From: an uncultured Rikenellaceae bacterium
Lineage (GTDB): Bacteria > Bacteroidota > Bacteroidia > Bacteroidales > Rikenellaceae
Assembly: GCA_944415565.1 (NCBI GenBank)
Contig: CALYBQ010000005.1
Coordinates: 106,061-170,060, forward strand
Reading direction: 5' to 3'
Length of the DNA stretch: 64,000 nt
Shown here: in pieces, positions 1 through 64,000 of the stretch
Layout: each line of letters opens with the position of its first letter
Position numbering within the stretch: position 1 is the first letter of the stretch
The notes under the pieces: generated by a model
What the model was told of the DNA's origin: nothing
What the model saw: only the letters and a program-made list of their open reading frames with translations
The model's database searches: none
Made by a program: the position numbers and the translations under genes

Positions 1-1
1 G

Positions 2-154
2 GCAATACACCTGCGCGACATAGAGGGGCTCGAACTGGAAGAGATAGCGGTAATAATGGACACGGACGAAGGCTCGGTAAGATCGAACCTGTCGAGGGCG
101 AGAAAAAAGATCAGGGACGAAATAAACAAGGTACTGGAATATGGAACGAAATAA
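2..154 (+). CDS. RNA polymerase ECF-type sigma-70 factor, C-terminal fragment (gene begins upstream of window)
   Basis: In-frame translation AIHLRDIEGLELEEIAVIMDTDEGSVRSNLSRARKKIRDEINKVLEY... ending at TAA 152-154 is a typical sigma-70 region 4 (HTH) tail. It overlaps the next ORF by 14 nt. Confidence 0.6.
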   Translation, partial: AIHLRDIEGLELEEIAVIMDTDEGSVRSNLSRARKKIRDEINKVLEYGTK

Positions 155-665
155 AAGATACGACACAGACGACCTGTCGGGCAAGTTCTACGAGGGGAAC
201 TCCACGACAAGGGAGGACACCGAACTTCGCGCACTCCTATCCAAAGGCGCAGAGTCAGGGAACGGCGACAGGGCGACGGCAGCGATGTTCGAACTATTCA
301 GGCAGGAACGCGAAGTCAGCTACCCGGGTTCAGTAGTGCCTTTGCGTAGGGCCAGAAGGTTCGGCCTGATGTTCAGATCGGCTGCCGCCGCCGTTGCCGC
401 CATACTCACCGTACTGAGCGCGACGGTATGGGAGCACGAGCCGCAGACGGTATACTGCGTCATCGACGGCAAACCCGTCACGGACTACCACATCGCCATC
501 GAACACGGAGAGAAGGCTATGGAGATAATCTCCGAGTCGATAGAAAAGACCGTCGCCATGCACGATCCGCTCAACGAAGTAGGGCGCGTGCTCAAGGAGT
601 TGGAACAACTGGGCATATTCGACACCGCAGTACAACAGGAAGACAATAAAGCAAAAAAATTATAA
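141..665 (+). CDS. putative anti-sigma factor / membrane-anchored hypothetical protein
   Basis: 174 aa ORF overlapping the sigma factor stop. It has a single central hydrophobic segment (AAAAVAAILTVLSATVW), with a charged cytoplasmic N-domain and a periplasmic C-domain. Position and topology are typical of an anti-sigma partner. Confidence 0.45.
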   Translation: MERNKRYDTDDLSGKFYEGNSTTREDTELRALLSKGAESGNGDRATAAMFELFRQEREVSYPGSVVPLRRARRFGLMFRSAAAAVAAILTVLSATVWEHEPQTVYCVIDGKPVTDYHIAIEHGEKAMEIISESIEKTVAMHDPLNEVGRVLKELEQLGIFDTAVQQEDNKAKKL

Positions 666-685
666 CCATATAAGCACCCGTTCGC

Positions 686-1594
686 ATGAAAACACTCATA
701 CACGCAATAGCCATAGCCGCGATACTATTCCCACTATCGGTATTCTCCCAGCCGGAGAGCATACATGCCGACAACAACGGAATGAGCATCGCCGATACCA
801 CGGGACGCGACATACTCTCGATCACACCGACCAAAGATAACTCCGACGGCTTCTCTCTGTCGATAAGCGGATACGAGATCCACTTCGGGGCCGGCAGCAG
901 CAGCGACGGCCGGCAATACGACCGCATCGTGAGAAAAGAAAGGGACAGGACGCCAGACTATATAGACCAGACGCTATTGTTCAGCGGACGGGCGCTCAGC
1001 AGGCAGAAGAGATACCGTACCCCGCTGCCACTGTTGGAATTCGGGTTCACCTGTTTCCACGAGAGCAATTACAAGATATTCCTGCCGGGGCGCAAGGGCT
1101 TCATGGAGCCCAACCTGTCGAAATCCCTGCACATCCAATGGAATGTCCTCAGGCTGTCGGAAAGCCTCAACTACCGCCGCAACCTCGGCATCAGTTCGGC
1201 ATTCGGCCTGTCGTGGGACCGCTACGTGTTCAAGAACTTCCTGCAAAACGAGCACGGAATACCCCGTCCCGCCGGAACGAGTAAAACCGCAAACCAATCG
1301 GAAATGCGAACGTTCTCGCTGCATATACCCATCATACTCGGCTACAACAACAAATCGTTCGGCATTGCGGCTGGCATGTACGGCAATTTGGTGGTTAGCA
1401 GGAAAAACAAGATAGAACAGCATATGTTCAAGGACAATCTGGTACTCGCCGTCAACAAACCGCAGGTCGGGGCCACACTCAGATTGAAATTCAAATGGAT
1501 AAGCCTGTTCGCCAACTACGCTTTCACACACGTATTCGAATCGGGAAGCGCACCCGAAACACAGGCCATAACGTTCGGCATAGGCATATTGTAA
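686..1594 (+). CDS. outer-membrane beta-barrel protein (PorT/OmpA-like porin family)
   Basis: 302 aa with an N-terminal signal peptide (MKTLIHAIAIAAILFPLSVFSQ). It shows alternating hydrophobic beta-strand patterning and an aromatic-rich C-terminus (FGIGIL). Third gene of the sigma-factor operon. Confidence 0.5.
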   Translation: MKTLIHAIAIAAILFPLSVFSQPESIHADNNGMSIADTTGRDILSITPTKDNSDGFSLSISGYEIHFGAGSSSDGRQYDRIVRKERDRTPDYIDQTLLFSGRALSRQKRYRTPLPLLEFGFTCFHESNYKIFLPGRKGFMEPNLSKSLHIQWNVLRLSESLNYRRNLGISSAFGLSWDRYVFKNFLQNEHGIPRPAGTSKTANQSEMRTFSLHIPIILGYNNKSFGIAAGMYGNLVVSRKNKIEQHMFKDNLVLAVNKPQVGATLRLKFKWISLFANYAFTHVFESGSAPETQAITFGIGIL

Positions 1595-1621
1595 GACGCT
1601 GGCGACGACAAACTGAAAAAC

Positions 1622-2140
1622 ATGAAAAAGTTACTGACCATACTGGCTTTGGCAATACCGTTACTGACGACGACGGTAGTTGCCGCCACGCCTGAGCAGA
1701 CGACTAAAGCATTGGACGGTTTTTTTGCTAAATATTCCGGCAAGAAGGGATACACCACGATGGAACTTACCAGTGAATTGCTGAAGGCCGCCTACAACAG
1801 CCCTTCGAACGACAGTAACAAGGAGTTGGGCGAGATGCTCGAAGGCGTGGAACGGATGCGGATAGTGATAGCGGAAAAAAGCTCGGCCGAGTTCACGGTC
1901 GATGTGCTCGACCTTCCGGGCAAGACCGACCTCAAGCTCGTCACCAACGTAAACGAGAACGGGCAGAAGATAAAAATGTACTACAAGCCCGCCGTTACTG
2001 CTTCGAAAGGCGGGAAGCAGAACGCCGAGTTCCTTATGTTCATCCTGAGCGTCAAGGATAACATAACGATACACATAACCGGCGACTTCGATCTTAAGAA
2101 CGTCACGAAACTGGGCGACCTCAGCATAAAAAGCAAATAA
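1622..2140 (+). CDS. secreted DUF4252-like protein
   Basis: 172 aa with a signal peptide (MKKLLTILALAIPLLTTTVVAA). Size and position (last gene of an ECF sigma operon) match DUF4252-type proteins of Bacteroidetes. Assignment from memory of the family, not a search. Confidence 0.45.
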   Translation: MKKLLTILALAIPLLTTTVVAATPEQTTKALDGFFAKYSGKKGYTTMELTSELLKAAYNSPSNDSNKELGEMLEGVERMRIVIAEKSSAEFTVDVLDLPGKTDLKLVTNVNENGQKIKMYYKPAVTASKGGKQNAEFLMFILSVKDNITIHITGDFDLKNVTKLGDLSIKSK

Positions 2141-2190
2141 CCCGCACCGTACAGATACGAACGGCAACGGATTATGCGGCGTGTAAATTC

Positions 2191-2221
2191 AACGGCCGGA
2201 CTCTTTAATAGTCCGGCCGTT
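2191..2221. terminator. bidirectional stem-loop terminator between convergent genes
   Basis: Perfect 12-bp inverted repeat aacggccggact / agtccggccgtt with a 7-nt loop. It lies between the DUF4252 gene (+) and the GNAT gene (-). Confidence 0.5.
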
Positions 2222-2229
2222 GTCATTGA

Positions 2230-2715
2230 TTATAAATCCAGATAGAAGAAATCGCTATCGTTATACGGATAATCGTATGCTACCGGCAACTCTTCCTTTT
2301 CCAATTTCCTGAATCCGGCTTTCTCATAAAAGTTGTGTGCCCGCTCAGTGTTTTTGGGCGTATCGAGAATTATCTTCTTAAAACCATTCTCGCGCGCAAA
2401 CTCCATAAGAACAGCATACAACCGGCTACCGAGACGATGCGGCGCACCACGATAAGGTTCGTAGACAAAAAACTTTTTCAATATGCCGATGCCATTCCCC
2501 TTGTTCATCAAACCTATGGTTCCGGCCATATTCCCATCTGCTTTCGCCACCCAGAAATTTCCTCAGCCAGCGACGTATTCTTCCCTGATGTAGAATAACT
2601 CCGGCTGGTCATCCGCACTCACCAAAGGACGTGTACCGTCGTTCTGGCAATGCAATACGAGCGCTATGATCTCGTCCGTATCCGGTTCGGTGTATTCTCC
2701 TATCTTTATCATCAT
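2230..2715 (-). pseudogene. GNAT family N-acetyltransferase interrupted by an in-frame TGA (codon 2563-2565)
   Basis: ORFs 2563..2778 and 2230..2550 are in the same frame. Minus-strand read-through gives ...FYIREEYVAG*GNFWVAKADGNMAGTIGLMNKGNGIG...YRGAPHRLGSRLYAVLMEFARENGF..., a GNAT-like fold of about 160 aa in total. The likely start is the ATG overlapping the peptidase stop (AGATGATGATAA). TGA is a genuine stop elsewhere in the window. Confidence 0.6.
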
Positions 2716-3521
2716 CTCTTCTGCGGCGCAGCTTTCTGCCCTTTCGTCTGCACAAGAAATTGCTGGTACTCCTCCCACAACGAATCCGTAGTCACCGTCT
2801 CACCGAATATCGCCTGCATGGCCTTATCGAACGACCAAGGATTCATATATATAGCCGTCTTGTTGAATTTACGCAGGAAATCGGGATCTTTCATAGTGAG
2901 CCAGTGCAGGAAAAAGCCAGTCGTCCTGTAACCGTCCATCCAGTGCCCGCCCGGACGGCGCGAACTGTAATCGAAAAATCCGTTATATGCCCTCACCGCA
3001 TCGGCAAGTCCCTCGGTGAACACCCAATACTCGTCGGCCTTACGCTCTTTCGACGCCCAGCGGTATTCTCCTGCCCCTTTCGGATGAGCCTGATAAGCAT
3101 GTGTCAATTCATGATAAAGTACACCTCGTGTCTCGTAAAGCACCTTCGACGCACCCATAGATCGCATACTGTGCTCTACCCAACGTGAGCTGTAAAAAAT
3201 ATCGACCACCGGTATTCCACCGCCTTTTGCCGATATGCCTTCCTTGTCCTCGAAGCTGTAATCTATCTTTTCGAGGCGTGGGATGCTGTCACCCGGCGCA
3301 TACAGCGTCTCCACCACCCACCTCGCATGTTGCTGTATGAAACCGGTCGGTTCCGGGATAAGGCTGTCGTATATCGCCCATCCGCGCGTATGTTCGGCTT
3401 TGTTTATAAAATTCACCTCCGGATAGACAAATCCCGGCAACTCAGGCTCGCTCCATTTCTGCCCCGCGAGCGTGAACGGAAACAGCACGACGGCCAATAA
3501 AAATCCTCTCATTATTTTCAT
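2712..3521 (-). CDS. secreted zinc metallopeptidase-like protein (HExxH; basic secretory protein / 'peptidase of plants and bacteria' type)
   Basis: 269 aa with a signal peptide (MKIMRGFLLAVVLFPFTLAG) and a HELTHAYQ motif (HExxH). Overall composition resembles the BSP (PF04450-like) family. Ends in a triple stop TGA TGA TAA. Confidence 0.55.
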   Translation of the reverse strand: MKIMRGFLLAVVLFPFTLAGQKWSEPELPGFVYPEVNFINKAEHTRGWAIYDSLIPEPTGFIQQHARWVVETLYAPGDSIPRLEKIDYSFEDKEGISAKGGGIPVVDIFYSSRWVEHSMRSMGASKVLYETRGVLYHELTHAYQAHPKGAGEYRWASKERKADEYWVFTEGLADAVRAYNGFFDYSSRRPGGHWMDGYRTTGFFLHWLTMKDPDFLRKFNKTAIYMNPWSFDKAMQAIFGETVTTDSLWEEYQQFLVQTKGQKAAPQKR

Positions 3522-3640
3522 TTCTGAACTGTATTAAATTTTGGTAACCGCAAAGATAAACAAAAAGGCAAACTATCCATCTGCCCGCGAAATTCGCCCG
3601 CCATACAGCATCCGGCCTTGCAGCGGCACAATGAAATAGC

Positions 3641-3648
3641 TATATTTG
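3641..3648 (+). promoter_or_regulatory. Bacteroidetes -7 promoter element (TAnnTTTG) upstream of dsbD. A second copy lies at 3716-3723.
   Basis: TATATTTG motif at 3641-3648 and again at 3716-3723. The Bacteroidetes sigma-A -7 consensus is TAnnTTTG. Confidence 0.35.
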
Positions 3649-3752
3649 AATAACAACAGGAGGCGTCTCGGAAATCTTTGCAAACAAGCTTGCTCCGATT
3701 TCTCTCGGCTTTCACTATATTTGTCGTTATTGAATATAAAACGCAATTACCT

Positions 3753-5891
3753 TTGAAAAAGATCATAACATCCGCCCTGCTGGCACTATGCTCCGTCGTA
3801 GCACTATTCGCAGAAGATCCTGTTTCTTGGACCTTCGACCTCACCGGAGGAGAAAACGGAGAAATAGAACTCAGGGCAACCGCCACTATCGAAAAAGATT
3901 GGCACATATACGATCCCGGCATCGGTGATGGCGGACCGTTTCCCACGACGTTGGAAATCGAAGAGATCGTCGGCGCTGAAACGATAGAAAGATTCTCCGC
4001 TGTTGATTCGAAGCGCATAGACACCTATGACGAAATCTTCGGTATGGACATCAGCTACTATGAAGGCAAGGCTACATTCGTACAGCGTTTCCGCATCACT
4101 GACCGCACGGCATTCGCGCTGAAGGGCGACATCCGCGCAAGCGCATGCAAAGAGGGCGTATGTACGCCGCCGATACCGGTCAATTTCTCATTCTCATCGA
4201 AGGATCTGCCGGCGACTTTGATCGCAGAGCAAAAGACGGGAGACACGCATGCCGCGAGCGACGACAGTACCGTCGCCCAGCCCGGCAAGTCTGAAAAGAA
4301 CGGAAGCGAAACACGGTCTTCTACGACACAACCTGTCGTCTTCTCCCAAATCAAATCCGGGGAGAAAGGGCAGAAAACAATCACGACCGCAGAAAACCCT
4401 ATCACAAGCGCCCCCACCTTTTTGGCTGAAACCATAGCGGCAAATACAAATGACGAGCCGGACCTGTGGAGACCGGTAATAGACGAACTGCGGACATTCG
4501 GTGCGGCAGGCAGCACGGCCGACAGGTCGCTCGTATGGATATTCATACTGGGATTCGGGGGAGGACTGCTCGCCCTGCTTACGCCGTGCGTGTGGCCGAT
4601 GATCCCGCTCACCGTGAGCTTCTTCCTCAAGCAAGGCAGGGACAAGAGATCGGCAGTGAAGGATGCCGTAGTTTACGGCCTATCCATCATAGTGATATAC
4701 GTCGGGCTGGGACTGGCCGTAACGGCAATATTCGGAGCCGGCGCACTCAACAGCTTGGCCACCAACGCGGTATTCAACCTCATATTCTTCGCCATGCTCG
4801 TGATTTTCGCCGTCTCGTTCTTCGGAGCGTTCGAGCTGACACTGCCGTCGCGGTGGACCAACAGGATGAACGCACAGGCCGACCGAACGAGCGGTCTCGC
4901 CAGCATATTCTTCATGGCATTCACGCTGACATTGGTCTCGTTCTCTTGCACCGGCCCGATCATCGGGACGCTTCTGGTAGACGCCGCCGGCTCGAAGGCC
5001 GTACTTGCCCCCATGACGGGCATGGCCGGATTCGCATTGGCATTGGCCATACCGTTCGCATTGTTCGCCATATTCCCCTCGTGGCTTAAAAATGCACCGC
5101 GCTCCGGCGGATGGATGAACTCAGTAAAGGTCGTTCTCGGATTCATCGAGCTGGCCCTCGCGCTGAAATTCCTCTCCGTCGCAGACCTCGCCTACGGCTG
5201 GGGAATACTCGACCGCGAAGTGTTCATAGTACTGTGGGCAGCGATAGCGCTTCTCCTCGGAGCCTACCTGCTCGGTTGGGTAAGGTTCAAAAACGACGGC
5301 GAACAAAAACACGTCTCTGTGCCGAAGATATTCCTATCGACCGTAGCGTTCTCATTCGCACTGTATATGCTGCCGGGCCTGTGGGGTGCACCGCTGAAAG
5401 CCGTAAGCGCCTTCCTGCCCCCCATGACCACACAGGATTTCAACCTTTACGACAACTCGGTACACGCCAAATTCGACGATTACGATGCCGGCATGGAGTA
5501 TGCCCGCCGCAACGGTAAACCAGTCATAATAGACTTTTCAGGGCTGGGATGCGTCAATTGTCGCGAAATGGAAGCCCGGGTATGGACCGATCCGCGCGTG
5601 AAGTCGATACTCGACAACGACTACGTACTCATAACCCTCATGGTGGACGACAGGCAACGGCTGCCGGAGACGATGGAGGTTGAAGAAAACGGGCGTATGG
5701 TGAAGCTCAAGACGGTAGGCGACAAATGGAGCTATCTCCAACGCCATAAGTTCGGGACGAGCTCCCAACCGTATTACGTTCTGTTAGATGCCGACGGCAA
5801 TCCGATAGGCCCGTCGTATGCCTACGACGAGGACATAGATAAGTACATACAATTCCTGAATACGGGGCTCGCCAATTTCAAAAACCGATAG
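3753..5891 (+). CDS. dsbD: thiol:disulfide interchange protein DsbD (protein-disulfide reductase)
   Basis: Signal peptide, then a periplasmic N-domain, a low-complexity S/T/Q-rich linker and a polytopic membrane core (LLALLTPCVWPMIPL...). The C-terminal thioredoxin domain carries GLGCVNCREME (CxxC). There is no in-frame ATG: the candidate starts are TTG at 3678 (ORF track) or TTG at 3753. The 3753 start yields a clean signal peptide (KKIITSALLALCSVVALFA). Confidence 0.8.
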   Translation: MKKIITSALLALCSVVALFAEDPVSWTFDLTGGENGEIELRATATIEKDWHIYDPGIGDGGPFPTTLEIEEIVGAETIERFSAVDSKRIDTYDEIFGMDISYYEGKATFVQRFRITDRTAFALKGDIRASACKEGVCTPPIPVNFSFSSKDLPATLIAEQKTGDTHAASDDSTVAQPGKSEKNGSETRSSTTQPVVFSQIKSGEKGQKTITTAENPITSAPTFLAETIAANTNDEPDLWRPVIDELRTFGAAGSTADRSLVWIFILGFGGGLLALLTPCVWPMIPLTVSFFLKQGRDKRSAVKDAVVYGLSIIVIYVGLGLAVTAIFGAGALNSLATNAVFNLIFFAMLVIFAVSFFGAFELTLPSRWTNRMNAQADRTSGLASIFFMAFTLTLVSFSCTGPIIGTLLVDAAGSKAVLAPMTGMAGFALALAIPFALFAIFPSWLKNAPRSGGWMNSVKVVLGFIELALALKFLSVADLAYGWGILDREVFIVLWAAIALLLGAYLLGWVRFKNDGEQKHVSVPKIFLSTVAFSFALYMLPGLWGAPLKAVSAFLPPMTTQDFNLYDNSVHAKFDDYDAGMEYARRNGKPVIIDFSGLGCVNCREMEARVWTDPRVKSILDNDYVLITLMVDDRQRLPETMEVEENGRMVKLKTVGDKWSYLQRHKFGTSSQPYYVLLDADGNPIGPSYAYDEDIDKYIQFLNTGLANFKNR

Positions 5892-5895
5892 ACGA

Positions 5896-6843
5896 TTACG
5901 AACCGGTATAAAGTTGTCCTTGATAGGCGTCCAACTCTTCGAGACGCTTATCGAGCATGGCGAGCAACTGCTCGTTACGCACGAGTCCCCAGTTAGGCCC
6001 GCTGTGGTAACGCGGCGGGGCCTCGCTCGCGAACCGCTCGACCACTATATCGGGACGCAAACGGCGCAGTATCTCTATGAACAAATCTATATACTCGTTA
6101 AGGCACCTGAAAACATACTTTCCGGGGGCGGCGGCATAATCCGTCTCCATAGTTGTCCCCTTGAATATCTGCAACTGATGGAATTTGACCGTCGTCAGCG
6201 GCAGGGCGTTTATGAATCTCGTCTGGGCGACGAGCATCTCGTCCGTTTCGCCCGGCAATCCCAATATGAAGTGTGCACCGCAATGTATGCCGCGCTCGGC
6301 AGTCTTGCCAATAGCCTCAGCGGCACATGCGAAATCGTGCCCACGATTCACTGCCCCCAGCGTCTCGTCGTAACACGACTCCACGCCGTATTCCACAGCA
6401 ACATACCGCTTCTTGGCCAACTCGGCGAAATAGTCGAGTTTCTCATCGTCGATACAATCGGGACGGGTCCCCACGATTATCCCGGCGACCTCGGGAAACG
6501 CCAAAGCCTGCCCGTAAATCTCCTTCAATTCCGAAAGCGGGGCATAAGTATTCGAGAACGATTGGAAGTAAGCGAGAAACTTGTCGGCATTACGATAACG
6601 GCGGCGATGGAACTCTATACCCTCCTCTATCTGTTTGGCGACAGAGTCGCCCCTCATGCAGTAAGAGGGGGTAAACGCCTCGTTGTTACAGAACGTGCAC
6701 CCGCCCACGCCGACCCGGCCGTCCCTGTTCGGGCAGGTAAATCCGGCGTTTATCGTGACTTTCTGGACACGCCCGCCCATCAGCTTGCGAAAATAACCCG
6801 CATAGCTGTTGAAACGACGTTCCGTGCCCCAAGGATACGACAT
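5896..6843 (-). CDS. TIGR01212-family radical SAM protein (YhcC-like)
   Basis: GFTCPNRDGRVGVGGCTFCN matches the cysteine motif of TIGR01212-type radical SAM enzymes. Start chosen at Met24 of the ORF-track protein (MSYPWG...) so that it abuts the upstream gene's stop. The ORF track gives 5896..6912. Confidence 0.7.
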   Translation of the reverse strand: MSYPWGTERRFNSYAGYFRKLMGGRVQKVTINAGFTCPNRDGRVGVGGCTFCNNEAFTPSYCMRGDSVAKQIEEGIEFHRRRYRNADKFLAYFQSFSNTYAPLSELKEIYGQALAFPEVAGIIVGTRPDCIDDEKLDYFAELAKKRYVAVEYGVESCYDETLGAVNRGHDFACAAEAIGKTAERGIHCGAHFILGLPGETDEMLVAQTRFINALPLTTVKFHQLQIFKGTTMETDYAAAPGKYVFRCLNEYIDLFIEILRRLRPDIVVERFASEAPPRYHSGPNWGLVRNEQLLAMLDKRLEELDAYQGQLYTGS

Positions 6844-6845
6844 AT

Positions 6846-7553
6846 TTATTTCGCTGAAAGGGCTTCGACAAAGCCGGGAAACAGTTTCCACAGGTGTTCG
6901 ACCTGTATCCACAGTTCGCGGGCAAGCGCCTTTTTCGATGGGTTGTCCCCACGTATCTCCGTCAGATAGGTCTCGTCAACAGGGTGCTCCGCAGCGACAA
7001 ACTCATCGAAATAGGGTTTAAAACTGCGCTTGAAGTGGTGCAACTCCCCCTCCGGCAATTTGCCTGTCCTACGGAACTCGCTCCACAACACGAGTATATC
7101 CTTATCCGGCAGCCGGTCGCTCACGTCGTTAATCACTTCATCGAAGAGATCCCACTCTTCGAGCGCAACATAAGAGTAGGCCAAAAGGGTGGAAGCGTCG
7201 AGATGGTCTTCAGGATCGAGTTCGAGCAACATCTCGAGCATGGCTGCCGACATCTCGAAATCACCGAGCAGAAAATGGTCTATGGCCGAATAATGTATCA
7301 CCAGCATGGCATCGCGGCTCTCCCGGTCCTCCCACTCCAACTCTATGTCGGTAGAGTCGGGTATAAGCTCCATAAGCTGCTGAAAAGCGGCATAGCGGAT
7401 ATTGCAGGCCTCCTCGATGTTGCCCTGCCTCTCCTTCTCCTGCGAACGTTCCAACTCGAGTCCGAAATTCACACCGATTCCGTCCGCTCCGTCCGCATAT
7501 AATATCCTGTACGTATTATCCGCAGTGGGCCTAAGCAATGCCTTTTTTCCCAT
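6846..7553 (-). CDS. hypothetical acidic cytoplasmic protein
   Basis: 235 aa, D/E-rich, with no TM segment or signal peptide. Lies between cstA and the radical SAM gene and overlaps the cstA stop by about 20 nt, suggesting co-transcription. Confidence 0.45.
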   Translation of the reverse strand: MGKKALLRPTADNTYRILYADGADGIGVNFGLELERSQEKERQGNIEEACNIRYAAFQQLMELIPDSTDIELEWEDRESRDAMLVIHYSAIDHFLLGDFEMSAAMLEMLLELDPEDHLDASTLLAYSYVALEEWDLFDEVINDVSDRLPDKDILVLWSEFRRTGKLPEGELHHFKRSFKPYFDEFVAAEHPVDETYLTEIRGDNPSKKALARELWIQVEHLWKLFPGFVEALSAK

Positions 7554-8982
7554 TTCTATTCATCAACAATATGACGGCAACCGTAATCGCCAAAGTAACT
7601 ATGCCGGCCAGCACGGCGGCAGGCACGGTCGACAACCCGATCATCTCGGCAGACCCGAACAAATGATCGGACGTTATGAAGGTCATGAATATCGCCGGTA
7701 TCAGCGACAAGTATATGTTTTTCTTTCGCGAATGCAGATAAACCGTTATCGTCCACAGCGTGAAAACGGCAAGTGTCTGGTTAGCCCAAGCAAAATAGCG
7801 CCATACGACATCGAACTGCATGAGCGTTATTGCAAAGCCCGCAATGAAGAGAGGAACCGATATATACAGTCGACGGCGTATCGTCCTCTGTTCCATTCCG
7901 AGAAAATCAGCGACTATGAGCCTCGCACTGCGGAAAGCCGTATCCCCAGTAGATATAGGCGCGGCTACTACCCCCAATAAGGCGAGCAATCCACCTACCT
8001 TGCCGAGCGTGGTGTTGGCGATATGGTCCACAGCCCATGCGGCATCGTTGCCGTGTGCTGCGAGCTCGTCGTTAAGCGCGCCTACGCCGCCGAAGAAAGC
8101 CATAGCGATAGCGGCCCAAATGAGAGCTATTATACTTTCGCTTATCATAGCGCCGAAAAATACCGGACGGCCTTCCTTCTCGTTGTTCACGCAACGCGCC
8201 ATAAGCGGCGACTGCGTAGCGTGGAATCCTGATATAGCCCCGCAGGCTATGGTGATGAACATGGTCGGGATGATCGGGAATTTCGCCGCATCGGTCTTCA
8301 TATTGGCAAACCCGCTGAATTCCGGCATATCGTACCCGCCGAATATCAACACTGCAAATATGCCCACAGCCATGAATATCAGCGCCGCACCGAAAAGCGG
8401 GTAGATCTTACCGATGATTTTATCGACCGGCAACAAGGTCGCCACAACATAATATATAAGTATCACCCACACCCAGAATTTCGGGATCGTCACGCTACCT
8501 ATGGTCAGGTCTGCGAATCCGGTCAGGCCGTTGAGTATGCCAGCGGGCCCGAGCATGAATACGGCTCCGACCAATACAAGCAACAACACCGTGAAGACCC
8601 TCATAAACTGCTTGACGGTCACACCTAAATATTTGCCGACGATCTCCGGCAGGCTTAATCCGTTATTCTGCAAAGAGATCATGCCAGACACGTAATCGTG
8701 CATGGCTCCGAAGAAAATGCCGCCGAGCGTGATCCACAAAAACGCTACCGGCCCATAGGTCGCACCGAGTACAGCTCCGAAAATAGGCCCCAATCCGGCA
8801 ATGTTAAGAAGCTGGATAAGAAAGGTTTTCCATTTCGGAAGCGGCAGATAATCCACACCGTCATAGCACGTTTTAGACGGACATTCCTTTGCCCTGTCAG
8901 CGCCTACCACACGCTCCAAATACCTACCGTAGGTGAAGTAAGCACCCACAAGCAGAGCAAGGCATACGATAAAAGTGACCAT
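7531..8982 (-). CDS. cstA: carbon starvation protein A (CstA family peptide/pyruvate transporter)
   Basis: 483 aa polytopic membrane protein. The N-terminus MVTFIVCLALLVGAYFTYGRYLERV...LLNIAGLGPIFGAVLGATYGP is characteristic of the CstA family. Confidence 0.85.
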   Translation of the reverse strand: MVTFIVCLALLVGAYFTYGRYLERVVGADRAKECPSKTCYDGVDYLPLPKWKTFLIQLLNIAGLGPIFGAVLGATYGPVAFLWITLGGIFFGAMHDYVSGMISLQNNGLSLPEIVGKYLGVTVKQFMRVFTVLLLVLVGAVFMLGPAGILNGLTGFADLTIGSVTIPKFWVWVILIYYVVATLLPVDKIIGKIYPLFGAALIFMAVGIFAVLIFGGYDMPEFSGFANMKTDAAKFPIIPTMFITIACGAISGFHATQSPLMARCVNNEKEGRPVFFGAMISESIIALIWAAIAMAFFGGVGALNDELAAHGNDAAWAVDHIANTTLGKVGGLLALLGVVAAPISTGDTAFRSARLIVADFLGMEQRTIRRRLYISVPLFIAGFAITLMQFDVVWRYFAWANQTLAVFTLWTITVYLHSRKKNIYLSLIPAIFMTFITSDHLFGSAEMIGLSTVPAAVLAGIVTLAITVAVILLMNRNGKKGIA

Positions 8983-9064
8983 ATATTTTTATTTTTATGT
9001 CGCGAAGATAATGATTTTTACAGAATATTTATGATATTTGCACCCTGTAAGGGGAAACCCTCAG

Positions 9065-9137
9065 GCCGCAATAGCTCAGTTGGTAGAGCGTTTCACTCGT
9101 AATGAAGAGGTCGCGAGTTCAAGTCTCGCTTGCGGCT
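9065..9137 (+). tRNA. tRNA-Thr (anticodon CGT)
   Basis: Manual cloverleaf fold. Acceptor stem gccgcaa/ttgcggc, D-arm gctc-agttggta-gagc, anticodon stem tttca/tgaag with loop ctCGTaa, T-arm gcgag-ttcaagt-ctcgc, discriminator T. CCA is not encoded. Confidence 0.85.
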
Positions 9138-9143
9138 CAGTTT

Positions 9144-9181
9144 GCAGTAACCTGCGTAATACGCAGGTTACTGCTTTTTTT
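9144..9181 (+). terminator. rho-independent terminator after tRNA-Thr
   Basis: Perfect 14-bp stem gcagtaacctgcgt / acgcaggttactgc with loop aat, followed by TTTTTTT. Confidence 0.8.
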
Positions 9182-9247
9182 GCATAAACCATACGAACAC
9201 CGCGCAACAAACATATATCATTCATTGATTGACAACAAATGGTTTAT

Positions 9248-9255
9248 TATATTTG
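9248..9255 (+). promoter_or_regulatory. putative -7 promoter element (TATATTTG) for the islet operon
   Basis: TAnnTTTG match lying 44 nt upstream of the ATG at 9299. No clean -33 TTTG (only ATTG/TTGA nearby). Confidence 0.35.
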
Positions 9256-9298
9256 TGTGTACAACACAAACAATTTGCAATAGTAAAGATTTAAACCA

Positions 9299-9568
9299 AT
9301 GGCGGTATTTTTAGTCTCGGGTCTCATTCTCGCTGTTTTCGTTTCGGCTAACACCGACTCAGCAAAAGATGTTTTGCTATCCCAAGTCGAAGCTATCGCT
9401 AAATGCGAAGCAACGGTAACATGCTCCGGTGAGACAAAAATCTCATGCGAGCGCAAAAAAGACGGCACATGTTCATCTAACAATGATGAAAAAGGCGCAG
9501 GGTATGTCTTATGCTCAGGTGGAGGAGACCCTGATGTCAAAAAGAACTGTAGCTTTTTTAATTCTTAA
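9299..9568 (+). CDS. small secreted cysteine-rich protein, NVEALA-like (PF14055-type) peptide
   Basis: 89 aa with an N-terminal hydrophobic signal/anchor (MAVFLVSGLILAVFVSA). It carries the motif LSQVEAIAKCE, resembling the NVEALA signature. The predicted mature part has six Cys, with Gly/Asp/Lys-rich spacers. AT-rich codon usage. Confidence 0.55.
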   Translation: MAVFLVSGLILAVFVSANTDSAKDVLLSQVEAIAKCEATVTCSGETKISCERKKDGTCSSNNDEKGAGYVLCSGGGDPDVKKNCSFFNS

Positions 9569-9578
9569 ACCATTTATT

Positions 9579-10628
9579 ATGTATATTTTCAGAAAGCTTC
9601 AAAATCTGAAGCGCATCGTTATACCATGTCTATTATTAACAATAACAGCATTCACTTCATGCAAAACCGATAAATTCGATGAGCATATAATTTATCTTAC
9701 TTCAGACAAAGAAATAGACCAATTATCGGATTCCACATTCTTTAGTTCAACAAAATGCATGGTTGAATATGATGGATATATATATGCATCATTATCTCAA
9801 CGGATGCAAATTATCTGTATGGACAAGAACCTGCAATTAAAAAAAACAATCGGCAAACATGGTCGTGGACCTCAAGAGTTCATATATATAGACTGTTTTT
9901 TCATATACGACAGTATATTATGGGTCGGAAACACAGGACAACTGGCACTTATGAAATTTACTCTTGACGGCAACTTTATCAGCACGGAACACAAAACGAA
10001 AAAAAAATACTCTTTAAATGAGCGCTTTGCTGTAGATGATTCTAAAATCTATTTTTCAAAACCGAATATCGACAAAAAAACGTCCTTAGCCGTTATTGAT
10101 TTAAATAAACCAAAGGATAACAATTATAAGGAATTTGGAGCCTTTACCGATTTCGGTCAATCGTATAAAAATAAAATACAAAACAAAAGAGATGTTTTCA
10201 TTACAGACGATTATATCATAACCGTACCAGAAAGCATTCCGGTAATTGAAAAATATGACAAAAATTCTTTAGAACTAATAGAGACATACGACCTCCTGAC
10301 CATCCCCGTCATAGCCGAGGCACTTGAAGCAACTCTCAACCACCCTGATATCGCCGATCCTATCACTACATATTCCATAGCAAGGGATGCCTATCTGCAT
10401 AACGGCATATTATACATAATGCTTCCAACACCAACCATAAAAATGAAAGACGGTCACAAAGAGTACACAGGCATTATGGCTTTCGACATAAAAGACAATA
10501 TCAAATATTTACACCGTTATCCATTCAATGAAGACATGAATATTTTCTGTGTAACCGACGAGTATATTTTTACGGCACCGCTTACAGGCGGAGTCATTAA
10601 AAGATTCCCGCTAAACCCGGAACAATAA
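9579..10628 (+). CDS. lipoprotein, probable 6-bladed beta-propeller (NHL/TolB-like; BF3164/DUF5128-like)
   Basis: Start at the ATG giving the lipobox MYIFRKLQNLKRIVIPCLLLTITAFTSC. The ORF track starts further upstream at 9429, overlapping the peptide gene. Contains GKHGRGPQEF, an NHL/propeller-like motif. About 349 aa, lying 10 nt after the peptide gene. Confidence 0.55.
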   Translation: MYIFRKLQNLKRIVIPCLLLTITAFTSCKTDKFDEHIIYLTSDKEIDQLSDSTFFSSTKCMVEYDGYIYASLSQRMQIICMDKNLQLKKTIGKHGRGPQEFIYIDCFFIYDSILWVGNTGQLALMKFTLDGNFISTEHKTKKKYSLNERFAVDDSKIYFSKPNIDKKTSLAVIDLNKPKDNNYKEFGAFTDFGQSYKNKIQNKRDVFITDDYIITVPESIPVIEKYDKNSLELIETYDLLTIPVIAEALEATLNHPDIADPITTYSIARDAYLHNGILYIMLPTPTIKMKDGHKEYTGIMAFDIKDNIKYLHRYPFNEDMNIFCVTDEYIFTAPLTGGVIKRFPLNPEQ

Positions 10629-10629
10629 T

Positions 10630-11172
10630 ATGAGACTGTGCTTATTAATAATAACCATTGCCACTATAATATGTTCATACGGCTGTAAAAATATAATTGA
10701 CGGCAACAATCGAGGAACGTCACAAACGACAAAAGCCGTACCGACCAAAAGAGACTCTTTAGCCCGCGAAAAAGACCAACGGTTACTGAGCACACTATAC
10801 AACAAGGAGGCCGCTGTTTTCAATACGATCATACCTGATCTGAAAAATGAAAACAGGAACATTATCCTCGTGGTCAGTAAATTCGATTGCGTAACCTGTG
10901 TCGAGGCCGGATTCGATATCATAAGGCAGATAAAAAAGATCAACCGGGCAGCACATACCTACGTCGTCGGTGTAACAAAAGAGGTTTACATCCCCGAACA
11001 GTACAAATACACTGTATACGAAGATATCGACCAAAATGTACAAACCGCGCTAAATTATGCCCCCACACCCGTCATCCTCATATTGAACGGCAATCGCATA
11101 ATCGACCTATATAGTCCGTATGACTCTAAATCGTTATTCGCCACGGATTTCATCAATGAACATTCATATTAA
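10630..11172 (+). CDS. lipoprotein with thioredoxin-like CxxC motif (TlpA/redoxin-like)
   Basis: Lipobox LLIITIATIICSYGC. ILVVSKFDCVTCVEAGFDII is a beta-strand, CxxC, helix arrangement as in thioredoxin-fold oxidoreductases. Starts 1 nt after the upstream stop, so translationally coupled. Confidence 0.5.
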   Translation: MRLCLLIITIATIICSYGCKNIIDGNNRGTSQTTKAVPTKRDSLAREKDQRLLSTLYNKEAAVFNTIIPDLKNENRNIILVVSKFDCVTCVEAGFDIIRQIKKINRAAHTYVVGVTKEVYIPEQYKYTVYEDIDQNVQTALNYAPTPVILILNGNRIIDLYSPYDSKSLFATDFINEHSY

Positions 11173-11220
11173 CGGCAGCGATAATAATTTGATAATATAC
11201 CATTAACACTTACATCAATA

Positions 11221-11249
11221 CCCCCGGACTGTTTAACTCCGGGGGTTTT
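11221..11249 (+). terminator. rho-independent terminator closing the islet operon
   Basis: Stem cccccgga / tccggggg with a 9-nt loop, followed by TTTT. Confidence 0.6.
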
Positions 11250-11272
11250 CACTGCTCGGACAATAACAACAA

Positions 11273-11845
11273 TTATCTTCCACCATTCCACTCGTAGCGC
11301 TCCCCATCAATGCCGAGCAACGAAAGGATGCGTTCCACGACCGTCATGCAGAGCTGCTCAATGTCGGCAGGGTGCGAATAAAACGACGGCGACGCCGGAA
11401 GCACCACAGCCCCGCATTCGGAAAGCGCCGTCATATTTCGGAGATGTATGGTCCCGTATGGAGTTTCGCGGGCGACCAATATCAGACGCCGACGCTCTTT
11501 GAGCATGACGTCGGCGGCACGGGTTATCAGATTATCGGATACGCAGTTAGCTATGCGCCCCAGCGTTCCCATAGAACACGGCACGATCACCATAGAATCA
11601 TAGGCTGCTGAGCCGGATGCCGGTGCGGCGAACAGATCGTCATTATCGAAGTACCGCACACGCGGATCATCGCCGCCCGACGGGATATTTTGCTTTTCGT
11701 ACTCGGCCACCGCCAACCCGTTTGTACTGAATACGACGGCCACCTCGGACACCGCGCCTGAACGCAAAAGACACTCCACAAGCAGGCGGGCATATATCGA
11801 GCCGCTCGCTCCCGTAACACCCACTACTATCCTGCGTCCTGTCAT
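11273..11845 (-). CDS. ubiX: UbiX-family flavin prenyltransferase
   Basis: 190 aa. MTGRRIVVGVTGASGSIYARLL... and ...CSMGTLGRIANCVSDNLITRAADVMLKERRRLILVARETP are typical of UbiX/Pad1. Confidence 0.85.
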   Translation of the reverse strand: MTGRRIVVGVTGASGSIYARLLVECLLRSGAVSEVAVVFSTNGLAVAEYEKQNIPSGGDDPRVRYFDNDDLFAAPASGSAAYDSMVIVPCSMGTLGRIANCVSDNLITRAADVMLKERRRLILVARETPYGTIHLRNMTALSECGAVVLPASPSFYSHPADIEQLCMTVVERILSLLGIDGERYEWNGGR

Positions 11846-11865
11846 CTTTGAAAAGAATTATAGTT

Positions 11866-12474
11866 TCAGACCTCTATCGTCGAACAGCGCAACCCCTGCT
11901 CTTTCAGGTATTCCAATACGCGCGGCAACGCATACCGCATATTGCGTGCCGACTTCCACGAATCGTGAAATACGACTATCGAACCCGCCCCGACATACTT
12001 CAACACGTTCTTGGTACATTGGCGCGGAGTTATCAGACTGCTGTAATCACGGCTCAACACGTCCCACATGACAAGCGTATAACGCTCCGAAAGAATCCTC
12101 GCCTGCACCGGCGTTATGCGCCCGTAAGGCGGACGAAACAGATCACTGTGTATCAACTGGTTGGCGAAATCCACATCCTCCACATAACGCTCCACACTCA
12201 TACCCCACCCTTTTTGATGGCTGTACGTATGATTACCGGCCTTATGTCCACCCGCAATAATCCGTCCGAACGTTTCGGGATACTGCTCCACATTCTTCCC
12301 GAGACAGAAGAAGGTAGCCTTTGCATCGTATTTCGCGAGCGTCTCCAATATCCACTCCGTATTCCCCGGGGTTGGGCCGTCGTCGAACGTAAGATATACA
12401 TCCGGCTCCCCATCCATATTCCATATGAGGCCGGGCGCTATATGTTTCAAAAATTTAGGAGGCTTAAAGCGCAT
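11866..12474 (-). CDS. polysaccharide deacetylase family protein (NodB homology domain)
   Basis: TFDDGP motif and HTYSHQ motif in a 202 aa protein. Confidence 0.8.
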   Translation of the reverse strand: MRFKPPKFLKHIAPGLIWNMDGEPDVYLTFDDGPTPGNTEWILETLAKYDAKATFFCLGKNVEQYPETFGRIIAGGHKAGNHTYSHQKGWGMSVERYVEDVDFANQLIHSDLFRPPYGRITPVQARILSERYTLVMWDVLSRDYSSLITPRQCTKNVLKYVGAGSIVVFHDSWKSARNMRYALPRVLEYLKEQGLRCSTIEV

Positions 12475-12635
12475 ATCCTGCTAAAATTTACACATTCGAC
12501 CCCGCAAAGTTACTACCATTATCCGATTTGGCAATAACCGTCACACGGACAACACAGTTAAATGGGCCGTCCGCATTGCAAATCCTCGAAAAAAAGATAA
12601 CTTTGTATCGAACCACACACATAAATAATACGGCT

Positions 12636-13694
12636 ATGAAACACATACGCATATTATCGCTCGCACTGCTGGCCATAGCGGCGCTGGCATCGTGCAAAAG
12701 CACCAGCACGAATACGAAGAAACAGGCATCTCAGGGACAGCCATACGAAATCATAATAGTAGCCGGGAACGACGAATGGGGCAGCGCCCTCAGCGACACC
12801 CTGCAATCGGTACTGAAGGAGACTATCCCGGTACTCAACTCGCCCGAACCGCTCTACACGACAAGCAGAATACACCCGAACAGCTACGACGGCATGCTCA
12901 GGCTTCACCGCAACATCTTGCTCGTCGAAGCCAACGAGAAGTACGAAGCATCTGCGATACACGCGCAATACGACGTCACGGCAGCCCCCCAGATAATAGT
13001 GAGCCTCACGGGGCCCGACGTGAAATCCATGACACAATACGTTTCGGATTACAGAAAGGAACTCCAGACAATATTCGAGGCGGCGGAAAGAAACCGCTCG
13101 CTCGCCCTCAACCGCAGCACGGAGAACAAGGCCCTCGGGGCGAAGATATTCGACAAGTTCGGATTCAACATAGTAATTCCTAATACCTACCTCGAAGCCG
13201 AGGCCAATGCCCGGGAAGACTTCATGTGGCTCCGCAAGCACTACAACGAAGCGGAGCAGGGAATCATAATATACAAATATCCCTATACGGGCAATGACGA
13301 TTTCACCAGAGATTCGCTTCTCAACCGCAGGAACGAGTTCGTCGCACGCATAGAGGGCTCCAACGCCGGTTCGCACATGACGACCGCGCCGGTATTCAAG
13401 CCCTTACTCGCATACAAACGCATACACGGCCGCAACTGGGCTGAGATGCGCGGCTTCTGGGACATGGAAGGCGATTACTACGGCGGTCCGTTCGTGAGCT
13501 ACTCCACTCTGGACAGAGCGACCCAACAAGTCATAACAATCGACATGTACATCCTTTCGCCGAACCACGGCAAGATGAAACGCAATTATTACAGGCAATT
13601 GGAACATCTGATGTTCAGCGTCTCGTTTCCGGAAGATAAAGCCGTAAAAGTAGAGGCGAAGGCGGACACGACGGCAGTTGCGGCCGAGCAATAA
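12636..13694 (+). CDS. hypothetical lipoprotein (possibly DUF4837-like)
   Basis: Start at MKHIRILSLALLAIAALASCKS (lipobox), inside the longer ORF-track frame 12528..13694. About 352 aa with no recognisable catalytic motif. Confidence 0.55.
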   Translation: MKHIRILSLALLAIAALASCKSTSTNTKKQASQGQPYEIIIVAGNDEWGSALSDTLQSVLKETIPVLNSPEPLYTTSRIHPNSYDGMLRLHRNILLVEANEKYEASAIHAQYDVTAAPQIIVSLTGPDVKSMTQYVSDYRKELQTIFEAAERNRSLALNRSTENKALGAKIFDKFGFNIVIPNTYLEAEANAREDFMWLRKHYNEAEQGIIIYKYPYTGNDDFTRDSLLNRRNEFVARIEGSNAGSHMTTAPVFKPLLAYKRIHGRNWAEMRGFWDMEGDYYGGPFVSYSTLDRATQQVITIDMYILSPNHGKMKRNYYRQLEHLMFSVSFPEDKAVKVEAKADTTAVAAEQ

Positions 13695-13974
13695 ACCGAC
13701 CGCAGGCAAAACACGACAGGCCGGCCCTCAGAGAGGGTTACGGCCTGTTTTCAATATATACGCGCAAAGGATACGAACCTTAACGACAAATTAATGGCCG
13801 ACATGCGCGATAACTTCCTGTTTTTTACTATTTTTGCAGTCTCGGCATTATATACTACCAAGCGGTAAGCGCTTGACACGCCGCAAAATACGACACGACG
13901 GCCAACGGCCAGCATGTCGGCGGAGCAACGATGCCGAGCGAGAATTTAACATATAAGTAACTGATTGTAAAAAA

Positions 13975-14976
13975 ATGAAGGTAGCAATCGTAGGCGCGAG
14001 CGGCGCCGTAGGACAAGAGCTTTTAAAGATCATCGAAGAACGCAATTTGCCCGTTGACGAGCTTTTACTTTTCGGCTCGGAACGCAGCGCAGGCAAGAAA
14101 TATATGTTCAAGGGCAAGGAGATAGAAGTCAAACTCCTCGCCCACAACGACGATTTCAAAGGCGTTGACATAGCTTTCACCTCGGCCGGCGCAGGCACTT
14201 CGAAGGAGTTCGAAAAGACGATAACCAAATACGGTGCGCTCATGATCGACAATTCGAGCGCATTCCGTATGGACAGCGACGTACCCCTCGTAGTTCCGGA
14301 AGTAAACCCGAAGGATGCGTTCGACACCCCGCGCAACATTATCGCCAACCCGAACTGCACAACCATACAGATGGTCGTGGCCCTCAAGGCAATCGAAAAC
14401 CTATCGCACATCAAGCGCGTACACGTTTCGAGCTACCAGTCGGCCAGCGGCGCAGGTGCAGCCGCAATGGACGAACTCGAAATGCAGTACAAGGAACTCG
14501 TTGAGGGCAAAGAGCCTACGGTCAACAAATTCGCATATCAGTTGGCATACAACGTGATTCCGCATATCGACGTCTTCACCGACAACGGATACACCAAAGA
14601 GGAGATGAAGATGTTCAACGAAACGCGCAAGATCATGCACTCCGACGTAGAGGTAAGCGCTACATGCGTCCGCGTTCCGGTAATGCGCGCACACTCGGAG
14701 AGCGTGTGGGTGGAAACCGAACAGCCCATATCGGTCGAACAGGCCAAAGAGGCATTCTCGAAAGCCGAAGGCGTCGTCCTGATGGACAATCCGGCAGAAA
14801 AGCAATACCCTATGCCGTTGATGTTGGCCGGTTGCGACCCCGTATACGTAGGTCGGGTACGCAAGGACCTCGCAAACCCTAACGGACTCGCATTCTGGTG
14901 CGTAAGCGACCAGATCCGTAAAGGAGCCGCCCTCAATGCTGTACAAATAGCCGAGTACGTTATCAAGAACCGCTAA
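13975..14976 (+). CDS. asd: aspartate-semialdehyde dehydrogenase
   Basis: [20 protein letters not shown]... NAD-binding N-terminus and 333 aa length, with an Asd-type active-site region ([10 protein letters not shown]). Confidence 0.9.
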
Positions 14977-15097
14977 GCTTCTGGCGAGCCGGGAAGACTA
15001 CGACGGCAGGCCGGAAACTCCGAAACGCAATAGCAAAACGGTGAACGGGATTTTCCCAATTTTAATATTTTCGAACTTTAACATAAACAATTTATAC

Positions 15098-15664
15098 ATG
15101 GCAACTACCGCAGATATAAAGAACGGAATGTGTATCGAGCTGAACGGCAAAACGTTCAGCATCGTGGAATTCCAGCATGTAAAACCGGGCAAGGGCCCAG
15201 CATTCGTCCGCACGAAACTCAAGAATCTGGAAAACGGCCGTCTTATAGACAACACCTTTTCGGCAGGAGAGAAGATCGAACCGGTACGCGTAGAACGCCG
15301 TCCGTACCAGTATCTCTACGACGACGACATGGGCAGCAACTTCATGCACACCGAGACTTTCGAACAAATATCCATCAACAAGGACCTTATCGACAACGCC
15401 GACCTCATGGCCGAAGGGCAGATCGTGGAGGTGATGTTCCATACGGATAAAGACATGGTTCTTTCAGCCGAACTCCCGCCGATCATCGACATGGAGGTCA
15501 CATATACAGAACCGGGCGTCAAAGGCGACACAGCATCGTCAAACTCCCTGAAACCAGCGACTGTAAATACCGGTGCTACGGTAAGGGTCCCGCTGTTCAT
15601 CAATACCGGTGAGAAAATCCGCGTAGACACCCGCACCCGCGAGTATTACGAAAGGATAAAATAA
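15098..15664 (+). CDS. efp: elongation factor P
   Basis: [44 protein letters not shown]... is an EF-P signature. Start trimmed to Met20 of the ORF-track protein. Confidence 0.9.
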
Positions 15665-15694
15665 GACGCAAGGAGTCAATCCTGAGAAGCACAA

Positions 15695-15733
15695 ACGACA
15701 CGCCCCGGACAAATGTCCGGGGCGTGTCGTTTA
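15695..15733 (+). terminator. stem-loop terminator after efp
   Basis: 16-17 bp perfect stem acgacacgccccggaca / tgtccggggcgtgtcgt. The trailing T-tract is short (TT). Confidence 0.55.
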
Positions 15734-16065
15734 CCTGTGACCAATGCGTAACACTCTCCCCCAACGCCCCCGCAACAGGCCATTTTATACAAATCTGGTC
15801 GCAGAATTGAACGTTTTGACCAATTTTCACATTTATTCACAAAAAGAATTTGTTTTACATTGAGAATGTTTATATTTGCGTTTAGAGCATTGGACTTTTA
15901 AGGGAACATTACGACGTCGATTTACATCCGATCAAGGGGAACGGCGTGGTTGTGTTCCATATTAGTGGGTATAAAAAACCTGCACCCATTTTTCCACTGC
16001 CGAAATTAACACAACAGGGAAACTCAGAAACGAAAACCAAGAATAACTTAAAACCAATAACCACG

Positions 16066-17688
16066 ATGAAAAAACTTTTACCCTTGTTACTCTTAGGTGT
16101 GACTGCGATGTTCTTCTCGTGCGAGTCCTATGACAAGAATGAAGGTAAAGCCAATGCGCCGCAAGCCTCATTCCTCGTCGCACAGCAGACACTCCCGTTC
16201 ATGGGCGAGATCACTGTAAAAGTAGTCCTCGACAAACCGGCAGAGCAAGACTTAACTATACCTTTCACTGTTGTAGGTAGCGCAACAGAAAATAGGCATT
16301 ATGAATTTATCGGCCTGCCGACAACCCCGGACGGAGAGGAAACGATACACGAACTCACATTCTTGCGAGGTGAAACGGAAACCTCTTTCGGATTGAAACA
16401 CATGATGGTCAATGCAGATCCTGTTTTGGCACAAATTGCACTTGACCGAAGCGAGGACGGCAGCTATTCGCTGAGTGACAAAAAGCAAATCCTTATCAGG
16501 ATCGACCAGAGGGAAAACGTACTGGTAAGTTTCACCCAGAATGAATACCTTACACGCGAATTCTCTAATATTACATTGAATTTTACTCTTACCGGAGAAG
16601 TGACGGGAACGGAATATACCGCACCTAACGACTTAAACGTACAAATGACTGTCGTTCCAATATCTACGTCCATATACCAACCACAGATCACCAATGTCCC
16701 CAGCAATGCTTATAAATGGCTCGACGGCAGCACTGCGACAGTAGAGTTGGGAGAAAACACGGACTCGCTCGCATTAGGTATCAGCTACATCAACCAGACA
16801 AGCCCTAACGCGCCTAATGATCCGGATCCAATCTTTACCAGAGGAGACGATTGGCCGGAAGGATACCACTATCGTTTAGGGGTCACATTTACAGGATTGT
16901 CCAACGGCCTTATATTGGGCGATATAGACACTACATATATATATGTAAAAAGGTTGGAAGATCCGATTGAAGAGATACTTATGCAGCATCATTGGATCAA
17001 CCCGACATGGGGCTTGGATCTGTACGAAGCCCTTTCTAAAAAGGAAGCCCTGTTGAAGAAACTCGACCAAACAGGGGATACCAGTTGGGGAGATATGCCG
17101 CGAAACAACTACTATGAGGATGAAATATGGTTCGAAAAAGTTGAAGGAACCGGAGAGATTGATCCGGAAACAGGAGAAATAGACCATAAATACTACATCC
17201 ACATCGAAACAGCATATCCTAATGATGATATAAACAGGCGAAGCGACTTCGTGAAATTCTTCAAACCCGGCCCGATGGTCAACAGGGACGAACAGAACCG
17301 TAAATACGAGAACTTGGAACAACGTAACCACCCGCTCGGATCAGCAGCATACGGTTTGAAGATGAGGGTTCCGGCCAATAAAAAATTCAGTTGGAAAGAG
17401 ACCAACTTAGTGCCTCCGGGACTTGATACTGTCAACATCTACAAAGAAGGTGTGGAACCGGTAGATGGCAGCAACGTAATCATCATACCTTCGAGTGTAA
17501 TGGGCGATAACGAGGAATCGTGGATAGATATATGTATCCTGCAAGGTTCGTGGGAAAGGACACCATATAATTTCATGTATGTCTTTGAAAATTGGGAGGA
17601 CCCTGACAATCCGGGAAACCAGCCGTACTTAGGCTCAAAGAATCCTCGAAACTTCGACATATGGTTCAGGTTGTATAAGAAACAATAA
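16066..17688 (+). CDS. hypothetical surface lipoprotein
   Basis: Start at MKKLLPLLLLGVTAMFFSCES (lipobox), inside ORF-track 15946..17688. 540 aa, Thr/Asn/Asp-rich, with no catalytic motif recognised. Confidence 0.55.
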   Translation: MKKLLPLLLLGVTAMFFSCESYDKNEGKANAPQASFLVAQQTLPFMGEITVKVVLDKPAEQDLTIPFTVVGSATENRHYEFIGLPTTPDGEETIHELTFLRGETETSFGLKHMMVNADPVLAQIALDRSEDGSYSLSDKKQILIRIDQRENVLVSFTQNEYLTREFSNITLNFTLTGEVTGTEYTAPNDLNVQMTVVPISTSIYQPQITNVPSNAYKWLDGSTATVELGENTDSLALGISYINQTSPNAPNDPDPIFTRGDDWPEGYHYRLGVTFTGLSNGLILGDIDTTYIYVKRLEDPIEEILMQHHWINPTWGLDLYEALSKKEALLKKLDQTGDTSWGDMPRNNYYEDEIWFEKVEGTGEIDPETGEIDHKYYIHIETAYPNDDINRRSDFVKFFKPGPMVNRDEQNRKYENLEQRNHPLGSAAYGLKMRVPANKKFSWKETNLVPPGLDTVNIYKEGVEPVDGSNVIIIPSSVMGDNEESWIDICILQGSWERTPYNFMYVFENWEDPDNPGNQPYLGSKNPRNFDIWFRLYKKQ

Positions 17689-17704
17689 CTCTATACGAAC
17701 ATAT

Positions 17705-17735
17705 AAAAATCCGGCCTTGAAGCCGGATTTTTATA
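17705..17735 (+). terminator. rho-independent terminator
   Basis: Stem aaatccggc / gccggattt with loop cttgaa, followed by TTTTAT. Confidence 0.7.
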
Positions 17736-17992
17736 TTAATACCAATTGATACACCTTATCTTGATTTCGGATAGCTTTTAATGCCACTAAGGTTACGCAA
17801 CAGATACCATTTAAACATTCAGGCTGCCACCAGACGCCAATATTTCCCTATAACAACATAGCCCTAACGCAATAATCCTATCTTCACAGTACTTGCTTGC
17901 ATCGACAGGACAAGGTTTATACGCATACCTGACTTACGGACAATTATATTTAAATTTGCATCGATAGGGATGCCATAACAATCGACATAAAG

Positions 17993-18517
17993 ATGCAAAA
18001 AGAGAAAACAAAATTAGACGAGCTATCCGCAGACGAACTGAGACAACTGGTTAGGATTTATGCTCGCAACATATATGCGCTGGACGGCGTATGGTTCCAG
18101 TCCATAGAAGCGACTGACGGCATGGACACCGCCATGCACCATGACCGTGAAGCATGGCGCAGGTTTACAGTGACCGAGGCTCGCCGTATCAAGAATTTCC
18201 TCGGACTCGAAGAACACTCCGGACTCGACGGATTGGAACAAGCCCTCTCCATCCGATTCTCGGCTCTCGCCAACCCTAAAGTCGAACTACTGCGGGAAGG
18301 CGACGCATTGACCTACCGCGTCGTAGAGTGCCGTGTCCAAAGCGCACGCAAAGAGAAAGGCATGCCATTCCATCCATGTGCATCCGTTGGAATCATAGAA
18401 CATGCAGATTTCGCCCGTGTAATCGACGACCGGATAGTTGCAGAAATGGTAAGTTGTTACCCTACCGTATCGGACCAATCGTGCGCTTGCTGCTGGCGGT
18501 TAACTCTGAAAAGTTAA
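17993..18517 (+). CDS. hypothetical protein
   Basis: 174 aa, with no TM segment and a Cys cluster at the C-terminus (CACCW). Function unknown. Confidence 0.45.
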   Translation: MQKEKTKLDELSADELRQLVRIYARNIYALDGVWFQSIEATDGMDTAMHHDREAWRRFTVTEARRIKNFLGLEEHSGLDGLEQALSIRFSALANPKVELLREGDALTYRVVECRVQSARKEKGMPFHPCASVGIIEHADFARVIDDRIVAEMVSCYPTVSDQSCACCWRLTLKS

Positions 18518-18726
18518 CCGCTCCTCAAAAGTGCAGAGACATATGGCTTACCATATAAACGACATGGGAGCGACATAGCATAGCACTAACAATAAACCCA
18601 ATTCCACTCTATTGGTAGAACATCCATACGCCACCTGATTCTCTCCTGAAAAATCCCGCAGACGTATTCCATCCAACATATCGGAAGACATCAAAACCAA
18701 TACACACAAAGCAGCACAATCAAGGC

Positions 18727-18766
18727 ATAAAAAAGTCCTGCACCCGGCCAACCGGATGCAGGACTT
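18727..18766 (-). terminator. terminator after oadB (minus strand)
   Basis: Imperfect 13-bp inverted repeat gtcctgcacccgg / ccggatgcaggac. On the minus strand it is followed by TTTTTTAT. Confidence 0.6.
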
Positions 18767-18787
18767 CTACTATACAATTTCTACCGA

Positions 18788-19993
18788 TTAACTAAGGAAT
18801 GTTATCAATACGCCGGCAGCGACCGCAGAACCGATCACGCCTGAGATATTGCTCGACATGGCATATTGAAGCAAATGGTTGCGAGGATCGTGTTTTACGG
18901 CAATCTCATTAGCGACACGCGACGCCATCGGCACGGCACTCAGCCCGGTCGCACCGATCAGAGGGTTAATCTTCTTCTTAGAGAACAGGTTCACAAGTTT
19001 CACCATGAAGATACCTCCGGCTATCGAAATGGCGAAAGCGAAGAAACCGCCGGTAACGATACCTATGGTCTTCCAGTTCAAGAACGCCTCGACAGTCATG
19101 GTAGCGCCCACACAGAGTCCTAAAAGGACGGTAGCGACGTTCATGATGGTATTCGAAGCGGCATCGAACAGACGAGCGGTACTCGTACCTATCTCTTTGA
19201 CAAGATTACCGAACATAAGCATACCGATAAGCGGCACGGCAGACGGGACAATAATGCCCACAAGCGTTCCGACCGCAATCGGGAAAACTATCTTGGCGAC
19301 ACGCATATTCTTCACCTCGCTTTTCGACGGAAGCAGCTTCTCCTGTTCCTTCATGTTTATCATCAGCTCCTTCTTGGTGCACGTCAATTTCACCACGAGC
19401 GGAATTATCACTGGCACGAGAGCCATATACGAATATGCGGCTATCGCGATAGGTCCGAGAAGATGCGGCGCAAGCTTAATCGTGGTAAAAATGGCTGTCG
19501 GTCCGTCAGCCCCGCCTATTATACCGAGCGAAGCCGCCTCCTGCAATGTGAAACCAGCCGCAACTGCAACCAGCAACACGGTAAAGATACCGACCTGTGC
19601 GGCCGCGCCGAATATGGCGAGCCGAAGGTTACGGATAAGCGGTCCGAAGTCGGTCATGGCCCCCACTCCCATGAAGATAAGCGGTGGTAGAAGCCCCGTC
19701 TTTATCAACGAATAATAAAGGAAGTTCATGATCCCATAATCATGGGCTATCTCCAACAACGTCATATGCATGATACCGTTCTCGTCGGTAGCCTGCACCA
19801 CCCCCATTTCACCTCCCGGAAAATTAGCGAGCAGCACTCCGAACCCTATGGGTACGAGCAGCAAAGGTTCGTACCCCTTCTTGATACCAAGGTAGAGCAG
19901 CACGAACGCCAGTGCGAACATCAGCAATATGGCCGGATTCTCGGCGATATTGCTGAACGCCGTCATTTCGAACAAATTGTCTATTATCCTCAT
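18788..19993 (-). CDS. oadB: Na+-translocating decarboxylase beta subunit (OadB/MmdB family)
   Basis: 401 aa polytopic membrane protein. Its N-terminus and overall pattern match the OadB family. Confidence 0.85.
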   Translation of the reverse strand: MRIIDNLFEMTAFSNIAENPAILLMFALAFVLLYLGIKKGYEPLLLVPIGFGVLLANFPGGEMGVVQATDENGIMHMTLLEIAHDYGIMNFLYYSLIKTGLLPPLIFMGVGAMTDFGPLIRNLRLAIFGAAAQVGIFTVLLVAVAAGFTLQEAASLGIIGGADGPTAIFTTIKLAPHLLGPIAIAAYSYMALVPVIIPLVVKLTCTKKELMINMKEQEKLLPSKSEVKNMRVAKIVFPIAVGTLVGIIVPSAVPLIGMLMFGNLVKEIGTSTARLFDAASNTIMNVATVLLGLCVGATMTVEAFLNWKTIGIVTGGFFAFAISIAGGIFMVKLVNLFSKKKINPLIGATGLSAVPMASRVANEIAVKHDPRNHLLQYAMSSNISGVIGSAVAAGVLITFLS

Positions 19994-19996
19994 GGT

Positions 19997-21871
19997 CTAT
20001 CGTATTTTCATAAGGATATCGTCTTCGTAGACCGTGTCACCGTTACCGGCCACAATCGCCACAACCTCACCGTCGCGATGCGCGAGTATCGCATTATAGG
20101 TCTTCATTGCCTCGATATATCCGAGACGGTCGCCCCTCTTGAATTTGTCGCCCACCTTGATCGGGGTCTCGCTGGAATCCTTGGTAAGAAAGAACTTGCC
20201 TTCAAGCGGCGACGGAAGGTCTTCGGCGTCTCCGGTTGCAGCAACAGGCGCAGCAGCCTGAGCCACCGGTGCGGCAGCAGCTCCGCCCTGCGGCAATGCA
20301 GCCCCTTCCGGAACCACACTAACCCTATATTGTTCGCCGTTCACGTCCACAGTCAGCACCTGCGGAGTCACGATCATACCCGCAGAAGCCGTGCCGGCTC
20401 CAGCCTCTTTCTCGCGACGTTTAGCCACGTCGGCTTCGAAGTCGGCCTTGGCCTTACCAGACCTATACGCTTCGTACTGGGCCGGGTGCATGGCATATTC
20501 GAACAGATCCTCTTCATCTTGTCCGACATCCCATCCCTTTTCCTGCATCAGCGCACGATATTTGTCCAGAGCATCCGGATAAGCCTCCTGCGGATCGCCA
20601 GTATAGAATTCGCGACCCTGTTCCTTGGCGAGGGCCTTGATTTCCGGATCGACCTCGCCCGGCAGACGGCCCGATTTGCCGAGAATCATATCCCATATGT
20701 CGTCGGCGATCATCGACCAGCGCTCCTTGCCCTTTATCATCTGCGTAACGTTCATCAGGGAGAGGTTCTTCACATACTGGCTGAACGGCGTCACGAGTGG
20801 CGGATAGCCCACCTTTGGCCACACATAGGCCACCTCGTTGAAGAGTTTTATAAGCAGGTCGTCCTGCGTTATCTTCGGCTTGCCGTTCTTTTCGAGGTAG
20901 CGATTCACTCCTTCGATGTTGGTTTCGAGATCGGCCATAAGGCTACCCATCATTCCGCCGGGAAGTCCCGGTCCGATCAGGAGCGAATTCATAAGACGGT
21001 TTTTCGGGCTGATGTAGAGGCCGAGAAAATCGTCCATAAACTCCTGCGTCAGCGCGCGCACCTTCATATAAGCGTCCATATTGATCTCCGGGACAGCAAA
21101 TCCAGCCTGCTTCAACATGGCCTGAATTGTCAACAGGTCGTGATGGCCCGTACCCCACGAAAGCGGCTCCATACCGACGTCAACATAATCGCAGCCGGCC
21201 TTGCACACCTCCAGCACAGAAGCGACCGAGAAACCCGGACCCGCATGACTGTGATAAGTGACGGGAATCTCCGGATATTTTTCTTTGATGTTCGCCGTTA
21301 TCTTACCGAGATCGGTGGGCCTTCCGATACCCGCCATATCTTTCAGGCAGATCTCATCGGCTCCGGCTTCGATCAGTTCATAAGCCATCGAAGTGTAATA
21401 CTCCACCGTGTGTATCGGCGAAAAGGTTATGCTCAACGAAGCCTGCGAGATCATCCCCGCATCCTTGGCATATTTGATAGACGGGATTATGTTCCGCGTA
21501 TCGTTCAATCCATCGAACGTGCGGGCGATGTCCGTCCCCTGCGCTTTCTTTACCTTATAGAACAACTTACGCACATCTGCCGGCACGGGGCTCATCCTAA
21601 GTCCGTTAAGCCCGCGGTCGAGCATATGCGTCTGTATCCCTGCATCATGGAACGGTTTGGTCCATCTGCGGACTGCGACGTTAGGATTCTCGCCGAACAA
21701 CAGGTTAACCTGTTCGAATCCACCGCCGTTGGTCTCCACGCGTGCGAAGCATCCCATATTAACGATTTCGGGCGCAACCCTTTCAAGCTGGTCCACCCTC
21801 GGCACGTACTTGCCGGCCGACTGCCACATATCCCTGTATACAAGGCTGAATCTCACTTCTTTCTTACTCAT
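19997..21871 (-). CDS. oadA: oxaloacetate decarboxylase alpha subunit (carboxyltransferase + biotinyl domain)
   Basis: 624 aa. Has an N-terminal carboxyltransferase (HMGL-like) region and a C-terminal biotin attachment motif EAMKT. Confidence 0.85.
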   Translation of the reverse strand: MSKKEVRFSLVYRDMWQSAGKYVPRVDQLERVAPEIVNMGCFARVETNGGGFEQVNLLFGENPNVAVRRWTKPFHDAGIQTHMLDRGLNGLRMSPVPADVRKLFYKVKKAQGTDIARTFDGLNDTRNIIPSIKYAKDAGMISQASLSITFSPIHTVEYYTSMAYELIEAGADEICLKDMAGIGRPTDLGKITANIKEKYPEIPVTYHSHAGPGFSVASVLEVCKAGCDYVDVGMEPLSWGTGHHDLLTIQAMLKQAGFAVPEINMDAYMKVRALTQEFMDDFLGLYISPKNRLMNSLLIGPGLPGGMMGSLMADLETNIEGVNRYLEKNGKPKITQDDLLIKLFNEVAYVWPKVGYPPLVTPFSQYVKNLSLMNVTQMIKGKERWSMIADDIWDMILGKSGRLPGEVDPEIKALAKEQGREFYTGDPQEAYPDALDKYRALMQEKGWDVGQDEEDLFEYAMHPAQYEAYRSGKAKADFEADVAKRREKEAGAGTASAGMIVTPQVLTVDVNGEQYRVSVVPEGAALPQGGAAAAPVAQAAAPVAATGDAEDLPSPLEGKFFLTKDSSETPIKVGDKFKRGDRLGYIEAMKTYNAILAHRDGEVVAIVAGNGDTVYEDDILMKIR

Positions 21872-21886
21872 AGTTCAAGGTTAGTT

Positions 21887-22141
21887 TTATTTGTTCTTTT
21901 CGATCTTAACGATTTTTGCCTTCCCGCCCGACACTATGTTCACTGCGCTCGTAATGGCGGCTATGACACCGGCCGGAATAGTGTCCGACATTTTATCCGC
22001 CACTACCGCCGCTTGCTCCGGGAACCAGCGGTTTATCAGCAATATTATGCAACGGCACACGAATATCACCAACAGCAGCACGACGAAGACCGTACCCATG
22101 CCTACACTCAGCAACAAAAGGGCTTCATTAATTTGATTCAT
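21887..22141 (-). CDS. oadG: decarboxylase gamma subunit (OadG-like)
   Basis: 84 aa single-TM protein (LLLLSVGMGTVFVVLLLVIFV), first gene of the oad operon. Confidence 0.7.
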   Translation of the reverse strand: MNQINEALLLLSVGMGTVFVVLLLVIFVCRCIILLINRWFPEQAAVVADKMSDTIPAGVIAAITSAVNIVSGGKAKIVKIEKNK

Positions 22142-22420
22142 ATTTTTAGATTTAGATTATTACAAAAAACAAAACGTTACAAGATAGCGAAATTTTACGC
22201 TAAATGAAACAGCAAAATCCGCTCACGAAAAAAGAATAAACAAAATAAACATCCCGGGTTAAGAATTTAATATACCGCACCCTCACTAAAACACCGAACC
22301 GCCGGGCACTTTACGGACAACAACAAGTTCCCTTTCACTTTTCAAAAAAACGACAAGCAGTCCAAAATATCCGAAAATATGAAAAGTAACATAGATTTAA
22401 TATCTATTGCATACCGAATG

Positions 22421-22452
22421 TTTGGGGCGATACGTCCTTATTATTACCTTTG
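22421..22452 (+). promoter_or_regulatory. predicted Bacteroidetes sigma-A promoter for pflB (-33 TTTG ... -7 TACCTTTG)
   Basis: TTTG at 22421-22424 and TAnnTTTG (TACCTTTG) at 22445-22452, with 20-nt spacing. It sits about 170 nt upstream of the pflB ATG. Confidence 0.45.
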
Positions 22453-22622
22453 CGGCGTCCGCCGGAAACGGCTTTACGCACAGGGCTGCGGACTTTTCGA
22501 AAGAGCCTGTCGGCAATGCGAAACAACGCATTAGACAGCAGCGAAATAGACCATACACAGACAGACGGACATAAAGCAACTAAGAAAAAATAATACCAAT
22601 AATAACTTTTTTAAGAAAGCCG

Positions 22623-24842
22623 ATGAAAATGTTTAAAGACGGTGTTTGGAGCAAAGAGATCAACGTTACCGATTTCGTAAAGAACAATATCACTCCTTAC
22701 GAAGGAGACGCCTCGTTCCTTGCAGGAGCCACGGACAGGACCAAACGTATCTGGGACCTGTGCATGAAAGCGATAGCAGAGGAACGCGCCAACAACGGAG
22801 TACGCTCGCTCGACAACAAGACTGTATCTACCATCACCTCGCACAAAGCAGGTTACATAGATAAGGATAACGAACTGATCGTCGGCCTTCAGACGGACGA
22901 ATTGCTCAGGCGTTCGATCAAACCGTTCGGCGGTATCAACGTGGTTGCGAAAGCGTGCCGCGAAAACGGCGTGGAGGTAGACGAAAAGGTAAAGGACATC
23001 TTCACCCACTACCGCAAGACACACAACGACGGCGTATTCGATGTGTACACCGAAGAGATCCGCTCGTTCCGCTCGTTGGGATTCCTCACGGGGCTTCCCG
23101 ACAATTACGCTCGCGGACGTATCATCGGCGACTACCGCCGTCTGGCACTCTACGGGACAGACCGTCTGATCGAAGCTAAAAAACAGGACCTCAAAAACCT
23201 TACCGGCCCGATGACGGACGCACGCATCCGCCTTCGCGAAGAGGTCGCGGAACAGATCAAGGCGCTCAAAGACATCAAGACAATGGGCGAGTACTACGGC
23301 CTAGACCTTTCGCGTCCGGCCACTACCGCACAGGAAGCCGTCCAGTGGGTTTACATGGCATACCTCGCAGCAGTGAAAGAACAGGACGGAGCCGCAATGT
23401 CGCTCGGTAACGTATCGTCTTTCCTCGACATATACATACAGTACGAGTTGGATAACGGCACCATCGACGAGACCTTCGCTCAGGAGCTCATCGACCAGTT
23501 CGTCATCAAACTGCGTATGGTGCGCCACCTGCGCATGCAGTCGTATAACGACATCTTCGCCGGCGACCCGACATGGGTTACCGAAGCCCTCGGCGGACGA
23601 TTCAACGACGGACGCACAAAGGTGACCAAGACCACTTTCCGTTTTCTCCAGACTCTCTATAACCTCGGGCCCTCGCCGGAACCGAACCTTACGGTACTTT
23701 GGAGCGACGAACTCCCGCAAGGATTCAAGGGCTTCTGCGCGAAAGTTTCAATCGACACGAGCTCTATACAGTACGAGAACGACGAACTCATGCGTGAGGT
23801 ACGCCAGTCGGACGACTACGGTATCGCATGCTGCGTATCGTATCAGGACATAGGCCGCCAGATACAGTTCTTCGGCGCGCGCGCGAACCTCGCCAAAGCG
23901 TTGTTGCTCGCCATCAACGGCGGCCGTTGCGAAAACACCGGAACGCTGATGGTCAAAGGCATACCGGAACTCAAAGGCGAGACGCTGAAATACGAAGAGG
24001 TAATGGCCAACTACAAGAAGGTACTCACCGAGATAGCACGCGTGTACAATGAAGCGATGAACATCATCCACTACATGCACGACAAGTACTACTACGAAAA
24101 AGCGCAGATGGCATTCGTCGATACCGACCCGCGCATCAACCTCGCTTATGGCGTGGCAGGACTTTCGGTAGCTATTGATTCGCTTTCGGCCATCAGATAT
24201 GCACACGTTAAGGCAGTTCGCAACGAGATGGGGCTGACCGAGAAATTCGAAATAGACGGAGACTTCCCATGCTTCGGCAACGACGACGACCACGTAGATA
24301 AACTCGCCGTGGACCTCATATACTTCTTCAACGAAGAGCTGAAGAAACTCCCCGTATACAAGAACGCACGTCCTACCCTGTCCGTCCTTACCATCACATC
24401 CAACGTGATGTACGGCCAGAAGACCGGTGCGACACCCGACGGACGCGCCAAAGGCATTGCTTTCGCACCGGGCGCCAACCCGATGCACGGACGCGACAAG
24501 AGCGGAGCCATCGCATCGCTCTCTTCGGTTGCCAAGATCCGTTACCGCGACTCGCAGGACGGTATCAGCAACACGTTCTCCATCGTACCCAAAACACTCG
24601 GAGCTACCAAGGAAGACCGCGTAGACAACCTCGTGACAATGATAGACGGTTACTTTACAAAAGGTGCACACCACCTGAACGTGAACGTACTCAACCGCGA
24701 GATGCTGGAAGACGCCATGATACACCCGGAGAAATATCCGCAGTTGACCATCAGGGTATCGGGATATGCCGTCAACTTCGTGAACCTCAGCCGCGCACAC
24801 CAGTTGGAAGTGCTGTCGAGGAGCTTCCACGAAGCCATCTAA
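22623..24842 (+). CDS. pflB: formate C-acetyltransferase (pyruvate formate-lyase)
   Basis: 739 aa. C-terminal glycyl-radical motif RVSGYAV. Catalytic CC pair inferred. Confidence 0.9.
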
Positions 24843-24854
24843 GCAGGACCATAA

Positions 24855-25580
24855 ATGATAAGAGTACACTCATATGAAAGTTTGGGAACATACGACGGGC
24901 CGGGAATCAGGCTCGTCGTTTTCCTGCAAGGGTGTAACTTCCGATGCCTGTATTGTGCCAACCCCGACACGATAACGTGCGAGGGGGGAACACTTACGGC
25001 CCCGGAAGAGATAGTCCGCAAGGCCGTCAGCGAAAGGGCGTTTTTCGGCAAGAAGGGCGGCGTCACATTCAGCGGAGGCGAACCGACGCTGCAAGCCAAA
25101 GAACTGCTGCCGCTATTCAGGATGCTCCGAGACCAAAAGATCAACATCTGCGTAGACACGAACGGCAGTATCCTCAACGACGACACGAAGGAGTTGTTTT
25201 CGTTGGCAAACCTCGTATTGCTCGACATCAAGGAGTTCAATCCCGAACGGCATCAGCAACTGACAGGAACGACAAACAGCAGAACACTCGAAACGGCACA
25301 GTGGCTCGAAGAGCACAATATACCGATATGGCTGCGCTATGTCCTTGTACCCGGATATTCCGATTTCGAGTCCGACATCACCGCCCTCTGCGAGCACTTC
25401 AAGGACTACAAAATGATCGGACGCATCGAGATACTGCCGTACCACACATTGGGTGTGCATAAATACGAATCGCTCGGCAAAGAGTACATGCTCGGCGATG
25501 TCAAGCATAACACCCCGGAACAACTGGATAGAGCGAGAGAGTTGTTTTCACGCTACTTTCCGGTGGTCTACGTCAACTAA
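24855..25580 (+). CDS. pflA: pyruvate formate-lyase activating enzyme (radical SAM)
   Basis: CNFRCLYCANPDT is a CxxxCxxC radical SAM motif. 241 aa, immediately downstream of pflB. Confidence 0.9.
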   Translation: MIRVHSYESLGTYDGPGIRLVVFLQGCNFRCLYCANPDTITCEGGTLTAPEEIVRKAVSERAFFGKKGGVTFSGGEPTLQAKELLPLFRMLRDQKINICVDTNGSILNDDTKELFSLANLVLLDIKEFNPERHQQLTGTTNSRTLETAQWLEEHNIPIWLRYVLVPGYSDFESDITALCEHFKDYKMIGRIEILPYHTLGVHKYESLGKEYMLGDVKHNTPEQLDRARELFSRYFPVVYVN

Positions 25581-25607
25581 CAGCATAAGTTTCACACATA
25601 TATTTCA

Positions 25608-26408
25608 ATGAGCAACTACAACTGCCCCAAAGATATTACGAACGAATTTTGCGCCTCAGGCATATACAAAGCGTCATTACCGACATTGAAATTCATACTG
25701 ATAGCCGTACTGGGAGGAGCTTTCATAGCGTTAGGAGGACTATTGTCGGTCATGGTCGCAGGAGGGATGCCGGGCATCGGGGCCGAGAATCCCGGAATCG
25801 TCAAGTTCGTGGCCGGAGCGCTGTTCCCCGTCGGGCTCATAATGGTCTCAGTTACCGGGGCCGACCTGTTCACGAGCGACTGTACGGCCTTCACGCTTCC
25901 GCTGTTGGGCAAGAAGTTGCAGCCCGTGTCGTTCCTCAAGATGCTGCTGTTGTCGTATGTATTTAATTTTGTAGGAACGCAGATAGTGGCCTACTTCCTC
26001 TCCGCCGACCTCGGATTCTTCGCCAAAGAGCCATGGCAAGGATACCTCCACCACTATACGGAGGCGAAGGTATATCAGGATTGGGGCAGCGTATTCATCA
26101 AGGGAATAGGGGCCAACTGGTTGGTATGCCTCGGAATGTTCATGGGCTATGCGGCCAAAGATATAATGGGAAAGTGCATCGGAATATGGATTCCCGTCAT
26201 GACATTCGTCACCTTGGGCTACGAACACTCTATTGCAAATATGTTCTTCGTCCCCGCCGCAATATACTCCGGTGCGGCGATAAGTTGGGGCGACTTCGTA
26301 TTCAACAACCTGATACCGGCCACGCTCGGCAACCTCATCGGAGGCGGCGTCTTCGTCGGCTGTGCATACTGGTACCTACACTCATACAAGGCCCAGCAAA
26401 CACTTTAG
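25608..26408 (+). CDS. focA: formate/nitrite transporter family channel
   Basis: 266 aa, six-TM FNT-like pattern, in the pfl operon context. Confidence 0.8.
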   Translation: MSNYNCPKDITNEFCASGIYKASLPTLKFILIAVLGGAFIALGGLLSVMVAGGMPGIGAENPGIVKFVAGALFPVGLIMVSVTGADLFTSDCTAFTLPLLGKKLQPVSFLKMLLLSYVFNFVGTQIVAYFLSADLGFFAKEPWQGYLHHYTEAKVYQDWGSVFIKGIGANWLVCLGMFMGYAAKDIMGKCIGIWIPVMTFVTLGYEHSIANMFFVPAAIYSGAAISWGDFVFNNLIPATLGNLIGGGVFVGCAYWYLHSYKAQQTL

Positions 26409-26453
26409 CCCGTCAGTTCGGCCGGACATATTAGCCCCCAAACGGTATACGAT

Positions 26454-27812
26454 TTAGGGCCTTTCATCATCTGGACTTCCCGAACCGGATCCCCAATGCG
26501 AATTGGCTTCGCGTATCTCGCGGTCCACGACCTCTTTCGCTTTACGGGCATAAATTATAAGGCGTAACGAGTAATCGTAGGTTATATAGTTCCACACCCA
26601 ATTTATCAAGACCAATATCTTATTGCGTATGCCCAATATAGAACGCAGGTGTACAAGCAACCACATCGCCCATGCGAACCAACCGTGCATCTTAACTGCG
26701 CCGATGTCGGCAACGGCCTTGTTTCGGCCTACGGTGGCCATGGAACCGAGATCCTTATAGCGGAAAGGACGCATCTTCTCTCCGGCCTCTAAACTCACGA
26801 GGTTCTTAGCCAACAACTCGCCTTGCTGTATGGCGACCTGCGCCAACTGCGGATGCCCGTTCGGAAATGCCTCGTCGGTAGTTTGTATGCACTGGTCGCC
26901 TATCGCGAACACGTTTGACATGCCCCGCACACGATTGAATTCATCGACCACAATCCTATTGCCCCTTCCGAGCGCGTCCCCGCCGATGTTACCGACCTGC
27001 ACTGCCGTCACACCGCTAACCCAGATGAACGAACGCGTAGGAATCACTTCTCCGTCAGCAAGAACCACCTGATGGTTCTTATAATCCGATACCCTCCTGT
27101 TCAGCAACACCTCCACCCCCATATTTTCGAGGAAGCGCCGGGCATTCTCCGAAGCCTTTTCCGACATACCTGCCAAAAGTCGGCTGCCAGCTTCGACCAG
27201 ACATATATGAAGGTCATTCTTATCCATCTCCGGATAATCTTTGGGAACGACGAATTTTTTCATCTCCGACAATGCACCGGCAATCTCCACACCTGTCGCA
27301 CCGCCGCCTACGATCACGATATTAAGCAACTCACGCTTCTCCTCCTCGGTAGCGCACGTCACCGCACGTTCGTAGTTAGCCAGCAATGCATTCCGCAAAC
27401 CCATCGCCTCCGAAACGTTCTTCATTGGTATGGCATACTCACGTATGTGTTCGTTGCCGAAAAAATTAGATGTCGTCCCCGCAGCGAATACTATATAATC
27501 ATAGTAGGCTTTCCCGATAGAGGTCTGTATCATATTCTGATCGGGAGTTATTGAGCGCACCTCGGCAAGCCGGAAGAAAAAGTCACGACGTTTCTGAAAT
27601 ATCTTCCTGAACGGGAACGAGATCGACGTCGGCTCCATACCCGCCGAGGCCACCTGATAAATCAACGGCAGGAACTGATGGTAGTTGTTTCTATCCACCA
27701 GAACCACCTGAAATCCTGCGCCTTTCAATTTATTCGCCAGTTTCAGGCCGCCGAAGCCGCCGCCGACAATTATAACCCGTTTCTTCTTAGATGTCGGGAT
27801 ATTGAAACTCAT
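26454..27812 (-). CDS. ndh: type II NADH dehydrogenase (NDH-2), FAD/NAD(P)-binding oxidoreductase
   Basis: KKRVIIVGGGFGGLKLA Rossmann motif, with a second dinucleotide motif NIVIVGGGATGVE. 452 aa. Confidence 0.8.
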   Translation of the reverse strand: MSFNIPTSKKKRVIIVGGGFGGLKLANKLKGAGFQVVLVDRNNYHQFLPLIYQVASAGMEPTSISFPFRKIFQKRRDFFFRLAEVRSITPDQNMIQTSIGKAYYDYIVFAAGTTSNFFGNEHIREYAIPMKNVSEAMGLRNALLANYERAVTCATEEEKRELLNIVIVGGGATGVEIAGALSEMKKFVVPKDYPEMDKNDLHICLVEAGSRLLAGMSEKASENARRFLENMGVEVLLNRRVSDYKNHQVVLADGEVIPTRSFIWVSGVTAVQVGNIGGDALGRGNRIVVDEFNRVRGMSNVFAIGDQCIQTTDEAFPNGHPQLAQVAIQQGELLAKNLVSLEAGEKMRPFRYKDLGSMATVGRNKAVADIGAVKMHGWFAWAMWLLVHLRSILGIRNKILVLINWVWNYITYDYSLRLIIYARKAKEVVDREIREANSHWGSGSGSPDDERP

Positions 27813-27896
27813 GGTTCCAAAGCTTATTCGTCACGCCGCCGAGTCACTTAATATTATAGAGTGTTTCCGGCGGCGGCAATAAACCGGTATGACACT

Positions 27897-29168
27897 TTAC
27901 TGCTCCGAATCACGGGTAACGAGCACCTTGTCTATACGGGCGCCATCCATATCCACGATCTCGAACATGAAATCATTCCACTTTATTCGGTCCCCGGTCT
28001 TCGGTATGTTACCATACAATTCAAGAATCAGGCCACTCAACGTGTTGTATTCATATTTCGAATAAAGGTCAGACAATTTAAAGTAATCGAGGAAATTATA
28101 GAACGAACACTGTCCGTCGACAAGGTATCCTCCATCCTGCCGCGCTATTATATCAGGCTCGTCGTCCAATTCCGGAATATCCCCCACGAGGGCCTCCATT
28201 ATATCCTTGAGCGTAACCATGCCCTTTATCGTCCCGAATTCGTCGCTGACGAGCGCGCATTGGCCGTGATTCTCCTTCATCCTCTCAAGCGCCGCATAAA
28301 CCTGCATGTTCTCGTAGAAATACTCGGCCGGACGAAGCAGCGTCTTTATGTCGAAATCGGCCGAATCTATGGCCATAAACATATCTTTCAGGTATACAAT
28401 TCCGAGCGTATTGTCGAGATCCCCATCGCAAACGGGATATTTATCGAACGGATTGTTGTGTATGGCCTCCTTCACTTCGGCCTTGGTCATCGCGACATCT
28501 ATCCACACTATGTAGTTCCGATAGGTCATGATCGACTCCAAATCGCGATCCCCGAGCGTGAAAACCCTCTCCATTATATCCTGCTCAACCTCCTGCACCT
28601 CTCCGTCCTCGGCCCCCTCTCTGATAAGCGACTTGATCTCCTCCTCGGTGACTTTCGTTCCACGATCTTTGATACCCAGCAGCTTGAACATCCCGGACGT
28701 ACTCTTCGCCAGCACCCACACGAACGGCATAGCTATCATCGAGAGCCACTGCATAGGGCGGGCGATTATCTTCGACACCCGCTCGGCCGAGGTCATACCG
28801 ATACGCTTCGGAACCAGCTCTCCGAATATGATGGTCAAATAGGTAACAATGATGACTATGGCGGTCTGTGCCACCGGATAGGCATACTTGGCAGCCATTC
28901 CCCATTTCACCAACACCGGAGAGAGCTTGGCCGCAAGTACGTCGCCGGAATATATACCCGTAAGTATACCGATAAGCGTTATCCCCACCTGCACGGTTGA
29001 AAGGAAACGATCAGGGTTACCGGCCAGTTTCAGCGCCGATTTGGCGGCCTGACTTCCGTTGCACGCATCGACGTTAAGGCTGGTCTTACGCGCAGAGATC
29101 ACAGCTATCTCGGACATAGCAAATACGCCGTTAAGCAATATAAGTCCGATTATGATCGCAATTTCCAT
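27897..29168 (-). CDS. HlyC/CorC-family transporter (DUF21 + CBS pair + CorC_HlyC)
   Basis: 423 aa. The N-terminal four-TM DUF21 region begins MEIAIIIGLILLNGVFAMSEIAV. CBS domains and a transporter-associated C-domain follow. Confidence 0.8.
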   Translation of the reverse strand: MEIAIIIGLILLNGVFAMSEIAVISARKTSLNVDACNGSQAAKSALKLAGNPDRFLSTVQVGITLIGILTGIYSGDVLAAKLSPVLVKWGMAAKYAYPVAQTAIVIIVTYLTIIFGELVPKRIGMTSAERVSKIIARPMQWLSMIAMPFVWVLAKSTSGMFKLLGIKDRGTKVTEEEIKSLIREGAEDGEVQEVEQDIMERVFTLGDRDLESIMTYRNYIVWIDVAMTKAEVKEAIHNNPFDKYPVCDGDLDNTLGIVYLKDMFMAIDSADFDIKTLLRPAEYFYENMQVYAALERMKENHGQCALVSDEFGTIKGMVTLKDIMEALVGDIPELDDEPDIIARQDGGYLVDGQCSFYNFLDYFKLSDLYSKYEYNTLSGLILELYGNIPKTGDRIKWNDFMFEIVDMDGARIDKVLVTRDSEQ

Positions 29169-29378
29169 CTGATATTTTTATGTATTTATTGCAAATATAA
29201 TCAAATCACATTATCATAAGGTTAAGACATGCAATCAGCCGCCCGAAAGTCAAAAAAATATATATCGCTGCCGACAGATTTCCCGTCAGCAGCGATATAT
29301 CGACATCAAAAACAGAATGAAAAACAAACCGGATCCGAATATCCGGTATTTCAAAACACTGCCGTACCGACGACGGCG

Positions 29379-29747
29379 TTAGGTCAATAGCGCCTGCATC
29401 TTCTGCTTGCGCTCGCAAAACCGCCGGGACTGCTTCGTAATATCGTACCCGAGCATGGCTCCGAGCATAAAATCCTCCTCGGGCGAAAGCTCGTTCAGGC
29501 GTTTGTGCACGAAATTAGATACAGCGTCCAGACATGCCTGCTCCCCGAAAAACAAGTTTACGTTCCGGTTCCCGAGCTCCTGCGTAATATATGCTATCCC
29601 CTGATTGCCGAGCCTCTCCTTGACCATCTCGGCACAGGTCGGGCAAAGCGTACACAGGACCAGACTGCGGATGCCTTTTTTGAACTCATAGATGAGGTGC
29701 ATAACCATTTTCATCTCACCGAAGCGGGCATAATCCTGCGGGGCCAT
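29379..29747 (-). CDS. hypothetical protein co-transcribed with flavodoxin (possibly DUF2023-like)
   Basis: 122 aa with a CxxCPxC-like Cys cluster (CTLCPTC). Starts 3 nt after the fldA stop. Confidence 0.4.
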   Translation of the reverse strand: MAPQDYARFGEMKMVMHLIYEFKKGIRSLVLCTLCPTCAEMVKERLGNQGIAYITQELGNRNVNLFFGEQACLDAVSNFVHKRLNELSPEEDFMLGAMLGYDITKQSRRFCERKQKMQALLT

Positions 29748-29750
29748 AGT

Positions 29751-30242
29751 TTAAGACTCCTTTATTACAGCCACCCACGCCTTCAGGCGGCCTTCGGTTT
29801 TGTTAGGTTCGTCGTCATCGACAGCCAATCCGAGGACCTGACCGCCTTCAAAGGCTTTAGAACTGTTATTCGGATAACCGGAAGCATCCATCTGACCGAT
29901 GAACGTACATCCAGTATCGGACAACTCTTCGTGAAGCAGACCGATAGATTCGCAGAACGTATCGGGGTAAGATGCGCTGTCGCCGCAACCGAACAGCCCC
30001 ACTTTCTTGCCGGAAAGGTCGGCCTTCTTCAGCTCCTCGACGAACGAATACCAATCGTCCTGCAATTCGCCCAATCCCCACGTAGACGATCCCAACAGCA
30101 GGGTATCGTAGCCTGCCACCTTGTCGATAGGAGAACCGCCCACGTCATACACGTCCGCAGACGTCACACCCAACGCAGATGCAATTTCCTTTGCCAGCGT
30201 TTCCGTATTGCCGGTAGTACTGCCATAAAATATTCCCGTCAT
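29751..30242 (-). CDS. fldA: flavodoxin (long-chain)
   Basis: MTGIFYGSTTGNTETLAKEIA... is an FMN-binding T/SxTGxT loop. 163 aa. Confidence 0.85.
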   Translation of the reverse strand: MTGIFYGSTTGNTETLAKEIASALGVTSADVYDVGGSPIDKVAGYDTLLLGSSTWGLGELQDDWYSFVEELKKADLSGKKVGLFGCGDSASYPDTFCESIGLLHEELSDTGCTFIGQMDASGYPNNSSKAFEGGQVLGLAVDDDEPNKTEGRLKAWVAVIKES

Positions 30243-30563
30243 GATATTATTTGTTTAGTTAATAAATTATCCTACCCGTATTCCGCACGTTCGGTAGTCG
30301 ATACCGAAATCATCGAAAGCAAAAATATGCCTTAACACCATAGAAATCCATACCTTAAAATTGGGAAATATGCCGCACGGCATACCCACTCTGTTAACAG
30401 GGGGCAATAACCGGGCCATGCTCAAAAACTACTCGTAAACCGGGCGGCCAGCCGAATACCTCCGCGAAACGCCTTATGAGGCAGCTCCGGATACCTTATT
30501 TATATACAGGCAATGTAATCGCCATAATTTATGCTTCCTGACGGCACTAAAATCTACAAACAG

Positions 30564-30593
30564 TTTGAAAAATGGCAAAAATGATTATATTTG
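30564..30593 (+). promoter_or_regulatory. predicted promoter for the nfeD-flotillin operon (-33 TTTG / -7 TATATTTG)
   Basis: TTTG at 30564-30567 and TATATTTG at 30586-30593, with 18-nt spacing. Confidence 0.4.
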
Positions 30594-30668
30594 TAGAATA
30601 ACCGCGAGGCGCCGGATCGCAGCGACAAAATGGCATCTCGGTTTCAGCAACTTAAAAACATTCTGATT

Positions 30669-31238
30669 ATGGAAATATGGTGGGATTCGTTGGATTTCTT
30701 TATGAAATCGGTATGGTGCGTGGCAATATTCACAAGCCTCACATTCGTAGTACAAACCGTCATGACATTTCTGGGAATGGATTCCGACGGGGGAATGGAT
30801 ATTGACGCCGACGCATCGGTCGACGGGCATGACGGGCCTTTCCAGCTCTTCACGTTCAGGAACTTCATCAACTTCTTCCTCGGAACATCGTGGGCGCTCA
30901 TAGTGTTCGAGGGCACATTTCCCAACAACGCTCTCTGGATAATCGTATCCGTCATTACGGGAGCCCTGTTGGTGACCGCCGTCATGCTGATATTCTGGTT
31001 CATGAGCCGAATGGAGCAGAGCGGCAACATAGACATAGCAAACGCCGTCAACTGCAAGGGCAACGTCTATCTGAAGATTCCCGGGAACAAACAGGGTGAA
31101 GGGAAAGTACAAATATCCATTAACGGAGCCGTCCGCGAATATAACGCCATCACCAACGGGGAAGGCATAGAGACCGGCGCGCCGGTAATAGTCAAAGAGG
31201 TGGTGAACGAAAACACCCTGATAGTAGAAAGATTTTAA
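30669..31238 (+). CDS. NfeD-family membrane protein (flotillin partner, OB-fold C-terminus)
   Basis: Several TM segments, then a C-terminal soluble domain. Sits directly upstream of a flotillin gene. The ORF-track start at 30630 is also possible. Confidence 0.55.
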   Translation: MEIWWDSLDFFMKSVWCVAIFTSLTFVVQTVMTFLGMDSDGGMDIDADASVDGHDGPFQLFTFRNFINFFLGTSWALIVFEGTFPNNALWIIVSVITGALLVTAVMLIFWFMSRMEQSGNIDIANAVNCKGNVYLKIPGNKQGEGKVQISINGAVREYNAITNGEGIETGAPVIVKEVVNENTLIVERF

Positions 31239-31264
31239 ATGCAAATAACTAAAACACGACTCAA

Positions 31265-32737
31265 ATGCCCCAAAGTTTCATTCTCATCGTACTCATCGTT
31301 GCGGTACTCTTCGTGACCATAGTCGCGATTTTCTCGCGTTACAAACGCTGCCCCTCGGACCGGATACTCGTTGTATACGGTCGGACCGGCAAAAACAAAG
31401 CGGGCGGGATCAGCTCGGCCAAATGCGTACACGGCGGTGCGGCCTTTATCTGGCCTGTATTTCAAAGCTACGCATTCCTCGACCTCACGCCAATCTCTAT
31501 CGAATGTAACCTGACGAACGCCCTCAGTAAGCAGAATATTCGCGTCGACGTTCCGAGCCGTTTCACCGTCGGCATCTCCACCGAACCCGAAAGCATGACC
31601 AATGCGGCCGAACGTCTTTTGGGACTTAATCTGGAGAACATACAGGAGCTGGCACGAGACATTCTGTTCGGACAGTTGCGCCTCGTCATCGCCACCATGG
31701 ACATCGAGGAGATCAACTCGGACAGGGACAAGTTCCTCGCCAACGTCAGCAACAACGTGGAAGCGGAACTACGCAAAATCGGTCTGAAACTCATCAACGT
31801 CAACGTGACCGACATACGCGACGAGTCGGGCTACATCGAAGCATTGGGAAAAGAAGCCGCAGCCAAAGCCATAAACGAAGCGAAGAAAAGCGTAGCCGAG
31901 CAGAACCGTTTCGGAGAGATCGGAAAGGCCGAAGCAGACAGGGATAAGGACATACGCATAGCGGAGACCGTCAGGGATACGCGTATCAACACATCACAAG
32001 CTAACGCATTGGCCGTAGAGGGGGAAAACAAAGCGAAAGTCGCCATTGCCGATTCAGATGCCATCCGCCGCGAACGCGAGGCCGAGGCACAGCGCAAAGC
32101 TATAGCCGCCGAAAAAGTACAGGCCGCAAAGGCACTCGAAGAGGCCTACCAAGCCGAACGTGAGGCAGAAATAGCCCGTGCAGAACGTGAAAAGGCGACT
32201 CAGCAGGCCAACATCGTCGTCCCGGCCCAGATAGACAAAGAAAAGGCCATAATAGACGCAGAGGCCGAGGCAGAACGTCTGCGCCGTCTCGCAAAGGGCG
32301 AAGCGGACGCCATATTCGCGAAAATGGATGCCGAAGCCCGCGGTATACTCCAAATCCTGACCAAACAGGCCGAAGGTTACGACCGCATAGTACAAGCCGC
32401 AGCCGGCAATCCAGACAAGGCCGCCATGCTTCTCATAACCGACAAGCTCCCCGAACTGGTACGCACACAGGTCGAGGCGGTCAAAAACATCAAGATCGAC
32501 AAGATAACCGTTTGGGACGGCAACAACGCCGGGAACGGCAGCACCTCAACGGCGAATTTCATATCGGGGCTAATGAAATCGGTTCCCCCGCTCAACGACC
32601 TATTCAGCATGGCCGGCATGAACCTGCCCTCGTACCTTAAAGGCGAGGAGGCTGCAAGTCAAGCTACACATGAAGAAGTCGCCAAAGAGCCTGAAACGGA
32701 TAGTCCCGAAGTTGAAATAATAGAGCCCGAAAAATAG
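31265..32737 (+). CDS. flotillin-family protein (SPFH/Band 7 domain, EA-rich coiled coil)
   Basis: 490 aa. N-terminal TM, SPFH domain, then a long E/A-repeat region (AEREAEIARAEREKA...), as in bacterial flotillins (YqiK/FloA type). Confidence 0.85.
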   Translation: MPQSFILIVLIVAVLFVTIVAIFSRYKRCPSDRILVVYGRTGKNKAGGISSAKCVHGGAAFIWPVFQSYAFLDLTPISIECNLTNALSKQNIRVDVPSRFTVGISTEPESMTNAAERLLGLNLENIQELARDILFGQLRLVIATMDIEEINSDRDKFLANVSNNVEAELRKIGLKLINVNVTDIRDESGYIEALGKEAAAKAINEAKKSVAEQNRFGEIGKAEADRDKDIRIAETVRDTRINTSQANALAVEGENKAKVAIADSDAIRREREAEAQRKAIAAEKVQAAKALEEAYQAEREAEIARAEREKATQQANIVVPAQIDKEKAIIDAEAEAERLRRLAKGEADAIFAKMDAEARGILQILTKQAEGYDRIVQAAAGNPDKAAMLLITDKLPELVRTQVEAVKNIKIDKITVWDGNNAGNGSTSTANFISGLMKSVPPLNDLFSMAGMNLPSYLKGEEAASQATHEEVAKEPETDSPEVEIIEPEK

Positions 32738-32780
32738 GTATGGACCATCCGGCTACTACGGAATCCTAAGATCGCGATAG

Positions 32781-32815
32781 AGCCTGCTTCCTTCAGAAGC
32801 AGGCTATTTTTTATA
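32781..32815 (+). terminator. rho-independent terminator after the flotillin gene
   Basis: Stem agcctgcttc / gaagcaggct with a 5-nt loop, followed by ATTTTTTAT. Confidence 0.7.
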
Positions 32816-33117
32816 TCACCATTTCAAAACATATATCATCGCCGCCCAATGCAAAATCCCGCATCGGTTGCCTCCTGCATCCGGCACTTTCGCACGCCCA
32901 AACGCCCTTCACAAAATGGTTTTTCCGCATAAAAACAGTTTCCCACAGTAGTAGAAAATGATAATTTTAGCACTTTCTCGCCATTGCGCCGAGCCCGCTT
33001 TTTACGCACAAAAAAGTGTAAATACCTCACAAAAGGGCGGTTATTAGCCCGAAATCCTTGTTTTTAGCTACAATGTTTTTTAACTTTGGGCTGTTTACTA
33101 CAAGCTAACCTACTAAA

Positions 33118-34221
33118 ATGTCCAAACGAATAAAGATAGGCCTGATCGGTTTCGGCAGGATGGGCCGTAAATTCTTCACAGAACTAATCAAAAACGACAA
33201 GTGGGAGGTCGCCTACATTTGCGACATCTCGCCCGAGGCTCGCGAAGACGCGGCATCGCTTGCTCCGAACGCTAAAATAACATGCGACGAGGACAAAATC
33301 TTCGCCGATCCTGAAATAGAGGTGGTGGGTCTCTTCACACTGGCCAATTCAAGGGCAGGACAGATCAAAAAAGCCATCGCCGCTAAAAAACACATCATCG
33401 CCGAAAAACCCGTAGCCGACAACCTCGAATCAGAGCAGGAAGTCGCCCGATTGGTAGAAGGGTCGGGGCTAATGGTAGCCGTCAACCTGTTCAACCGCAT
33501 GGCATGGTATCACAAAGAGATCATGGATTTCATAGCCGCCGGAGAGATCGGGGATCTGGCCATCATACGCATCTGCCACATGACACCGGGCCTCATTCCG
33601 GGCGAAGGGCACGAGTACGAAGGCCCCCCATTCCACGATTGCGGCATGCACTATGTGGACGCAGCGAGGATGTACGCCCGCAGCGAATTCGCCACATGGC
33701 ACTCGCAAGGCGTGAGGATGTGGGAATACAAGGACCCGTGGTGGGTTCAGGCTCACGGCACGTTTAAGAACGGCGTAATTTTCGACATTACACAAGGGTT
33801 CGTATACGGACATCTGTCGCTCAACCAGACCCACAACAGCTACTTCGACATAATCGGCACGAAAGGAACGGCGCGCATGACACATGACTTCAAAACAGCG
33901 CGAGTAGAACTGCGTGGCGTAACAAAAACACTTACGCTCGAAAAGCCTTTCGGCGACAAGAAGATAGACGTACTGTGCGACGTATTCGCCGACTCGGTGA
34001 GAAGCGGCCGCAATGAGGGTTTTCCGGAGGTCAAGGACAGCGTCATAGCGTCGGAGTTCGCATGGAAGATGCTGAACGACGCCATGTCGAACGAACTGCC
34101 TGTGATCGGTACTGCCGAGGAACTCGAACAGATACGCCGTAGGCGTCAATCGCTGACGGACGGTTACGGCCTGTTGAAACGCCCCTCCGCTAAAACTTCG
34201 AAAAAGCAGACGATAGCATAA
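33118..34221 (+). CDS. Gfo/Idh/MocA-family oxidoreductase
   Basis: IGLIGFGRMGRKF Rossmann N-terminus, 367 aa. Confidence 0.85.
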   Translation: MSKRIKIGLIGFGRMGRKFFTELIKNDKWEVAYICDISPEAREDAASLAPNAKITCDEDKIFADPEIEVVGLFTLANSRAGQIKKAIAAKKHIIAEKPVADNLESEQEVARLVEGSGLMVAVNLFNRMAWYHKEIMDFIAAGEIGDLAIIRICHMTPGLIPGEGHEYEGPPFHDCGMHYVDAARMYARSEFATWHSQGVRMWEYKDPWWVQAHGTFKNGVIFDITQGFVYGHLSLNQTHNSYFDIIGTKGTARMTHDFKTARVELRGVTKTLTLEKPFGDKKIDVLCDVFADSVRSGRNEGFPEVKDSVIASEFAWKMLNDAMSNELPVIGTAEELEQIRRRRQSLTDGYGLLKRPSAKTSKKQTIA

Positions 34222-34490
34222 GTTCGGAGCGGAAGCAACTGACGGCAACCACAACAAACTAACACAAACGATCCCGGAATATTACGAAGTCAAATTCGGG
34301 TTACACAAAAAATGGAGAACGGAACAATTCACTCTCCATTTTTTATCTAAATTGCATTATCATAGTCCCTAAGGACACTTATTGTTCGGATGCCCGGCAG
34401 CCGACAAAATAATCGCGTCAGCTACTGCAACGCGGAATCAAAATCCCGCAAAACCAAGAACCATACCCTAAAACTACAAAACCTTATACA

Positions 34491-36554
34491 ATGAGAACCA
34501 TATACTTGCTAATAGCGTCGTTATTATTTTCGGTGCTCCCCGCATGGTCGCAGGGCGATTATTACAGCCGGCTGGAAAACGACACGCTCGTTATAGGCAA
34601 CGCAGCGATAGAACGCAAATTCGTCTGGAACGAAGGCAACCTCATAACGCACAGCCTGACCGACAAAACGTCGGGCAAAGTATGGAACAACAAATCGAAA
34701 TCACCCGACCTCGTAATTTCACAGAAGATGGGTAAGGCTTCGAGTCCATCGTACTCATCGCGCGAGATAGCCGAAACCGTGATACACCCTGCCTATCTGG
34801 AAACTACGGTATCGTTCACGTTGGGACAGCTCGACATCAAGCGGATATTCCGCATATACAAGGACACTCCGGCCATTGCGTGCGACACATGGCTCAAAGG
34901 AAATGCAGGCGTCATACAAGCCGGTAAAGCAGTCAACGCCGCCGACATGAAGAACATCGAATTCACCGAGGATATGCAGTCGGACCAATCGACCGCCGTC
35001 CTCGACCAATTCAAGGCCGAAGGTGCGCATTGGCAGACCAGAATCGTAGAATTCTACGACGTGACGGACCGCAACAACAACCTCGTGTTCGAGACCGACA
35101 TAATCCCCTACCGCAAAAGCACCTACCGTGGCAATCTGCTTTTCGCCCATAACACAGAGGTCGGCAGCGGACTGTTCTTCCTCAAAGAAGCCCCGTGTTC
35201 GAGCGTTCAACTTGCCTATGCAGGTTACGACTTCTCGACCGAGTTCGGCCATTTCGCAGTCATAGGGCTCGGCATGTCGGGCAAAGACATAAAGCCGGAC
35301 GAATGGCGCCGGACATACGGTTGCGTGATCGGCGTATGCGGCGGCAGCGAACTGGAACAACTCTCCGCGCTCCGGTCGTATCAGAAAAACGTACGCAAGC
35401 TCGTTCCGGGACGTGACGAAATGGTTATGATGAACACATGGGGCGACCGCAGCCAAGACTCCAAGGTGAACGAAAAGTTCAGCCTCATAGAGGTAGAACG
35501 CGCCGCACAGCTTGGCGTCACACATTTCCAGATAGACGACGGATGGCAGATAGGCAAGAGCCCGAACTCGGCCGTCGCACGCGGTTCGTTCAAAAACATC
35601 TGGGACAATCCGGACTACTGGCGTCCCGATCCGGCAAAATACCCCAACGGACTGCACCCGATCGTAAAACGAGGCAAGGAATTGGGCGTCGAAATATGCC
35701 TGTGGTTCAATCCGAGCATACAGGACGACTTCGCCGATTGGGAAAAGGACGCACAAGCTATGATCGGCCTCTACAACGAATACGGCATCCGCACATTCAA
35801 GATAGACGGGTTGGCCATTCCGACGAAGCAGGCCGAGATCAACCTGCGTAGATTGTTCGACCGCGTCCTCGAAAAGACAGGAAACAACGTGGTATTCAAC
35901 CTCGACGCCACAGCAGGCCGCCGGGCTGGCTATCATATGTTCAACGAGTACGGCAACATATTCCTTGAAAACCGCTACACCGACTGGAACAACTACTACC
36001 CTTACAAAACACTGCGAAACCTGTGGCAACTGTCGCGATACGTCCCGGCCGAGAAATTGCAGATCGAGTTCCTAAACAAATGGCGCAACGCGTCCAAATA
36101 CGGCGACGACATATTCGCACCCGCCAACTATTCGTTCGAATACCTCTTCGCCATTACGATGGCCGGACAGCCGTTGGCATGGTTCGAGGGGAGCGGCCTG
36201 CCCGAAGAGGCGCTTGCCATCAGCGGCACTATCGCAAAATACAAGACGATACAGCACGAACTTCACTCGGGTACGATCCTCCCCATAGGCGAAGAGCCAT
36301 CGGGAAGGTCGTGGACCGGCTTTCAGTCCATAAAAGACGGGCGTGGGTACTTCATATTCTTCAGAGAAAACACACCAGACAGTAAAGGCGTGATCGAAAC
36401 GTGGCTTCCGGAAGGGACAAAAGTCCGACTCAAACCCGTGTTGGGACACGGCAAGGCTGGAACGAAAACCACAGGTCGTAACGGAGCGATCGAGATAACG
36501 TTACCGTCGATAAACGATTTCGCGATGTACGAATACGAAATCATCCAAAAATAG
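34491..36554 (+). CDS. secreted glycoside hydrolase, alpha-galactosidase-like (clan GH-D, GH36/27-type)
   Basis: Signal peptide. The HFQIDDGWQ motif resembles the DDGW motif of GH27/36 enzymes, and FKIDG is a candidate nucleophile region. 687 aa. Confidence 0.5.
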   Translation: MRTIYLLIASLLFSVLPAWSQGDYYSRLENDTLVIGNAAIERKFVWNEGNLITHSLTDKTSGKVWNNKSKSPDLVISQKMGKASSPSYSSREIAETVIHPAYLETTVSFTLGQLDIKRIFRIYKDTPAIACDTWLKGNAGVIQAGKAVNAADMKNIEFTEDMQSDQSTAVLDQFKAEGAHWQTRIVEFYDVTDRNNNLVFETDIIPYRKSTYRGNLLFAHNTEVGSGLFFLKEAPCSSVQLAYAGYDFSTEFGHFAVIGLGMSGKDIKPDEWRRTYGCVIGVCGGSELEQLSALRSYQKNVRKLVPGRDEMVMMNTWGDRSQDSKVNEKFSLIEVERAAQLGVTHFQIDDGWQIGKSPNSAVARGSFKNIWDNPDYWRPDPAKYPNGLHPIVKRGKELGVEICLWFNPSIQDDFADWEKDAQAMIGLYNEYGIRTFKIDGLAIPTKQAEINLRRLFDRVLEKTGNNVVFNLDATAGRRAGYHMFNEYGNIFLENRYTDWNNYYPYKTLRNLWQLSRYVPAEKLQIEFLNKWRNASKYGDDIFAPANYSFEYLFAITMAGQPLAWFEGSGLPEEALAISGTIAKYKTIQHELHSGTILPIGEEPSGRSWTGFQSIKDGRGYFIFFRENTPDSKGVIETWLPEGTKVRLKPVLGHGKAGTKTTGRNGAIEITLPSINDFAMYEYEIIQK

Positions 36555-36810
36555 CGGACAGACTCCGTTATGTCCGTATTGCCCTCACTTAAAAATGCAG
36601 AGGAATACGGTTATCGCAAAATACGATAACACACACGCCGCTATCCGTACATTAGATATGTCCACAACAGGACAATGTAGACCGAACAGGAAGAGGCTCA
36701 CCAAGAGTCTCTCCCTGTTAACTTACAATCGTCTAATTATAATTACGCAAATGGGGAACGCCGCACCCTTACTCCCAAACACGAAACAAATCCACTCAAG
36801 ACAAAACACT

Positions 36811-37653
36811 TTACTTCCGTCCGAGCCTGTACTCCTTGAACGACATTCCGGTTTTCCGCCTAAAATAACGGCACATATATGACGTATCGGGGAAATGCAT
36901 CACGGCAGCAATCTCCTTCAGCGGCAAAGAGGTCGTATTGAGCAGAGTCTTGATCTCCAGCATGATCTGGTCGTCTATGATCTGTTTGGGCGATTGCCGC
37001 GTATACCGCGCAGTTATCGACGACAAATAGTATGGCGTTATCATAAGTCGGCAGGCATACCACGTAACGTCGTGATGTTAGCGGCAATGGTCGGTCACAA
37101 GTCTGTAAAACCGGTGCAGGATTTCGTACCCTTTGTCGAGAAATACCCTCTGCGGCGTCACCGTCATCCGCCTCAATTCGTTGTCTATCGACAACAGCAT
37201 ATTTTGAACATGATTCTTGACCATCTGTTTAGCGTGTATGCCTCCACCCGCCGAACACATCCACTCGAACTGTCTTACCCACATATCCAACATATGCCGT
37301 TGCTCTCCCGACGGGGTCAGAACAGGCGTCGCCGCAAGCATCTCGAAGTATGAAGGCGGAATATCGAACCAAACCTCGTTGCCAAAGTCGTTGTCCATAA
37401 CGCAATAGAAACACTCGAAATCGGCAGAGACCGAGACAAAACGGGGAAGCATATCGCGATAAAGATTCGTCACATCGCCTTGGGCGAACACCCGGTCGGT
37501 CGAATAGATCGAGACCACCGCACTGCCGCCGAGACATACAAGGACCGTATTACCGCACGGGTCCAGCATACGCCCCAGATGTCCCCGCATATCGGTACGG
37601 CCAACAACGAAATCTTTCCTGTCACGCAATAATGCGGGTTCGACTATAACCAT
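36811..37653 (-). pseudogene. AraC-family transcriptional regulator interrupted by an in-frame TAA (37078-37080)
   Basis: ORFs 37078..37653 (N-terminal domain) and 36811..37044 (HTH domain) share one frame. Read-through gives ...RFYRLVTDHCR*HHDVTWYACRLMITPYYLSSITARYTRQSPKQIIDDQIMLE...YFRRKTGMSFKEYR, a canonical AraC helix-turn-helix pair. Confidence 0.6.
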
Positions 37654-37803
37654 GATTGCAATTTTGAAATAAAAATAATGCTAATAGAGCACAATTCCCA
37701 ATTATACTTTCGATAAATACCCAAATACTATCCCTTTTGTAAGTAATCGCAGGCCGGAAGTCCCTACCTTTGCGGCGGATTTAACGACAGAAACGGATTT
37801 CTT

Positions 37804-39168
37804 ATGCAAAGAGACAGCTTGGATTTCAAGAACATGAAGATCAGCAGCCTGTTCTTCAAACAGCTTTTCCCCACATTGCTCGGCATGATCTCGTCTGCCC
37901 TGTTCGTGGTTATCGACGGTATATTCGTCGGTCAGGGAATAGGCAGCAACGGCATCGCGGCCGTCAATATCACCATGCCGCTCTTCATGATAGTCACGGG
38001 CCTCGGATTGATGTTCGGCATGGGCGGCGGGATTCTGGCGTCAATAAACATATCTCGCGGCAAACACAAGGTGGCCAACATCAACGTCACGCAATCGACC
38101 ATTGCCGCCCTGACTGTCTCCACACTGGTAGCCGTCGCCATGATGACGCTCACTCCGCAACTGGCCGTACTTCTCGGATCGGACGCGCTGCTGCTCGATC
38201 AAGCCGTGGAATATATGTTCTGGGTGGGTACGGGTATGCCGGCGGCGGCCCTGCTCGCATCCCAACTATTCTTCGTTAGACTCACGAATCCACGATTCGG
38301 TATGTGGGCCATGATAATATCCACCGTCATAAATATCGTACTGGACTACGTATTCATATTCGTTTGTGAATGGGGATTGTTCGGGGCCGCCATAGCCACC
38401 GTAATAGGTGAATACGCAGGTGCAATCATGCTGTTCATCTACCTTTGCAGGACCAAGACAGCGGTACGGTTCGCAAAACTCAAGCTCAGCTACAAGAGCA
38501 TGAAACTCACGCTGCGGAACATATGGTACATGGCGAGGCTCGGCGTATCCACCTGTCTGAGCGAAATGACCATATCGCTCATGGCCATATCGGGCAACCT
38601 CGTCTTCATGCACTACATGGGGACCGACGGTGTGGCGTCTTTCAGCATAATATGTTACCTTTTTCCAGTGATATTCATGGTGTTCAACTCGATCGTGCAA
38701 TCGGCCCAACCCATTATAAGCTACAATTACGGGGCGGCCGTCATGGACCGTTCCAACAAAGCCCTGCGGCTGTCGCTCCAGTCAGCAGTCACATTCGGCA
38801 TCACGATAACGCTCGTATTCGTATGGTTCGCGTCCGACATAGTGTCGCTTTTCGTGCCGGACAAGACGAATCCGGCGTTCCAGTACGCCGTCTCCGGCCT
38901 GCCACTCTTCGCGACAGACTACATATTCTTCGGAATCAACGTCATAATCATAGGATATTACGCCAGCATAGAGAGGGTGAAACGGGCGTTGGGCTTCACA
39001 CTGTTGCGCGGCGTACTGCCGGTAGGGTTCTTCATTCTTCTCCCGCTGCTGATGGGGAATACAGGAATCTGGCTCGCCGTCGCGGCATCGGACATAACGA
39101 CTACGATAGTCATAATCGTATTCTTCCTGCGGGACAGGGCCAAACGCAAAAGAGCCCGCCGGGTTTGA
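37804..39168 (+). CDS. MATE-family efflux transporter
   Basis: 454 aa, 12-TM pattern, with a typical MATE N-terminus. Confidence 0.85.
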   Translation: MQRDSLDFKNMKISSLFFKQLFPTLLGMISSALFVVIDGIFVGQGIGSNGIAAVNITMPLFMIVTGLGLMFGMGGGILASINISRGKHKVANINVTQSTIAALTVSTLVAVAMMTLTPQLAVLLGSDALLLDQAVEYMFWVGTGMPAAALLASQLFFVRLTNPRFGMWAMIISTVINIVLDYVFIFVCEWGLFGAAIATVIGEYAGAIMLFIYLCRTKTAVRFAKLKLSYKSMKLTLRNIWYMARLGVSTCLSEMTISLMAISGNLVFMHYMGTDGVASFSIICYLFPVIFMVFNSIVQSAQPIISYNYGAAVMDRSNKALRLSLQSAVTFGITITLVFVWFASDIVSLFVPDKTNPAFQYAVSGLPLFATDYIFFGINVIIIGYYASIERVKRALGFTLLRGVLPVGFFILLPLLMGNTGIWLAVAASDITTTIVIIVFFLRDRAKRKRARRV

Positions 39169-39277
39169 AACTACCTCGGCAGGCCCTCAAACAGGAATAC
39201 CAATCGGTTCCGGCGACATCGCGGTCCCTCCTGAAACTTTTTCAGGCCCCGGACATTCGCCTGCGCCCAATCGGTAT

Positions 39278-40999
39278 CTATACCGGCAAATGTATTATGA
39301 ACTCCAAGCCTCCGCCGTCACGATTACGGGCGGCAATGTCGCCGCCATGTATGAGCACCGCATTCTTGACTATGGAAAGTCCCAACCCGGAACCGCCATT
39401 CTCCCGCGTGCGCCCCTCGTCAATGCGATAGAACCGCTCGAAGATACGCGACAGCCCCTTCTCGTCGGCTATGCCCCGGCCCGTATCGGCAAACGACACG
39501 GCGACAGTTTTCCCTCCGTCGGCAATCTTCCCGACCACCACATCTATATCGCGTCCAGCATGTTTTACGGCGTTGTCGACGAGGTTTCGGAAGATGGAAT
39601 AGAGCAGGCTTTCATTACCCGACACCGTAGTCCCCACAGGCAGGTCGTTGCGGAAAGTTACGCCATTGGCCGCAATATCGTCCTTCAGATCGGTCCGGAC
39701 CTTTTCAACAACATCATGCAAGTCCACACTCTTGAAATCGAACTTATCAGGCGTCTCCTCTATCTTCGTCAGAAGCCCCATATCGCGTATCAACTCCGAA
39801 AGCACCAATGTCTGATTATAGGCCTTCTCGGTAAACTTTCGCTGCTGCTCGGCATTGAGCGGCGTTTCGAGCACGGTTTCGAGGTAGCCGCGTATGCTGG
39901 TTACCGGAGTGCGTAACTCGTGCGCGATGTTGCCCGTCATCTCCCTTTTCAACCGGCGCGTTTTCTCCTGCTCCGAGACGTCATTGAGCACTATCTCGAA
40001 ACTATTGTCGTCGAAACGGTTCAAACGCAGCAAGAACTCGCGGTCGCGTTCACGAATCGTATACTCATAATAGTTATCGCCCGCCCCGCCCGCGATGAAG
40101 TCCTTTACCGGCGCAAACGCGTCCACCGAAAGGATATTGTTCAAATCCGGATCTGGGCTTATGGCATTAAGATATTGCAGGAACAGCCCATTATAAAAGG
40201 CGACCTTCCCGTCATGGGCAAAGAAGCATATGCCTTCGGCCGAGATGTATATGTGCTGGAGAAGCTTCTCTCTCTCGCGCGCAAACTTCGATTCGCTATC
40301 CTTCAGACGCTTATAGTTCCCGGCTATGCTTTTGCCTATCTCGCCCAATTCGTCATTAGGGAACAGCGGAACGGCGATATTCTCGCCACCCTCTAACTCC
40401 AACGCTGCCGAAAAATCGCGCAGTTTCTGTATGGAATTCCCGAAACGGCCGCCCACATAACGTATCAGCAGCAACCCTATAACAAACAGGACGACTATGA
40501 AATAGAGGAACGCATTGTCAGGCTTCAGAAAGTGCTGTACCTGTATGTCATACGGCAATGCCGCACGCATCACGGCGTTGCCGTAATATTTCGCGTAATA
40601 CAGATACGGCTGGCTGTTGGACGCCGACTCCCTTATATCATACCCTTGGCCGGCCGATGCGGCAGCCGCTATCTCCGGACGGCCCGAATGATTCTCCAAC
40701 TGCCCCGGGTCGGGGAAAAGATTATCGTACAATACCTTTCCATCGGCCGCAATATACGTCAACCGCAGATTGGCTGGCAATATCGCCAGCAGGCTGTCCA
40801 TCTCCGTACCCGTAACCGCCGCACCTCTTTCCGAAATATAGGCATAAACTATGTCGCAATACGCATCGAGCCTCTCTTCGAGAGCCTCTGTCTTGTATCT
40901 GCGTGCCCCGTACTGTTCGAAAACGATTACCCCAGCCGTGAACAGCGTAAATATAAGTATGAAGCTCAGCGTGAGCTTCTGTTTGTATGTGATTTTCAT
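39278..40999 (-). CDS. phoR: sensor histidine kinase (PhoR-like)
   Basis: Two TM segments, then a HisKA motif (HELRTPVTSIRGY) and an HATPase_c domain. Overlaps the response-regulator gene by 4 nt at the end of the pst-phoU cluster. Confidence 0.7.
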   Translation of the reverse strand: MKITYKQKLTLSFILIFTLFTAGVIVFEQYGARRYKTEALEERLDAYCDIVYAYISERGAAVTGTEMDSLLAILPANLRLTYIAADGKVLYDNLFPDPGQLENHSGRPEIAAAASAGQGYDIRESASNSQPYLYYAKYYGNAVMRAALPYDIQVQHFLKPDNAFLYFIVVLFVIGLLLIRYVGGRFGNSIQKLRDFSAALELEGGENIAVPLFPNDELGEIGKSIAGNYKRLKDSESKFAREREKLLQHIYISAEGICFFAHDGKVAFYNGLFLQYLNAISPDPDLNNILSVDAFAPVKDFIAGGAGDNYYEYTIRERDREFLLRLNRFDDNSFEIVLNDVSEQEKTRRLKREMTGNIAHELRTPVTSIRGYLETVLETPLNAEQQRKFTEKAYNQTLVLSELIRDMGLLTKIEETPDKFDFKSVDLHDVVEKVRTDLKDDIAANGVTFRNDLPVGTTVSGNESLLYSIFRNLVDNAVKHAGRDIDVVVGKIADGGKTVAVSFADTGRGIADEKGLSRIFERFYRIDEGRTRENGGSGLGLSIVKNAVLIHGGDIAARNRDGGGLEFIIHLPV

Positions 41000-41679
41000 T
41001 CCTCTCTATGGTTAAATCTGTAGCCGTACCCCGGACGGCTCGTTATATACGACGACCTGTCGCCCAACTTCTTCCTCAACCGCGTTATATGCACATCGAC
41101 CGTCCGCTCGGTAACGTATGGATTGTCCTTCCACAGGCGCTCGATTATATCGTCACGCGAAAACACCCTCGACGGATTAGTAGCCAGCAACACCAGTATC
41201 TCGAACTCGGTCCTCGTCAAAGGGACCGACTGACCGTCCACCACGACCTCTTTCGTGTCGAGGTCTATGCTCATACCGTCGAAATCGAGCAAATCCTTCG
41301 CTTCGGACCGTTGCGACGAAGAACGTTTGAGCACCGCCTTGACACGCGCCAAAACCTCCTTGATCGAGAACGGCTTGGATATATAATCGTCGCCGCCGAC
41401 CGAAAATCCCGTGAGCATATCATTCTCGGTATCTTTGGCCGTCAGGAAGATCACAGGAATACGGTTGCCATCCTTACGCAGTTTCTCGGCCATCTTATAG
41501 CCCGACATCCCGCCCATCATCACATCGAGCAATATCAACTCGTGGGCGGAAGACAGTATCTCCAACGCTTCCTCGGCCGAATTGGCCGTATCGACGGCAT
41601 AACCCTCGTTGACAAGGTTGAATTCGAGTATCTCGCATATGTCGCGCTCGTCGTCCACTATAAGTATTCTCCGTTCCAT
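40996..41679 (-). CDS. phoB: OmpR-family response regulator (PhoB-like)
   Basis: REC domain (ILIVDDERDICE...D...) plus a winged-helix C-terminus, 227 aa. Positioned between phoU and the kinase. Confidence 0.75.
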   Translation of the reverse strand: MERRILIVDDERDICEILEFNLVNEGYAVDTANSAEEALEILSSAHELILLDVMMGGMSGYKMAEKLRKDGNRIPVIFLTAKDTENDMLTGFSVGGDDYISKPFSIKEVLARVKAVLKRSSSQRSEAKDLLDFDGMSIDLDTKEVVVDGQSVPLTRTEFEILVLLATNPSRVFSRDDIIERLWKDNPYVTERTVDVHITRLRKKLGDRSSYITSRPGYGYRFNHREE

Positions 41680-41713
41680 TGCAAACAGGTATTGGTCGTT
41701 AAGGCAAAGATAA

Positions 41714-42391
41714 CTATTTCCCCTTATTGTGTTTCAGTATTTTGGCGTCGATATAAAATACTATCTCTTCGACTATATTGCTGCAATGGTCTCCTATGCG
41801 CTCTATCTTGCGGACAACCAACAGCGTCTCCAACGCACAGCGTGCATGCTCCGGCTGCACGGCCACATACTTTGCGAGCACGTCCAGCGCACCGCGATAA
41901 AGAGCATCAACCTGCTCGTCCTGCTGCATGATCTTGCCTGCAAGCTTGGTATTTTCCGATTCGAACGCCACGAAACTGTCGGACAGCATAGATATGGCCA
42001 TGTCGAACATATTGCTTATCGACAGTTTATCTTTCAACTCCTGCGTTATTCCGCGGCAACCGTCCATGACCACATGGCGCGCGATGCTTTCGGCGAAATC
42101 GCCTATGCGCTCCAGCGTACCCCCTATCTTTATCATAGATAGTACGAGACGCAAATCGACGGCCACGGGGCTGAACAGCGCTATGTAATTCTCGCAATCG
42201 CTCTCTATCTTGAGCTCGAAGGTGTCCACGCGTTTCTCGCGGCTTATGACCTCGCGGGCAAGCTCTTCGTCGTTATCGAGATAGGCCTGCTTGGCTTTCT
42301 CCAACTGCGACAGTACGAGCTGCCACATCTGAGTCACCTCCTCGCGCAATGCCACCAACTCTTTTTCCGTATGTTTCAACTGTTTTTCCAT
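41714..42391 (-). CDS. phoU: phosphate signalling complex protein PhoU
   Basis: 225 aa with two PhoU repeats. Adjacent to pstB. Confidence 0.85.
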   Translation of the reverse strand: MEKQLKHTEKELVALREEVTQMWQLVLSQLEKAKQAYLDNDEELAREVISREKRVDTFELKIESDCENYIALFSPVAVDLRLVLSMIKIGGTLERIGDFAESIARHVVMDGCRGITQELKDKLSISNMFDMAISMLSDSFVAFESENTKLAGKIMQQDEQVDALYRGALDVLAKYVAVQPEHARCALETLLVVRKIERIGDHCSNIVEEIVFYIDAKILKHNKGK

Positions 42392-42450
42392 TTAATTCTC
42401 GTTTAAAGTTCTCTGCATCTCATCTAACTCCGGCCGAACCGGTCCGAAGA

Positions 42451-43197
42451 CTATCCGAACCGACCGGTTATATAGTTCTGCGTCTGCTGTTTCTCCGGAT
42501 TGAGGAACATCTTCTTAGTGTCGCTGTATTCCACCAGTTCGCCGAGCATGAAGAAACCCGTTTTGTCGCTGATACGTGCGGCCTGCTGCATGTTGTGCGT
42601 CACGATGACTATCGTGTAGTCCCTCTTCAACTCGTGGATAAGCTCCTCGACCTTGGATGTCGATATGGGGTCGAGTGCCGAGGCGGGCTCGTCCATCAAC
42701 AGGACCGAAGGCGATATGGCGAGGGCTCGGGCTATGCAAAGTCTCTGCTGCTGACCACCGGAGAGTTCGAAAGCCGACTTTTTCAACTTATCCTTCACCT
42801 CGTCCCACAGCGCCGCACCCACGAGCGACTCCTCTACACGCTGCTTTATGAAATTACGGTCCTTCACCCCGTTTACGCGCAGACCGTAGGCCACGTTCTC
42901 GAATATGGACTTAGGGAACGGATTCGGTTTCTGGAACACCATCCCCACCTTCTTACGCAACTCGTCCACCTGCACCGACTTGCCATAAATATCCTGCCCG
43001 TCGATCAGGCACTCGCCGGTAAGTTTCGCACCCGGGATCAGGTCGTTCATACGATTGAAAAGCCTCAGGAACGTCGATTTTCCGCAACCCGACGGCCCGA
43101 TCAGCGCCGTCACCGTATTGGCCTCCATTTTCATGCTTATATTCTTCAGTGCATGAAAATCGCCGTAATAAAAATCTATATTTTTCGTCTCTATCAT
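42451..43197 (-). CDS. pstB: phosphate ABC transporter ATP-binding protein
   Basis: Walker [13 protein letters not shown] signature LSGGQQQRL, 248 aa. Confidence 0.9.
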
Positions 43198-43199
43198 AA

Positions 43200-44054
43200 T
43201 CAGTTAACTTTATTCTTTCCTCCGAAATACCGCCTCATCATAGAGGCCAGCAGATTCATGACCAATACTATCGCGATGAGGACCAACGCCGTACCGTAGG
43301 CTATCGGCCGCGTGGCTTCGAGATCCGTACCGCTGGTGGCTATGACATACAGGTGATACGGCAGAGCCATCACCTGATCGTATATACTTGCCGGAAGCTT
43401 CGGAAGGAAGTAGGCCGCCACCGTGAAAAGTATCGGCGCCGTCTCGCCCGACACGCGTCCGATGGAGAGTATCAATCCCGTGGTTATATTCGGGAACGCG
43501 GTCGGAAGCACGACCCGCGTTATGGTCTGTAACTTAGTCGCCCCGAGAGCGAGACTACCGGTACGGTACGAATCCGGAACGGCTTTCAGCGCCTCCTCGG
43601 TCGTGCGTATGACGAGCGGGAGCACCAACAGCCCGAGCGTGAACGAACCCGCAATTATCGAATCACCGAAACCGAGCGTATTGACGAACAGCGACATACC
43701 GAATAAACCGAATATGATCGACGGAATGCTGCTCATATTATTGGTCATCACGCGGATGAACCGCACAATTTTACCGTTGCCGGCGTATTCGGTAGTATAT
43801 ATGGCCGACATGACACCTACCGGGAAGGCGATTACCATACTGCCGATTATCAGACAGAACGTACCCACTATCGCAGGGAATATACCTCCGCCCGTCATGC
43901 CGTCGGTCGGGGCGGTCGTCAGGAAATCCCAACTTATGACGCCAACGCCGTGCCATACGATGAATCCGAGTATCCAGAACAGGATAGCCACCACCAGCAA
44001 TCCGAGTATGCGGAATGTCCAGAACGCTATCGACTGGTTTGTCTTCTTACCCAT
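43200..44054 (-). CDS. pstA: phosphate ABC transporter permease PstA
   Basis: 284 aa permease immediately upstream of pstB. Confidence 0.85.
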
Positions 44055-44055
44055 A

Positions 44056-45264
44056 TCAAAGTCCCCTGTTTGGTTGCCGTTTCGAGATAGCTTCGGCAGT
44101 TACACTTATTATCATCGTTATCACGAACAATATACATCCCAGCAGGAAAAGCGCCTGATAGTGTGCCCCTCCCGCAGGAGCCTCGCCCAACTCGGCCGCG
44201 ATGGTGGCAGGTATCGTCCTGACCGGCTCGAACAATGAATGGGGCATCACCGCCGCGTTGCCTGTAACCATCAGCACGGCCATTGTCTCGCCGATTGCAC
44301 GTCCTATACCCAAAACCACGGCCGCGGATATTCCCGACGCAGCATAAGGTACTATGACCTTATAGATAGTCTGCCAGTTCGAAGCACCCAGCGCGAGGCT
44401 GGCTTCGCGCATAGCCCGCGGGGTGTTTCGCATCGCATCTTCCGCTACCGTAATGATTGTCGGCAGAGCCATAATGGCCAAAATAACGCTGCCGGCCAAC
44501 GCCGTCTCACCGACAGGCAGGCCGAAAACCTTCTGTATCAACGGCACGAGAACCACGAGTCCGAAAAAGCCGTAAACGACCGAAGGAATCCCCGCCAACA
44601 GTTCGATTGTCGGTTTGAGTATCTTACGCATGCGCTCGCCGGCAAGTTCCGAAAGATATATAGCCACCCCGAGTCCCAAAGGGAGTGCGATGATGATGGC
44701 GAACAGGCTGACCCACAGCGTCCCCATTATTAGCGGGAGCACACCGAACTGCGGTGCGGGCGTAGCGGTCGGTATCCATTCGCGGCCGCCGAGGAAATCG
44801 GACAGCGTTATGTCGTCGCTACGCAGGACCTTGATACCCGGCACGTTCTCCGGCATATACTGCTTAGGGATAAACGCGATGATACCGGGCGTGGAAGATA
44901 TGACCTCGCCGAGCTTCTCCGGCAGCAGTTCGTAATCCGCACCGAGCTCCTCGTCGCTATAACGGGAGAATATCTCCTCGAACCTGAACACCACGATCTG
45001 CTGGTCGCGCCCGCCGACATCCTTCCAGTTCTCTATCTCCCAGTCGAATATCTCCTTTATCTGTTTGGGGCCCAGATGCGTCACCGTATTCCCGGCGTCC
45101 ACACAAAGCACATACCCCTTCTCGACCGCCGGACTCCGAAACAGCCCCGCGCCCTCGCGGAAAAGGAATACGACGATGAGCAGGATAACGATAGTCGTCA
45201 CGGCCCCGCTAACCGTCAGTATGCCCTCTATGAGCTTCTCTATTATTCGTTTTAATCGTTTCAT
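44056..45264 (-). CDS. pstC: phosphate ABC transporter permease PstC
   Basis: 402 aa permease. Confidence 0.85.
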   Translation of the reverse strand: MKRLKRIIEKLIEGILTVSGAVTTIVILLIVVFLFREGAGLFRSPAVEKGYVLCVDAGNTVTHLGPKQIKEIFDWEIENWKDVGGRDQQIVVFRFEEIFSRYSDEELGADYELLPEKLGEVISSTPGIIAFIPKQYMPENVPGIKVLRSDDITLSDFLGGREWIPTATPAPQFGVLPLIMGTLWVSLFAIIIALPLGLGVAIYLSELAGERMRKILKPTIELLAGIPSVVYGFFGLVVLVPLIQKVFGLPVGETALAGSVILAIMALPTIITVAEDAMRNTPRAMREASLALGASNWQTIYKVIVPYAASGISAAVVLGIGRAIGETMAVLMVTGNAAVMPHSLFEPVRTIPATIAAELGEAPAGGAHYQALFLLGCILFVITMIISVTAEAISKRQPNRGL

Positions 45265-45324
45265 GTCCTATTCAAAAAGGGCGGCAGGCCACAAACCCCG
45301 CCACCCTTTCAAAAAAGTAAATGA

Positions 45325-46140
45325 TTATTTAACTGTGATGAATCCTATTTCGCTAACTATCTGCTGTCCGGCAGGAGAGAGTACGTAATCTACGAACGGT
45401 TTCACGCTGCTCTCCGATTTCGCCTCGTAGTAGTAATAGAGCGGACGGACGATAGGATAGGTCTCGTTCTTGGCGTTCGCGACAGAAGGCTCGGTAAACG
45501 TCTTGCCGTTATCGTACGATACGTGTATGGCTTTCACCGTCTTGTTCAGGTATGCAAGCCCCACGTAACCGATACCGCCCTTGGTCTGGCTGATAGACTG
45601 TATGATAGCTCCCGTAGCCGGCATGCTCATGATACCGTTCATGTAGTTCTTGTTCTTGAGTACGCTCTCTTTGAAGAACTCGTATGTTCCCGAAGAGGTT
45701 TCGCGCGAATAAGGCACGATCTTCATATCTTCACCGCCAACCTCTTTCCAGTTGGTGATCTTACCGGTAAAAATGCCTTCGAGCTGTTCGCGGGTAAGGT
45801 TGGTCACCTTATTGCCCGGGTTAACGACTATTGCAAGCGCATCGTAGGCGACTATCACTTCCTTGACGCTCTTACCGCCGGCCTGAAGTTTCTGTTTTTC
45901 GTCGAATTTGATGCGGCGCGATGCCTGTGCTATATCGGTAGTGCCTTCGAGAAGTGCCGAGAAACCTACGCCCGACCCACCTCCGGTAACGGTGATCGTC
46001 GCCGACGGATTTGCCTTCATATAGCTCTCAGCCTCTTTCTGCGACAACGGAAGAACTGTGTCAGAACCTTTGATTTTTTGTGCCGATGCGGCCGTGATAC
46101 CCATTACTACCACCATTGCCGTCAAAATAACTTTTTTCAT
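45325..46140 (-). CDS. pstS: phosphate-binding protein PstS
   Basis: Signal peptide and a periplasmic binding protein fold. 271 aa. Confidence 0.85.
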   Translation of the reverse strand: MKKVILTAMVVVMGITAASAQKIKGSDTVLPLSQKEAESYMKANPSATITVTGGGSGVGFSALLEGTTDIAQASRRIKFDEKQKLQAGGKSVKEVIVAYDALAIVVNPGNKVTNLTREQLEGIFTGKITNWKEVGGEDMKIVPYSRETSSGTYEFFKESVLKNKNYMNGIMSMPATGAIIQSISQTKGGIGYVGLAYLNKTVKAIHVSYDNGKTFTEPSVANAKNETYPIVRPLYYYYEAKSESSVKPFVDYVLSPAGQQIVSEIGFITVK

Positions 46141-46207
46141 CTTTTTTATCCTCTTTAAACTTACGTTGCAAATTTGGTTATGTGTTATTACACCCTATTC
46201 AAGAAAG

Positions 46208-46225
46208 TGTTACGATCCTGTTAAT
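46208..46225 (-). promoter_or_regulatory. candidate Pho box (7-4-7 direct repeat) upstream of pstS
   Basis: GTGTTACG-ATCC-TGTTAAT: the GTTAC/GTTAA half-sites are in 11-bp phase. It lies about 70 nt upstream of the pstS start. Confidence 0.35.
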
Positions 46226-46241
46226 ATTTGGTGCATTCCGC

Positions 46242-47516
46242 TTAGAACTTATACTGCATACGGAGCGTGAAGACATTGTCCTTGCGGTCTTTGTCGAAAC
46301 CTTCGAGATTGGCCGACTTTTCATTGCTGTTCACTTCGTAGTAAGCGGTGAGTTTGAGGCTGGAGGTCATGTTCCATATCGCTCCGAAACCGATTGTGTT
46401 GACCGCTATATCGGCGTCGCCGGTTCCCGAATCGACCTTGCCGATCTGGTCCTTCTTTACCTTCGTATTCGGGTCGTACCAATCGTATTTGGCTACCACC
46501 GACACCGGCAGTTTTCCGAGGTCCTGTACGAGCATCGCGTAACCGCCATTGAATTTCCTTACATAGGTAGGCGATTCCGGACGTTTATCCGAGTTAGGGC
46601 TCTTCGTACTCGCCTGAGTACCGGGCTGCTGTCCGAAGAGATATTCGGCCGTAAGTTTGGTCATACCTGCCGCAGTGGAGATACCCAACTGTGCATCCAC
46701 GCCCATATATTCGCGTTTGGCATATTTGCCGAGATTCGATTCGCTGTCGTCGAGGACGAAAACGTCGCCGTCCATCTTGTATACCTGCTGCGTTCCCTGA
46801 TAAACCTTTCCGTAGTAATACGATACTCCGGCTCCCAAGGTCACGACTTCGCCGAGAGGTTTATTGAACGAAAGGTGTCCGATGAAATCTTTCTTGTTGT
46901 CCGTCTCAGGCTTAACGCCGTTACCGGCGAAGAGTCCCGCTTCGAGTTTCAACGCGCTCCAAGCCGAGCTGCCCGGAGCCTGAAGAACAAGCATACCGCC
47001 GAGGTCGCGCTCGTCCGGGAAAAGCGTCTGGAAGACGGTCGAACGTTCGGGTGATTCGCGGCGCGAAGAAGAATAGCTGATCTCATAACCGAAAGGACGG
47101 TCGAAGATACCGGCACGCAGCGCCATAGATTTGATCCACGGGTCTTTAACGTTAATGTAAGCGTCCTTGAATTTCACTCCGTTCTCCGTTATATCTAACT
47201 GGAATACACCGGAAGCTATTCCCTCTTCGTAAACGAACTTGATTCGGCCGCGCCGAATACCCATCCTGTTGAAACCCTTGTCGTCGTTCTCGTTACTCTT
47301 GTTACCGACCTTCAGCGAGGCATCTTCCTGCCCGTACTGATACTGGCCCTGAATATATCCTGATATTTTCAGCTTTTTAAGTTTCTGAACGTCTTTTTCG
47401 AGGGACGAAACCCTATCCTCGACATTCCCGGCGTCGGATTTGGACGCCTCCTGTGCAGTTGCGGTCAACGCAGCGAGCGCTGCCCATAAACATAGTAGTT
47501 GTTTTTTCATCGTCAT
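46242..47516 (-). CDS. phosphate-selective porin (OprO/OprP family)
   Basis: Signal peptide and a coiled N-terminal segment, then a beta-barrel with a C-terminal F (...RMQYKF). First gene of the pst cluster. Confidence 0.7.
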   Translation of the reverse strand: MTMKKQLLCLWAALAALTATAQEASKSDAGNVEDRVSSLEKDVQKLKKLKISGYIQGQYQYGQEDASLKVGNKSNENDDKGFNRMGIRRGRIKFVYEEGIASGVFQLDITENGVKFKDAYINVKDPWIKSMALRAGIFDRPFGYEISYSSSRRESPERSTVFQTLFPDERDLGGMLVLQAPGSSAWSALKLEAGLFAGNGVKPETDNKKDFIGHLSFNKPLGEVVTLGAGVSYYYGKVYQGTQQVYKMDGDVFVLDDSESNLGKYAKREYMGVDAQLGISTAAGMTKLTAEYLFGQQPGTQASTKSPNSDKRPESPTYVRKFNGGYAMLVQDLGKLPVSVVAKYDWYDPNTKVKKDQIGKVDSGTGDADIAVNTIGFGAIWNMTSSLKLTAYYEVNSNEKSANLEGFDKDRKDNVFTLRMQYKF

Positions 47517-47579
47517 AGTTTTTTATCCATTTTGTCGATGCAAAACTATGTAGACGTATTTACCTTACATTTAAGGGCT

Positions 47580-47597
47580 TGTTACAAATAGGTTACG
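47580..47597 (-). promoter_or_regulatory. candidate Pho box upstream of the porin gene
   Basis: TGTTACA-AATA-GGTTACG: two GTTAC half-sites exactly 11 bp apart, about 65-80 nt upstream of the porin start. Confidence 0.4.
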
Positions 47598-48055
47598 TTT
47601 TTTCGGAATGCCGTTGCAGCGATTTTTATCCACAATACGACTATTGGCCACGCCCCATTTGGAGGCATCGGGAATGTATAGCGTAGACTACATGATGCCG
47701 CACAACTTTCGCCTGTCCTTAGATCATGCCCCCTCCACCGCTCAGCAATCGCAGTTCAACTTATACGGTCTGCACCATAGCAGATTAGTTCACAGCTCGT
47801 TTTCACTCCTCTGCATAGCAAAGCTTTAGTCCTCCGAGAACAAAATCCGGATTCGCACGATCTTGTGAACACAGCTTTTATATCATAAGCATCAACGAAT
47901 CACCACGAACTACAACAGCATCAGCCCATTACGACACATAATCCCTCAAGCCATAATGAGTGTACATATGCTCGTAACAGATCCTTAACACATCGTTTAC
48001 ACCCTTGTAATCCATGTAACATACTTTCGTGCCCGAAAAATCAAGTATTATTACG

Positions 48056-49372
48056 ATGGATTCTGCTACACGAAACCGGAAAAAATCCGATTTACTTTTC
48101 ATCCTTTGGGCAGGAGGCGCCGCATTGCTATCCTACGCTTTGGTTTATGCACTGCGAAAACCTTTCACCGCGGCGACCTTCGACGGACTCGAAGTGTTGG
48201 GCATGGACTACAAGACGGCAACCAGCATCGTCCAGATCGCCGGCTATATGATCGCAAAATTGCTCGGCATCAAATTCATCTCCGAACTCAAACGCGAGAA
48301 CCGGCTGCGCTTCATTATAGGTTCCGTCGCCCTTGCAGAGTGTTCCCTGTTCCTATTTGCCGTGTTGCCCGTACCGTTCAACATCCTCGCTCTCTTTTTC
48401 AACGGCCTGTCGTTGGGCTGCATGTGGGGCGTTATCTTCAGTTTCCTCGAAGGACGAAGGTTAAGCGGAGTACTGGCCAGCATCATGGGCCTTAGCATCG
48501 CCTTCAGCTCTGGACTGGCAAAATCACTCGGGATGTTCCTTGTGCACGATCTTGGTATCGGCGAATTTTGGATGCCGGCGACCATAGGTGCCGGAGCCTT
48601 CCCCCTCCTCATCCTCCTGGGCTTCGTGCTGAACCGGCTTCCAGACCCATCCCCTGAGGATATCGCATCGTGTACCGAACGGATTCCCATGGATGCCCGG
48701 CGACGTAAGAATATCTTTTTGCGTTTCGCGCCGCTACTCTGCATGCTGTTCCTCGCCAATCTCTTCATCACGGTAATGCAGGATATAAAAGAGGACTTTC
48801 TCGTGAAACTCGTCGACACCTCGCAACTCTCCTCGTGGGCATTCAGCGGCATCGACGGCGTCGTCACACTGATTATACTGGGCGTATTCTTGCTCATCTC
48901 CCTAATCCGCAACCACCGCACCGTGCTCGTCACACTGTTGATGCTCGTGACGGCCGGCATGACAGGGCTCGCGGGAGTAGCCTATTGGTACGACAGCTTG
49001 CAATTGTCGCCCGTACTTTGGCTTTTCATCCAAAGTCTCGGCCTCTATACGGCTTACCTGAGCTTTCAGACACTCTTTTTCGAACGATTCGTATCATGCT
49101 TCAACATTCACGGCAATGTGGGATTTTTCATAATAACCATCGACTTCGTCGGATACCTCGGCACCGTATGCGTACTCATTTTCAAAGAGGCTTTCGTATC
49201 GGAGCTCAACTGGATCGAATTTTACAATACTATGGTTACGGCACTCGGCGCAGCATGTTGCCTGCTTTTCATAGGCAGCATTGGCTGGCTGGCCCGCAGA
49301 GAGGAACGCAAAGCCCGTCGTGTCTCTTACCAAAGGCCGCAAACCGCACTCTCAACAGCAAGTAATTTATAA
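48056..49372 (+). CDS. polytopic membrane protein, putative 2-aminoethylphosphonate transporter (DUF5690-like)
   Basis: About 12 TM segments. It is the first gene of a phnX-phnW locus. The first ATG is at 48056; the ORF-track start at 48029 is a GTG. Confidence 0.5.
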   Translation: MDSATRNRKKSDLLFILWAGGAALLSYALVYALRKPFTAATFDGLEVLGMDYKTATSIVQIAGYMIAKLLGIKFISELKRENRLRFIIGSVALAECSLFLFAVLPVPFNILALFFNGLSLGCMWGVIFSFLEGRRLSGVLASIMGLSIAFSSGLAKSLGMFLVHDLGIGEFWMPATIGAGAFPLLILLGFVLNRLPDPSPEDIASCTERIPMDARRRKNIFLRFAPLLCMLFLANLFITVMQDIKEDFLVKLVDTSQLSSWAFSGIDGVVTLIILGVFLLISLIRNHRTVLVTLLMLVTAGMTGLAGVAYWYDSLQLSPVLWLFIQSLGLYTAYLSFQTLFFERFVSCFNIHGNVGFFIITIDFVGYLGTVCVLIFKEAFVSELNWIEFYNTMVTALGAACCLLFIGSIGWLARREERKARRVSYQRPQTALSTASNL

Positions 49373-49387
49373 ACACATACGACAGAC

Positions 49388-50182
49388 ATGAAACAGATAC
49401 AATGCGTCATTATGGACTGGGCCGGAACCGCCGTAGATTACGGTTGCTTCGCTCCCCTGAACGCTTTTCTGAAAGTATTTTCGGAAGAGAAAGGAATCGA
49501 AATCACCCTCAGGCAGGCCCGCGAGCCTATGGGAATGCTCAAAATCGACCACATCCGTGCCATTCTATCCATGACGGATGTCCGGGAGAAATTCACGACT
49601 CGTTACGGCCGCGATTGGAACGAGGCTGATGTCGAGGAGATGTACCGGAGTTTCGAGAAACACCTTTTCGCATCTCTGACCGAGTTCACCAATCCGATTC
49701 CCGGAGTAATCGAAACGCTCGAAACTCTCCGCCGGCAAGGTGTCCGTATCGGCTCAACGACCGGCTATACGACACAAATGATGGAAGTCGTCCGCCCGGG
49801 AGCTGCACAAAAAGGATATGTCACTGATTTTCTCGCCACACCCGACGGCCTTCCGGCTGGACGTCCGGCCCCTTACATGATCTTCCGCAATCTGACCGAG
49901 TTGGCCGTCCCCTCTGTGCAGGAGTCAGTCAAGGTCGGCGATACGCTATCCGACATCAGAGAAGGTGTAAACGCCGGAGTATGGAGCGTCGGTATCATTA
50001 CGGGCAGCAATGAAATGGGTGTGACCGAGGCGGAATACGCCACGATTCCTGCCGAAGAGTTGACCCGCATGAAAAATGAGGTACGGCAGCGTATGCTCGG
50101 CGCCGGCGCCCACCACGTATTGGACAATATCACAGAACTTCCGGCATATATCGAAACACTGAACGAACGACTGAACAAATAA
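49388..50182 (+). CDS. phnX: phosphonoacetaldehyde hydrolase (phosphonatase, HAD family)
   Basis: IMDWAGTAVD HAD motif I, with the phosphonatase-specific pattern. 264 aa. Confidence 0.85.
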   Translation: MKQIQCVIMDWAGTAVDYGCFAPLNAFLKVFSEEKGIEITLRQAREPMGMLKIDHIRAILSMTDVREKFTTRYGRDWNEADVEEMYRSFEKHLFASLTEFTNPIPGVIETLETLRRQGVRIGSTTGYTTQMMEVVRPGAAQKGYVTDFLATPDGLPAGRPAPYMIFRNLTELAVPSVQESVKVGDTLSDIREGVNAGVWSVGIITGSNEMGVTEAEYATIPAEELTRMKNEVRQRMLGAGAHHVLDNITELPAYIETLNERLNK

Positions 50183-50195
50183 ACGAATACAAGCG

Positions 50196-51284
50196 ATGAC
50201 AAGAAACTATCTGTTACTGACACCGGGTCCTCTGAGCACCTCGGCAACCGTCCGCGAAGCGATGATGCAGGATTGGTGTACTTGGGACAAAGACTATAAC
50301 GAAGGAATCGTCATGCCGCTGCGTCGCGGCCTGTTAGAGGTCGCCGGCCTCGACGAGGAACGTTACACGACAGTGCTGTTGCAAGGCAGCGGAACATATT
50401 GTGTCGAGGCGACCATAGGTGCGTCCGTGGGCCCGCAGGACAAGTTACTCATCCTCGCGAACGGCGCTTACGGTAAACGCATGGCCCAGATCGCGGATTA
50501 CTACAACATCTCTTACGCACTCGTTTCCCTAAACGAAACCGAGCTCATTACCGGCGAAGTAGCCCGTAAAGCCTTGGAAGAACATCCGGACACTACACAC
50601 CTCTCGATGGTACACAGTGAGACCACAACCGGCCTGCTGAATCATATCGACGAAGTAGCCGACGTGCTTAAGGGACGCGACATCACCTTCATTGTCGATG
50701 CCATGAGCAGTTTCGGCGGCGTACCCATCGACATCGAAGAATTGGGGATAGACTTTTTAATCAGCAGTGCAAATAAATGTATTCAAGGCGTCCCGGGGTT
50801 CGGATTCATCATTGCCCGCAAGGACAAGATGCTCGCAACTAAAGGAAATGCCCGTTCGCTATCGCTCGACATTTACGCCCAATGGGAAACGATGGAACAG
50901 GGCAAAGGCAAATGGCGCTTCACATCGCCTACTCACGTCGTTCGAGCCTTCTATCAAGCTTTGCAGGAACTGAAGGAGGAGGGCGGTATCGCAGCCCGTC
51001 ACCACCGCTATGAAGAGAACCACAGCGTGTTGGTCAAAGGAATGCGCGAATTGGGATTTACGCCTTTGCTCTCCGACGACAAGCAGGGGTGCATCATCAC
51101 ATCGTTTTACTACCCATCTCAGAAATTCGATTTTCAAGATTTCTACAACAACCTCAAAGCGAAAGGGTATGTCATTTACCCGGGAAAAATTTCCGAAGCC
51201 GACACATTCCGGATCGGCACTATCGGCGATGTATATCCCTCCGATATAGAAGGATTGCTCTCCGCCATCCGGACAGTAATCTAA
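50196..51284 (+). CDS. phnW: 2-aminoethylphosphonate--pyruvate transaminase
   Basis: Class V aminotransferase pattern. 362 aa. N-terminus MTRNYLLLTPGPLSTS. Confidence 0.85.
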   Translation: MTRNYLLLTPGPLSTSATVREAMMQDWCTWDKDYNEGIVMPLRRGLLEVAGLDEERYTTVLLQGSGTYCVEATIGASVGPQDKLLILANGAYGKRMAQIADYYNISYALVSLNETELITGEVARKALEEHPDTTHLSMVHSETTTGLLNHIDEVADVLKGRDITFIVDAMSSFGGVPIDIEELGIDFLISSANKCIQGVPGFGFIIARKDKMLATKGNARSLSLDIYAQWETMEQGKGKWRFTSPTHVVRAFYQALQELKEEGGIAARHHRYEENHSVLVKGMRELGFTPLLSDDKQGCIITSFYYPSQKFDFQDFYNNLKAKGYVIYPGKISEADTFRIGTIGDVYPSDIEGLLSAIRTVI

Positions 51285-51342
51285 ATCGGAATCGCAACAT
51301 AGCATATAACCGTCGCGCCCTTAATTGGTACAGCATATGGGC

Positions 51343-51384
51343 ATATGGTATCTAATCTTAGTATTAGATACCATATTTTATTCC
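51343..51384 (+). terminator. strong stem-loop terminator after phnW
   Basis: Perfect 14-bp stem atatggtatctaat / attagataccatat with loop cttagt, followed by TTTATT. Confidence 0.65.
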
Positions 51385-51815
51385 GGAACACGAATACCTT
51401 TCAGCCCTGCCTACAGCTATAATAATATGAAAGGATGTTGGGAACAACAAATGCGGAGAGCCTTTCACGCATAAAATGCTGATAGCGACACCTTCTTAGA
51501 CATCATTTCCTCACGGAGAGAACAAATAGTAACGCGATAAGTCCATCTGACAAATTAATCGAACCTCGCAATAATTATTTTTATGTAATTTCCATAACCG
51601 TCATTTTCATCAATTATCCAACGTCCTAACCCATGAAATAGCCTGACGTTTTCAGCTGACACACAAGGATATATCTGAGTCAGACATATTTACAAAAACT
51701 GCACACACAATAGAAATCATAAATTACTTTAAAATATTTTCCAGTCCCGATTGTCTTACTAAATAGGGCGCTCCGTAAAATTTTGAAACGTAAAATGTAA
51801 AACAAGAAGATAATC

Positions 51816-52079
51816 ATGCTAAGAAAAATCTGGGACTTGGGTGCCGTCAAGAAAACGAAACCGGATAGACGGCAGTATATAGTGAACGTAATGAATGCGA
51901 ACTGCTGCGGATGCCGCCAATGTATAAACATATGCCATCGCAATGTGTCGGAACTGACTGATGCCGACGAAACTTACCGCATCGTCGTAAAACATCCTGA
52001 GAGATGTACCGGTTGTGGAAAATGCGTCGCCACATGCAAGCATAATACCTTAGGTTTGGCCAGCCGAAAAGCAGTTTGA
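51816..52079 (+). CDS. small 2[4Fe-4S] ferredoxin-like protein
   Basis: Two CxxCxxCxxxC motifs (CCGCRQCINIC and CTGCGKCVATC) within 87 aa. Lies in an AT-rich gap. The true start may be an internal Met (MNANCC...). Confidence 0.4.
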   Translation: MLRKIWDLGAVKKTKPDRRQYIVNVMNANCCGCRQCINICHRNVSELTDADETYRIVVKHPERCTGCGKCVATCKHNTLGLASRKAV

Positions 52080-52392
52080 TTATATATTGCCACGCATGTG
52101 CCATCTACAAAGATGTATCCGATCTGTTAGGTCGGCTCGGCATACCGCCTCGAGAACAGAGCATCCTATGGGATAACGCCAACAAAACCATATCTTGCAC
52201 TAAGTTTAAGAAACTGTTATCTACGCTTATTAAGCACAGCAAACGAAATATCCACACAATAGTAGGTAGCACGACGTAAAGCCATAAAACACACTTCCTT
52301 TGTGGCCAGTAGCTGTACACATCTTCGTCAGCCCCGCCTCATGATGGATGAATTACAATTTGTTTATATATTTGTTCTCTAAACTTCATGAT

Positions 52393-53730
52393 ATGTCGAA
52401 AATTCTTATCATAGATGACGAGGTAGAGTTGAGGAAATTACTGGCACGCATCATAGGGCTGGAAGGATACGACGTGGCCGAAGCATCGGACTGCGTGGGT
52501 GGGATGAAAATGCTCGGACAATATGCTCCGGATGTGGTGTTGTGTGACGTGAAACTCCCGGACGGCAACGGGGTGGAAATGGTCGGACGGATTAAAGAGG
52601 CCGCTCCTACTGCCGAGGTCATACTACTGACGGCATACGGCAACATCCCCGATGGCGTCCAAGCCATTAAAAACGGAGCGTTCGACTACATTACCAAAGG
52701 GGATGACAACAACAAGATACTTCCTTTATTGAGCCGTGCAGTCGAAAAGGCACAAATGCAGAAACGGCTGGCGCGTTACGAGTCGAAATCGTCCGAAGAA
52801 CATTCGTTCGACCGCATCATAGGATCGTCCGATGCCATGAGGCAGGCTATCGACCTCGCACGAAAAGTAGCAGGAACTGACACGTCGGTACTCCTTACAG
52901 GAGAAACAGGAACAGGGAAAGAGGTTTTCGCCAACGCCATACACCATGCCAGCCAGCGTGCCAGAGAGGCATTCATAGCTGTCAACTGCTCTGCGTTCTC
53001 GAAGGAACTGCTCGAAGGCGAATTGTTCGGACACAAAGCAGGCAGTTTTACCGGGGCGACGAAAGACAAAAAGGGCCTGCTGGAGGAAGCGGACCGGGGC
53101 ACGTTGTTCCTCGACGAAATAGGAGAGATGCCGGTAGACCTTCAGACGAAATTGTTGCGTGTACTCGAAAACGGCGAATTCATCAAGATAGGCGAAACCC
53201 GCCCGACAAAAGTCGATTTGCGTGTGATTGCCGCAACCAATCGCGATCTTGAAAAAGAGATCGCCTCAGGCAATTTTCGTGAAGACCTATATTTCAGGCT
53301 TTCAGTTTTCCATATACACCTGCCTTCGTTGAGTGAAAGACGGGAAGACATAGAGGAATACATACATTTTTTCGTACGTCAGTTCGCCGACAAAATGGGT
53401 AAACGGGTAGATACGATAGACGAAAGGTATATGTCCGCCATGAAACAGCACGTCTGGCACGGCAATGTCAGGGAACTCCGCAATGTCGTGGAGCGCAGCC
53501 TGATCATGTTAGACGGAAACACTCTATCGGCAGACGCACTGACGCCCGAATTTAAAGTCGGCGGTTGCGGCAATGAACAAATCGACTCTCTCTCGCTAGA
53601 AGATATAGAAAGAAACCACATCTTGAAGGTATTGGAATATACGAAAGGCAACAAGGCGGAGGCAGCACGCTTGCTGGGCATAGGGATCGCTACACTATAC
53701 CGCAAGTTAGAAAACTACGGCATGAAATAA
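52393..53730 (+). CDS. sigma-54-dependent Fis-family response regulator (REC + AAA+ + HTH)
   Basis: MSKILIIDDEVELRKLL...D (REC), then GETGTGKE Walker A, the GAFTGA-like motif GSFTGA, and a C-terminal HTH. Start trimmed to Met16 of the ORF-track protein. Confidence 0.85.
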   Translation: MSKILIIDDEVELRKLLARIIGLEGYDVAEASDCVGGMKMLGQYAPDVVLCDVKLPDGNGVEMVGRIKEAAPTAEVILLTAYGNIPDGVQAIKNGAFDYITKGDDNNKILPLLSRAVEKAQMQKRLARYESKSSEEHSFDRIIGSSDAMRQAIDLARKVAGTDTSVLLTGETGTGKEVFANAIHHASQRAREAFIAVNCSAFSKELLEGELFGHKAGSFTGATKDKKGLLEEADRGTLFLDEIGEMPVDLQTKLLRVLENGEFIKIGETRPTKVDLRVIAATNRDLEKEIASGNFREDLYFRLSVFHIHLPSLSERREDIEEYIHFFVRQFADKMGKRVDTIDERYMSAMKQHVWHGNVRELRNVVERSLIMLDGNTLSADALTPEFKVGGCGNEQIDSLSLEDIERNHILKVLEYTKGNKAEAARLLGIGIATLYRKLENYGMK

Positions 53731-53750
53731 TTTCCATCCTTATCATTTTG

Positions 53751-53795
53751 AGAAGGGAGGCTTATCATAACGATAAGCCTCCCTTCTTTCTTTAA
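53751..53795 (+). terminator. rho-independent terminator after the sigma-54 regulator gene
   Basis: Perfect 16-bp stem agaagggaggcttatc / gataagcctcccttct with loop ataac, followed by TTCTTT. Confidence 0.7.
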
Positions 53796-53993
53796 TCCCC
53801 TCACACACATTATCTACCTGACAACAAACACATTAACACAATCCGCCTTTATCTGGCATATCCTTCGTAATAATGTGGCACGACATAAACGAGAATGGAT
53901 ATGAAAACAGTACTTCTTTGGGATGCGAACCGCAACACGGCCGCTCGAATGGACAAAAAGCTATTTAACGATACATAATAACACCGTGAAACA

Positions 53994-54122
53994 ATGGACG
54001 AAGTATTTGAGATAATCATTGTACTGTTTATGTCGTGCGGTCTATTGTATCTCTTCGCCCGGATGGTGGAGAGTTATGTCGGAAAAATGAACAATCATAA
54101 AAACAGCAGAAAAAAATGGTGA
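53994..54122 (+). CDS. KdpF-like small hydrophobic peptide (42 aa)
   Basis: MDEVFEIIIVLFMSCGLLYLFARMVESYVGKMNNHKNSRKKW: a single TM with the GxLxYL pattern of KdpF. Not in the ORF track (below 60 aa). Confidence 0.3.
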   Translation: MDEVFEIIIVLFMSCGLLYLFARMVESYVGKMNNHKNSRKKW

Positions 54123-54141
54123 ATTTAAAAATCAGAAAAAA

Positions 54142-54237
54142 ATGAACGGAATCCTGTTATTCGTAGTGCTACTGGCCCTGGGCGGCCTGTGCTATTGGTT
54201 CTATTACAAATGCGTAGATTGGTTTGAAAAGATTTAA
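54142..54237 (+). CDS. KdpF-like small hydrophobic peptide (31 aa)
   Basis: MNGILLFVVLLALGGLCYWFYYKCVDWFEKI: a single TM, 20 nt after the previous micro-ORF. Confidence 0.35.
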   Translation: MNGILLFVVLLALGGLCYWFYYKCVDWFEKI

Positions 54238-54248
54238 ATTCCAGAATC

Positions 54249-54329
54249 ATGTTCATAGGACTTTTAATACTGAGCATAGCGATATTCGGATACCTGATGT
54301 ACGTGCTCGTAAAACCCGAGAAATTTTAA
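54249..54329 (+). CDS. kdpF: K+-transporting ATPase subunit F
   Basis: MFIGLLILSIAIFGYLMYVLVKPEKF matches the KdpF consensus (..GYLxYxLxxPEKF). Lies 33 nt upstream of kdpA. Confidence 0.6.
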   Translation: MFIGLLILSIAIFGYLMYVLVKPEKF

Positions 54330-54361
54330 GTGTGTAGGACTCTTTACAAAAATGTAAATAA

Positions 54362-56053
54362 ATGAATACCGAAATTTTAGGCGTAATTCTACAATGGGTA
54401 GCCTTAGTGGTTCTCTGTTATCCGCTGGGGCGTTATATCGCCAAAGTATATAAGGGCGAGCGTACATGGCTCGACTTCATGGCGCCAGTTGAAAAATGGA
54501 TTTACAAGTTGTGCGGCATCCATCCCGAACAGGAAATGAATTGGAAACAGTTCCTAAAGGCATTGCTGATGGTGAATCTTTTCTGGTTCGTATGGGGTAT
54601 GGTATTGCTCGTATGCCAAGGCTGGCTTCCGCTCAACCCGGATGGAAATGCGGGACAATCTCCCGATCTGGCATTCAACACCTGTATCTCTTTCATGGTA
54701 AACTGTAATTTGCAACACTACAGCGGCGAGTCTGGCCTTTCTTACTTCACGCAATTGTTCGTTATCATGCTGTTCCAGTTTGTTACGGCTGCTTGCGGTA
54801 TGGCTGCGTTGGCCGGAATCATGAAAGGTTTGGCTGCAAAGACTACAAAAACTATTGGGAACTTCTGGGTATTCCTGACTAAAAGCGTGACCCGTATCCT
54901 GATGCCGCTTTCGCTACTCGTAGGTATACTTCTGGTAATCAACGGAACTCCTATGTCGTTCGACGGCAAGCAAACGATCGAAACGCTCGAAGGCAGCGAG
55001 CAGGTTATCAGTCAAGGCCCCACGGCAGCCATCGTCCCTATCAAGCAGTTGGGAACCAACGGTGGCGGTTATTTCGGAACCAACTCCTCGCATCCGCTCG
55101 AAAATCCCAACGCCTTCACCAACATACTCGAATGTTGGTCGATACTCATCATTCCGATGGCAATGGCATGGGCGTTCGGATTCTACATAAGGCGTAAGAA
55201 ACTGGCCGGTTGCATTTTCGGCGTCATGCTCATAGCATTTACCATAGGCGTTTGCATCTCGGTTCCTCAGGAAATGGGCGGTAATCCCAACATCGACAAG
55301 ATGGGTATTGCACAGGACCTCGGATCCATGGAAGGCAAGGAGATACGTATCGGATCGGCCGCATCGGCCATGTGGGGTATGGTGACGACCGTTACTTCCA
55401 ACGGTTCGGTAAACTCGATGCACGATTCACAGACCCCTCTGAGCGGGATGCTCCAGATGCTCAACATGCAGATAAACTGTTGGTTCGGCGGTGTCGGCGT
55501 GGGATGGATGAATTATTTTGCATTCCTTATAATCGCCGTGTTCATCAGCGGGCTTATGGTGGGACGTACTCCCGAATTTCTCGGCAAAAAAGTAGAGGCG
55601 AGGGAGATGAAGATCGCCACGATGGTGGTGCTGATGCACCCGTTCCTGATACTTGTCGGAACCGGTATCTCGTCCGCCATAGCGGCCATAAATCCTGAAA
55701 TAGGCTGGCTTAACAATCCATCGTTCCACGGATTGAGCGAGATGCTCTACGAATATACCTCTTCGGCGGCCAACAACGGTTCCGGATTCGAAGGATTGGC
55801 CGACAACACGCCGTTCTGGAACATATCGACGGGCATAGCCCTTATCATGGGACGTTACTTCCCGATAGTTGGGCAGGTTGCCATTGCAGGATTGCTCGCA
55901 TCGAAGAAATATGTTCCCGAAAGCGCCGGAACTCTCAAAACAGATACGGCGACTTTCTCGCTGATGACATTTGCCGTAATCATTATCGTAGCCGCACTTT
56001 CGTTCTTCCCCGCATTGGCCCTCGGCCCGATCGCAGACTATTTAAGTTTCTAA
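54362..56053 (+). CDS. kdpA: K+-transporting ATPase subunit A
   Basis: 563 aa polytopic protein. KdpA N-terminus [30 protein letters not shown]. Confidence 0.9.
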
Positions 56054-56060
56054 TTCTGGA

Positions 56061-58109
56061 ATGAAGATGAAAAAGCAAATAAATAATGCGCTGTTCGACA
56101 AACAGCTTTTAAAAACGAGTTTCGCAGAATCTTTCCGCAAACTCGCTCCACGGAAGATGATCAAGAACCCGATCATGTTCACAGTCGAGGTCGTGACGGC
56201 CGTCATGCTGCTTATGCTGTTCTATATAGCCGTAACGGGAGATCAGTCTCAGGGTTCGTTCTGGTATAACCTGATTATATTCTTCGTGCTGCTGCTGACG
56301 ATCCTGTTCGCCAACTTCGCCGAAGCTATAGCCGAAGCGCGGGGTAAGGCACAAGCCGACTCGCTCCGCAAAACACGAGAGGAAACTCCAGCCAAACTCA
56401 CCCTCAGCAGCGGAGCTACCAAAGTGGTAAGTAGTTCCGAATTGAAGAAAGGCGATGTATTCGAATGCGTAGCAGGCGATACTATACCTGCCGACGGCGA
56501 GATAATCGAGGGACTGGCGTCGATAGACGAAAGCGCCATCACGGGAGAATCGGCTCCGGTCATCCGTGAGGCCGGCGGAGACAAAAGCTCGGTAACAGGC
56601 GGCACTAAAGTTCTCTCCGACCGTATATTGGTCAAGGTAACGGCACAACCGGGCGAAAGTTTTCTCGACAAGATGATAGCTCTCGTAGAAGGTTCATCGC
56701 GCCAAAAAACACCTAACGAAATAGCGCTCACCATACTTTTAGCCGGATTCACACTGGTATTCGTTATAGTATGTGCAACGTTGAAACCGTTCGCGGATTA
56801 CGTCGGAGCCAACATTACCATCGCAGCTTTCATATCACTGTTCGTTTGCCTGATCCCGACGACCATAGGCGGTCTGTTGTCTGCCATAGGTATCGCAGGT
56901 ATGGACAGGGCATTGCGCGCTAATGTCATCACGAAATCGGGGAAAGCAGTAGAAACTGCCGGGGACATCGACACGCTGCTGCTCGACAAAACAGGTACGA
57001 TCACTATAGGCAACCGTAAGGCGACACGCTTTTATCCTGCACACGGAATGAATCCGAAAACGTTTGCGCACCTATGTGTCCTATCTTCGGTCGCCGACCA
57101 GACCCCGGAAGGCAAATCCATCGTCGAACTCGGCGCCGCCGATGGGATCAAGATAGACCCCATGGAGATGGTAGGCGTTCGCATGGTAAAATTTACGGCC
57201 GAAACCCGTTGCTCGGGTGTCGATATGCCCGACGGGACACGTATCCGCAAGGGTGCGACAGAGGCCATCCGTAGTATCGTGACGAAGGCCGGACACGACT
57301 TCCCCAAAGATATAGAAAAAGTAGTATGCGAAATTTCGGGGAATGGGGGTACACCGCTCGTAGTATGCTCGAACGAAAGCGTATGCGGTGTAATCGAGCT
57401 TCAGGATATTATCAAGACCGGTATCAGGGAACGTTTCGAACGCCTGCGTAAAATGGGCGTTAAGACAGTAATGGTTACCGGCGACAACCCACTGACTGCT
57501 AAATACATCGCAGAAAAAGCAGGTGTGGACGACTTCATCGCTGAGGCCAAACCTGAAGACAAGATGGAGTATATCAAACGCGAACAACACGCCGGGAAAC
57601 TCGTAGCCATGATGGGCGACGGTACGAACGATGCTCCGGCACTGGCTCAGGCCGATGTGGGTGTGGCCATGAACAGCGGAACCCAAGCTGCCAAGGAAGC
57701 CGGCAATATGGTCGACCTCGATAACGACCCGACCAAACTGATCGAGATAGTGGAAATAGGCAAACAGTTGCTCATGACACGCGGTACGCTTACCACGTTC
57801 TCCATAGCCAACGACGTAGCCAAATATTTCGCCATCGTTCCGGCACTGTTCATCACTTCGATACCGTCGTTGCAGGCCTTGAACATCATGCACCTGCACT
57901 CCCCGGAAAGCGCCATACTGTCGGCCGTGATCTTCAATGCGATAATCATTCCATTGCTGATCCCGCTGGCCTTGCGCGGCGTGACATACAAACCTATCGG
58001 AGCGTCGGCCTTGCTGCGCCGCAACCTCTTCATCTACGGTTTGGGCGGCATTGTAGCCCCGTTCATAGGAATCAAGCTGATAGACATGTTGATAAGTGTA
58101 TTTTTTTAA
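56061..58109 (+). CDS. kdpB: K+-transporting ATPase subunit B (P-type ATPase)
   Basis: DKTGTIT phosphorylation motif, with TGDN and GDGTNDAP motifs. 682 aa. Confidence 0.9.
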
Positions 58110-58113
58110 TTGA

Positions 58114-58689
58114 ATGACAATCATGAAAAATTTATGGATATCCCTGAAGATCACGTTGGCGATGTGTGTCTTGCTGACCGTAGGCTACGTCCTTGTGCTG
58201 CGGTTGACGGCCGCAGTGGCATCCCCGAACGACGGTGAAGCCGCACTCGTAGAGCTCGACGGCAAAATCGTGGGTGCAGCCAACGTAGGGCAAATATTTA
58301 CCGACAGCATCTATTTCTGGAGCCGTCCGTCCGCCGTCGATTACAATGGCGGCGGATCGGGCGGAAGCAATAAGGCAGTTACCAACCCTGAATATTTGGC
58401 CGAAGTGGAAGAACGTATCGACGCTTTCCTCGCAGCCCATCCATACCTTTCGAGGGAAGACGTTCCGTCAGAAATGGTAACGGCGAGTGGTTCGGGACTC
58501 GACCCAGACATCTCGCCACGCGGAGCCGAGGTGCAAATCCCGCGTGTTGCCAAAGCGCGTGGAATGTCGGAGGACGAAGTGCGCAGGATAATCGACGAGG
58601 TTACCCAAAAACCATGGCTCGGTCTGTTCGGAACCTATAAGGTCAACGTCCTGAAATTAAACGTAGCACTCGATGCCGCCCAAAAATAG
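58114..58689 (+). CDS. kdpC: K+-transporting ATPase subunit C
   Basis: 191 aa with a single N-terminal TM and a KdpC-like periplasmic domain. Confidence 0.85.
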   Translation: MTIMKNLWISLKITLAMCVLLTVGYVLVLRLTAAVASPNDGEAALVELDGKIVGAANVGQIFTDSIYFWSRPSAVDYNGGGSGGSNKAVTNPEYLAEVEERIDAFLAAHPYLSREDVPSEMVTASGSGLDPDISPRGAEVQIPRVAKARGMSEDEVRRIIDEVTQKPWLGLFGTYKVNVLKLNVALDAAQK

Positions 58690-58824
58690 TAAGGTTGCCG
58701 GCCTGTGGAGACGGATGGACAGGCCGACGAGAACATGGTTATTTTTTCTTGCTCTGCTCCTTATAACAATAATTATAGCGGGCGTATGCAAATAATAAAC
58801 AGACTATTAAAACCAGAACAAAAA

Positions 58825-59568
58825 ATGAAACGTTTTGCAATTTTCGCGACTGCATTGGTCGCAGTATTGACTGCCGGAACGGCCGCAGCACAGGAAAAAG
58901 GAGTCGTATTCAGCGGTGGCGCAGACGTAGCCAGCAACTACGTATGGCGCGGTGTTACGCAGGCAGGGGTAAGCCTCCAACCGACATTGACCATGACACT
59001 CGGCAACTTCTCGGCCACCGCATGGGGTTCGGTAGATTTCGCAGCCACCTCATACAAAGAGATGGATATAACGCTCGCCTATGCGCTCGGTCCTGTCACG
59101 CTTTCCGTAGCAGACCTTTATTGGGAGGGTTCGTCAGCTGACCGGGGGCTCGTCAACCGCCATTATTTCCACTTCGGAAGCGATTCGCCGCACCGTGTCG
59201 AGGTCGGAGCCAACTGGTGTGTTTCCCGAAAAGTTCCGCTTACATTATCATGGTACACCATCGTTTTCGGTGCAGTAGACGTCAACTCCAAGGGTGAGCG
59301 GGCATATTCCTCATATTTCGAGGTAGCCTACCCGTTCACCGTAAAAGGGATAGACATGAAAGCCGGTGTCGGCGCAGTGCCATGGAACGCATACGGCACA
59401 TACGGGATAGACAAGGATTTCTACGTGCAGAACGTTTTCCTGAACGCCGGGAAAATGTGGGAAATAAAAGGTGCGGAATCCATGCAAATAGGATTTTTCA
59501 CCAAACTGATATGGAATCCGGCCATGGAAGATGTTAACTTTGTAGGAGGCATTTCCTTCAGAATGTAA
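58825..59568 (+). CDS. outer-membrane beta-barrel (porin-like) protein embedded in the kdp operon
   Basis: Signal peptide MKRFAIFATALVAVLTAGTAAAQ, alternating beta-strand pattern, aromatic girdle, 247 aa. Start trimmed from ORF-track 58705. Confidence 0.5.
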   Translation: MKRFAIFATALVAVLTAGTAAAQEKGVVFSGGADVASNYVWRGVTQAGVSLQPTLTMTLGNFSATAWGSVDFAATSYKEMDITLAYALGPVTLSVADLYWEGSSADRGLVNRHYFHFGSDSPHRVEVGANWCVSRKVPLTLSWYTIVFGAVDVNSKGERAYSSYFEVAYPFTVKGIDMKAGVGAVPWNAYGTYGIDKDFYVQNVFLNAGKMWEIKGAESMQIGFFTKLIWNPAMEDVNFVGGISFRM

Positions 59569-59571
59569 CGA

Positions 59572-60699
59572 ATGGGCGACAATACCAGACAGAGCGCACA
59601 GCATTTCCTCGATTTGATAAAGCGCTCGCATCGAGGTAAGTTTAAGGTCTACATCGGCATGAGTGCCGGTGTAGGCAAAACTTATCGTATGCTACAGGAA
59701 ACCCATCAATTGTTGGATGCCGGTGTCGATGTACAAATAGGATATGTGGAAACCCACGGACGCACGGAAACGGAAGCCCTCGTCGCAGGGCTTCCTGTTA
59801 TTCCGCGCCGCAAACTTTTCTACAAAGGCAAGGAGCTCGAGGAGATGGATACGCAAACTATTATCAACTTGCATCCGGAAATAGTCATAGTGGACGAACT
59901 GGCACATACCAACATCGAGGGCAGTACGAACCCGAAAAGGTGGCAGGATGTCATGCAGATACTCGATGCGGGCATAAGCGTGATTTCCGCCATCAACATC
60001 CAGCACATAGAAGGCATAAACGAACAGGTACAGGAGATAACCGGTATCGAGATACAGGAGCGCGTCCCGGACAGCGTTCTGGCCATGGCCGACGAGGTGG
60101 TGAACATCGACCTTACGGCCGACGATCTGATAGACAGGCTCAAGGCGGGCAAGATTTACAAGCCGGACAAAATATCGGCGGCACTCGGCAACTTTTTCAC
60201 GCAGGACAACCTGCTCCAATTGCGCGAGCTCGCCCTCAAGGAGGTCGCAATGCGGGTGGAAAAAAAGGTCGAGACGCAGGTTCCTGCCGGTGACAAACTG
60301 CGGCACGAGCGTTTCATAGCGGTCATAGATTCATCCGAAAAACGTGCCCGTCGTGTAATACGGAAGACGGCGCGGCTGGCAACTCACATGAACGCTGCAT
60401 TCACGGTGCTTTACGTACAATCCGACAGGGAAAATACCGACCGAATCCCGTTGGCAAACCAACGCTATCTTATCAACAACTTCAATCTTGCGTCGGAATT
60501 GGGAGGGGAGATATTACAGATACATTCCAACCGTTATATAGAAACGATAATAGACGTGTGCGTGGAACGCAAGATAAGTGTAGTATGTATCTGCAAACCG
60601 AGATTTTCCATATATTCGTTATTGGTAACGGCGGTACGGCTGAGAAGATTACTGAACAGACTGGCCCGCATGAATGTGGATTTAATTATTTTATCGTGA
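59572..60699 (+). CDS. kdpD: KdpD N-terminal sensor domain protein (KdpD + USP domains, no kinase core)
   Basis: Walker-A-like GMSAGVGKTYRML and a KdpD-N/USP architecture. 375 aa, ending without HisKA or HATPase domains. Confidence 0.75.
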   Translation: MGDNTRQSAQHFLDLIKRSHRGKFKVYIGMSAGVGKTYRMLQETHQLLDAGVDVQIGYVETHGRTETEALVAGLPVIPRRKLFYKGKELEEMDTQTIINLHPEIVIVDELAHTNIEGSTNPKRWQDVMQILDAGISVISAINIQHIEGINEQVQEITGIEIQERVPDSVLAMADEVVNIDLTADDLIDRLKAGKIYKPDKISAALGNFFTQDNLLQLRELALKEVAMRVEKKVETQVPAGDKLRHERFIAVIDSSEKRARRVIRKTARLATHMNAAFTVLYVQSDRENTDRIPLANQRYLINNFNLASELGGEILQIHSNRYIETIIDVCVERKISVVCICKPRFSIYSLLVTAVRLRRLLNRLARMNVDLIILS

Positions 60700-60700
60700 T

Positions 60701-62425
60701 ATGAAACTGCGAAACAGACTGACGTTAGGTATCGGAATACTGTTTGTCATGATTTTACTGCTCGGAATCCAATCGGTCAGATATGTCAGGCAGCTATCCG
60801 TTTCATCGAAAGACATATTGGCCGACAACTATAATTCGGTACGCTATGTAGGCGATATGCTCCGCTCGCTCGACCGTCTGTCCCAAGATTCCACCTCGCA
60901 TGCTGCATTGATAAGCAGCCTTGCCCTCCAGCAACAGAACATCACCGAGGTCAACGAGAAAGAAGTAACGGGCGCTTTAGTAGAGAAAATAAAAGAGTTA
61001 GCCGACTCGGTGAACATGCCCCAAATACAGCAGATAAGGGACGACCTATACCGGATCATGGAAATGAATATGGCCTCGATCAGGGCGAAAAGCTCCGAGA
61101 TGGAGTCAAGCGCGGACGATGCGGTGCAATGGCTGACGATAATCGCCGTTCTGTGCATAGTCCTTGCAGCAATATTCTTGGTACGTTTCCCGTCGATAAT
61201 CCTGCGCCCGATAGACAAGCTTAAACAAGGGATCACCCAGATCGCCAACCATAATTACGAGGAACGGCTCGATTTCGGGAATAACCGGGAGTTCGGCGAG
61301 GTGGCGAAATCGTTCAACGACATGGCACGCAAACTGTCGGAATACAGGCGTAGCTCGCTCGACAGACTCATGGCCGAAAAAAAACGCATAGAGGCCATAG
61401 TCAACAGTCTACACGAGCCTATCATAGGGCTCGGCCCCGACCGGACCATTCTGTTCATGAACGACGAGGCATTTTCGATACTCAACCTAAAACGCGGAAA
61501 TGTCATAGGACGCAACGCGACAGATATAGCATTGAACAACGACCTGTTGCGGCGTCTCATACGCGAACTATACTCAGAAAAGAAAGAAGACGACCAGCAA
61601 CACGAACCGCTGAAGATATATACAGACAATAAGGAGAGTTATTTCCAGATGGACAACATCCCGCTGTACATAACCCCTGTCGGCGAACAAAACCAGCAGT
61701 TCGTCGGCAATCTGATAATACTCAACAATATAACCAAATACAAGGAATTGGATTCGGCGAAAACGAACTTTATTTCCACGGTATCGCACGAAATGAAAAC
61801 GCCCATATCCTCAATATTGATGAGCCTGCAACTTTTAGGAGATACACGTTTAGGAACCCTCAACGAAGAACAACAACAGCTTATAGGGAGCATTAAGGAC
61901 AGCAGCGACCGCCTGCTGAATATAACGGGCGAATTGCTCAACCTGTCGCAGGTCGAATCGGGCAAATTAAAACTGATGCCTAAGATCGTAAAACCTATCG
62001 AGCTGATAGATTATGCCGTAAAAGCCACACAAGTATTGGCAGAGCGTTTCCACTGTTTTATCGAGGTAGAATACCCAGAAAAGATCGCGAAACTGTTCGT
62101 AGACAACGAAAAAATAGCATGGGTGATCACGAACCTGTTATCCAATGCCATACACCATTCTCCGGAAAATTCGCGTATAATCATAGGTGCGTCACAGCAT
62201 AACAAGCGTGTGGACATATATGTACAGGATTTCGGACGCGGCATCGACCCTCGATACCACAAGAGCATATTCGACCGTTACTTCCGTGTCCCCGGGACCA
62301 AAGTGCAGGGAAGTGGGCTGGGACTCGCCATTTCCAAAGAATTCGTGGAAGCACATGGAGGGACGATCTCTGTAGCGAGCGAAATAGGGAAAGGAAGCCG
62401 ATTTACAATATCGTTGCCGTCTTAA
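60701..62425 (+). CDS. membrane sensor histidine kinase (kinase half of a split KdpD)
   Basis: Two TM segments, HAMP, HisKA (VSHEMKTPISSI), HATPase_c (GSGLGLAISKEFVEAHGG). Starts 1 nt after the sensor gene. Confidence 0.8.
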   Translation: MKLRNRLTLGIGILFVMILLLGIQSVRYVRQLSVSSKDILADNYNSVRYVGDMLRSLDRLSQDSTSHAALISSLALQQQNITEVNEKEVTGALVEKIKELADSVNMPQIQQIRDDLYRIMEMNMASIRAKSSEMESSADDAVQWLTIIAVLCIVLAAIFLVRFPSIILRPIDKLKQGITQIANHNYEERLDFGNNREFGEVAKSFNDMARKLSEYRRSSLDRLMAEKKRIEAIVNSLHEPIIGLGPDRTILFMNDEAFSILNLKRGNVIGRNATDIALNNDLLRRLIRELYSEKKEDDQQHEPLKIYTDNKESYFQMDNIPLYITPVGEQNQQFVGNLIILNNITKYKELDSAKTNFISTVSHEMKTPISSILMSLQLLGDTRLGTLNEEQQQLIGSIKDSSDRLLNITGELLNLSQVESGKLKLMPKIVKPIELIDYAVKATQVLAERFHCFIEVEYPEKIAKLFVDNEKIAWVITNLLSNAIHHSPENSRIIIGASQHNKRVDIYVQDFGRGIDPRYHKSIFDRYFRVPGTKVQGSGLGLAISKEFVEAHGGTISVASEIGKGSRFTISLPS

Positions 62426-62649
62426 ATTAAGCACTCTCTTTTAGGCAATTACATAAAGGGTAAGGCAAAATAAGTTTTGGATGGGCGTCCGTCACGATAT
62501 GGAATTGATGGTAAAACAGCAGGTAGCGGGGATTCATAACGTAATAAAGTGAATGGAATTCGATCCGATTTAATACGCATTTTTAGGGTTAAAACCAAGC
62601 AGATCGCCCTCCCCCCCTTCATTGATGTTAGTATTTCATGATCCTGCAC

Positions 62650-62699
62650 AGAAGAAACTCCAATTGGCTTCCAGTCAATTGGAGTTTCTTCTTTTTTGT
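62650..62699 (+). terminator. rho-independent terminator after the kinase gene
   Basis: Perfect 17-bp stem agaagaaactccaattg / caattggagtttcttct with a 9-nt loop, followed by TTTTTTG. Confidence 0.75.
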
Positions 62700-62818
62700 G
62701 CCTAAAACGAGGCTCGCAGAATCAAAAATAGCCCAATTATTAAAAAATGTTTTTATACCAACCACTATATAAATAAAAAAGGCTCAATTTTTATGTACAT
62801 ATTTATGAACAAACAGGC

Positions 62819-62861
62819 AAAATAAAAATCGCAGCTAACTGTTTTTCAGTTAGCTGCGATT
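62819..62861 (-). terminator. rho-independent terminator downstream of tRNA-Cys (minus strand)
   Basis: 15-bp stem aatcgcagctaactg / cagttagctgcgatt with loop TTTTT. On the minus strand it is followed by TTTATTT. Confidence 0.7.
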
Positions 62862-62868
62862 CATCAAG

Positions 62869-62939
62869 AGGTCTGAAGCGGATTCGAACCGCTGTACGAG
62901 GTTTTGCAGACCTCTGCCTAGCCACTCGGCCATCAGACC
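62869..62939 (-). tRNA. tRNA-Cys (anticodon GCA)
   Basis: Minus-strand fold. Acceptor GGTCTGA/TCAGACC, 3-bp D-stem with a GAGTGGCTA loop, anticodon stem GAGGT/ACCTC with loop CTGCAAA, T-arm AGCGG-TTCGAAT-CCGCT. 71 nt. Confidence 0.8.
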
Positions 62940-63054
62940 TTTCGATTTCGAGTTGCAAATATAAGGATTTTTAAATACTATCCAAAATAGAACCAACACT
63001 TGTCAGTAACTTACGGCTTTTTTATATCTTTACGACTCGGAAACACCCGCTCCA

Positions 63055-64000
63055 ATGATCGTAGACGACATAGCTCTTACCTTGCAACCACGTATCGGAC
63101 CGCGTACGGCGGCCCATTTGCTTGCATGTTTCAAAAGTGCCGAAAACATATATTCGGCATCGGTCGAAGAGTTGACAATAAAGGCCGAACTTAACCCCGA
63201 ACTAGCAAGACAAATCGCAGCAAAGACATGTCATCGCCAAGCCGAAGCGGAGCTATCATACTGCACGAAACACGGGATAGTCCCTATCGCTTCCGATTCG
63301 GGACAATACCCTGCATTGCTAAAAGAGTGCAACGATTTTCCGCACGTTTTATACTACAAAGGCGACATCTCCGCACTCGGTACGCGCCGGATGTTATCTA
63401 TGGCGGGTACACGCAAAATGACATCGTACGGACAAAAGACCTGCGACCGCATAATATCCGACCTGTCGACTGTATGTCCTGACGCCGTAATCGTCAGCGG
63501 CCTCGCCTATGGTGTAGACGGAGCATGTCATAGGGCCGCATTGGCATACGGACTCACTACTGTAGCCGTCCTGCCGAATCCCGTGACGACGATATACCCG
63601 TCGCAACACACGAGGCTGGCGGAAGAGATCATGGTACGCGGCGGCGGTATCCTGTCGGAATACCACTCCGGCATGAAAATGAAAGGAGTTACGTTCATCG
63701 CCCGCAACCGCATAATAGCAGGGATGGGGGCCGGCACTATAATAGTGGAATCCCCAGCCAAGGGCGGCTCGATGATAACTGCAAGATTAGCACACGGATA
63801 CGACCGTAGCGTAATGGCCATCCCCGGACGCATCGGGGACACATATTCCGAGGGGACGAACAAACTGATAGCCTCCGAAATAGCACGCATGGTATGCTCA
63901 GCCGAAGACATCACGCGTGAATTGGGATGGGAGACGTCGGGAATGGCCGCACCTGCCGAGCCGGACACATCGTCCCTGAGCAAAGACGCGGCGGCACTGT
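63055..64000 (+). CDS. dprA: DNA-processing protein DprA (SMF family), 3' end beyond window
   Basis: Open frame from the ATG at 63055 to the window end. MIVDDIALTLQPRIGPRTAAHLL... with the Rossmann-like core GTRKMTSYG...VIVSGLAYGVDGACH. Confidence 0.8.
   Translation, partial: MIVDDIALTLQPRIGPRTAAHLLACFKSAENIYSASVEELTIKAELNPELARQIAAKTCHRQAEAELSYCTKHGIVPIASDSGQYPALLKECNDFPHVLYYKGDISALGTRRMLSMAGTRKMTSYGQKTCDRIISDLSTVCPDAVIVSGLAYGVDGACHRAALAYGLTTVAVLPNPVTTIYPSQHTRLAEEIMVRGGGILSEYHSGMKMKGVTFIARNRIIAGMGAGTIIVESPAKGGSMITARLAHGYDRSVMAIPGRIGDTYSEGTNKLIASEIARMVCSAEDITRELGWETSGMAAPAEPDTSSLSKDAAAL

Follow-up and report, generated by a model that had tools for sequence, protein, structure and literature searches.

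The window, a stretch of 64,000 nucleotides from an uncultured Rikenellaceae bacterium, contains a low-GC islet of 2.1 kb (9139 to 11272; coordinates refer to the window) with a GC content of 37.9% versus 52.9% in the left and 51.6% in the right flank. A tRNA-Thr (CGT) gene on the forward strand (9065 to 9138), located with ARAGORN and matched by the Rfam tRNA model with 72 bits, forms the left boundary. The Rfam search over the whole window revealed two tRNAs and nothing else. The tRNA gene is followed by its terminator hairpin (9144 to 9174, forward strand), which has perfect 15-nt arms and a subsequent T7 and separates the tRNA from an operon of three forward-strand genes. These encode a small cysteine-rich peptide, a propeller lipoprotein and a CxxC lipoprotein, with intergenic gaps of 10 nt and 1 nt. 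A consensus scan identified a promoter-like site upstream of the operon (TTGATT, 17 nt, TATATT; 9225 to 9255, forward strand). The -7 consensus of Bacteroidetes is TAnnTTTG, and the overlapping sequence TATATTTG (9248 to 9255) fits it. The site is a putative promoter, as sites of this kind were no more numerous in the scan than expected from shuffled sequence. Between the operon and a convergent ubiX-like gene, a GC-rich hairpin, CCCCCGGA...TCCGGGGG followed by TTTT (11217 to 11249), is likely a two-way terminator. Thus, the operon has hairpins on both sides. Direct repeats and tRNA-fragment duplications were not found at the islet ends.

The first gene (9299 to 9568, forward strand, stop codon included) starts with ATG and codes for a pre-peptide of 89 amino acids. 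The N-terminus cannot extend further, given an in-frame TAA at 9284-9286. The translation of 9299-9568, MAVFLVSGLILAVFVSA followed by NTDSAKDVLLSQVEAIAKCEATVTC..., agrees with that given in the original prediction. Residues 1-17 (MAVFLVSGLILAVFVSA; 9299 to 9349, forward strand) represent a predicted Sec signal peptide, according to a heuristic that considers the hydrophobic region, the -3/-1 rule and the S-A-N of the family. The mean Kyte-Doolittle value is 2.9 across residues 3-14. V-S-A at residues 15-17 obeys the -3/-1 rule, and S-A-N is retained in six of nine relatives. The heuristic places the cleavage after VSA. The positively charged N-terminus of the relatives (MKK...) is missing from the window peptide in an alignment of nine sequences. 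An uncleaved membrane anchor was considered and dropped, as the hydrophobic region of 13 residues is too short.

The NVEALA-like motif QVEAIA is located at residues 29-34 (9383 to 9400, forward strand), and no family member deviates at its E31 and A32. The cysteine-rich domain that follows (residues 36-84; 9404 to 9550, forward strand) was delimited by alignment and AlphaFold2. The domain holds six invariant cysteines at positions 36, 42, 50, 58, 72 and 84, spaced by 5, 7, 7, 13 and 11 residues. AlphaFold2 predicts a structure of five beta-strands with a pLDDT of 81-84 over approximately residues 35-85, and models the N-terminal motif region at low confidence. Fold searches with this prediction revealed no similar solved structure, and searches of the peptide against the PDB by sequence and by profile gave no match. 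PADLOC and PHROGs yielded no credible match. A metal-binding cysteine cluster was rejected: the peptide has no CxxC knuckles, and its cysteines lie on adjacent predicted strands.

Relatives were obtained by a word-indexed search, an exhaustive phmmer search over 1.84 billion representatives and a subsequent profile search. The family comprises seven clusters among 5.8 billion and is very rare; none of the seven clusters retrieved has an annotated member. In the nine-sequence alignment, which includes six more distant members with 37-52% identity to the window peptide, the six cysteines and E31, A32 and E37 are invariant. The common core consists of the six cysteines plus E-A...C-E. The motif occurs in the relatives as EVEALA, QVEALG, QTEALA and GIEALT. 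One locus (L011) carries two peptides ahead of the propeller. The gene is easily overlooked: one gene caller skipped the copy in L010, a locus otherwise 99-100% identical to the window.

A spurious open reading frame, arising by chance in the intergenic or leader region ahead of the propeller gene, would agree with this omission, with the lack of a Pfam or NCBIfam match for the window peptide, and with the absence of the exact sequence from NCBI-derived proteins, where neighbor genes of the same 352-kb contig are present. This reading is effectively refuted by conserved relatives and a recurring gene order, and its remaining probability is negligible. At least seven divergent loci have an invariant-cysteine frame of 36-55% identity ahead of a homologous propeller gene, a family profile matches a more distant peptide with an E-value of 1.4e-8, and the fold prediction is confident. 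The frame at 9299-9568 is a genuine gene. The proposal of a real gene for a six-cysteine peptide with a (predicted) signal sequence is thereby borne out, since the relatives keep all six cysteines.

The original prediction also placed the peptide near the NVEALA family (PF14055; gathering cut-off 27 bits). A significant match to a model of this family, the lack of which had been named as a reason to drop the link, was not obtained for the window peptide. Its searches of Pfam and NCBIfam stayed empty up to E<=10, and the member P0001 and the L010 allele likewise have no PF14055 match at this level. By the Pfam threshold, the peptide is not a member of PF14055. A remote homology is supported in several ways. 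Six relatives have PF14055 as their best, or sole credible, Pfam match with 12.7-17.8 bits, and all relatives stay short of the cut-off; the alignments cover the N-terminus through the motif, at model positions of about 3-62. A more distant, propeller-linked bridging peptide, L017, matches PF14055 with 24.2 bits (E 2.7e-5). The family profile A1 aligns with the L017 peptide over 75 columns with a probability of 95.5% (hhalign). L017 is itself under the 27-bit cut-off, so the chain from the family to NVEALA is suggestive and not a proof. Hence, the NVEALA assignment is likely right as remote homology and fails as membership by threshold.

Size and layout agree with NVEALA-type small proteins, which have about 67-83 amino acids according to the Pfam description and whose genes, according to the original prediction, would usually adjoin those of DUF5128/BF3164-type propeller lipoproteins. 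The 89-residue product has its hydrophobic region at residues 3-14, before the motif. Like the NVEALA family, the peptide family consists of small proteins of about 90 amino acids with an N-terminal hydrophobic segment and a subsequent V-E-A-(L/I)-A block, and it comes from Bacteroidales-type metagenomes. The genes of the family and of L017 sit directly upstream of a DUF5128-type six-bladed propeller gene. QVEAIA agrees with NVEALA in four of six positions, and the initial N is never present in the family. Unlike NVEALA proteins, the family has QVEAIA or EVEALA with an invariant C-E straight after, followed by a fixed six-cysteine domain, and its operon always adds a CxxC lipoprotein. NCBIfam searches with the nine relatives and the partner proteins returned noise only. 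A degenerate NVEALA..E DNA pattern gave 64 matches on viral contigs, all by chance within unrelated open reading frames, and tblastn against plasmids gave no match. A full-text literature search found no paper on NVEALA peptides or on DUF5128 propeller lipoproteins. The peptide is likely a distant six-cysteine offshoot of the uncharacterized NVEALA family, judged from the sequence comparisons.

The second gene (9579 to 10628, forward strand) starts 10 nt past the peptide stop and encodes a six-bladed beta-propeller lipoprotein of 349 amino acids with the lipobox ...AFTS-C28. S27 and C28 of the lipobox are invariant in the homologues. The window propeller scores 19.9 bits against DUF5128 (PF17170), versus a cut-off of 22.9 bits, and 19.1 bits against TolB_like. 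The homologue of locus L012, 43% identical, passes the DUF5128 cut-off with 24.2 bits, and PF17170 is precomputed for P0002, P0005, P0007 and P0008. A propeller profile yielded weak matches to NHL repeats in the PDB (E 0.01), and the single sequence yielded no PDB match.

The third gene (10630 to 11172, forward strand) starts 1 nt past the propeller stop. It codes for a lipoprotein of 180 amino acids with the lipobox SYG-C19 and a putative thioredoxin-like core. The CxxC active-site motif is CVTC (10888 to 10899, forward strand), replaced by CVSC, CNSC or CISC in relatives. In an alignment of three sequences (A2), C19, an F-D-C-x-x-C-V-E-A-G block and P-T-P are invariant. The redox lipoproteins of L021 and L022 retain the CxxC spacing alone; their flanking residues differ. 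A structure model was obtained by single-sequence prediction with a mean pLDDT of 49. It has the order beta-alpha-beta...alpha-beta-beta and places the CxxC (NIILVVSKFD-CVTC-VEAGFDIIRQ) right after strand 77-83, at the start of helix 88-104. The invariant P-T-P lies just ahead of strands 148-153 and 156-162. For comparison, a thioredoxin fold has the order beta-alpha-beta-alpha-beta-beta-alpha, with the CxxC between strand 1 and helix 1 and a conserved proline (cis-Pro loop) ahead of strand 3. Among the top 50 Foldseek matches in the PDB, 49 are thioredoxins or thioredoxin-fold designs, with E-values from 6e-3 and probabilities of 0.8-0.99 for this query of pLDDT 49. A thioredoxin-like match was found neither in Pfam and NCBIfam nor in the PDB by sequence or profile, and hhalign gave the redox profile a probability of 0.1% against thioredoxin (TrxA) of E. 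coli. Motifs and a low-confidence model together give the third protein thioredoxin-like features.

The order of peptide and propeller genes is conserved in the window, L010, L011, L012/L013, L015 (identical to L022), L016, L017, L018, L019 and L021. The CxxC lipoprotein comes third wherever the contig extends far enough. A propeller and a redoxin lipoprotein had been expected to follow the peptide gene; both are present in the window, and the order is kept in every homologous locus. The genomic surroundings of the cassette differ between taxa, which indicates that the three genes move jointly as one module. The low-GC islet beside a tRNA gene is a trait of an accessory module, as is the absence of the partner lipoproteins from GTDB representatives: profiles of the redox protein and of the propeller detected no relatives in 185,579 GTDB species genomes. 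In JGI metagenomes, the redox-lipoprotein profile found none, and the propeller profile found one distant locus, L017.

Strain comparisons revealed an unusual pattern of variation. Between the window and L010, the peptide gene shows no synonymous and eight non-synonymous codon differences. The synonymous to non-synonymous counts are 15:0 for cstA and 4:1 for ubiX (Fisher's test, p = 3e-6). Three of the eight differences cluster in the C-terminal tail and may be one event. The C-terminal half of the propeller gene (9900 to 10600, forward strand) is hypervariable, with 50-88% identity to L010 against a background of 99-100%. A donor for the variable propeller segment was not found in the window, which holds no paralogue of any cassette gene. 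The redox gene differs by one synonymous nucleotide, leaving the protein 100% identical.

Several alleles are disrupted. A homopolymer of eight A in the propeller gene (9839 to 9846, forward strand) is shortened to A7 in four other contigs, which shifts the reading frame; the sequences of L009 and L018 show A7 directly, and for L019 and L020 it was deduced from gaps in blastn alignments. The redox gene of L019 has a 2-nt deletion. Two peptide alleles carry C58Y, and P0018 has a frameshift in a T-run at peptide codons 3-5. The lack of a synonymous excess suggests that this host may not require the peptide, or that constraint on it may be relaxed. The cassette could even be a decaying accessory remnant, horizontally acquired and now neutral or being lost, with the window copy intact by chance. 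Besides the independent loss-of-function alleles within one species, this agrees with the synonymous to non-synonymous ratio of the whole cassette (8:13 versus 15:4 in the flanks, p = 0.012) and with the loss of the charged N-terminus of the signal peptide in this lineage. Such a decay is nevertheless judged unlikely. The window, L001/L002 and L010 carry intact copies of all three genes, and L010, the sole strain examined with a different propeller allele, keeps the redox protein unchanged. The strict conservation of the scaffold across genera indicates that, generally at least, the module works.

The same variation could stem from a bacteriocin-like or kin-discrimination module. The peptide would be an antagonistic or signaling effector and the propeller its cognate immunity protein or receptor, both co-diversifying. 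The toxin, signal or bacteriocin role suggested in the original prediction is thus a plausible candidate. The purely non-synonymous change of the peptide between window and L010, next to flank genes with mostly synonymous differences, fits this assumption, as does the divergence of the propeller half beside a constant redox protein. Disulfide-rich toxins typically combine a fixed cysteine scaffold with variable loops, as seen here, and the accessory module has a low GC content and a patchy distribution. Bacteroidales are also known to produce cysteine-containing peptide toxins that have their own thiol oxidoreductases. However, a transporter, a lysis gene and a C39 peptidase are missing from the module, the mature peptide is not cationic but acidic, and PADLOC, PHROGs and bacteriocin families gave no match. 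Relaxed constraint explains the non-synonymous excess equally well, given that loss-of-function alleles are common, and the three tail differences may count as a single event. An antagonistic or kin-discriminating function is considered possible, with the odds well against it.

The division of the peptide into a conserved N-terminus and a variable tail resembles precursors of ribosomally synthesized and post-translationally modified peptides (RiPPs). The region from the N-terminus through VEA(I/L)A would then serve as leader and the propeller as a processing or modifying enzyme, followed by release of a modified core. PF14055 models, and hence conserves, the N-terminal 62 positions including the motif, and the cysteine-rich tails of the family and of L017 are wholly unlike each other, a pattern of conserved leader and variable core. 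Six-bladed NHL propellers include enzymes acting on peptides, e.g. the peptidyl-alpha-hydroxyglycine alpha-amidating lyase. Against a precursor of this type, the N-terminus, with its short hydrophobic stretch and a site of the AXA type, resembles an ordinary Sec signal. The conserved module lacks radical-SAM, YcaO, lanthipeptide and peptidase-transporter genes; a radical-SAM gene at 5896-6912 belongs to the conserved core flank, outside the islet. A small folded protein suits the six-cysteine scaffold and the confident fold prediction better than a heavily modified peptide, and the precursor hypothesis is regarded as quite improbable.

Bacteroidetocins (class IIf peptide toxins) are likewise small secreted cysteine-containing peptides of Bacteroidales with an accessory, patchy distribution (PMC6671954, PMC8546649). 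Their clusters carry a dedicated thiol oxidoreductase that is required for full toxin activity and is thought to form the disulfides for want of a general machinery, which Bacteroides reportedly lacks (PMC6671954). A bacteroidetocin has a double-glycine leader of 15 aa and a core of 42 aa with four cysteines; a transmembrane protein and a C39 peptidase/ABC transporter complete the system. The product described here differs in having a Sec-type signal, 72 amino acids and six cysteines, and the propeller lipoprotein stands in place of a transporter. The peptide has no GG leader, a transporter gene was found neither in nor beside the module at any locus, and sequence similarity to bacteroidetocins was not detected.

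A thioredoxin-fold CxxC-type unit is combined with a six-bladed NHL-type propeller in human NHLRC2 and in the lumenal domains of plant SOQ1 (PMC6107167, bioRxiv 10.1101/2021.03.16.435614). NHLRC2 fuses both domains in one protein; its cysteine motif lies in the cleft between them, which has been proposed as a partner-binding site (PMC6107167). The motif of NHLRC2, CC(I/V)NC, resembles the C(V/I/N)(T/S)C of the lipoprotein. Unlike in NHLRC2, the units are separate lipoproteins here, with the propeller first. The resemblance is architectural only. Sequence homology to NHLRC2 was not detected, and the propeller is only weakly assigned to NHL (E 0.01).

The methylamine dehydrogenase set is a third example. 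It includes MauA, a small cysteine-rich subunit exported by Sec or Tat, the propeller MauB and the thioredoxin-like disulfide helper MauD. The common elements, a small disulfide-rich exported subunit, a propeller and a thioredoxin-like helper, constitute a functional analogy only. The MauB propeller is seven-bladed, and MauA, whose cofactor is derived from tryptophan, depends on MauG and MauE. A cofactor subunit of this kind was dropped as a candidate, since the alignment of the peptide family reveals no conserved tryptophan and the module has no such accessory genes.

The preferred reading is a horizontally acquired three-gene operon for a Sec-exported peptide with three disulfides, which are oxidized or isomerized by the thioredoxin-fold lipoprotein, while the propeller binds the peptide. 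It is given a probability of about 0.5. Initially, the pre-peptide would be exported by Sec. Removal of the 17-residue signal peptide after VSA would yield a protein of 72 residues and 7.5 kDa, mildly acidic with a pI of 4.9. This mature peptide would comprise a short N-terminal segment with the conserved LLSxVEA(I/L)A-x-CE, followed by a compact all-beta domain with three disulfides. The CxxC lipoprotein may act as a dedicated oxidase or isomerase for these disulfides. The bacteroidetocin loci set a precedent for an oxidoreductase of this kind, and NHLRC2 sets one for the cooperation of a thioredoxin unit with an NHL propeller. The six-bladed NHL/DUF5128-type propeller lipoprotein would be the binding partner of the peptide. 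It could hold the substrate as a platform while the redox lipoprotein acts, or serve the finished peptide as carrier, receptor or protector. Signal cleavage, disulfide formation in the peptide and a physical contact with the propeller are postulated. The biological role might lie in inter-bacterial antagonism or signaling.

A more far-reaching interpretation combines this maturation with co-diversification. The cassette would represent an undescribed Sec-dependent, disulfide-locked peptide system of gut Bacteroidales, with a mini-protein of new fold, its own thioredoxin-type maturase lipoprotein and specific recognition by an NHL-type propeller lipoprotein. Peptide and propeller would co-diversify strain by strain as a pair for antagonism and immunity or for recognition. 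This combination is speculative and taken to be unlikely.

NVEALA and DUF5128 are catalogued families, and the cassette represents a compact three-gene version of them. Its parts suggest a testable division of labor, in which the peptide would be the substrate, the CxxC lipoprotein the redox helper and the propeller the binding platform. If this division is true, Bacteroidales would possess a second route to disulfide-bonded secreted peptides, in which a Sec signal and a lipoprotein oxidoreductase take the place of the GG leader and the ABC transporter. The cassette could also hint at the function of the wider NVEALA/DUF5128 gene pairs. The swapped propeller half, the peptide change in amino acids only and the recurrent frameshifts would moreover mark the cassette as a candidate factor in competition or recognition among gut strains. 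If the more far-reaching interpretation is true, the cassette would offer a first functional handle on the much larger, uncharacterized group of NVEALA and DUF5128 genes.

The ORF at 9299-9568 (+) in the window encodes the 89-residue product described in the original prediction and starts with ATG; an in-frame TAA at 9284-9286 makes a start further upstream impossible. The predicted six cysteines are present (residues 36, 42, 50, 58, 72 and 84), as is the QVEAIA block (residues 29-34, window 9383-9400). The N-terminus MAVFLVSGLILAVFVSA contains a hydrophobic core of 12-13 residues, and the V-S-A triplet satisfies the -3/-1 rule of signal peptidase I. Heuristically, cleavage would follow VSA, as had been proposed, and most relatives carry an S-A-N or A-S-A-N-like site. 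The predicted mature peptide would then comprise 72 residues (7.5 kDa, pI 4.9). An AlphaFold2 model from eight sequences reached a pLDDT of 81-84 over residues ~35-85, predicting five short beta strands with one cysteine on or beside each; the N-terminal 30 residues were of low confidence. The signal-like N-terminus and the cysteine scaffold are conserved, and a beta fold is confidently predicted.

The peptide gene is real, conserved and very rare. A word-indexed search of 5.8 billion clusters identified a single matching cluster, 96% identical to the window peptide. An exhaustive phmmer search of 1.84 billion representatives yielded five further clusters (38-55% identity), and a profile search added only the peptide of locus L012. 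All six cysteines are invariant in the nine-sequence alignment, which speaks against a spurious ORF. Besides C36 and the other five cysteines, only M1, E31, A32 and E37 are invariant columns, while the loops between the cysteines vary freely. Because the conservation resides in the + frame of the peptide, two competing frames were discarded as the gene: an antisense ORF (9247-9540) and the frame of the downstream gene, which starts with GTG and overlaps. Exact copies of the peptide sequence were found only in Logan and ENA sources; NCBI does have entries for the neighbouring redox and Asd proteins, which are encoded with it on one 352-kb contig. The NCBI record has probably left this small gene unannotated. 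It is also absent from the gene calls of the closely related locus L010 (L010 5606-5869).

A relationship to the NVEALA family (PF14055) had been proposed from the QVEAIA block. No match to PF14055 was obtained for the window peptide or the two alleles nearest to it. For six more distant members it was the best or sole credible Pfam match, with scores of 17.8 (P0011), 17.3 (P0009 and P0013), 16.0 (P0010), 13.7 (P0012) and 12.7 bits (L012 peptide), against a Pfam cut-off of 27 bits. That independent sequences should by chance all point to one of 24,736 families is unlikely. A bridging peptide from locus L017, carrying ENEALANNE and eight cysteines upstream of a distant propeller gene, scored 24.2 bits, and hhalign aligned the peptide-family profile with it at 95.5% probability (E 1.4e-8). 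Remote homology is therefore supported by the distant relatives and L017, and membership by the Pfam threshold is not. From these sequence comparisons, we conclude that the peptides form a divergent six-cysteine branch related to NVEALA, the closest family, with which they share the architecture.

The peptide gene is tightly operon-linked to two lipoprotein genes. A tRNA-Thr (CGT) gene (9065-9138) and a perfect terminator hairpin (9144-9174) are followed by a promoter-like site (9225-9255) containing TATATTTG, which fits the Bacteroidetes -7 element. The gene for the 349-aa propeller lipoprotein (9579-10628) begins 10 nt past the peptide gene, and that for the 180-aa CxxC lipoprotein (10630-11172), termed redox gene here, 1 nt past the propeller gene. 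A GC-rich hairpin (11217-11249) and a convergent ubiX-like flavoprotein gene (11273-11845, -) complete the locus. The islet 9139-11272 has a GC content of 37.9%, compared to 52.9% and 51.6% in the flanks. A search for direct repeats flanking it found none. Elsewhere in the window, ORFs at 6846-7553 (-, 235 aa) and 15946-17688 (+, 580 aa) gave no Pfam match at E<=0.001; the N-terminus of the latter is lipoprotein-like.

Contigs were surveyed by tblastn and ORF reading. The succession of peptide, propeller and redoxin lipoprotein genes holds wherever it could be checked. It is complete in the window and L001, which share one allele with L002 (ending within the propeller gene), and in L010, L012/L013, L018 and L022 (= L015). 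L011 has two tandem peptide genes before a single propeller-redox pair, L019 a truncated redox gene, and L021 a peptide gene cut off at the contig end. L016 ends after the propeller gene and L014 directly after the peptide gene; in L017 the peptide precedes a propeller of 32% identity. The neighbours vary by taxon, including a Wzy_C/TPR with a transglutaminase-like protein, Rho with IPP transferase, and an acyltransferase; therefore, the three genes move as a unit. In L012, the flanking proteins are a Wzy_C/O-antigen-ligase-like TPR protein and a large transglutaminase-core-like protein (174-2051, 4105-6060 (-)). The tandem peptide genes of L011 (273-873; P0011, P0012) are divergent, and a second, canonical DUF5128 lipoprotein is encoded just downstream of that cassette on the opposite strand (2659-3942, -). 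Peptide-bearing metagenome contigs (L014, L015, L016, L003-L009) often break off inside or beside the cassette, which suggests assembly breaks at a low-GC or strain-variable islet.

The propeller protein scored 19.9 bits against DUF5128, just below the cut-off of 22.9, and also just below that of TolB_like; its L012 homologue exceeded the DUF5128 cut-off. In the PDB, a seven-sequence profile weakly matched propellers with NHL repeats (E 0.01). The lipobox S27-C28 is invariant. The redox lipoprotein had no family match in Pfam, NCBIfam or the PDB by sequence or profile. Its lipobox cysteine is invariant, as are a P-T-P ahead of two strands and, in a three-sequence alignment, an F-D-C-x-x-C-V-E-A-G block that comes after a hydrophobic strand and starts a helix. 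The proteins of L021 and L022 retain only the CxxC spacing of this block. In a poor single-sequence model (pLDDT 49), 49 of the 50 best PDB matches were thioredoxins or thioredoxin-fold designs. The product is likely, though not proven, a thioredoxin-fold CxxC lipoprotein. Profiles of both proteins found no relative in 185,579 GTDB species genomes, and JGI metagenome scans returned L017 only.

Between the window and L010, the surrounding 13 kb are 99-100% identical, whereas identity falls to 91-97% in the peptide gene and 50-88% in the C-terminal half of the propeller gene (9900-10600). The redox proteins are 100% identical, with one synonymous difference in the gene. The peptide gene shows 0 synonymous and 8 non-synonymous changes, compared to 15 and 0 in cstA and 4 and 1 in ubiX (Fisher's test, peptide versus cstA and ubiX, p = 3e-6). 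Three of the eight, clustered in the C-terminal tail, may represent a single event. The propeller divergence resembles the outcome of patchwise recombination or of an allele exchange; no donor paralogue was found within the window. In a second allele clade from four other samples (L009, L018, L019, L020), A8 at 9839-9846 is shortened to A7, which shifts the propeller frame, and what gene callers then report is a fragment of 225 aa (P0003). Either a pseudogene allele passed on by descent or phase variation through slipped-strand mispairing could explain the shorter run. In L019, the redox gene has lost 2 nt (equivalent to window 10831-10832), which leaves a thioredoxin-like lipoprotein of 68 aa (P0026). 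The fourth cysteine is lost (C58Y) in the peptide alleles P0016 and P0019. In P0018, one T is missing from the T-run of codons 3-5, so that the ATG frame is only 4 codons long and an ORF lying upstream becomes fused in. L019 is one strain combining the redox deletion, the A7 frameshift and C58Y. This mixture of changes and lesions fits diversifying selection on the peptide-propeller pair with frequent loss, and is equally compatible with plain relaxed constraint on the cassette in this host.

In the proposed mechanism, the pre-peptide would be exported by Sec and trimmed by signal peptidase I. The CxxC lipoprotein would make or shuffle its three disulfides. The propeller lipoprotein would bind the peptide and may offer it to the CxxC lipoprotein; alternatively, it may retain, transport or neutralise the mature product. 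A DsbD homologue (DsbD_N, DsbD_TM and a thioredoxin-like domain) is encoded 3.4 kb upstream (3678-5891, +). It might supply electrons should the CxxC lipoprotein act as isomerase or reductase; the gene is part of the conserved core flank, however, and its proximity may be coincidental.

General disulfide-forming machinery has been reported missing in Bacteroides, and bacteroidetocin loci contain a thiol oxidoreductase gene, deletion of which attenuates toxin activity (PMC6671954). These loci are the closest characterised analogue of peptide maturation: they too have a dedicated oxidoreductase, but their leader, their export route and the genes alongside are different. A looser analogy is the methylamine-dehydrogenase set MauA/B/D. 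NHLRC2 fuses thioredoxin-like and six-bladed NHL domains from bacteria to humans, and the cysteine motif is located in its inter-domain cleft, a proposed partner-binding site (PMC6107167). Architecturally, the two lipoproteins come closest to the thioredoxin-NHL module found in NHLRC2 and SOQ1. A full-text literature search returned no paper that named NVEALA and nothing pertinent on DUF5128; the family compared with here has itself not been characterised. The cassette is real, rare and mechanistically suggestive, a variant of an uncharacterised kind rather than a categorical surprise.

Follow-up and report, generated by a model that had tools for sequence, protein, structure and literature searches.

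Among the described systems that come closest to the locus analysed here, the bacteroidetocin (class IIf) loci encode a thiol oxidoreductase that is needed for full toxin activity and the deletion of which attenuates this activity (Coyne et al. 2019, PMC6671954). The same paper states that a general disulfide machinery is missing from Bacteroides. It describes a double-glycine leader of 15 aa on the bacteroidetocins, together with a five-transmembrane (5-TM) protein and an ABC transporter that contains a C39 peptidase domain (PMC6671954). In the sublancin operon sunA-sunT-bdbA-sunS-bdbB of the Bacillus subtilis prophage SPbeta, BdbB forms the two disulfides of the peptide (PMC6391423). In human NHLRC2 and plant SOQ1, a thioredoxin (Trx)-like motif occupies a cleft next to a six-bladed NHL propeller that is thought to be partner-binding, and the bacterial NHLRC2 homologues examined have no conserved operon partner (PMC6107167; bioRxiv 10.1101/2021.03.16.435614).

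Here, we analyse three adjacent genes in the window, i.e. the whole 64,000-nt stretch of DNA under study, that encode a cysteine-rich peptide, a propeller lipoprotein and a lipoprotein with a CxxC motif. As in the bacteroidetocin loci, a small cysteine-containing secreted peptide lies beside a thiol oxidoreductase encoded in its own locus, in this case the 180-aa CxxC protein as the predicted oxidoreductase, and both systems occur in a phylum that is said to have no general disulfide machinery. The cassette departs from these loci in that (i) the peptide has no double-glycine cleavage motif before its core and has a Sec-type N-terminus and an NVEALA motif, (ii) neither the cassettes nor their listed flanks contain a gene for a C39-peptidase ABC transporter or a 5-TM protein, and (iii) a propeller lipoprotein of the NHL type completes the trio. 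Like the sublancin operon, which is borne on a mobile element, the apparently mobile cassette combines a peptide gene with a gene for its own predicted thiol-disulfide oxidoreductase. BdbB, however, is a DsbB-like membrane protein and not a TlpA-like lipoprotein, and the sublancin system is Gram-positive and has a glycosyltransferase and a leader-cleaving exporter but no propeller.

The pairing of a Trx-like protein with a propeller is reminiscent of NHLRC2 and SOQ1. However, these are single polypeptides, whereas the window has two genes 1 nt apart; they carry the motif CC(I/V)NC, whereas the consensus of the Trx family described here is D-C-x-x-C; and, unlike in the bacterial NHLRC2 homologues, a candidate substrate adjoins the Trx protein and the propeller of the window. 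Because similarity to NHLRC2 and SOQ1 is no higher than similarity to other TlpA-like proteins, we regard the arrangement as analogous and not as orthologous. TlpA, ResA, CcmG (DsbE), StoA, SdbA and Etrx have in common with the 180-aa protein the fold, a CxxC motif that opens helix 1, an extracytoplasmic tether and, as a candidate, the loop with a conserved Pro. In contrast to this group, the Trx family of the window falls below every curated threshold, has Asp where a Trp usually precedes the first Cys, lacks Pro in the dipeptide, and is specifically partnered in the genome with a propeller and peptides. Finally, the peptide and the propeller resemble NVEALA (PF14055) and DUF5128/TolB_like (PF17170/PF15869) proteins, respectively, of which they appear to be divergent members or close outliers; unlike the catalogued proteins, those of the window individually fall below the cut-offs, the core of the peptide has six conserved cysteines, and the free-standing CxxC partner belongs to an uncatalogued family.

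The three genes form a compact, AT-rich operon (9299-11172) on the forward strand in which ORFs for an 89-aa precursor of a six-cysteine peptide (9299..9568), a 349-aa propeller lipoprotein (9579..10628; ORF with family and NHL profile matches) and a 180-aa Trx-fold lipoprotein (10630..11172) follow each other. A sequence-only reading had described the last two ORFs as starting 10 nt after the peptide gene and 1 nt after the propeller stop, and both distances hold: the ATG of the propeller gene at 9579 lies 10 nt after the peptide stop codon, and the ATG at 10630 follows a TAA at 10626-10628. By composition profile, all three genes lie in a low-GC islet (9150..11260) in which GC is 33-44% in 300-nt windows versus a mean of 51% in the rest of the window; for the cassette itself the values are 0.381 versus 0.508 elsewhere. 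The left neighbour of the islet, outside of the operon, is a tRNA-Thr (CGT) gene (9065..9138, forward strand; ARAGORN; Rfam tRNA, 72 bits), and a perfect 15-bp hairpin with a T-run (9144..9181, forward strand; inverted-repeat search and terminator scan) ends the tRNA transcript and sets the tRNA apart from the cassette. A candidate operon promoter, TATATTTG (9248..9255, forward strand), can be read from the sequence 44 nt before the peptide start and matches TAnnTTTG, which we take to be the Bacteroides-type -7 promoter element. On the other side, a GC-rich hairpin (AATACCCCCGGA / TCCGGGGGTTTT, 11217..11253; inverted-repeat search and sequence) between the cassette and a convergent flavoprotein (UbiX-like) gene is a probable terminator, which was left uncalled by the consensus terminator scan.

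No DsbB, VKOR or CcdA partner that could serve as electron source or sink is encoded within the cassette, a point against the explanation that we favor below. PADLOC returned no anti-phage defence match. An inverted/direct-repeat search detected no flanking direct repeats or att-like duplications around the window cassette, no empty-site contig was found via the neighbouring flavoprotein gene, and the 64-kb window contains no homologues of the extra genes of larger loci (Wzy_C/TPR, S26 peptidase, DUF1573). Because each of the three window proteins falls below the curated family thresholds, a naive annotation would yield three unrelated hypothetical proteins.

The 180-aa protein has a signal peptide that ends in the lipobox residue Cys19 (SYGC, codon 10684-10686), which is invariant among close homologues, and members of the wider family have either a lipobox or an N-terminal transmembrane anchor; we predict that the protein is extracytoplasmic and membrane-tethered. 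FDCVTC spans residues 85-90 (Cys codons 10888-10890 and 10897-10899) and contains the active site D86-C87-V-T-C90 (nt 10885-10899). In an alignment of 117 sequences with a mean column identity of 22%, C87 and C90 are the sole invariant columns, and D86, D132, L141, T146 and P147 reach a conservation of at least 90%. In the AF2 model calculated with this alignment (pLDDT 89 compared to 39 with a 3-sequence alignment), helix 1 begins at residue 88 directly after C87, C90 lies in the first turn, and the topology is that of a thioredoxin fold, i.e. strand-helix-strand, helix, strand-strand-helix. A candidate cis-Pro loop, T146-P147 (nt 11065-11070), precedes strand 148-153 in the model. Both this TP pair and the CxxC motif have aligned counterparts in 3lor and 5um7 (TP/IP and CxxC, respectively), and the TP/IP pair presumably marks the cis-Pro position. 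The strand-CxxC-helix arrangement typical of thioredoxin folds, previously proposed from FDCVTC alone, is thus reproduced by the model, and the 180-aa protein is predicted to have a TlpA/ResA-like thioredoxin fold.

Despite this predicted fold, the window Trx protein has no match in Pfam and NCBIfam at E values up to 1. The Trx-like Pfam models (Redoxin, AhpC-TSA, Thioredoxin_2) match only 3 of the 117 family members, and with 18.1 bits the family consensus stays below the Redoxin cut-off of 26.6. The model of the PedC/BrcD disulfide isomerases (TIGR01295) gives weak matches in only two of the 117 members (best E 5.6e-5) and matches neither the window protein nor the family consensus. The family, which comprises ~160 clusters at 50% identity, is annotated by neither Pfam nor NCBIfam. 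One further match was spurious: P0038 (602 aa), in which the motif CVTC occurs seven times, is a tandem-repeat protein unrelated to the family. The D-C-x-[S/T]-C motif is unusual in lacking Pro and Trp, and the redox potential is not readable from it.

The signal peptide of the propeller lipoprotein ends in a lipobox with Cys28 (FTSC, codon 9660-9662), a residue that is likewise invariant among close homologues. Its GKHGRGPQEF sequence (residues 92-101, nt 9852-9881) had been noted as an NHL/propeller-like motif, and this view is backed by family matches to DUF5128 and by matches to NHL domains in the PDB. Within GRGPQEF, G95, G97 and P98 are invariant and E100 is at least 90% conserved in 11 propellers. 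The window propeller alone scores 19.9 bits on DUF5128 (cut-off 22.9) and 19.2 bits on TolB_like (cut-off 29.2). DUF5128 is matched by all seven members of the subfamily (E up to 0.01, best 1.1e-8), and the subfamily consensus exceeds both cut-offs with 40.2 bits on DUF5128 and 37.3 bits on TolB_like. A profile of 11 propeller sequences matches the NHL domains of Thin (2e-15, three repeats), TRIM2 (4e-10) and TRIM71 (1e-7) as well as the DUF5128 structure 4raa (5.6e-9); a narrower 7-sequence profile gave weak matches only (Thin 0.01). Judged by these profiles, the 349-aa protein is a predicted DUF5128/TolB-like lipoprotein of the six-bladed-propeller type with NHL-type repeats. Beyond the lipobox none of its cysteines is conserved, and one propeller (locus L014) has no Cys at all while the Trx partner is still kept, ruling out that the Trx protein serves a disulfide within the propeller.

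In the peptide, a hydrophobic, signal-like N-terminal segment of ~17 residues, which is possibly cleaved after VSA17, is followed by a core with six cysteines (C36, C42, C50, C58, C72 and C84), of which C36, C42, C50 and C72 are invariant in the peptide alignment. Between the two parts lies QVEAIA (residues 29-34), an NVEALA-type motif, and the pattern [NQDSE][VIT]EA[LI][AG] is present in all aligned peptides. The peptide-family consensus matches Pfam NVEALA (PF14055) with E 9e-6 and 25.7 bits (gathering cut-off 27) and relatives of the peptide match it with E 0.003-0.1 and 12.7-17.6 bits, whereas the window peptide itself does not match the NVEALA HMM. One relative (P0169) has a precomputed PF14055 match. 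We suggest that the peptide is a divergent member or a close outlier of the NVEALA family. The positively charged N-terminus of the relatives is missing in the window peptide, and this counts against the explanation that we favor below.

The linkage of these genes, proposed from a single locus to be a dedicated one, is not random. Neither of the two outcomes that the sequence-only reading had named as a refutation, a second lipoprotein without thioredoxin topology or random co-occurrence, was observed. In 10 of 11 distinct and diverged cassettes a DUF5128-type propeller gene lies directly upstream of the CxxC Trx gene, with a spacing that ranges from a 4-nt overlap to a 7-nt gap in nine of the ten; a family member without a preceding propeller is found in locus L013. 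Wherever the sequence suffices, a Cys-rich NVEALA-like peptide is encoded upstream, except in one cassette (L007-L009); this exception and that of L013 count against the explanation favored below. These cassettes occur in unrelated contexts, with cstA/ubiX, Wzy_C/transglutaminase, GT2/DUF4130, murG/murC and others as neighbours, in hosts with a GC content of about 32% to 64%, and Trx identity among them falls to about 22-30%. Pairwise identities of the propellers correlate with those of the Trx proteins (r = 0.92, 8 cassettes). In every locus with sizeable flanks the cassette is AT-richer than the flanks, and the L014 cassette lies between the copies of a 168-nt target duplication. In L021, a canonical NVEALA and TolB_like pair shares the locus with the cassette. 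In total, the cassette looks horizontally mobile, a point that the sequence-only reading had missed. The genome contig collection gave no relative in a profile search with the propeller alignment and only a weak Verrucomicrobiae match with the close Trx alignment; the metagenome contigs gave one short locus, the viral contigs none, and the plasmid collection nothing but a distant propeller from Persicobacter without an adjoining Trx gene. The near-empty searches suggest that the close subfamily is rare in these collections.

Combining these data, we suggest that the three genes constitute one self-contained mobile operon for making or handling a disulfide-rich periplasmic or secreted peptide, a reading to which we assign a probability of roughly 0.5. 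The Trx-fold lipoprotein most likely makes or reshuffles disulfide bonds of the peptide, and the peptide is the likely redox substrate because the propeller has no conserved Cys; the cysteine counts of the peptides (6, 8 or 10 in the core of 12 of 13) speak for this as well. In this model, the NVEALA-type precursor would be exported by Sec via its N-terminal hydrophobic segment, which would probably be removed after VSA17. In the periplasm, the peptide would meet the two membrane-tethered lipoproteins, which would be produced in fixed proportion. By analogy to the Trx-NHL arrangement of NHLRC2 and SOQ1, the NHL-type six-bladed propeller may serve as the peptide-binding platform, and C87-x-x-C90 of the Trx protein could engage in thiol-disulfide exchange with the six cysteines of the peptide. 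Formation or isomerisation of three disulfides would be the favored direction, the lineage being reported to lack a general DsbA/DsbB system, with the oxidoreductases of the bacteroidetocin and sublancin loci as precedents. The folded peptide would then be released or stay bound to the propeller, and would most likely mediate bacterial interactions, be it as a toxin or as a signal. In its most specific form, the proposal is that the cassette represents a minimal version of a hitherto undescribed mobile, Sec-dependent peptide system in which NVEALA precursors are disulfide-knotted by a split NHLRC2/SOQ1-like foldase, with the propeller holding and the Trx protein reacting, and in which swappable blades set strain specificity via immunity or recognition; we advance this version tentatively and expect the odds to be against it as a whole.

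The comparison to a syntenic strain (L002) bears on the role of the propeller. The flanks are 97-100% identical, and the swap between these ~99% identical strains is limited to the central blades of the propeller, where codons ~118-316 (9930..10526, forward strand) form a mosaic, allele-swapped segment with 56-82% nucleotide and 62% amino acid identity; the peptide is 92% and the Trx protein 100% identical. This pattern would also be in line with the peptide being a Sec-dependent bacteriocin-like toxin that is folded by the Trx protein, with the propeller functioning as the immunity protein or decoy of the producer, which binds the peptide and so shields the cell envelope, and not as a folding platform. 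The accessory, islet-like behaviour of the cassette (AT-rich compared to its flanks, adjacent to a tRNA gene, target duplication in L014) and the frequent tandem duplication of peptide genes fit such a system as well. However, the swapped segment has a dS of ~1.8 and a dN of ~0.27; the saturated dS together with a dN/dS of ~0.15 indicates that an old allele was imported by recombination and rules out in-situ diversifying selection on the propeller, i.e. ongoing positive selection. Moreover, the cassette has no outer-membrane exporter, lysis function or C39/ABC transporter, the hydrophilic mature peptide carries a net charge of about -2 (hand count from the sequence) and has no obvious potential for membrane activity, and no antibacterial activity of the peptide is known. 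We consider a toxin with a cognate immunity propeller to be possible but rather unlikely.

Alternatively, the propeller and the Trx protein could together form a split NHLRC2/SOQ1-like redox enzyme of the periplasm, with two subunits and with other envelope proteins as its targets; the peptide would be an accessory subunit, regulator or membrane anchor and not the substrate. Tight coupling and co-divergence of the two genes, the NHL repeats matched by the propeller profile and the position of the Trx motif facing the NHL propeller in NHLRC2 and SOQ1 all agree with this possibility. Yet the defining CC(I/V)NC motif is absent from the window protein, which has FDCVTC, no propeller-Trx fusion is present among the 150 family matches listed, and the co-encoded small proteins are Cys-rich with conserved spacing and thus substrate-like. 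We regard this alternative as unlikely.

In diderm bacteria, proteins like TlpA mostly function as reductants and not as oxidants, which speaks against our preferred reading. The structural neighbours of the 180-aa protein include TlpA, the TlpA-ScoI complex, Sco1 proteins and CcmG-type reductants. The Trx protein could accordingly keep the thiols of the peptide reduced for metal binding or another modification, assisted by the propeller and in analogy to the TlpA-ScoI copper chaperone system. The conserved Asp before the nucleophilic Cys might raise its pKa and favor a reducing character, and in larger loci the cassette adjoins a Wzy_C/TPR membrane protein and an S26 peptidase, which hint at further processing. 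We consider this reading improbable. Of 13 peptides, 12 have 6, 8 or 10 core cysteines (5 in P0171), and conserved His, Met or Asp ligands are absent, so that disulfides fit better than a metal site. In addition, no metal transporter or chaperone is linked to the cassette, and a general oxidising system, against which the Trx protein would have to work, is said to be missing from the Bacteroides-type periplasm. Although none of the three window proteins by itself passes a curated family threshold, the idea that the three genes lack a functional link and adjoin by chance or by single-lineage synteny is effectively refuted by the recurrence of the same order in ten cassettes that have diverged to about 22-30% Trx identity in unrelated contexts and hosts of about 32% to 64% GC, and by tight spacing and co-divergence of the genes.

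A self-contained mobile operon for a disulfide-rich peptide remains our preferred reading, and it concerns protein families that are expanded in the genomes of gut Bacteroidota, i.e. the NVEALA peptides and the DUF5128/TolB-like propeller lipoproteins, for which we know of no function. A search of a paper library for NVEALA or DUF5128 found nothing, and one for PF14055 matched only Plasmodium gene identifiers; searches for PF17170, PF15869, BF3164 and 'TolB-like 6-blade' returned passing mentions, none on family function, and nothing relevant was found for a six-bladed lipoprotein with a Bacteroides cysteine-rich peptide. This outcome is consistent with the initial statement that the triad has no experimentally assigned function. 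What that statement did not recognize is that the peptide and the propeller, two of the trio, can by their sequence matches be placed in or close to catalogued families of unassigned function.

The mobility of the cassette, its AT-rich composition and the allele-swapped propeller suggest a role in strain competition or recognition. The cassette ties the NVEALA and DUF5128 families to CxxC Trx chemistry and to a candidate substrate with 6-10 cysteines. If the propeller and the Trx protein cooperate, they would constitute a bacterial counterpart to NHLRC2 and SOQ1 that is open to genetic analysis. Should NVEALA precursors indeed be knotted by a foldase that is split between the two lipoproteins, the action of Trx-NHL proteins could be studied in a bacterial model for which the substrate is known, and the large NVEALA and DUF5128 families of gut Bacteroidota would gain their first function.

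The genes for the 89-aa six-Cys peptide, the 349-aa propeller lipoprotein and the 180-aa thioredoxin-fold (Trx) CxxC lipoprotein form a conserved unit. In the window, the three genes follow tRNA-Thr(CGT) (9065-9138), a perfect 15-bp hairpin terminator 3' of the tRNA (9144-9174) and, 5' of the genes, a TATATTTG box (9248-9255), a candidate match to the Bacteroides-type -7 promoter element. All three ORFs lie on the + strand: the peptide ORF at 9299-9568, the propeller ORF at 9579-10628, starting 10 nt past it, and the Trx ORF at 10630-11172, starting 1 nt past the propeller TAA. A GC-rich hairpin (11217-11249) separates the cassette from a convergent gene for a UbiX-like flavoprotein, and the GC content of this islet is 38% compared to 51% in the remaining window. 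The lipobox Cys that closes the signal peptide (C28 in the 349-aa protein, C19 in the 180-aa protein) is invariant among close homologues, GKHGRGPQEF occupies residues 92-101 of the propeller protein and FDCVTC residues 85-90 of the Trx protein. Re-reading the sequence showed the gene spacing, motifs and lipoprotein assignments of the sequence-only reading to be exact.

Genomic contexts were recovered for relatives of the 180-aa protein with E-values from 1e-110 to 1e-10 (loci numbered L001 and upwards). Of 11 distinct cassettes, 10 have a DUF5128-type propeller gene immediately upstream of the Trx gene (window/L002/L017, L001, L003/4, L005, L006, L010, L011/12, L014/15, L007-9 and L021-23), L013 being the one that lacks it at this position. 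The two genes are separated by between a 4-nt overlap and 7 nt in nine cassettes and by 66 nt in one, and a Cys-rich peptide is encoded upstream wherever the sequence reaches, save in the termite-gut loci L007, L008 and L009, where none was detected. The neighbours differ from locus to locus (cstA/ubiX, Wzy_C/transglutaminase, GT2/DUF4130, murG/murC and others), and the pairwise identities of propeller and Trx proteins are correlated (r = 0.92). Together, the recurrent order, the tight spacing, the unrelated flanks and this correlation exclude a chance adjacency of the three genes, and the expectation that they would co-occur is borne out. In the three independent termite-gut metagenome assemblies, the propeller is contained in two ORFs of 116-140 aa and 178 aa (L007 1524-2443, L008, L009), the second of which is overlapped by the Trx gene by 4 nt; this arrangement is either a true frameshift/pseudogene or a split gene.

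The window peptide appears to be a divergent member of the NVEALA family. Eight peptides of related cassettes have in common a hydrophobic N-terminus, the motif [NQDSE][VIT]EA[LI][AG], which reads QVEAIA in the window, and a core rich in Cys residues at conserved distances. Of 13 peptides, 12 have 6, 8 or 10 core Cys residues. The consensus of the eight matches Pfam NVEALA with an E-value of 9e-6 (25.7 bits, cut-off 27), single relatives do so at 0.003-0.1, and one relative carries a precomputed PF14055 match. Tandem duplication of the peptide gene is frequent, giving two full copies with 6 or 8 Cys each (L005 279-873, L011 147-746, L021 5719-6726), and L021 has an additional truncated copy of 54 aa that ends just past its NEALAQCE motif. 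The window peptide begins with MAVFLV and lacks the Lys/Arg N-region, in contrast to the MKK of its relatives (9284-9301); an in-frame stop at 9284-9286 excludes a longer N-terminus. Because the syntenic, ~99% identical strain L002 has the same start and stop, the short signal is real, and the efficiency with which it supports export is uncertain. The general O-glycosylation sequon of Bacteroidetes is D(S/T)(A/I/L/V/M/T), and D20-S21-A22 (9356-9364), just past the likely signal cleavage site, fits it; one L005 peptide has D-T-L at a similar place, and the sequon is not conserved family-wide.

The 349-aa protein is predicted to be an NHL-type DUF5128/TolB-like propeller. On its own it scores 19.9 bits against DUF5128 (cut-off 22.9) and 19.2 bits against TolB_like (cut-off 29.2); the consensus of its subfamily exceeds both cut-offs (40.2 and 37.3 bits, respectively), and DUF5128 is matched by all seven subfamily members. 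A profile of 11 propeller sequences matches the NHL domains of Thin (2e-15), TRIM2 (4e-10) and TRIM71 as well as the DUF5128 crystal structure 4raa (5.6e-9), and G95, G97 and P98 in the GKHGRGPQEF region are invariant in the propeller alignment. The consensus scores and the NHL matches thus agree with the propeller fold originally proposed from the motif.

The 180-aa protein has no match in Pfam, NCBIfam or PADLOC. A word-indexed search of 5.8 billion proteins returned only three relatives; when 1.84 billion cluster representatives were searched exhaustively with a profile, 160 proteins scored E <=1e-3, most of them 160-190 aa long with a lipobox or N-terminal anchor. In an alignment of 117 sequences (mean column identity 22%), C87 and C90 are the sole invariant columns, and D86, D132, L141, T146 and P147 are each >=90% conserved. 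With this alignment as input, AlphaFold gave a model (pLDDT 89, pTM 0.74) consisting of strand 76-82, helix 88-104, strand 109-114, helix 136-140, strands 148-153 and 156-161 and helix 169-179, in which C87 directly precedes helix 1. The best 50 Foldseek PDB matches are all in the thioredoxin superfamily, nearly all being extracytoplasmic oxidoreductases of the TlpA/ResA/DsbE/StoA/SdbA/Etrx type. The topology, the CxxC at the start of helix 1 and these matches confirm the thioredoxin fold suggested by the sequence-only reading. Profile matches to PDB sequences are weak; in these the CxxC pairs with the CxxC of the match, and the family TP aligns with a TP or IP pair in 3lor and 5um7, which we take to be the cis-Pro position. 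Because no more than 3 of the 117 sequences match a Trx-like Pfam model and the consensus remains under the Redoxin cut-off (18.1 compared to 26.6 bits), the family is a deep, uncatalogued branch of thioredoxin-like proteins. In its D-C-x-[S/T]-C motif there is, unusually, neither a Trp ahead of the first Cys nor an internal Pro. The joint commonest NCBIfam matches among the 117 are GldI and the PedC/BrcD 'bacteriocin maturation disulfide isomerase' (two members, best E 5.6e-5), and the disulfide reductase DsbH is a weak match for the consensus (E 3e-4); the PedC/BrcD and DsbH matches are below membership and thematically suggestive.

The base composition of the cassettes suggests horizontal spread. 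In every locus with sizeable flanks (window 9299-11172, L002, L003, L005, L007, L011, L014, L021) the GC content of the cassette falls short of that of its flanks by 4-19 points, e.g. 38 vs 51%, 45 vs 64% and 28 vs 40%. In L014 (GCA_964423555.1, contig CAYRFM010000006.1; host GC ~64%, possibly not Bacteroidota) murG and murC are separated by the inserted cassette, on either side of which stands a copy of a 168-nt direct repeat (6237-6404 and 8618-8785; 92% identity) that arises from duplication of the 3' end of murG; this cassette contains no integrase, and the repeat resembles a scar left by integration. Around the window cassette, which directly follows tRNA-Thr, a search for flanking repeats gave none. 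The window and L002 are 97-100% identical from cstA through the tRNA and cassette to beyond ubiX (Trx 100%, peptide 92%), the exception being propeller codons ~118-316 (window 9930-10526; L002 6230-6830), i.e. the central blades, with 56-82% nucleotide and 62% amino-acid identity. Local positive selection on these blades is rejected by a dS of ~1.8 and a dN/dS of ~0.15, and these values indicate a recombinational swap that imported an old allele.

Larger versions of the system exist elsewhere. The cassette of L021-23 is preceded by a further module (L021 660-5600), which encodes a TolB_like propeller alongside a canonical NVEALA peptide, an S26 signal-peptidase homologue, a membrane protein of the Wzy_C/TPR type and a DUF1573 protein whose N-terminal part contains a CxxC and weakly matches the Trx family (E 3e-5); these extra genes may provide dedicated leader-cleavage and glycosylation-like functions. 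In L003, the gene immediately 5' of the cassette (192-2051) is a homologue of this Wzy_C/TPR gene (32% identity, E 3e-74), so that such genes adjoin two very different cassettes. L003 (4105-6060, - strand) and L001 (835-1614, - strand) also have homologous (36% identity) convergent downstream genes for a transglutaminase-core lipoprotein, which may reflect lineage synteny or an accessory component; this gene is absent from the window. As the DUF1573, S26 peptidase and Wzy_C/TPR genes are likewise absent from the 64-kb window, the window contains a minimal version of the system.

What, then, is the redox substrate? Propeller Cys residues are not conserved across cassettes, and the L014 propeller has none past the lipobox while retaining its Trx partner; the peptides are always Cys-rich. 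On these grounds, the peptide is the likely thiol-disulfide partner of the Trx protein. TlpA-like proteins of diderm bacteria are mostly reductants, and the cassette contains no gene for an electron partner. We suggest, with a probability of about one half, a single mechanism in which (i) the peptide precursor would leave the cytoplasm by Sec, (ii) the propeller lipoprotein would capture it, and (iii) the Trx lipoprotein would perform thiol-disulfide exchange on it, the formation or isomerisation of three disulfides being favoured. There is precedent for both pairings. Bacteroidetocin loci likewise carry their own thiol oxidoreductase, which is required for full activity, and general disulfide machinery is said to be absent from Bacteroides (PMC6671954); similarly, the disulfides of sublancin are made by BdbB (PMC6391423). 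For the second pairing, NHLRC2 and SOQ1 have a six-bladed NHL propeller, the presumed partner-binding part, and against it, inside a cleft, a TlpA-type Trx motif (PMC6107167; bioRxiv 10.1101/2021.03.16.435614). The logic of equipping a peptide locus with an oxidoreductase is already known, as is the partnership of a Trx with an NHL propeller. Our literature search found no mention of NVEALA or DUF5128, and only passing mentions, in two papers, of PF17170, PF15869 and BF3164. The peptide and the propeller appear to belong to catalogued families and their Trx partner to an uncatalogued one, and it can reasonably be inferred, as initially proposed, that the three constitute a dedicated peptide-handling module for maturation, binding or immunity.
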